From IMG/VR virus record IMGVR_UViG_3300027704_000023: DNA of 20,000 bases; one strand, written 5' to 3'. This DNA comes from an uncultured virus (IMG/VR IMGVR_UViG_3300027704_000023) (Duplodnaviria; Heunggongvirae; Uroviricota; Caudoviricetes; Crassvirales). Below are positions 1 through 20,000 of this stretch, piece by piece; positions within the stretch are counted from its first letter, which is position 1, and each line of letters begins with the position of its first letter. Position numbers and translations under genes: made by a program. Under the pieces are notes generated by a model that made no database searches, had not been told where the DNA came from, and was given only the letters and a program-made list of their open reading frames with translations.

Positions 1-2
1 TA

Positions 3-527
3 GACTACGTATGTTCTATTGAAGACCTGTTTGTAGGTGAAGCAGATGTTGAAGGAGTGTTGACCGCATGGGATATTTCAGTAAATGTTCCAGACGTTGC
101 TATTTTAACTGGAAACGGATCAATTGCTTTGTTTGTGGATAACACTGGCGTAGCTTATTATTTAAGTTTTGCGAATGAAGCATGGGTGCTAGTTTTGTTT
201 ACAGAATATTCTTATCAGACATCAAATGTATTTATATATAGTTATAATAGCGACAATACTATAACGTTAGCCGTGGGACCTGATTACGCTTTAGGCACTT
301 TAGATAATGCTTTTACAGGGGCTAACTGGTCGAGCGGAGTAAAACTTTTTAATGCTTCTGACCCGTCAGTCAATGGTGACCCTATGAGAGGTCAGTATTT
401 AAGATTAGATTTAGTAAACTCACAAAAAACTCCTGTAGAGACATATGCTATAAACGTGGACTTTGAGAACACAAAACTAGACGGTAGTAAACCTGCAGTA
501 AAAAAGGCCTCACCTGCTAAAAAGTAA
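3..527 (+). CDS. C-terminal part of phage tail stabilization/muzzle-like protein (5'-truncated by window)
   Basis: Frame is open from position 3 (DYVCSIEDLF...), so the track start at 57 is internal. C-terminal motif VNGDPMRGQYLRLDLVN...YAINVDF resembles ends of crAss-like/flavophage tail stabilization proteins; lies directly upstream of internal virion genes. Confidence 0.55.
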   Translation, partial: DYVCSIEDLFVGEADVEGVLTAWDISVNVPDVAILTGNGSIALFVDNTGVAYYLSFANEAWVLVLFTEYSYQTSNVFIYSYNSDNTITLAVGPDYALGTLDNAFTGANWSSGVKLFNASDPSVNGDPMRGQYLRLDLVNSQKTPVETYAINVDFENTKLDGSKPAVKKASPAKK

Positions 528-540
528 CCCTTTTTTGTAG

Positions 541-548
541 TATTTTTG
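541..548 (+). promoter_or_regulatory. Putative Bacteroidota sigma70 -7 promoter element (TATTTTTG)
   Basis: Matches TAnnTTTG in the only intergenic gap of the + strand module, 27 nt before the ATG at 576; no clear -33 TTTG. Confidence 0.45.
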
Positions 549-575
549 TACAAACTGTAATAACATGAAGAATTA

Positions 576-1745
576 ATGTACGATCAAAATGGAAATTACA
601 TTGGGCCGAGCAATATAGATTTTGGAAATAGTAATACTTACTCCAGTTCAAGCGGAAATACTTATAATGAGGGAGTGCTCACAGGCTACACTGGTCCTAA
701 CAACAGCGGTGGTAACAATAGATCTTTTAATGCAAGTGCTGAGGATTGGAGTTCTATAGGCTCGGGATTATCTACTTTCAGTAGCGGATTGGCTGATTTC
801 TTTACAGCTGGAGATCGAATAACAACGCAAGAAGGTTTTAGAGGGGAAGCTGAAAGAGATATAGATAAGTTCTATTCAGACGTTGAGGCGGGTAATTACG
901 ATGCTCGGATGAATCAGAAGATGTTTGATGCCTTCAGTGTAGGTAGACGAGGCTTAGATATTAATCCTTCTTTATCAACACTAGCAACTTCATTAGACTC
1001 AGCTCAAAACGATCCTAGAACGATGGCGGCGGCTTTACCTGGGTTAAATACTTCAGCTACAAAAGGGTTGCAGGGATTACAACAACAAGAATTTCAAAAC
1101 GAGCTTGGTTCAAGGATGACTGAAGGGCAAGCCTATCAAGGATTAGATGCTGATAACTTAGCTTTCTCAAGAGGGATTTACGGGCAGAAACTACAAGGAG
1201 ATCAAGCAGCATTCGGTCAAGCTCAACAAAATATAGCCTCTCTTGAAGCGGCTAAGGCTGCAGCACCCTACGAGATGATTAGTGGAGGTTTACAAACCGT
1301 AGCGGGAATTTACGGGGGGTTTGCAGAGGACGGGATGAAGATACCAGAATATCAAGAAGGAGGCGATGTAATGCAGCAAATACTAGCCTCTCAAGGACAA
1401 GAGTCTGGAGTACCACCAAGACAAAACCTTCCAGGAGAGGAAGACCACGAGTCCAATCCTATAAGTATGGTGACTGAAAACGGAGAGGTAGTGGGAGAAG
1501 CTACTGGAGGGGAGATAATTCTTAACGGAGAACAAACAGAAAATATAGAGACCGCAGTAGCAGAAGTAGACAAGAAGGTGCAATCTGGAGAAGAGCCCTC
1601 TATGGAGGCTCTTATGGCCCTCTACGAAGCTGTTAGTGGTGTTTTATCTAAACCGCAATTCCAAGACGAACAGCAAGCTCCTGAGGTTGATTCAGCTAAA
1701 GAGAGAATGATGATGATGTTGGAGGGTGGCGAACAAATGGCATAA
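576..1745 (+). CDS. Putative internal virion (cargo/ejection) protein, 389 aa
   Basis: G/S/N-rich N-terminus, Gly-rich hydrophobic segments (SGGLQTVAGIYGG), FAEDG/YQEGG/LEGG motifs and a GEEDHESNPI...GEATGGEII motif, as seen in Bacteroidota phage cargo proteins; position after the tail gene. Confidence 0.5.
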   Translation: MYDQNGNYIGPSNIDFGNSNTYSSSSGNTYNEGVLTGYTGPNNSGGNNRSFNASAEDWSSIGSGLSTFSSGLADFFTAGDRITTQEGFRGEAERDIDKFYSDVEAGNYDARMNQKMFDAFSVGRRGLDINPSLSTLATSLDSAQNDPRTMAAALPGLNTSATKGLQGLQQQEFQNELGSRMTEGQAYQGLDADNLAFSRGIYGQKLQGDQAAFGQAQQNIASLEAAKAAAPYEMISGGLQTVAGIYGGFAEDGMKIPEYQEGGDVMQQILASQGQESGVPPRQNLPGEEDHESNPISMVTENGEVVGEATGGEIILNGEQTENIETAVAEVDKKVQSGEEPSMEALMALYEAVSGVLSKPQFQDEQQAPEVDSAKERMMMMLEGGEQMA

Positions 1746-3397
1746 TGGCTAATTACAATTACGTAGCACCTATACAGTACAAGAGTTATTCAGATATGAA
1801 TAAAGAGCGCCTTGCTGCGAAAGCGGCTCAAGAGGCGGCTGGTCTTAAGCAAAAATCTGCAATCGATACACGTAAGCAGAAGTTTTACGATAAGATGACA
1901 GGGTATAAAACGGCTGGTTGGGCGGATTATCATAGAAATGAATATGACACGCTGATTAAAAGCGCTCTTTCTGAGGTGTCTTTAAGCCCAAATCCTGATT
2001 ACGGTGGTATGTCTGATGCTATTATGCGCATGCAAGAGATGGGAGATAACCACGCAAGGTTAAGAGACGGGCAGACTGAATACAACTCCTATATGGGGGA
2101 GAACGCACCTAACTACGATGCTGATTTAGATTGGGGTATGAGTGCTACTCACGATACATTAGGGTACGATAAAAGGCTTACGACGTTTAACACTTTAGGG
2201 TTGTTAAACTATAGTAACGGAAGGGGAGATTTCCCTAACCCAAGCTACGACCCTTCAGCTGAAGAGGGCACATCGGGGAGTTTTAAATCTATGCGGGATT
2301 TACTTAATAGTAAAGGTGTAGATATACAGATGTCTAATGGACGGGAGGTTTACGCTGATGAAGACGGTCAATTAAAACCAATTAGCGGGAGCGCTTTTGA
2401 TGTAGCTACGGAACAGTTCTCTGGGTTATGGAACCCTACCTTGAGCGCTATTGATAATATAACCGCTGAGGATGCCTTTTTTGGTTACTCCAACATACCA
2501 GGGGGAAAAGCTAAATTTGAAAATCACGCCAATACTTTAAATAATCAAGTGGGTGATAAGGAGGTTACTTATGAAGCTGCTAAAGAAAACTTAAAGGCGG
2601 ATATATTAAACTACGTCGATCCTAATGGAGTGAGTCCAGATAAGTCTCTTATATCCTCTGCTATAACAGCTTACGAAAAGAAACACAACCAAACTTGGAA
2701 TGATATTAAAGATAATGATGCCTTATTATTAACTTACGGGACTCCATGGGAGTTTTTTGCTGATCAAATGGTAGCTGTAGCTAACCTTGATGACCCAGAC
2801 AGCCCGTCAGGTGGAAGTATGAGCGAGTCTATGAGACAAAAATGGGCGGCTTTTTATAGTAAACCTTTAGACATCCCTAACACAAAGTTCACAAGAACGC
2901 CAGTAGGTACAGAAGGGTACAATTGGGAGAAAGCTTTAGAGTACTTTGAAGAAAAAGATGTAGATGTATCTGAAATAGTAGGGCGTATAGATGAAGTTGA
3001 CGAGTTCGGAAATATTACAGGAACTAAAATAGGACTTAAAGAAGATTTAGGGGAGGGTGTTAGAATAGGTATGGGGCAAGCAGATTTAAAGTATGATAAT
3101 GTGCCTGTTCAATCAATAGAAATATTTGATGAAAAGAATATAGTTGTAGTATATGCTAGTGAATACATTCTAGGTAATATTGGTGTACCTGCAGGAGAAG
3201 AAGGTGACCCATGGAGATATAATCCATTATTCGGGGGAAGAGTAGGTGTTGCTCCTTACAGGATAATAAACCTAACAAATCCAGATGGTAGCGAGCATGA
3301 CGATATGGAAACTCTAAGGAACCAATTTCGAAGAACTTACGGAGGAATCGACCCTCTTCAACAAAAAATTATAGAAGCAGAACAAGCTAGAGAGTAA
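1745..3397 (+). CDS. Putative internal virion/ejection protein, 550 aa
   Basis: Long ORF coupled by TAATG overlaps at both ends; N-terminal coiled coil (AAKAAQEAA); middle gene of a three-gene block. Confidence 0.5.
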   Translation: MANYNYVAPIQYKSYSDMNKERLAAKAAQEAAGLKQKSAIDTRKQKFYDKMTGYKTAGWADYHRNEYDTLIKSALSEVSLSPNPDYGGMSDAIMRMQEMGDNHARLRDGQTEYNSYMGENAPNYDADLDWGMSATHDTLGYDKRLTTFNTLGLLNYSNGRGDFPNPSYDPSAEEGTSGSFKSMRDLLNSKGVDIQMSNGREVYADEDGQLKPISGSAFDVATEQFSGLWNPTLSAIDNITAEDAFFGYSNIPGGKAKFENHANTLNNQVGDKEVTYEAAKENLKADILNYVDPNGVSPDKSLISSAITAYEKKHNQTWNDIKDNDALLLTYGTPWEFFADQMVAVANLDDPDSPSGGSMSESMRQKWAAFYSKPLDIPNTKFTRTPVGTEGYNWEKALEYFEEKDVDVSEIVGRIDEVDEFGNITGTKIGLKEDLGEGVRIGMGQADLKYDNVPVQSIEIFDEKNIVVVYASEYILGNIGVPAGEEGDPWRYNPLFGGRVGVAPYRIINLTNPDGSEHDDMETLRNQFRRTYGGIDPLQQKIIEAEQARE

Positions 3398-6300
3398 TGC
3401 CACATATAGAAGAACACATAGAAGAACCACAGGTTCAAGGAGATCCACAAGGATTAGACTATCAAGCTATATATCAGAAGTACTACGATAAAGGCTTTGA
3501 TATAGAGAAAGCTACTAGGAAGATGCGTGTATTGTACGGTGCTAAGCAGCCTGAACTTGATGCGTTAAATACTTTCTATGAGAGTAAAAAAAAAAGTCAA
3601 GACGGTACTACAGCATCGGACTCCAGTTCGGAAGCGGTTTCTACGGTATCTACCTCAGGTACAGCTACTTCGACAGGGCAAGAGAATGGAGATACGGATT
3701 CTACTTTAGCCGCTCCTGAACCTTTATCCCCTGAATTATACGATAGTATAAACCCTACTCCTTTACCAAGGACACTAGTGCATTTAGAGCAGGCTGAAAT
3801 AATAGGTAGAGGGAGACCAGAGAACTGGAAAGATATATATAGAAGTCAGTTTGGGGAGGGGGAAATTTATCAGCTAAAAACAGATAAGATATTCTCTGAG
3901 CAGAGAGATCAAAGTCTTATGGCTTCTTTGAATGCTATCGAGGCGGATTCTTTCAATAGGTGGTACAATAAAAAATTAGAGAACGGTAGGACTAAAACAT
4001 TAGTTGATCAGTATTTAAACTTAGATACAGAAAAAGCTAAAGATCTTAAGAGAAGGCTTTCAAACGATCTCGTTAATAAATATAGCATAAAAGGCGACAT
4101 CATGGATATGCTTGCTTCTCTAGAGGATGCTCCTGAGGGTCAGCTAACTCACCCAGGGTTTGTAAGGAAGTACCAGCTTGGAGTAGACGAAACATCAAAA
4201 AAGTCCTTAAAAAAAATAGAGAACGACTTCGGGAATTTCTATAGAGATATGGTAAAGGCTTCTTTACCTTATAGTGTTCAGAAGAGCGAGAGTCAACTCA
4301 AAGACTTAGAGTATTACTTTAAGTACGGTAATGGAGATCTGTTTGATTTTACTGAAGATGGAGAGATAGGTAATCAAACGTGGTGGAGCCAGAATCAACT
4401 TAGTGCTGAGGTAGCTGGGATGACCTTAGTTAATAAAGTAGTCTTCTTGGGGAGTAGAGTCGGTGGGTGGATGGCAGATTTAGTGGATTCAGATAAGAAT
4501 GTTAACCGTATGTCTGGTGTTATGGGGGATGCTGTAAGAAGCGCTGCAGACACTAACATAGAAAAAAGAGAAAAGTCTTTAGAGGAGATTAGAGGGAGGA
4601 TGAATACTTTTGAAGAGGGAATATCTAAAAGTTACGGGGAGTTTTTTACAACAGGAAATCTTACGTCTTTAAACAACGCTCTAGAACAGTCTTGGTATAT
4701 GACTGTAGAGGCCGCGCCTCAAATAGGTTTGGCTGTAGCGGCTGGGGCTATGGGGATGGGACCAACAGGTATTGCTTTACTCTTAACTGCTGACGGGACA
4801 GCGCAGGAAGCTATGATGATAAGGAATGACATATCCTTTGATGACTTCGTAAAACCAGAAAGCGTACCCAAGATTGAAAAGATTAAAGAGAAGATTGATA
4901 GGATCTTAAAAATAAGAGAAGGAGAGATTGATCTTCCTTTTGCTTCAGGGGATATAGAGGGTGACATGAAGACTAGAGAGAACTATCAAGCGAAGGAATT
5001 ACAAACGTTAAGGGAATTTCTTAGAAAAGAAATCAGAGAATCTAAGCTGAGTTACGATGAAGCTATATCTACTATAGAGATTTCCGAAGGTGACACTCAA
5101 GAAGATGTAGAGAATAAGCTTAAAGCAAAGTACAATATAGAACTCAACAATTCTAATAGAACGATGTACTTAAGTAGTACGGCTGCTGTAGATTTTGCTG
5201 CGGATAGAATTATGTTCGGGATATTTAGACGAGCGTTTAGAGGTGCTGACTTTGGACAGGATGCCACTATAAAAACCTACGCTAAAAACATCCTTAGAGG
5301 ATCAGGCATAGCATTACCAGAATCTGCTATACCTACATTTCTTAGTGTGTTAAACAGAGAGTACCAAAAGTCTGAATATACTGACTCGGATTTCGATTCA
5401 CAACAAGCTTTTGAAGCATCGTTAGATGCAACGTTAGGAACTATTCTTTTAGGGCCAGGTATGCACACTGCAGGTAGTTCATTAGCTTATACAAAACATC
5501 TAGGGAGGTCTAGAATTGGACCAGATGGTACGAATGTTTATCACCGTAGAATAATTGATGAGTTAAATAAAAAGGCTTCAGATCCTGATATTAATTCTAA
5601 AGACCGAGAGCAGGCTATAAAACTTGCAGCGAAGTTTAAGAAGGACGGGGTGTTAATCTTTGAGAAGAACACAGCTCTATATGATTATATAGGTAAGAAA
5701 GATCCAGCTTCGTTAGACGAGATAGCTAATCTTCACCTTCAAGCTGAAAGCCTTCTTAGAAGCTTAAAGGGGGTAGAGGACCCTAACATTAAAATCCTAA
5801 TGAGAGATGAACTTGCTAGTATAATAAGCAGAAAATCCAAAATAGAAGCAGAGTTTAAAGAAGGCTTTGAGGCTCAGTACGACCATAGCTATGTACGTCA
5901 GAAGTTTGAGGATGGAAAAAAAGGGATAGTGGAAGTTAAACCTGACGAACCTACAGTTAAAGCTGACGAACCAGATGCCGATCCATTAGTTAAACCTGAT
6001 GATAGTGAGCCGTTATCTAAGTCTAAAGAGCCTCAAGAAGGCGATGCACGAATGGGTGACGATACAGAGGGTGTTGTAGCAGAAGAAAGAAAGTTATCAG
6101 ATATTAAAGGTGGTAGAGTAAGACAGTTTCTTAGAGACACCTTCAGAAGCGATTCTGGGATAGGAGGAAATAGAGGTTTAAAGTTCTGGAGAAGAAGATC
6201 AGGGGCAAGAGAAAAAGTTGCTGAGACTATTCGTGGTAGAGAAAGAGAGATGAGGGTCATGACTAATCAATTAGGTTTAGACCTTGGGGTTTTAGACGCT

Positions 6301-8982
6301 TTGTATAAAAACTCTGAGTTTGATGTGAATACAGATAGCAAGGGGAATAGGAGAAAAGTAGGTAAGAATGAGTACGATAGGCGTAAAGCAGAGTTAAACA
6401 AATACATGAATGGGGAGGAGGCTCGTATAGCGTTTTTAAGCGATGAAGGGAAGGCTAAGTTGGATTTCCTAAGGGCTAAGGTAGATGGCCTGTCTGGAGA
6501 GATGATAAGGCTCTTAGAAGAGAACCCTACAGATAAAAACAAAGCCTTAGTAGAGACTATTAGAAATAATCAAGGGCAGTACCTTAAAAGAAGTTATGAA
6601 GCCTTTACTGATAACGGAACTTGGATAAAGGATTTTAATAAAAAGAAGCTTTCTAAAACAAAGCAAAAATTGTACGATGATGCGGTGCAGTTTGTTATGG
6701 ACAGCAAAGGTGTAGACCGCCAAAAAGCTAAAGTAGAGGTAAAATCGTATCTTCAAGATCTATACAGTAAGCTAAACGATAAAAGTTTTATCGCGGGTTC
6801 TGGTTTGATTGGGGCTTTAGATTCTAAAGTCTTAAGCGGTAGAAAAGATATACCTGAGCCTTTTAGAAAACTATTAGGGGAGGTCGATAATGTTAGTTTT
6901 AACTACGTAAATACAGTGCACAGATTAGCGGGGTATGTAGCAGACCTTTCTTTTCAGAAAATTTTAAGGTCAGACCTTATTGAAGCAGGGTTAGCTATAG
7001 AAGGTAAAGGGAAAGAGGGTGTACCTTTTCTTACTGGATCGAAATTTAGCGGTTTAGATGGGTTATTTGTAGACCCAGCTTTTCAAGCTATGTATGAAGG
7101 TATGATGCCTTTAACGTCAAACCCTAGTAAATTCTGGAGGATTATGACAGGAATTCAAGGTGTAGTAAAAATTGGTAAGACGGTATACTCTCCTACTACG
7201 ACTTCTAGAAACCTTTTAAGTGGGGTGTTTTTGGGTTTCAACTCAGGTCATTTCTTTGGGACTAATCCCGACATGATAAATCAAGCATCAAAAATAGCTT
7301 GGGGTGTGGAAGAAGGAATAGATATTAATCCCATGACTAGAGAAAGAGATAAACTTATGAGATATGGCATCATAGGTGATGGAGCTAGATCAGGGGAAAT
7401 TATGAGCTTGATGCGCGACTTTACTGACGCTACAGAAGCGCAAAGAATAGCAAAAAAATCTGGGGGAAGTAAATTTAGAAAAGCCGTTAGAAATACCAAT
7501 GAGGCTTCTCAAAAATTATATGCTTACGGTGATGACTTTTACAAAACAGCTGGATTTTACATAGAGACTCAGAGATTTATAGATAGCGGGATGGATAGAG
7601 CTGTAGCAGAGAAAAGAGCTGCAGAAAGGATTCGTGGAGGTTACCCAACATATTCCTATATACCTAAAAATATAAAATGGTTAAGACGATTTCCTCTTAC
7701 GGGTATGTTTGTCTCTTTCCCTTACGAAGTATACAGAACTACCGCAAACAACATGAGGTATGCAGCGCAAGATTTAGCTGAAGGGCGTACTACAATGGGG
7801 ATGAAAAGGATGCTAGGGATGACAACGGCGTCAGCTTTTGGATTCGGTATGTTTAGTGCTACAAAAGATTTATTTGACTATACTGAAGAGGAACTTGATG
7901 CAATAAGGATTTTAGGGCCAGATTACCAAGCTAATTCACAACCTATTTTTTTACCTAGGGGAGAGGCAAACGAGATAAAATTTATAGACGCTCAAGCGAT
8001 ACTACCAAATGAGGCTATATGGAAACCTATAAGATCTTTAATATTACAAGGAGACCCTAAGGATGAAGGGTACCTGGACGGTATAGAATCAGCTATATTC
8101 GAGGTCCTTTCTCCAGCTATATCTAAAGACGCTACAGCTAAATTAATTCATGAGTTAATGACTAATAGAAGAGAAGGTAGCGATCAGCCTATATATTATT
8201 GGGATCAAGATTTAAACCCTTTAGAGAACGCTTTAAATAACATACCTGATTTAGGTAGACAGATATTAAAAGGTGTAGGTCCAGGAGCTTATAATAACTT
8301 AGAGGAGTTTTTTAGAGCTAACGATATTGCGCCTGAGGTGTTCGGGGAGAAGTCTACAGTATATAAAGAGACTAAAATGAATGAGTGGATACTTGGATTA
8401 TTCGGTTTCCGTGTAAACACGTTTGATATGAGAGCGGGGATATTACCTAAGATATACGAGGATAGCGAGGATCTTAAGGATTTCACTAACTTCAACTTAA
8501 GTAACAAAGACATAAGGTTACTATCTGATAAACCTATAGAGTATTTAAAAAAGAAAGCTGATCGATACGTAAATAAACAAATACAAGTAGCGAAAAGGGT
8601 TCAACTTTACCCTAGCGTAGCTATAGAGGCTGGGCTTGATCAAGGTGAATTAATAAAAACGTTAGTAAATAGCGGTCTCTCAAAAAAGAACGCAGGTATA
8701 CTCATAGCTAACGCTATAGAAGGTACAAACTTACCTCAGAACCCGAAGTACATAACTCTTAGTCGTATAAAAAGTGTATTAACATCTGTGGAAAACGCTC
8801 ACAGGGGGACCAAAGCAGAGTTAAAAGAAAAAACAGACGCAGTTATGGAGGCTATGTTCTTATCTAACGTAATGATTATAGAGAAATGGTCTGAGCAATT
8901 CGAGGACTACGACATAAAAAATGACGAAGAGGAAGACAATCAAGATTTCCGTGGACAGTATTTAAACGAAAACAAACCATGA
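3397..8982 (+). CDS. Large internal virion/DNA ejection protein, 1861 aa
   Basis: Largest ORF, last before the holin. Hydrophobic Gly/Ala segments (PQIGLAVAAGAMGMGPTGIALLL); C-half motifs KTVYSPTTTSRN, YAYGDDFYK and YPTYSYIP...LRRFPLTGMFVSFPYE typical of large podovirus ejection proteins. Confidence 0.65.
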   Translation: MPHIEEHIEEPQVQGDPQGLDYQAIYQKYYDKGFDIEKATRKMRVLYGAKQPELDALNTFYESKKKSQDGTTASDSSSEAVSTVSTSGTATSTGQENGDTDSTLAAPEPLSPELYDSINPTPLPRTLVHLEQAEIIGRGRPENWKDIYRSQFGEGEIYQLKTDKIFSEQRDQSLMASLNAIEADSFNRWYNKKLENGRTKTLVDQYLNLDTEKAKDLKRRLSNDLVNKYSIKGDIMDMLASLEDAPEGQLTHPGFVRKYQLGVDETSKKSLKKIENDFGNFYRDMVKASLPYSVQKSESQLKDLEYYFKYGNGDLFDFTEDGEIGNQTWWSQNQLSAEVAGMTLVNKVVFLGSRVGGWMADLVDSDKNVNRMSGVMGDAVRSAADTNIEKREKSLEEIRGRMNTFEEGISKSYGEFFTTGNLTSLNNALEQSWYMTVEAAPQIGLAVAAGAMGMGPTGIALLLTADGTAQEAMMIRNDISFDDFVKPESVPKIEKIKEKIDRILKIREGEIDLPFASGDIEGDMKTRENYQAKELQTLREFLRKEIRESKLSYDEAISTIEISEGDTQEDVENKLKAKYNIELNNSNRTMYLSSTAAVDFAADRIMFGIFRRAFRGADFGQDATIKTYAKNILRGSGIALPESAIPTFLSVLNREYQKSEYTDSDFDSQQAFEASLDATLGTILLGPGMHTAGSSLAYTKHLGRSRIGPDGTNVYHRRIIDELNKKASDPDINSKDREQAIKLAAKFKKDGVLIFEKNTALYDYIGKKDPASLDEIANLHLQAESLLRSLKGVEDPNIKILMRDELASIISRKSKIEAEFKEGFEAQYDHSYVRQKFEDGKKGIVEVKPDEPTVKADEPDADPLVKPDDSEPLSKSKEPQEGDARMGDDTEGVVAEERKLSDIKGGRVRQFLRDTFRSDSGIGGNRGLKFWRRRSGAREKVAETIRGREREMRVMTNQLGLDLGVLDALYKNSEFDVNTDSKGNRRKVGKNEYDRRKAELNKYMNGEEARIAFLSDEGKAKLDFLRAKVDGLSGEMIRLLEENPTDKNKALVETIRNNQGQYLKRSYEAFTDNGTWIKDFNKKKLSKTKQKLYDDAVQFVMDSKGVDRQKAKVEVKSYLQDLYSKLNDKSFIAGSGLIGALDSKVLSGRKDIPEPFRKLLGEVDNVSFNYVNTVHRLAGYVADLSFQKILRSDLIEAGLAIEGKGKEGVPFLTGSKFSGLDGLFVDPAFQAMYEGMMPLTSNPSKFWRIMTGIQGVVKIGKTVYSPTTTSRNLLSGVFLGFNSGHFFGTNPDMINQASKIAWGVEEGIDINPMTRERDKLMRYGIIGDGARSGEIMSLMRDFTDATEAQRIAKKSGGSKFRKAVRNTNEASQKLYAYGDDFYKTAGFYIETQRFIDSGMDRAVAEKRAAERIRGGYPTYSYIPKNIKWLRRFPLTGMFVSFPYEVYRTTANNMRYAAQDLAEGRTTMGMKRMLGMTTASAFGFGMFSATKDLFDYTEEELDAIRILGPDYQANSQPIFLPRGEANEIKFIDAQAILPNEAIWKPIRSLILQGDPKDEGYLDGIESAIFEVLSPAISKDATAKLIHELMTNRREGSDQPIYYWDQDLNPLENALNNIPDLGRQILKGVGPGAYNNLEEFFRANDIAPEVFGEKSTVYKETKMNEWILGLFGFRVNTFDMRAGILPKIYEDSEDLKDFTNFNLSNKDIRLLSDKPIEYLKKKADRYVNKQIQVAKRVQLYPSVAIEAGLDQGELIKTLVNSGLSKKNAGILIANAIEGTNLPQNPKYITLSRIKSVLTSVENAHRGTKAELKEKTDAVMEAMFLSNVMIIEKWSEQFEDYDIKNDEEEDNQDFRGQYLNENKP
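3586..3719 (+). other. A10 slippery run with overlapping -1 frame ORF (candidate recoding site)
   Basis: A10 at 3586-3595; the -1 frame has TAA at 3585-3587, then is open through the run and for 41 codons (3594-3716) to TGA 3717-3719. Confidence 0.45.
5935..6003 (+). repeat. Short imperfect in-frame repeats encoding VKPDEP/VKADEP/VKPDD linker
   Basis: gttaaacctgacgaacc, gttaaagctgacgaacc and gttaaacctgatga within a P/D/E-rich linker. Confidence 0.6.
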
Positions 8983-9419
8983 GCGAAAAGAAGAAAATTA
9001 AAGACACTAAGCTAGGCGCTTGGTTGTCAGAGAAAGCCCCAAGTATACTCGGTGTAGTAGGAGACCTTTTACCAGATAGCGGGGCGTTAGGTGTGGTTAA
9101 AAACCTTATAGATAAGGATGATAGCGTTGACTCTGAAGAGGCTCAGCGTATGATAGATGCCGAAGTGCGCTTTCAAGAGAACGTTACAGAACGTTGGAAA
9201 GCAGATATGGGCAGTGATGTAAAGCTTGCTAAGCTTATACGACCACTAACCCTTATTGTTCTGATGTCTATGTTTATGGTAACTATGGTGGCTGACTCTA
9301 TAGATAGCCTTCCGTTTACCGTAAAGGACTCCTATGTAGACCTGTTACAGATACTTATGATGACTGCCTTTGGAGCTTACTTCGCAGGTAGAACTATAGA
9401 GAAGGCTAAAAACAAATAA
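8979..9419 (+). CDS. Holin, 3TM (GTA-holin-like family)
   Basis: RWKADMxSD...IRPLTL + hydrophobic helix ... AYFAGRTIEK pattern characteristic of 3TM holins; ATGA overlap with the upstream gene. Confidence 0.75.
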   Translation: MSEKKKIKDTKLGAWLSEKAPSILGVVGDLLPDSGALGVVKNLIDKDDSVDSEEAQRMIDAEVRFQENVTERWKADMGSDVKLAKLIRPLTLIVLMSMFMVTMVADSIDSLPFTVKDSYVDLLQILMMTAFGAYFAGRTIEKAKNK

Positions 9420-9978
9420 TCTCTTCAGAGTATACTCCGTTAAAAAGAATGTTAATCTTCTTCTCTATTAAATCTTCAGTACCTCTTTTTGTACGTAAAT
9501 CTATAATATCGTAGATATCTTTCCGACGGTAATCCCATTTATTAATATCTTTTTTAATATTTTTTATATCTAATTGTAGATCTTTGTTTTTTACATTAAG
9601 GTTGAATATATCCTCTTTCAACATCCTTATAGTTTCTTTTAAAAAAGTTGTTTCAGCTGTATCAATCTCAATACCTTGAATCCTATTTTTTTCTAAGTCG
9701 TAAAGCTTTAAACAATCATCGTATCTTTCAGAAAAGGAAGAGTCTGAAGCCAATAGACCTTTAATAGATCTTACAGCGTAAAGTACAGTAGCGTGATCTT
9801 TATTTAAAAAAGCACCTATACTAGTACTTGAGTTGGACTCATTACTTAATATAGAGCAGAATACTCTTCTGGCATCAACGTTTACTCTTGATCGTCCTTC
9901 GAAATGTATTTCAGCCTTGAAGGCCTTGTTTACAATTTCCTTTAACGCTTCAGCATGTTCTAATTTTAATTCACTCAT
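9406..9978 (-). CDS. DnaA domain IV-like helix-turn-helix protein with coiled-coil tail
   Basis: R..VDARRVF...SIGAFLNKDHATVLYA matches the DnaA C-terminal signature (RDHTTV.HA); no AAA+ domain. Confidence 0.7.
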   Translation of the reverse strand: MSELKLEHAEALKEIVNKAFKAEIHFEGRSRVNVDARRVFCSILSNESNSSTSIGAFLNKDHATVLYAVRSIKGLLASDSSFSERYDDCLKLYDLEKNRIQGIEIDTAETTFLKETIRMLKEDIFNLNVKNKDLQLDIKNIKKDINKWDYRRKDIYDIIDLRTKRGTEDLIEKKINILFNGVYSEEIICF

Positions 9979-10502
9979 TATATTAAATTTATGTTACCCT
10001 CTGGAGATATATATTCCTTTGAGTAAGGTATTACATTATAACTATTTAACTCTCTAAGGTCCTTCAAAACTAACCTCGTAATCTTATCTAAACGACCTTT
10101 ACGTTGGTATATCTTACGATAAGCCTTTGATTTTTGAATCACTTGATCTGGAGACACGTTTTTAAAACACCACGAAAGCAATTCTTCTCTTTCAACTCTT
10201 ATAAAACCTCCCACTTCACACATTTCAAAAGCAATCCATTTAGCAGATCCTTTAGTCCAACCAGGCTTGCCTTGCACGTTAGCAAACTCTACCCATATCT
10301 CATCAGGTAAGTTGTTTCCTTTTACATCTACACCGTCTTTTCCATGCCAGAAGTCTACATGAAGGTTTATATCTTCATACTTAGTAGAAACATGAGCGTC
10401 AGGACAAGCTCTCTTGTACCTAGTGGCGCTTATATTTCCGTCTCTCCAAGACTGCTTGTATCTTGCCTTACTTACAACATTAGAATGGGTTGTCGTTTTC
10501 AT
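9978..10502 (-). CDS. Putative PD-(D/E)XK-fold nuclease-like phage protein
   Basis: ED...HVDF....VDVKG....IWVEF.NV.G.PGW..G.A.WIAFE motif spacing. Confidence 0.5.
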   Translation of the reverse strand: MKTTTHSNVVSKARYKQSWRDGNISATRYKRACPDAHVSTKYEDINLHVDFWHGKDGVDVKGNNLPDEIWVEFANVQGKPGWTKGSAKWIAFEMCEVGGFIRVEREELLSWCFKNVSPDQVIQKSKAYRKIYQRKGRLDKITRLVLKDLRELNSYNVIPYSKEYISPEGNINLI

Positions 10503-10701
10503 GTTCTTTGCATATTTCTCTTACTAGGTCTATCTCTATATTTACCCAGTCTCGAAAGGATTTAATTTGAATTAACACATCTTCAAGTTCAGTCAAAGCA
10601 TCCCCATCATCTTCATGTAGAGACTCATATAACATATCTGCTGCGTTATGAATCCTTTCACAAGCTTTAAAATATGTTTCGCTAACGGTACTATTGTTCA
10701 T
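10480..10701 (-). CDS. Hypothetical protein, 73 aa (acidic, helical)
   Basis: Tightly overlapping neighbours in the operon. Confidence 0.65.
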   Translation of the reverse strand: MNNSTVSETYFKACERIHNAADMLYESLHEDDGDALTELEDVLIQIKSFRDWVNIEIDLVREICKEHENDNPF

Positions 10702-11137
10702 TTTCCATGGATTTTTTTATCTCTAAGATGCATTGATCTACTTGAGCTTTATTTTTAGCCAAATATACATCATAACCTAGATTATTATCCATAATATGCT
10801 TTAAAAATATCTTCCACCTCATAGGAAAATCATGATGAGAAGGTAAATAACCTTTTGTTTCAATAATCCATTTGGAATCCTTTCCTACAAAGTCAGGTGT
10901 ATACCTAATAGGCTGTTGAACACTATTAGTCCTATCAGTCATAACCTTTTTTTTTGCGGTCATCTTAAAGTACTTATGTTCAAATCTAAAGGACTCCATT
11001 AAAACGAACTGCTGATCTTCATAAGAGAAAGCTATCCCAGCTTCATGTAACTTATCAGAACAATACTTCTCTATCGCACTAGCAAACTTCCCTAGCGATT
11101 TTTTTTTAGGTTTAGTTTTTCTTTTGTTTCTTTTCAT
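10691..11137 (-). CDS. T7 endonuclease I-like Holliday junction resolvase
   Basis: FASAIE...L...GIAFSYE...YTPDF...IIETKG motif. Confidence 0.75.
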   Translation of the reverse strand: MKRNKRKTKPKKKSLGKFASAIEKYCSDKLHEAGIAFSYEDQQFVLMESFRFEHKYFKMTAKKKVMTDRTNSVQQPIRYTPDFVGKDSKWIIETKGYLPSHHDFPMRWKIFLKHIMDNNLGYDVYLAKNKAQVDQCILEIKKSMENEQ

Positions 11138-11144
11138 GAGAGTT

Positions 11145-11152
11145 CGAAGTTA
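11145..11152 (-). promoter_or_regulatory. Possible -7 promoter variant (TAACTTCG)
   Basis: One mismatch to TAnnTTTG, in the intergenic gap just upstream of the endonuclease ATG. Confidence 0.3.
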
Positions 11153-11178
11153 CACTCCAGGTATCTACGCTTCCTAAT

Positions 11179-12981
11179 TTATTTAGATAAAAAATCAACG
11201 AAAGGAAGAGGTTTTTGTTTATCTCCTTGAAAATCAATAGATTTAAATAAAGGCTTTTTATCCAGCCAAGATATAAAACCTGTATGAGAGAGGTTCATGA
11301 TCATTTTATAAGGCTCGTCTACAGGTGTAGGCTCTCCTCCAGTTTCAACTTCTCGTACTTTTCTAACGTGTAACTCACTGAGCTTGCGTATGTTATGGTC
11401 TCCTGATTGAACCTTTCGATGAAGTGTTAGGAAGCAGTCAGCCCTGTTAACAAACTTACCTCCACCCTCTGTATCCTCAGCGTATGGGGCTATAGGTAAA
11501 CCGTCTGGTCCTTTACGTCTTTGAGCTTCTGTAAAGGCATGCATGTTTAACCATACAGCCACCTCATTCGCTTTTGAGAACGTAAGGAACTGACTAGCAG
11601 CTTCGTAATGGTAGTCATGTACACCAATACCTGAGTTAGTCATATCTAATCTCAATGAGTTATAAGGGTCTACAAATATTCCGTCAACATGTTGTTGAGC
11701 CATAACCTTCTCCATGAAGAGAATTATATCTGAATAGCTATACACTTGATTGTTATTGATGATAGTAAAGTGTTCCTGCACCCACTTGTAAGCTGACTTA
11801 CGTTGAGAGTAGTTCATGTCTTGAACCTTCCTGTCAGCAGCAAACTGCATAAGCTGCATCTTAACAGAAGCTGTGCGATTCTCTGAAGAGTATATAACCC
11901 ACTTCCACTTGTGACGCATGACTGAATTAGCTATAAGATATAAGGCTGTTGTGGTCTTACCCACATTGCTGTGTCCGTTAATAATAACAAACTCCTTCTT
12001 ATACCTAAAGAACTTATCTAGCTTATCGTCTCCAGTATCTAAACCTATAGCTATCTTACCTTGTGAGTAGTCATCTATCCATCTGAAGTCTTCATCGTCT
12101 GAAGATATGAATGACATATCCCCATCGTTGATAAGCATATTCCTCTGTACATTCTTCTCGCTTTCTATTATCTCTTTAATAGGTAAGGCCTTCCCTTTCT
12201 CTATCCCTGCGATAATGGTCTGCTTGGCGTGATCATCAGAATCTATATCCCTCTTACCTATCTCCCGAAAAAGGATTCTAAGTACCTCCTCTTCCTCCAT
12301 ACGTCCAGCAGATATATATCCACCGCAAAGTATAGAAGCTCTATTTAACGTCACCCACTTCTCACCGTCCTTAGCGTTACGTATCATACGAGCAGCTAAG
12401 TTTAGCTTCATGTAATCCGTATAAGAATAAGCTTCATTGATTGGTACCTGAGCTTCAGCATGCTCCGTAGTAAACGCTCCAAACCTTTTATAATCGTCCT
12501 TGATTATTATGTCAGGATCGTAAGACTCAAAGCAAGCCCTAGACTCGTTTATACCAGACTCGTCTAAATCTAATCCGTGCTGTCTGTTGAAGTAAGCTAC
12601 AAGAGCCCTGAAATGATCTCTATGCCTCTCTGGGTTTGTTATCCTAACAAGCGCTTTAACTCCGTCACCACTTGGAGAAACCCAGCATGAATGAATAAAG
12701 TCATCCGTAGCAAAGGCTGTCTTCGTCTCCTTAACATTAACGTGATCAAAGTCCAGAACAATAAATCCTGAATGCTCGAATAGACCCTCATCAGTTCTAG
12801 ACGAAAACTCCCCGCTAAAACAAATAACAGGGAGCTTAATCTTCTTCTCTTTATGTCCTTCTCGAACCTCACGTATTAAATCCTTGCTCTTCCCTTCCTG
12901 TATACGCAACAGCGCGGTCTCCAGCTGTATGTGATGCGGCTCCTTTATTAGCTTTATGTCTTGGAATATTGTTACTTTCAT
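11179..12981 (-). CDS. Primase-helicase fusion: BT4734/VirE-N-like primase domain + SF4 (DnaB/Twinkle-like) helicase
   Basis: N-term KLPVICFSGEF...HSGFIVLDFDH...WVSPSGDGVK...RACFESYDP; Walker A GHSNVGKT, SSEN, Walker B FVDPYN, GGKFVNRAD. ATG 12981 preferred over TTG 12993. Confidence 0.85.
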   Translation of the reverse strand: MKVTIFQDIKLIKEPHHIQLETALLRIQEGKSKDLIREVREGHKEKKIKLPVICFSGEFSSRTDEGLFEHSGFIVLDFDHVNVKETKTAFATDDFIHSCWVSPSGDGVKALVRITNPERHRDHFRALVAYFNRQHGLDLDESGINESRACFESYDPDIIIKDDYKRFGAFTTEHAEAQVPINEAYSYTDYMKLNLAARMIRNAKDGEKWVTLNRASILCGGYISAGRMEEEEVLRILFREIGKRDIDSDDHAKQTIIAGIEKGKALPIKEIIESEKNVQRNMLINDGDMSFISSDDEDFRWIDDYSQGKIAIGLDTGDDKLDKFFRYKKEFVIINGHSNVGKTTTALYLIANSVMRHKWKWVIYSSENRTASVKMQLMQFAADRKVQDMNYSQRKSAYKWVQEHFTIINNNQVYSYSDIILFMEKVMAQQHVDGIFVDPYNSLRLDMTNSGIGVHDYHYEAASQFLTFSKANEVAVWLNMHAFTEAQRRKGPDGLPIAPYAEDTEGGGKFVNRADCFLTLHRKVQSGDHNIRKLSELHVRKVREVETGGEPTPVDEPYKMIMNLSHTGFISWLDKKPLFKSIDFQGDKQKPLPFVDFLSK

Positions 12982-13234
12982 TGTCTTTTGCAATCATTAG
13001 AAGGATTATGTATCCAGCTATATCTATTAATGTATCCTCTGTGTCCTCAACAAGACCAGCATTAGCTATACGTTTAAGCTTGTCGTCCAAACGTACCTTT
13101 ATAGAAGTTGATGCGTCACAACACGAAAATATTTTCAGGGGATCTAATGCTGAATCTCCATACTTATTATTCTTATCAATCAACAACTCCTCAATCTCTC
13201 TACATTTTATCTTTATTTTATCCTTGGTGCTCAT
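12869..13234 (-). CDS. DUF1599 / nucleotide modification associated domain 1 (MazG-like all-alpha NTP pyrophosphatase fold)
   Basis: LLIDKNNKYGDSAL.P..IFS...VRLDDKLKRI...EDTLIDIAGY motif. Confidence 0.75.
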   Translation of the reverse strand: MSTKDKIKIKCREIEELLIDKNNKYGDSALDPLKIFSCCDASTSIKVRLDDKLKRIANAGLVEDTEDTLIDIAGYIILLMIAKDNESNNIPRHKANKGAASHTAGDRAVAYTGREEQGFNT

Positions 13235-13496
13235 CTAATGTTAGATTTGAATAGTTTAAAAAAAGTTTACTTGTTATACCCCTTATTATTATCTCTTTAT
13301 TTTTATTCTTACTCTTCTTACCGTAAGCTTCGTTAATCAACCTGTTCATAGTTCTTTTATCGTGCTTCATAATATCGTAAGGCTTATCATATATAGAGAC
13401 TATCCACGATGAACGCTCAGATACAATCTTATTTTTCTTATAAGCAATCTGAGCGTTCATGTAGTAGATAGGGGCCTTACTAGAACGGCATGTCAT
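13218..13496 (-). CDS. Hypothetical basic protein, 92 aa
   Basis: ORF overlapping both neighbours in the operon. Confidence 0.6.
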   Translation of the reverse strand: MTCRSSKAPIYYMNAQIAYKKNKIVSERSSWIVSIYDKPYDIMKHDKRTMNRLINEAYGKKSKNKNKEIIIRGITSKLFLNYSNLTLDEHQG

Positions 13497-13785
13497 CCGT
13501 TACAGCAGCTTCAGCTTTAGCTTGCTTTGCAGCTCGCTTCTCCTTAGCACCCTCACTATTCGGATCAAACACCGAACAACAAGCTTTCCCGCTCTTAGCC
13601 ATAAATAGCTTGAGATAGATGTTACCACCTTCTCCTGCGTCGTTACGCCTAGTAGCGTACTTGTCAATCATTTCTTTCAACTCGGTATCCTTAATACGGA
13701 CACTCCAACTAGAAAGCTCTCCCTCGAACATACGAGGCTCATCTGCGTACCCTACGAGTACTGAATCATATTTTACATCACTCAT
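13480..13785 (-). CDS. Putative single-stranded DNA-binding protein
   Basis: Small beta-rich protein ending in the acidic-aromatic tail DDMPF; located in the recombination/replication block. Confidence 0.55.
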   Translation of the reverse strand: MSDVKYDSVLVGYADEPRMFEGELSSWSVRIKDTELKEMIDKYATRRNDAGEGGNIYLKLFMAKSGKACCSVFDPNSEGAKEKRAAKQAKAEAAVTDDMPF

Positions 13786-13805
13786 GATAATAAAAAATTA
13801 AAAGG

Positions 13806-13904
13806 TTAGAAAAAAAAAGTATAATATAAACCTGTAACCAAACTGAATATACCCATCACATAAAAAAAGATGTGACTTAGTATCTCTATTATTTTACAGA
13901 ACAT
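13806..13904 (-). CDS. Small hydrophobic single-TM peptide, 32 aa (MFCKIIEILSHIFFYVMGIFSLVTGLYYTFFF)
   Basis: Manually translated; starts 4 nt after the exonuclease stop and fills the gap; below the ORF-track cutoff. Confidence 0.4.
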   Translation of the reverse strand: MFCKIIEILSHIFFYVMGIFSLVTGLYYTFFF

Positions 13905-13908
13905 CTAC

Positions 13909-14691
13909 CTAAACAGTAAATGACGCATAGCAATTAAGCTCTGGCGTCTCCTTGTCTAGGTAAGACTTTATATTCTCCAGGGCTTGATGAAACTTCATCT
14001 CACCCCTGAACAGGGTTTCCTCCGAGCATTTAATCTCTGCTGGGTAGTATGGGTACGTCTTCTCTTGAACTACCCAATAGTAGTCCTTGATATCAAATAC
14101 CTTTGTATATATATATGCTTGTATATCGTAGCTGAAACTATTCACATCGTAACGAAACTTATCTACGCTTCGTGAGCTCTTACTGTCTGTGATGAATCCG
14201 TCACCTAAGCAATCTAAGAACCCTCTTAAAGGAACGCCTTCAAGGTCTTCATTGAACTCAACTTGATATTTACCTTTGAGTCTTTTCTCAAGTAAACCAG
14301 ATATAGCTAGTCTCTCAACCATATCGTTAGCAGTCTTCCAGTCCGCAGCGGAAGCAAGGGTTTTTCCTTCTTCTTTGTAAGACTCTTCTATTTTCGCCTT
14401 GATCTCTTTATAGTCCTTTGTTAAATGCGGGGACTTAGACTCCAAGGTTTTGCTTTGGCACTTAGATAAGACTTCATCTTCATCAAGCACTACGTATTCT
14501 TTCAAGGCCTTCTCACGCTCAAACAACAGCATGTCGTACATGGTCCCGAATACTAAGGCATCAGAAGTATATTTAGCTTGACCTTTCATCTTCATCTCCC
14601 ACATCTGCATGTCTCCTAGAGCATACTTTATAGAGGAGTAAGAGAGGTGTCCCTTACCAGTCGCGGCTGTTAGTTGTTCTCTTAAAGTCAT
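13909..14691 (-). CDS. RecE/exonuclease VIII-like PD-(D/E)XK exonuclease (DUF3799-like)
   Basis: LSYSSIK...ALVFGT...QVEF...LRGFLD...DSKSS...YDIQAYIY...VVQEK motif series. Confidence 0.75.
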   Translation of the reverse strand: MTLREQLTAATGKGHLSYSSIKYALGDMQMWEMKMKGQAKYTSDALVFGTMYDMLLFEREKALKEYVVLDEDEVLSKCQSKTLESKSPHLTKDYKEIKAKIEESYKEEGKTLASAADWKTANDMVERLAISGLLEKRLKGKYQVEFNEDLEGVPLRGFLDCLGDGFITDSKSSRSVDKFRYDVNSFSYDIQAYIYTKVFDIKDYYWVVQEKTYPYYPAEIKCSEETLFRGEMKFHQALENIKSYLDKETPELNCYASFTV

Positions 14692-14924
14692 TTCTTCTTT
14701 TTCTTAGGGAGGTAGATTGCATCTTTCTGATTAACACATATTTCTTCAATCTCATATAAAGCTTTGCTTTGATCTTTATCGACACCATCAAATGTGCGAA
14801 AGAAATGAGTGAGTTGTATTAATTCAGTCCAAACCTGTATAGGAGTATAGTTTTTATACTTTTCTCTCTCTTTATTAGCTAAATCGACTAGCTCGTCTAT
14901 ACTGTGTGTTGTAAAATATTCCAT
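14688..14924 (-). CDS. Hypothetical protein, 78 aa
   Basis: ATGA-coupled to the exonuclease. Confidence 0.6.
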   Translation of the reverse strand: MEYFTTHSIDELVDLANKEREKYKNYTPIQVWTELIQLTHFFRTFDGVDKDQSKALYEIEEICVNQKDAIYLPKKKKK

Positions 14925-14925
14925 C

Positions 14926-15534
14926 TTATCGTACGAATTTCATTATACCTTCAACTTGCTTCTCGGTAAGTTGATCACCTTTCTTACTCATAAAGAAGTC
15001 AAATGCTTTTTTCTTATCAGACTGAGATTTTATATAGTCTATAGCCTTACTCATTAGTTCTGGATCCCTTTCGTTACTAGAAGGCTTTTTAGTGGCTGGC
15101 TTCTTAGCGGTAGGCTTAGGGTCTGGACTTGATGATAGCACATCTTTAAGATTCTTAAGGTTTTTATCGTTAACGCTTTGCTTAGCTATAGCATCTGTTA
15201 CTTCGTTAGCTGAAGCAATAGAAGCCTCTATACCGATACCCATCATAGCCAAAGCTCTACCTATAGCTGAAGTTTCGCAGTTCTCAACATAGCTCGTCTT
15301 GTTGATATGACTGGAAGATCTTTCTTCATGGGCATGGCCGCTAGCGATTATCCTCTGAGTAGGATCTGCAATGATTGCTTTACACACACACATTTCAGAA
15401 TCCAAAGATGTGAATTCCGTGGATATAGTCCAGTGTTTATACTCGTCTTCCTGACGGAAGAACTTTACACGTTCGTTGACCTCAACGTACTGCTTGCCAC
15501 GGATGTTCGTGGTCTTAAATTTATAATTAGACAT
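14926..15534 (-). CDS. Putative single-strand annealing protein (Rad52/Sak-like fold)
   Basis: IRGKQYVEVNERV...ASGHAHE...INKTSYVENCETSAIGRAL..MGIG; Pro/Lys linker; located next to the exonuclease and SSB. Confidence 0.65.
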   Translation of the reverse strand: MSNYKFKTTNIRGKQYVEVNERVKFFRQEDEYKHWTISTEFTSLDSEMCVCKAIIADPTQRIIASGHAHEERSSSHINKTSYVENCETSAIGRALAMMGIGIEASIASANEVTDAIAKQSVNDKNLKNLKDVLSSSPDPKPTAKKPATKKPSSNERDPELMSKAIDYIKSQSDKKKAFDFFMSKKGDQLTEKQVEGIMKFVR

Positions 15535-15557
15535 GTATTAAATTAAATTAGGGGTTA

Positions 15558-15588
15558 CAAATATACGAATGTTTTTTCAAAAACAACA
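15558..15588 (-). promoter_or_regulatory. Bacteroidota-type promoter (TTCG-TATATTTG -7 box) driving the recombination/replication operon
   Basis: Minus strand reads TGTTG-tttttgaaaaaacattcg-TATATTTG-taacc, with the -7 box 23 nt upstream of ATG 15534; exact TAnnTTTG match. Confidence 0.65.
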
Positions 15589-15792
15589 CTAAAAACCTAA
15601 GTTTCTAGAATTGTCATATAAGGTGTGCATTGATTTATTAAACTTAGCGGGAGTCTGATGGGTGTCTCTGCAGATCCTCATAAACTCATTAACTATACCT
15701 ATAGCATCTACCGATCTTATGCTGGTGTATGCTTGGGTAACTGGGTCGGTACTAATAGGATTGTACTTCATTTTGCGTTGTATGTTACTCAT
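15589..15792 (-). CDS. Hypothetical protein, 67 aa
   Basis: Same strand as neighbours, A-rich leader. Confidence 0.55.
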   Translation of the reverse strand: MSNIQRKMKYNPISTDPVTQAYTSIRSVDAIGIVNEFMRICRDTHQTPAKFNKSMHTLYDNSRNLGF

Positions 15793-15823
15793 TTGTTTAT
15801 TATTTTATTTAGTTGATTATCAA

Positions 15824-15976
15824 TTAGTTATTAAAGTTTATATCAAGTTTAAGTTTAAGGCAGAAAGCGTCGGCCACCCACTGAACAGCTTCTATATCTT
15901 CACTGTATGTAAAGTTTACATAAGCTTCACATAGCTCATCTAGAGATAAATCTTTAAAAGGATTCTTCCTGTACAT
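15824..15976 (-). CDS. Hypothetical protein, 50 aa (MYRKNPFKDLSLDELCEAY...)
   Basis: Manually translated; TAATG-coupled to the upstream 25-aa ORF. Confidence 0.55.
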   Translation of the reverse strand: MYRKNPFKDLSLDELCEAYVNFTYSEDIEAVQWVADAFCLKLKLDINFNN

Positions 15977-16053
15977 TATTTTTGTTTTAAGTTTTGATGT
16001 TCAAGATATAAAGCTATTATAGTAGCTAATACTCCTAGTGCTATTACAGTCAT
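15976..16053 (-). CDS. Small membrane peptide, 25 aa (MTVIALGVLATIIALYLEHQNLKQK)
   Basis: Manually translated; starts 1 nt after the upstream stop; one TM helix plus a basic tail. Confidence 0.5.
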   Translation of the reverse strand: MTVIALGVLATIIALYLEHQNLKQK

Positions 16054-16054
16054 A

Positions 16055-16264
16055 TTATCTTTCAGTTAGCCAGTCAGACACATACTCACTTCGGCACTCT
16101 TGAGAACATGGCTGCCCAAAAGATTCTACCTCTACTTCACCGCAGTTAGCACACATGGGTTGATCATCTAAGTTTTCAAATTCGCAGTGCTCTAAACAAT
16201 CTGGACATATACCCATCTCTGGATCGCTGGTGGATGCACCGCAACAGTCGCTTTCAAAACTCAT
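16055..16264 (-). CDS. Small Cys-rich zinc-binding protein, 69 aa
   Basis: SDCCGA...ICPDCLEHC and CANCG...CSQEC motifs. Confidence 0.7.
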   Translation of the reverse strand: MSFESDCCGASTSDPEMGICPDCLEHCEFENLDDQPMCANCGEVEVESFGQPCSQECRSEYVSDWLTER

Positions 16265-16605
16265 CTTGTTATTTCTATTAGTCCCCAGAACAACTTTATA
16301 GATGTCTTGCGGTTTGGTTTGCGGTTTTTTATAGACTTGGCTTTTACTTTAGTTTTTACTTTAGATTTGACTTTATCTATAGTTCTTTTATCTTCAACGA
16401 ACTTTAAGAACCTGGGGTCTTTGTTGTTGTGAAGAAAGGTAGACTCTCCATTCCTTACTCTAGAGACTGCACCCCATACAGATGCAGGGCTTCTCTTTAA
16501 TTCTCTCCCAATTACAGGGAATATTACAAGCTTATACTTGAACTCTCTTGCTGTATTGCAAGCTACTAACAGCTCTTCGGCTGTCCAATGCTTAACGTTT
16601 CTCAT
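16261..16605 (-). CDS. Putative Myb/SANT-like HTH DNA-binding protein, 114 aa
   Basis: WTAEE...IGRELKRSPASV pattern; Lys-rich tail ending SIKLFWGLIEI. Confidence 0.5.
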   Translation of the reverse strand: MRNVKHWTAEELLVACNTAREFKYKLVIFPVIGRELKRSPASVWGAVSRVRNGESTFLHNNKDPRFLKFVEDKRTIDKVKSKVKTKVKAKSIKNRKPNRKTSIKLFWGLIEITR

Positions 16606-16635
16606 GTTAAATTGTTTTATATAAATTAAATTGTT

Positions 16636-16830
16636 TTACTTTTCAGGGACATTATCGTCCATATTCATCATCAACTCATTGTACACGTACTTAAACTCTT
16701 CTGCTTTTAATCTCCACTGCATGGCTATAATAAGTAGATCTTTTTTACTGTGTGCTTTTAACGCGGATTTGATTTGTTCTTTGGACCATGAAGCCAGAGG
16801 GTCAGTTTCTATGTCTTTATTTAAACTCAT
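16636..16830 (-). CDS. Hypothetical protein, 64 aa
   Basis: ATGA-coupled ORF. Confidence 0.6.
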   Translation of the reverse strand: MSLNKDIETDPLASWSKEQIKSALKAHSKKDLLIIAMQWRLKAEEFKYVYNELMMNMDDNVPEK

Positions 16831-17051
16831 ATTTTTATAAATGTATTTGTTTTGTTTTTTAACTTCTTAGTTACCTTCACCCTTGCTCTTAGCTTTCTAG
16901 CGGTTGTGTTCGCTTCCTTCTGTATTACAGCTAGGGTAGCCTCAAAGGCATAAGTAGTAGCTTTCTGATTAAGCTTATCTACAACCTCATACACATCATT
17001 ACTGTACGCAAGTATATCTCTTATTTCTCTAACACCCAAAAATCTTTTCAT
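16827..17051 (-). CDS. Hypothetical basic protein, 74 aa
   Basis: A-rich leader; coupled to the downstream gene. Confidence 0.6.
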   Translation of the reverse strand: MKRFLGVREIRDILAYSNDVYEVVDKLNQKATTYAFEATLAVIQKEANTTARKLRARVKVTKKLKNKTNTFIKI

Positions 17052-17071
17052 GTTATTTATATTATGTTAAT

Positions 17072-17154
17072 AAAAAAGGGAGCTCATTGTGCAGCTATCC
17101 AAAGCTAAGTAAGGTCTTCACCTTTTTCTTTTAGAATGAAACACACGAACTCCC
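17072..17154 (-). ncRNA. Putative multibranch structured RNA followed by U6 tract
   Basis: Closing stem GGGAGTTCGT-GTGT / GCAC-A-ATGAGCTCCC enclosing hairpins TTCT/AGAA, AAGGT-GAAG-ACCTT and AGCT/AGCT; then TTTTTT. Confidence 0.5.
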
Positions 17155-17161
17155 AATTATA

Positions 17162-17308
17162 TTATGTTTCTTCAAACACGATCCATGCATCATCCTCATC
17201 AGGAGATATGTTTACTATGTTCTCGGCTTCTTCTCTTGTTAGATCAGCGTATAACATATGCTTATGGTTAGTTGCTTTATACACTCGTTTTACTGTGTAT
17301 GTTTTCAT
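17162..17308 (-). CDS. Hypothetical protein, 48 aa (MKTYTVKRVYKATNHKHMLYADLTREEAE...)
   Basis: Manually translated; ATGA overlap with the 197-aa gene. Confidence 0.6.
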   Translation of the reverse strand: MKTYTVKRVYKATNHKHMLYADLTREEAENIVNISPDEDDAWIVFEET

Positions 17309-17898
17309 GATGTCCATCTATTTCTTATCGTCACCCATACTGTAGCTTGAAGGGTAGACGGGTTAATATTATATTTCTTAGCTACTTTCTGACAATCTTT
17401 TTCTAGTAGTTTATACTGTAAAGGAGTGACTGAAGTTTTACATTCTTTAGGAGAGGAGCTTCGGGTTTGAATAGCTCTAAGGTGCCACTTATCTATAGTG
17501 ACCTTGTTAATATCCTCCCCGCTTATATTTTTTGCAAAGGCATATGTTTTAGGTGATTGTTTTAATATCTTTATATCTCCACGAGCTATAGCAAAGGCTT
17601 TCAGCTTGTTGTTATTGTAAGTACAAACCTTAACCTGACTAGGTAAGATGCCTTTTTTCACAGCATCCAGCACTGTGTGTGCATCGATTTTATTCCTACC
17701 CCATCTATTATTAGGAGATAAAGCGGACACGACACCCGCACAAATAAGTGGCGGGGTATCGAATCTTAGAGAAAGAATTTTAACATAATCCTTAGCCTCA
17801 TTGTACCATACTTTGCCCGACTCACGTTCCTGTAGTGTGGACTCGTTATACCAATATTTTAAAAGGCTTCTACCTTTTGTTCTGTCTTGTAGCGTCAT
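17305..17898 (-). CDS. DUF7178-like protein (HhH DNA glycosylase-related fold)
   Basis: WY..AK...SALSPNNRW.RN...KA......PKTYAF..NI....VTIDKWH...QATVWV motif series. Confidence 0.65.
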   Translation of the reverse strand: MTLQDRTKGRSLLKYWYNESTLQERESGKVWYNEAKDYVKILSLRFDTPPLICAGVVSALSPNNRWGRNKIDAHTVLDAVKKGILPSQVKVCTYNNNKLKAFAIARGDIKILKQSPKTYAFAKNISGEDINKVTIDKWHLRAIQTRSSSPKECKTSVTPLQYKLLEKDCQKVAKKYNINPSTLQATVWVTIRNRWTS

Positions 17899-17911
17899 GA
17901 TGTATAGTTTT

Positions 17912-17927
17912 GTCCGCTTGAGCGGAC
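17912..17927. promoter_or_regulatory. Perfect GC-rich hairpin GTCCGC-TTGA-GCGGAC
   Basis: 6-bp inverted repeat between the tRNA-like element and the ATG at 17898; no U tract on the - strand. Confidence 0.5.
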
Positions 17928-17939
17928 GTTATTGTATTG

Positions 17940-18024
17940 AGCCTAGCGAAGGATTCGAACCTTCTGATAACTACCCCCGAACCAACAGTAGTAGACACCC
18001 CCATCTTCCAATCGTGGGCTAGGA
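17940..18024 (-). ncRNA. tRNA-like RNA (canonical T arm and acceptor-like stem, non-canonical anticodon arm)
   Basis: GAAGG-TTCGAAT-CCTTC T arm followed by GCTAGGC, pairing with 5' TCCTAGC (6/7); D-like hairpin; no standard anticodon arm; ends T-CAA, not CCA. Confidence 0.6.
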
Positions 18025-18030
18025 CATATT

Positions 18031-18207
18031 TCATTTTGTATTGTATTGCAAGCTATGAAATCGACTTGTAACTACACCTTTTCTTTTCGTTTGCATTATC
18101 TTAAGTTGAGCATTTTCGTTGGGATTAGAGGTTAAAAGACACTTTTCTATAGCTTTAAATAGCAGCTTCGTATCATAGCTGTTTAGTCTTATTGGTTCTT
18201 CCTTCAT
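18031..18207 (-). CDS. Hypothetical protein, 58 aa (MKEEPIRLNSYDTKLLFKAIEK...)
   Basis: Manually translated; ends 6 nt before the tRNA-like element. Confidence 0.5.
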   Translation of the reverse strand: MKEEPIRLNSYDTKLLFKAIEKCLLTSNPNENAQLKIMQTKRKGVVTSRFHSLQYNTK

Positions 18208-18253
18208 TGTTATGTTCTTTAATAAATTCTGCTATTAGTTTATTGTTGTTCAT
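18173..18253 (-). pseudogene. Possible truncated gene remnant, 26 aa (MNNNKLIAEFIKEH...)
   Basis: ATGA-coupled start; NKLIAEF is a common N-terminus of longer phage proteins, but this frame stops inside the next ORF. Confidence 0.3.
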
Positions 18254-18444
18254 TTTGATTTGTGCTTTATTATTGTTCCGCATATAACCTCCCCAATCAT
18301 CTCCATTATATACTCGTTGTCATCAAATGTAGCTATGAGTATAATCTCGGCTTCCGCTTCGGTTATCTCTACATCTAATTCTTTTGCTCGTATGAGTACG
18401 TCCTCAGCACTCCACTTAAGTTCGCTTCCGTTGTAGTATTTCAT
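18250..18444 (-). CDS. Small acidic protein, 64 aa, paralog of 19371-19568
   Basis: 41 of the first 58 residues identical to the 65-aa ORF. Confidence 0.8.
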   Translation of the reverse strand: MKYYNGSELKWSAEDVLIRAKELDVEITEAEAEIILIATFDDNEYIMEMIGEVICGTIIKHKSK

Positions 18445-18461
18445 TTTAATTTAATATTTCG

Positions 18462-18602
18462 TTATTCATGTAATCCGTATTTGTCTATGTACTCTCCTAT
18501 TGTTCGTCTTAGCTTACCTACTTTGAGTTCATACATGTTTACTCTTTCTGAATAAGCAAGTATGGTTTCTTGTAGCTGCTCGATTTTTTTATCTTTGTCC
18601 AT
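18462..18602 (-). CDS. Small coiled-coil protein (46 aa from MDKDKK; track start 18659 possible)
   Basis: Heptad pattern KIEQLQETILAYSERV; start uncertain. Confidence 0.5.
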   Translation of the reverse strand: MDKDKKIEQLQETILAYSERVNMYELKVGKLRRTIGEYIDKYGLHE

Positions 18603-18640
18603 TCGTTCTCTGTTTTTAGCTCGTTCTTGTACTCCCATAA

Positions 18641-18967
18641 TTACATACAGTCCATACATTCATTTATATCTTTGTCTTCATCGAAGCATACGCTCTCTGT
18701 GCGATCACCACATGAATCACAGGTATACTTGCTTAAGATATCGTTATTGCTATGGATTTTGAATCTATTCAGAAGCCCCTCGAACTCATCGTACTTCTCG
18801 TTGTAGAAGTCCTGAGCCTCACTGCTGAGCAAGGTCTCGTATGAGCCTTCAAAAATCTTACGCTCTTCGTATGTGTCTGCACCATAGTTCATCTCTGTTA
18901 TCTGTGTGGTTAGCTCGTCTAACAACTCCATGAATTCTGAGTTGTCTACGTATATTTTATCAGTCAT
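18641..18967 (-). CDS. Acidic protein with C-terminal zinc ribbon, 108 aa
   Basis: Very D/E-rich; CDSC...CMDC at the C-terminus. Confidence 0.7.
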   Translation of the reverse strand: MTDKIYVDNSEFMELLDELTTQITEMNYGADTYEERKIFEGSYETLLSSEAQDFYNEKYDEFEGLLNRFKIHSNNDILSKYTCDSCGDRTESVCFDEDKDINECMDCM

Positions 18968-19121
18968 GTTTTCTTATATGGTTTAGTTGTCTGCCTATAT
19001 CGAGTATGTTCTCACCTTCTGCTATACATAGGTTGTAGTGTTGCCTCCATGCATCGCATGAAAGAAAGTTGTTGAACCAATCGAGATACATAGATTCTAT
19101 TTGTGTGTTAGTGTAGTTCAT
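18960..19121 (-). CDS. Small phage protein (MYLDWFNNFL motif), 53 aa
   Basis: ATG 19121 overlaps the upstream TGA (ATGA); helical HTH-like pattern. Confidence 0.6.
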   Translation of the reverse strand: MNYTNTQIESMYLDWFNNFLSCDAWRQHYNLCIAEGENILDIGRQLNHIRKHD

Positions 19122-19363
19122 GCTTCGTTTAGTGGATACAAATCCTCCCACCCATCTATTGAGTTGGGGTTTGCATAAACCTTATCTTCTTTAGGTTTTT
19201 TCTGCACATATTCTTCTACCCAGAAATCTTGTCCGTACTCATCCCCCCAACGCTCGATGCATTCATCGGCTTCTTCTTGTGCTTCTTTATGGGTTAGGAA
19301 CCCTTGGTCTTGGTCTATTGAATGACCGAATTTATCTATTGTTACTACTTTATACATGTTCAT
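19118..19363 (-). CDS. Acidic hypothetical protein, about 81 aa
   Basis: Start moved to MNMYK (19363) to avoid overlap with the upstream gene. Confidence 0.6.
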   Translation of the reverse strand: MNMYKVVTIDKFGHSIDQDQGFLTHKEAQEEADECIERWGDEYGQDFWVEEYVQKKPKEDKVYANPNSIDGWEDLYPLNEA

Positions 19364-19370
19364 TTGATTT

Positions 19371-19568
19371 TTATATATCTTCTGTTTTAAGTAGTATTGT
19401 TTGAAGTATACAATCCCCAATCATCTCCATTATGTGTTCGTTATCCTCAAACGTAGCTATGAGTATGCTCTCGGCTTCTTCTTCGGTTAGGGCTATGTCT
19501 AAGTCCGTTGCTCGTGTAAGTACATCCTCAGTACTCCACTTAAGTTCGTTTCCTTCGTAGTATTTCAT
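19371..19568 (-). CDS. Small acidic protein, 65 aa, paralog of 18250-18444
   Basis: Direct paralogy visible at both DNA and protein level. Confidence 0.8.
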   Translation of the reverse strand: MKYYEGNELKWSTEDVLTRATDLDIALTEEEAESILIATFEDNEHIMEMIGDCILQTILLKTEDI

Positions 19569-19816
19569 ATTCGTGGTAAAAAGTGTTCGTCTTTATTAAG
19601 CAGTCCTCTTATGTCGTGTACTATATCATTGGTAAACAACAGATTAGTACGCTCCACCTCTACCAATCGTTTACTCCAATCCTCATGGTCTATACATGTT
19701 TGTACAACATACCAAAGGTTTTCTTTAAACCATTCGGGTAGGTTATCCCTTACTATGTTTATAGCTTCTGTTGATACCTCTGTGTTAGGTATTCCTTCTA
19801 GTGTTTCTTGACTCAT
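19565..19816 (-). CDS. Hypothetical protein, 83 aa
   Basis: ATGA-coupled; ends HDIRGLL...HFLPR. Confidence 0.65.
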   Translation of the reverse strand: MSQETLEGIPNTEVSTEAINIVRDNLPEWFKENLWYVVQTCIDHEDWSKRLVEVERTNLLFTNDIVHDIRGLLNKDEHFLPRI

Positions 19817-19828
19817 ATTGTATTGGTT

Positions 19829-19999
19829 TTAGTATGATGTGCCGTAGCAATCATCACATTCAGTGTTATCGTTATCCTCGTTGTATGACATTACCCCATC
19901 GTTAAAGTATTCGTCACACCCATCGCATTGCTCTCGGTCAGCGTTATGGTCTATGGTTACTCCCATTCCCTTAGCACACTCATCGAGGTAGCTATCCTT
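19829..19999 (-). CDS. 3' end of acidic zinc-ribbon protein (truncated by window)
   Basis: Manual translation ...KDSYLDECAKGMGVTIDHNADREQCDGCDEYFNDGVMSYNEDNDNTECDDCYGTSY*. Confidence 0.6.
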   Translation of the reverse strand, partial: KDSYLDECAKGMGVTIDHNADREQCDGCDEYFNDGVMSYNEDNDNTECDDCYGTSY

Positions 20000-20000
20000 C

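Follow-up and report, generated by a model that had tools for sequence, protein, structure and literature searches.

The window analysed here is a stretch of 20,000 nucleotides from an uncultured virus (IMG/VR IMGVR_UViG_3300027704_000023) assigned to the Crassvirales. On its plus strand, at positions 3397..8982, lies a giant gene that was delimited from the ORF list and its translation. The frame-0 product is 1861 amino acids long and has 23 full-length homologs. A profile search matched residues 894-1763 of this protein to phrog_22602, 'virion structural protein' (E 1.4e-128). Comparisons of the giant protein and the genes upstream of it with Pfam, NCBIfam and PDB sequences gave no matches, nor did the giant protein match named ejection proteins of the T7 gp16 or N4 vRNAP type. 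'Virion structural protein' is the only label with support. The term 'ejection protein', used in the first-pass annotation, goes beyond it, as it derives only from the size of the protein, the position of its gene just before a holin gene and the podovirus relatives.

A megablast search with the giant gene against 50,697 phage records returned zero matches, and tblastn retrieved only 9 distant records, all of which match the C-terminal half. Pelagibacter phage HTVC027P, phage 023Pt_psg01 and Pseudoalteromonas phage vB_Pun_Y3 were considered and rejected, as their N-terminus differs and their 5' region has no long run. Using a single N-terminal protein as the query gave no confirmed relative in the search for related loci, and the loci compared below were obtained through alignment-based scans. 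The first 63 codons (3397..3585, plus strand) form an N-terminal domain that would be common to the giant protein and to the short product proposed below. In an alignment of this region from 24 proteins F60 and Y61 are invariant, and the synonymous sites of codons 1-63 change at an ordinary rate.

Immediately downstream is a run of ten adenines (A10; 3586..3595, plus strand); no other homopolymer in the window is as long. As previously annotated, the run covers codons 64-66 of the giant gene (AAA AAA AAA), and it extends by one base into the next codon, AGT. Lysine is encoded 104 times by AAA and 50 times by AAG in this gene, and the two other KKK triplets both contain AAG codons. The tract was compared in 54 related loci that reach the giant gene's 5' end: exactly ten adenines stand there in 39 of them and nine (A9) in three, 12 distant loci lack the run and none has A11. 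All 39 run-bearing loci from metagenomes and IMG/VR have exactly ten adenines, and the run persists across deep divergence in many distantly related ocean phages. Its codon phase varies (phase 0 in 17 loci, phase 2 in 18 and phase 1 in 4), and at the four phase-1 loci the protein reads E-K-K-N. Since A10 occurs in all three codon phases, it is the nucleotide run that is conserved and not KKK. A census of homopolymers in 899,572 nt of the related loci gave 49 A8, 7 A9, 39 A10 and no T10, with every A10 falling at the tract site. The T at 3585, which creates a TAA in the -1 frame, is shared by all 11 aligned relatives, and the bases 5' of the run vary. With ten bases the tract lies in the range of programmed transcriptional slippage sites (A or T runs of about nine or more), and its length is kept, though synonymous codons could break the run.

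Inspection of the -1 frame bore out the translation given in the first-pass annotation: TAA at 3585-3587, then KKKSRRYYSIGLQFGSGFYGIYLRYSYFDRAREWRYGFYFSRS, and a TGA stop at 3717-3719. The ORF running from the tract to this stop (3594..3719, plus strand) comprises 41 codons (KSRR...FSRS). The earlier observation that it has no ATG holds, and it also has no GTG or TTG; it is therefore reachable only by recoding. The trans-frame tail that it would encode is very basic and rich in aromatic residues and glycine (KSRR...GLQFGSGFYGIYLRY...EWRYGF...). In frame 0 the same nucleotides encode a linker in which the six reported NCG codons are present, five of them giving Gly in the -1 frame. TCG makes up 3 of the 10 Ser codons in the linker, compared with 4% of those in the rest of the gene.

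In the window the -1 ORF stays open for 40 codons downstream of the run, whereas 5000 synonymous-codon shuffles gave an average of 8.8 (P = 0.011). Of 23 representatives compared with 5000 shuffles in the same way, 16 have a significantly longer -1 ORF (P <= 0.05) and 7 do not. Among the relatives the trans-frame ORF is 27-43 codons long. Mixed AAG/AAA codons in homologs and randomly placed -1 stops had both been named beforehand as signs against a slippage site. Neither was found, the exact A10 being present in 39 loci and the length and sequence of the -1 ORF being kept in relatives. The rank of the run as longest homopolymer, the AAG codons in the other KKK triplets, the exact A10 in 39 of the 54 loci and the long -1 ORF together indicate more than chance. 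The +1 frame, into which A9 or A12 messages would lead as a by-product, is also open, up to TAG at 3707..3709 (plus strand), as had been noted as a caveat. This openness exceeded that of synonymous shuffles (P <= 0.05) in just 2 of the 23 representatives. The caveat is thereby resolved, since the open +1 frame can be attributed to composition, whereas the open -1 frame needs particular codon choices.

Conservation of the tail is also seen at the peptide level. In the trans-frame alignment there are nine invariant columns in the tail versus three in the N-terminal domain. Other clades share nucleotide motifs and the peptide motifs F-G-I and W/Y-x-F-G-aromatic, the motifs lying a few codons upstream of the stop in frame -1. 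When motifs were sought post hoc in the six-frame translations of all loci, 18 matches came up, of which 15 are at A10 sites and 3 occur by chance elsewhere. The same kind of scan revealed no separate tail-like gene in the 12 loci without the run.

Selection on the overlap was examined in a codon alignment of 12 diverged relatives from the window's own clade. Among pairs with identical residues, the fraction of identical codons is 0.501 gene-wide (sd 0.072, 2146 windows). Windows in the overlap reach 0.82-0.88, about +5 sd; nowhere else in the gene are synonymous sites so strongly conserved. Of the 15 top-ranking windows listed, 14, among them the first 11, begin at the run, in alignment columns 63-76, and the other begins at column 94, within the overlap. 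The suppression of synonymous change that the first-pass annotation had proposed as a check was thus found, exactly over the overlap, from one codon before the run to near the -1 stop (3583..3719, plus strand). Across this zone per-column codon identity is near 100%, and frame-0 pS in the overlap is 0.31 compared with a gene median of 0.73.

The pattern of change within the overlap is locked to the -1 frame. In a gap-free block of 102 nt, entropies at frame-0 codon positions 1, 2 and 3 are 0.69, 0.94 and 0.62, so that the wobble position is the least variable and the second position the most variable. Wobble bases in the overlap are invariant even where the frame-0 residue changes. Pooled pN/pS for the same block is lowest in frame -1 (0.60), against 1.04 in frame +1 and 1.19 in frame 0. 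Along the gene, frame -1 pN/pS falls below that of frame 0 in one of 62 gap-free windows, which is the overlap. The -1 ORF is reachable only via the run and is under purifying selection, and the overlapping ORF is conserved better than the protein around it. The rigorous frame-specific test covers the 12 sequences of the window's clade, and pairwise comparisons in other clades give a mixed picture. The pairs L004/L006 ([5,10,4]) and L066/L067 ([0,3,1]) fit -1 selection, and L007/L012 ([9,10,8]) has no period. L005/L049 ([3,5,8]) and L013/L050 ([2,5,10]) look frame-0 dominated, although synonymous change is still reduced in them.

These observations suggest, with high probability, that A10 is a conserved programmed slippage site through which one gene gives both the giant protein and a shorter isoform. 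Unslipped expression would yield the protein of 1861 amino acids. Some expression events would instead bring a shift to -1 at the A10 run, and the 41 codons of the overlapping ORF would then be read to the stop at 3717-3719. The isoform would consist of the shared N-terminal 66 residues and the basic aromatic/glycine-rich tail. It would thus be 107 amino acids long (66 + 41), whether it came from a -1 slip or from an A11 mRNA, in agreement with the ~107 residues proposed initially. The comparisons establish conservation of the tract, purifying selection on the -1 frame and access to this frame by the run only, while the occurrence of slippage, the level (transcription or translation) at which it would act and the ratio of the two products are inferred.

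As to how the frame is shifted, we lean slightly towards addition of one A by RNA polymerase, giving an A11 message. A length-dependent slip of the polymerase would need no RNA structure, which fits the lack of a conserved fold after the run. RNAalifold on 11 sequences gave a consensus of only -1.57 kcal/mol, with 8 pairs of which 1 shows a compensatory change and a stem that begins ~28 nt after the run. No stimulatory structure 3' of the run is therefore conserved, and the earlier remark that no clear hairpin was seen proved correct. It is also possible, though clearly less probable, that the same product is made from an unedited A10 message by ribosomes, either shifting -1 on A_AAA_AAA or sliding on poly-lysine poly(A), as an alternative to the polymerase or as an extra contributor. 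The A_AAA_AAA heptamer is available in the frame-0 phase for run phases 0, 1 and 2, and -1 frameshifting by ribosomes is used by E. coli dnaX and by phage lambda G/GT, according to the account in PMC5009743. However, seven to nine adenines would suffice for a ribosomal slip, yet there are exactly ten in 39 of 39 loci, whatever the phase, and no downstream structure is conserved. The RNA contigs also bear on this point: one of them (X18, depth 2.7) spans the run and has one extra A (A11), which counts against a ribosomal slip. RT-PCR itself slips on homopolymers, and the A11 observation is a single contig, not raw reads, from a library that was made by RT-PCR and may contain DNA. A second RNA contig (X20) and a DNA contig (X4) have A10, and a third RNA contig (X19) breaks off within the tract; only small parts of the stretch are covered by RNA data.

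Length variation could also reside in the DNA, with replication slippage producing A9, A10 and A11 genomes that make different products. Such a contingency tract would account for three records of cultured Cellulophaga phages in which the run is A9 and the gene is split into the annotated gp126 and gp127. The +1 tail is also found in two short proteins, P0027, encoded on a contig of 47 kb, and P0029, which implies contigs of the A9 type. From the A9 records and these two proteins it follows that either sequencing errors or real length variants at the DNA level exist. The A9 records, which we take to come from pyrosequencing, may be homopolymer undercalls. We consider phase variation improbable, because 39 of the 42 run-bearing loci have A10 and none has A11, because A9 exposes the unselected +1 tail and not the conserved -1 tail, and because an A9 or A11 genome would have no in-frame giant protein.

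Two further explanations give the -1 ORF no coding role, and both rank low. Giant virion proteins are usually low-copy, and the run might serve only to attenuate expression, so that less of the giant protein is made; the frameshifted peptides would then be waste and the -1 ORF incidental. The +1 tail, with a pN/pS of 1.04, indeed evolves without sign of selection. Attenuation by itself would however leave unexplained why frame -1 is under purifying selection, why its stop position is conserved, why -1 stops are avoided and why the wobble bases are invariant, and seems very improbable. We regard as the least probable explanation that the conserved nucleotides act as a signal without coding function, for instance an RNA structure or a protein-binding or packaging site, that happens to overlap the linker. 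Nucleotide conservation is indeed strong over about 135 nt, but its three-base periodicity is in register with frame -1, the open frame is kept and there is no consensus RNA structure. Moreover, a scan of 3200-4000 for promoters and terminators yielded nothing promoter-like and a single weak terminator-like site, at 3424-3436 on the minus strand, away from A10.

The A run of Thermus thermophilus dnaX is nine residues long. Transcriptional slippage on it underlies the tau and gamma products, as outlined in PMC5009743. Programmed slippage at A10 would resemble that system in that a long ORF gives the full product, while a polymerase slip on a long A run gives a truncated isoform with a common N-terminus and without need of an RNA structure. 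In dnaX, translation in the alternative frames ends nearly immediately, with no conserved peptide added, whereas here an ORF of 27-43 codons is conserved; that gene also encodes a replicase, unlike the phage virion protein gene considered here. A further likeness is offered by potyvirus P3N-PIPO (PMC5009743), where according to the same source an ORF without a start codon lies inside a large ORF, the polymerase slips at an A run, synonymous change is suppressed and the N-terminal part is fused to a new tail. The potyviruses differ in being RNA viruses in which the viral RdRp slips on a short GA6 motif, whereas here we have a dsDNA phage, A10 and an unrelated protein.

Among phages, the lambda gpG/gpGT pair and other tail-chaperone -1 frameshifts are examples of conserved recoding in a structural module that yields two products with a common N-terminus (PMC5009743). 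In those cases it is the ribosome that slips, close to the 3' end of a short gene, and the product is lengthened; here the slip would occur in the 5' part of a giant gene from another family and shorten the product. Poly-A runs in large structural genes of injection machines, namely Citrobacter rodentium tssM (PMC4256274) and Shigella spa13 (PMC5009743), likewise give two length variants by transcript slippage. For tssM, slippage is reported in that paper to rescue an interrupted gene (PMC4256274), whereas frame 0 of the giant gene is intact and its alternative frame has its own conserved peptide.

No description of the A10 site was found in the literature searched. The arrangement would represent a new layout of deeply conserved phage recoding, in which a slip at the 5' end truncates a giant structural protein and exposes an overlapping ORF, and the trans-frame tail would be a new conserved peptide in abundant ocean phages. 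Gene callers overlook the short product wholly, and they break the gene in two at records of the A9 type, of which the Cellulophaga phages are an example. The exact length of ten bases in all three codon phases may be seen as a natural experiment on the length needed for polymerase slippage.

The role of the short isoform is a matter of speculation. A guess, which we hold with considerable doubt, is that the shared N-terminal domain takes it to the virion or to the same assembly site, where the basic aromatic tail could bind membrane or DNA. The beta-strand fold and the oligomer or outer-membrane role proposed for the tail in the first-pass annotation are likewise hypothetical. Equally tentatively, the overlap might be a PIPO-like hidden gene within a giant virion-protein gene of several marine phage families related to Cellulophaga podoviruses, read only via RNA-polymerase slippage on an A10 that matches the length of the RNA-DNA hybrid. 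Its basic tail, rich in Trp, Phe, Tyr and Gly, would then be a membrane- or DNA-active module brought into the virion by the shared N-terminal domain. In isolates that are truly A9 the giant protein would be made only by slippage, and recoding would be obligatory. The cultured Cellulophaga phages make the A10/A9 site directly testable. In the Cellulophaga phage record the short ORF, gp126, is labelled 'structural protein'.

The giant gene (3397-8982, + strand, 1861 codons) carries a run of ten adenines (A10) at 3586-3595 on the same strand, covering K64-K66 and the first base of the following AGT. The first-pass annotation had proposed that a -1 frameshift or slippage at this run yields an isoform of about 107 residues, and the A10 at codons 64-66, the -1 frame reading and its stops were all found in the window sequence as it had described them. 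The -1 frame is closed by a TAA at 3585-3587 (+), after which translation gives KKKSRRYYSIGLQFGSGFYGIYLRYSYFDRAREWRYGFYFSRS, and it ends at a TGA at 3717-3719 (+). Translation of 3585-3719 revealed no start codon in this frame. Since the frame is closed upstream and lacks a start codon, the run is its sole entry, and a shift there gives 66 + 41 = 107 residues. The +1 frame is open up to a TAG at 3707-3709 (+). The six NCG codons noted earlier are present as well, five of them giving Gly in the -1 frame, and TCG accounts for 3 of the 10 Ser codons in the overlap stretch versus 4% of those in the remaining giant gene. As read from the translation, the trans-frame tail is strongly basic (about +11 / -2 charges in 45 residues), with abundant Tyr, Phe, Trp and Gly. 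The N-terminal domain common to both products is acidic.

A protein search using residues 1-400 of the giant protein as a query revealed 23 full-length homologs with 36-82% identity, in all of which F60, Y61 and K64-K66 are invariant. Alignment-based scans gave 32 viral and 38 metagenome loci (n=70), and runs were counted in the 54 loci that reach the 5' end of an ORF with a length of 900 aa or more. Exactly A10 is found within the first ~105 codons in 39 of the 54, A9 is found at the slip site in three (the Cellulophaga phage records), and the run is absent from 12. These twelve are the most distant loci (22-31% identity) and have unrelated N-termini (L015, L016, L019, L020, L022-L025, L029-L031 and L063). 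The slip-site module therefore accompanies the layout of a small N-terminal domain followed by a Ser-rich linker.

The A10 occurs in all three codon phases, with 17 loci in phase 0 (xxT AAA AAA AAA Axx), 18 in phase 2 (xxA AAA AAA AAA Gxx) and four in phase 1 (GAA AAA AAA AAT, encoding E-K-K-N). A census of 899,572 nt of related loci gave 49 A8, 7 A9, 39 A10, 12 T9 and no T10 runs, and all 39 A10 runs sit at the slip site. The lysine codons of the giant gene are 104 AAA and 50 AAG, and its remaining two KKK triplets use AAG. The conserved element is the ten-base run and not the lysine triplet. The census also contained a single T18 run, somewhere among L001-L070. Second A9 runs inside the giant gene were seen in two related loci, L033 (position 626, codon ~191) and L062 (position 1316, codon ~37), where alternative-frame stops follow within 0-4 and 19-24 codons, respectively.

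After the run, the -1 ORF extends for 37-43 codons in the window's clade, and for 26-29, 33-37 and 14-17 codons in a second, third and fourth group. Its sequence is also retained, exemplified by G-[LIV]-Q-F-G-x-G-F-Y-G-x-Y-L ... W-R-[FY]-G-F. Selection was assessed within the window's clade, for which 12 non-redundant sequences were taken, among them L018 and L021 with only 28-29% identity in the giant protein. In a 102-nt gap-free block of these 12, entropy at frame-0 codon positions 1/2/3 was 0.69/0.94/0.62, so that the frame-0 wobble position is the least variable and position 2, the wobble of frame -1, the most variable. Pooled pN/pS in the same block was 1.19 for frame 0, 0.60 for frame -1 and 1.04 for frame +1. 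The third base stays constant despite frame-0 residue changes, as in GCG/ACG/GAG/GTG/CAG, or in AAT/AGT/GGT/ACT/GCT/GAT/GTT before GGA, where the fixed base keeps a Trp in frame -1.

Gene-wide, the fraction of identical codons among identical-residue pairs was 0.501 (sd 0.072, 2146 windows of 34 codons). This synonymous conservation peaks at the run: the 11 top windows start there, and so do all but one of the 15 with the highest listed values (0.82-0.88); the remaining one (0.829) starts 18 alignment columns past the first run codon, within the overlap. Among 62 gap-free windows, frame -1 pN/pS fell below that of frame 0 only at the slip site (0.63 vs 1.08), where frame-0 pS was 0.31 vs a median of 0.73. 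In 5000 re-draws of the synonymous codons of each of 23 representatives, with codon usage taken from the gene itself, the -1 ORF averaged 2-19 codons. The real -1 ORF was significantly longer (P <= 0.05) in 16 of the 23 and not in the other seven. The +1 frame reached P <= 0.05 in only 2 of 23, and its openness is therefore compositional. In the trans-frame alignment, nine columns are invariant in the tail and three in the N-terminal domain.

Outside the window's clade two motifs recur, TTCGGAATC, which gives F-G-I, and TGG...TTCGG, which gives W-x-F-G-aromatic just before the stop. Pairwise substitution counts for L004/L006 (5, 10, 4) and L066/L067 (0, 3, 1) are consistent with frame -1 selection, those for L007/L012 (9, 10, 8) show no period, and L005/L049 (3, 5, 8) and L013/L050 (2, 5, 10) look dominated by frame 0. 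In L013/L050 third-position change is lower inside the overlap (10/33) than after it (25/40). Frame -1 is under selection in the window's clade, and the evidence for this is thinner outside it. The comparative tests that the first-pass annotation itself had proposed support its core interpretation of one gene with slippage into a second frame.

In phase-0 loci an invariant T before the run creates the TAA that closes frame -1 just upstream. The length of the A10 is exact, independent of codon phase and near that of the RNA-DNA hybrid, given as 9-10 bp in a review (PMC5009743). This length points to slippage by RNA polymerase. A possible alternative that would give the same protein product is a ribosomal -1 shift, for which the heptamer A_AAA_AAA is available in all three codon phases of the run. 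No conserved RNA structure was found after the run (consensus -1.57 kcal/mol), nor any promoter- or terminator-like site at it. Public sequencing runs were examined as contigs. Of three metatranscriptome contigs, X18 (200 nt, depth 2.7) covers the run and carries an additional A, X20 (depth 3.8) shows A10, and X19 breaks off within the run; the DNA contig X4 covers it with A10. The extra A is a weak hint of transcript slippage, because the depth is low, RNA libraries may contain DNA and RT-PCR slips on homopolymers. X4 derives from a co-occurring relative; it meets the window sequence at 3611, ahead of which it has A10 followed by differing bases, and therefore represents, from the same sample, another version of the codons that begin the tail.

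A9 occurs in the records of three Cellulophaga phages (L009-L011 / L071; phi13:2, phi18:3 and phi19:3), which annotate an 87-aa 'structural protein' and then a separate giant protein from a later start. In phi13:2 the 87-aa protein is gp126, made up of the N-terminal domain and a +1-frame tail, and gp127 is the giant protein. Two short database proteins likewise combine the N-terminal domain, KKK and a +1-frame tail, which implies assemblies with an A9-type run; P0027 has 99 aa and comes from a 47-kb contig, and P0029 has 103 aa. Either the homopolymer was undercalled in the A9 records or the genomes truly have A9. Pyrosequencing was reportedly used for the Cellulophaga phage isolates, and their records retain the conserved -1 motifs. 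If an A9 genome is real, its giant protein would depend on slippage.

Our best guess for the short isoform is that the shared N-terminal domain would direct both the giant and the 107-aa product to one virion or assembly location, and that the basic aromatic tail may bind membrane or DNA. The nearest known counterparts are described in PMC5009743 and PMC4256274: Thermus dnaX tau/gamma also combines an A run with a truncated isoform, potyvirus P3N-PIPO is a conserved ORF nested in another and accessed through slippage of the polymerase, in lambda G/GT recoding is conserved within the structural module of a phage (all PMC5009743), and tssM (PMC4256274) and spa13 (PMC5009743) have poly-A tracts in injection-machine genes. 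Compared with this set, the putative slip lies close to the start of a giant dsDNA-phage gene, would truncate rather than extend, and opens a peptide of 27-43 codons whose conservation exceeds that of the sequence around it. No published description of the slip site in the giant gene was found in the literature searched.

The window is phage DNA. Residues 894-1763 of the giant protein match phrog_22602 'virion structural protein', the gene next to it matches a holin family, and the opposite-strand genes belong to replication/recombination, including a primase-helicase with a BT4734-like N-terminal domain. Since Pfam, NCBIfam and PDB sequence searches gave no match for the giant protein, 'ejection protein' is a label that we infer and not a finding. 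Cultured relatives found by tblastn are distant and match the C-terminal half only; they are the Cellulophaga phages phi13:2, phi18:3 and phi19:3 (33% identity), one Pseudoalteromonas phage and one Pelagibacter phage. The phi13:2 record is classified in Pachyviridae, one member of which is described in a paper as a podovirus of Flavobacteriia. The close homolog P0008/L033 (2014-2016 aa) has a ~180-residue insertion mid-protein, and the homolog bears a precomputed PF11697 match; P0012 carries a distinct insertion in that position.

Elsewhere in the window, a minus-strand gene for a 148-aa endonuclease-like protein (10691-11137) contains T9 at 10947-10955 and at 11099-11107; read as A9 on the coding strand, these two runs encode P-K-K-K-S and A-K-K-K-V and may be more slippage-prone sites or simply lysine runs. 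Another A9, at 13810-13818, lies between the minus-strand ORFs 13480-13785 and 13909-14691.
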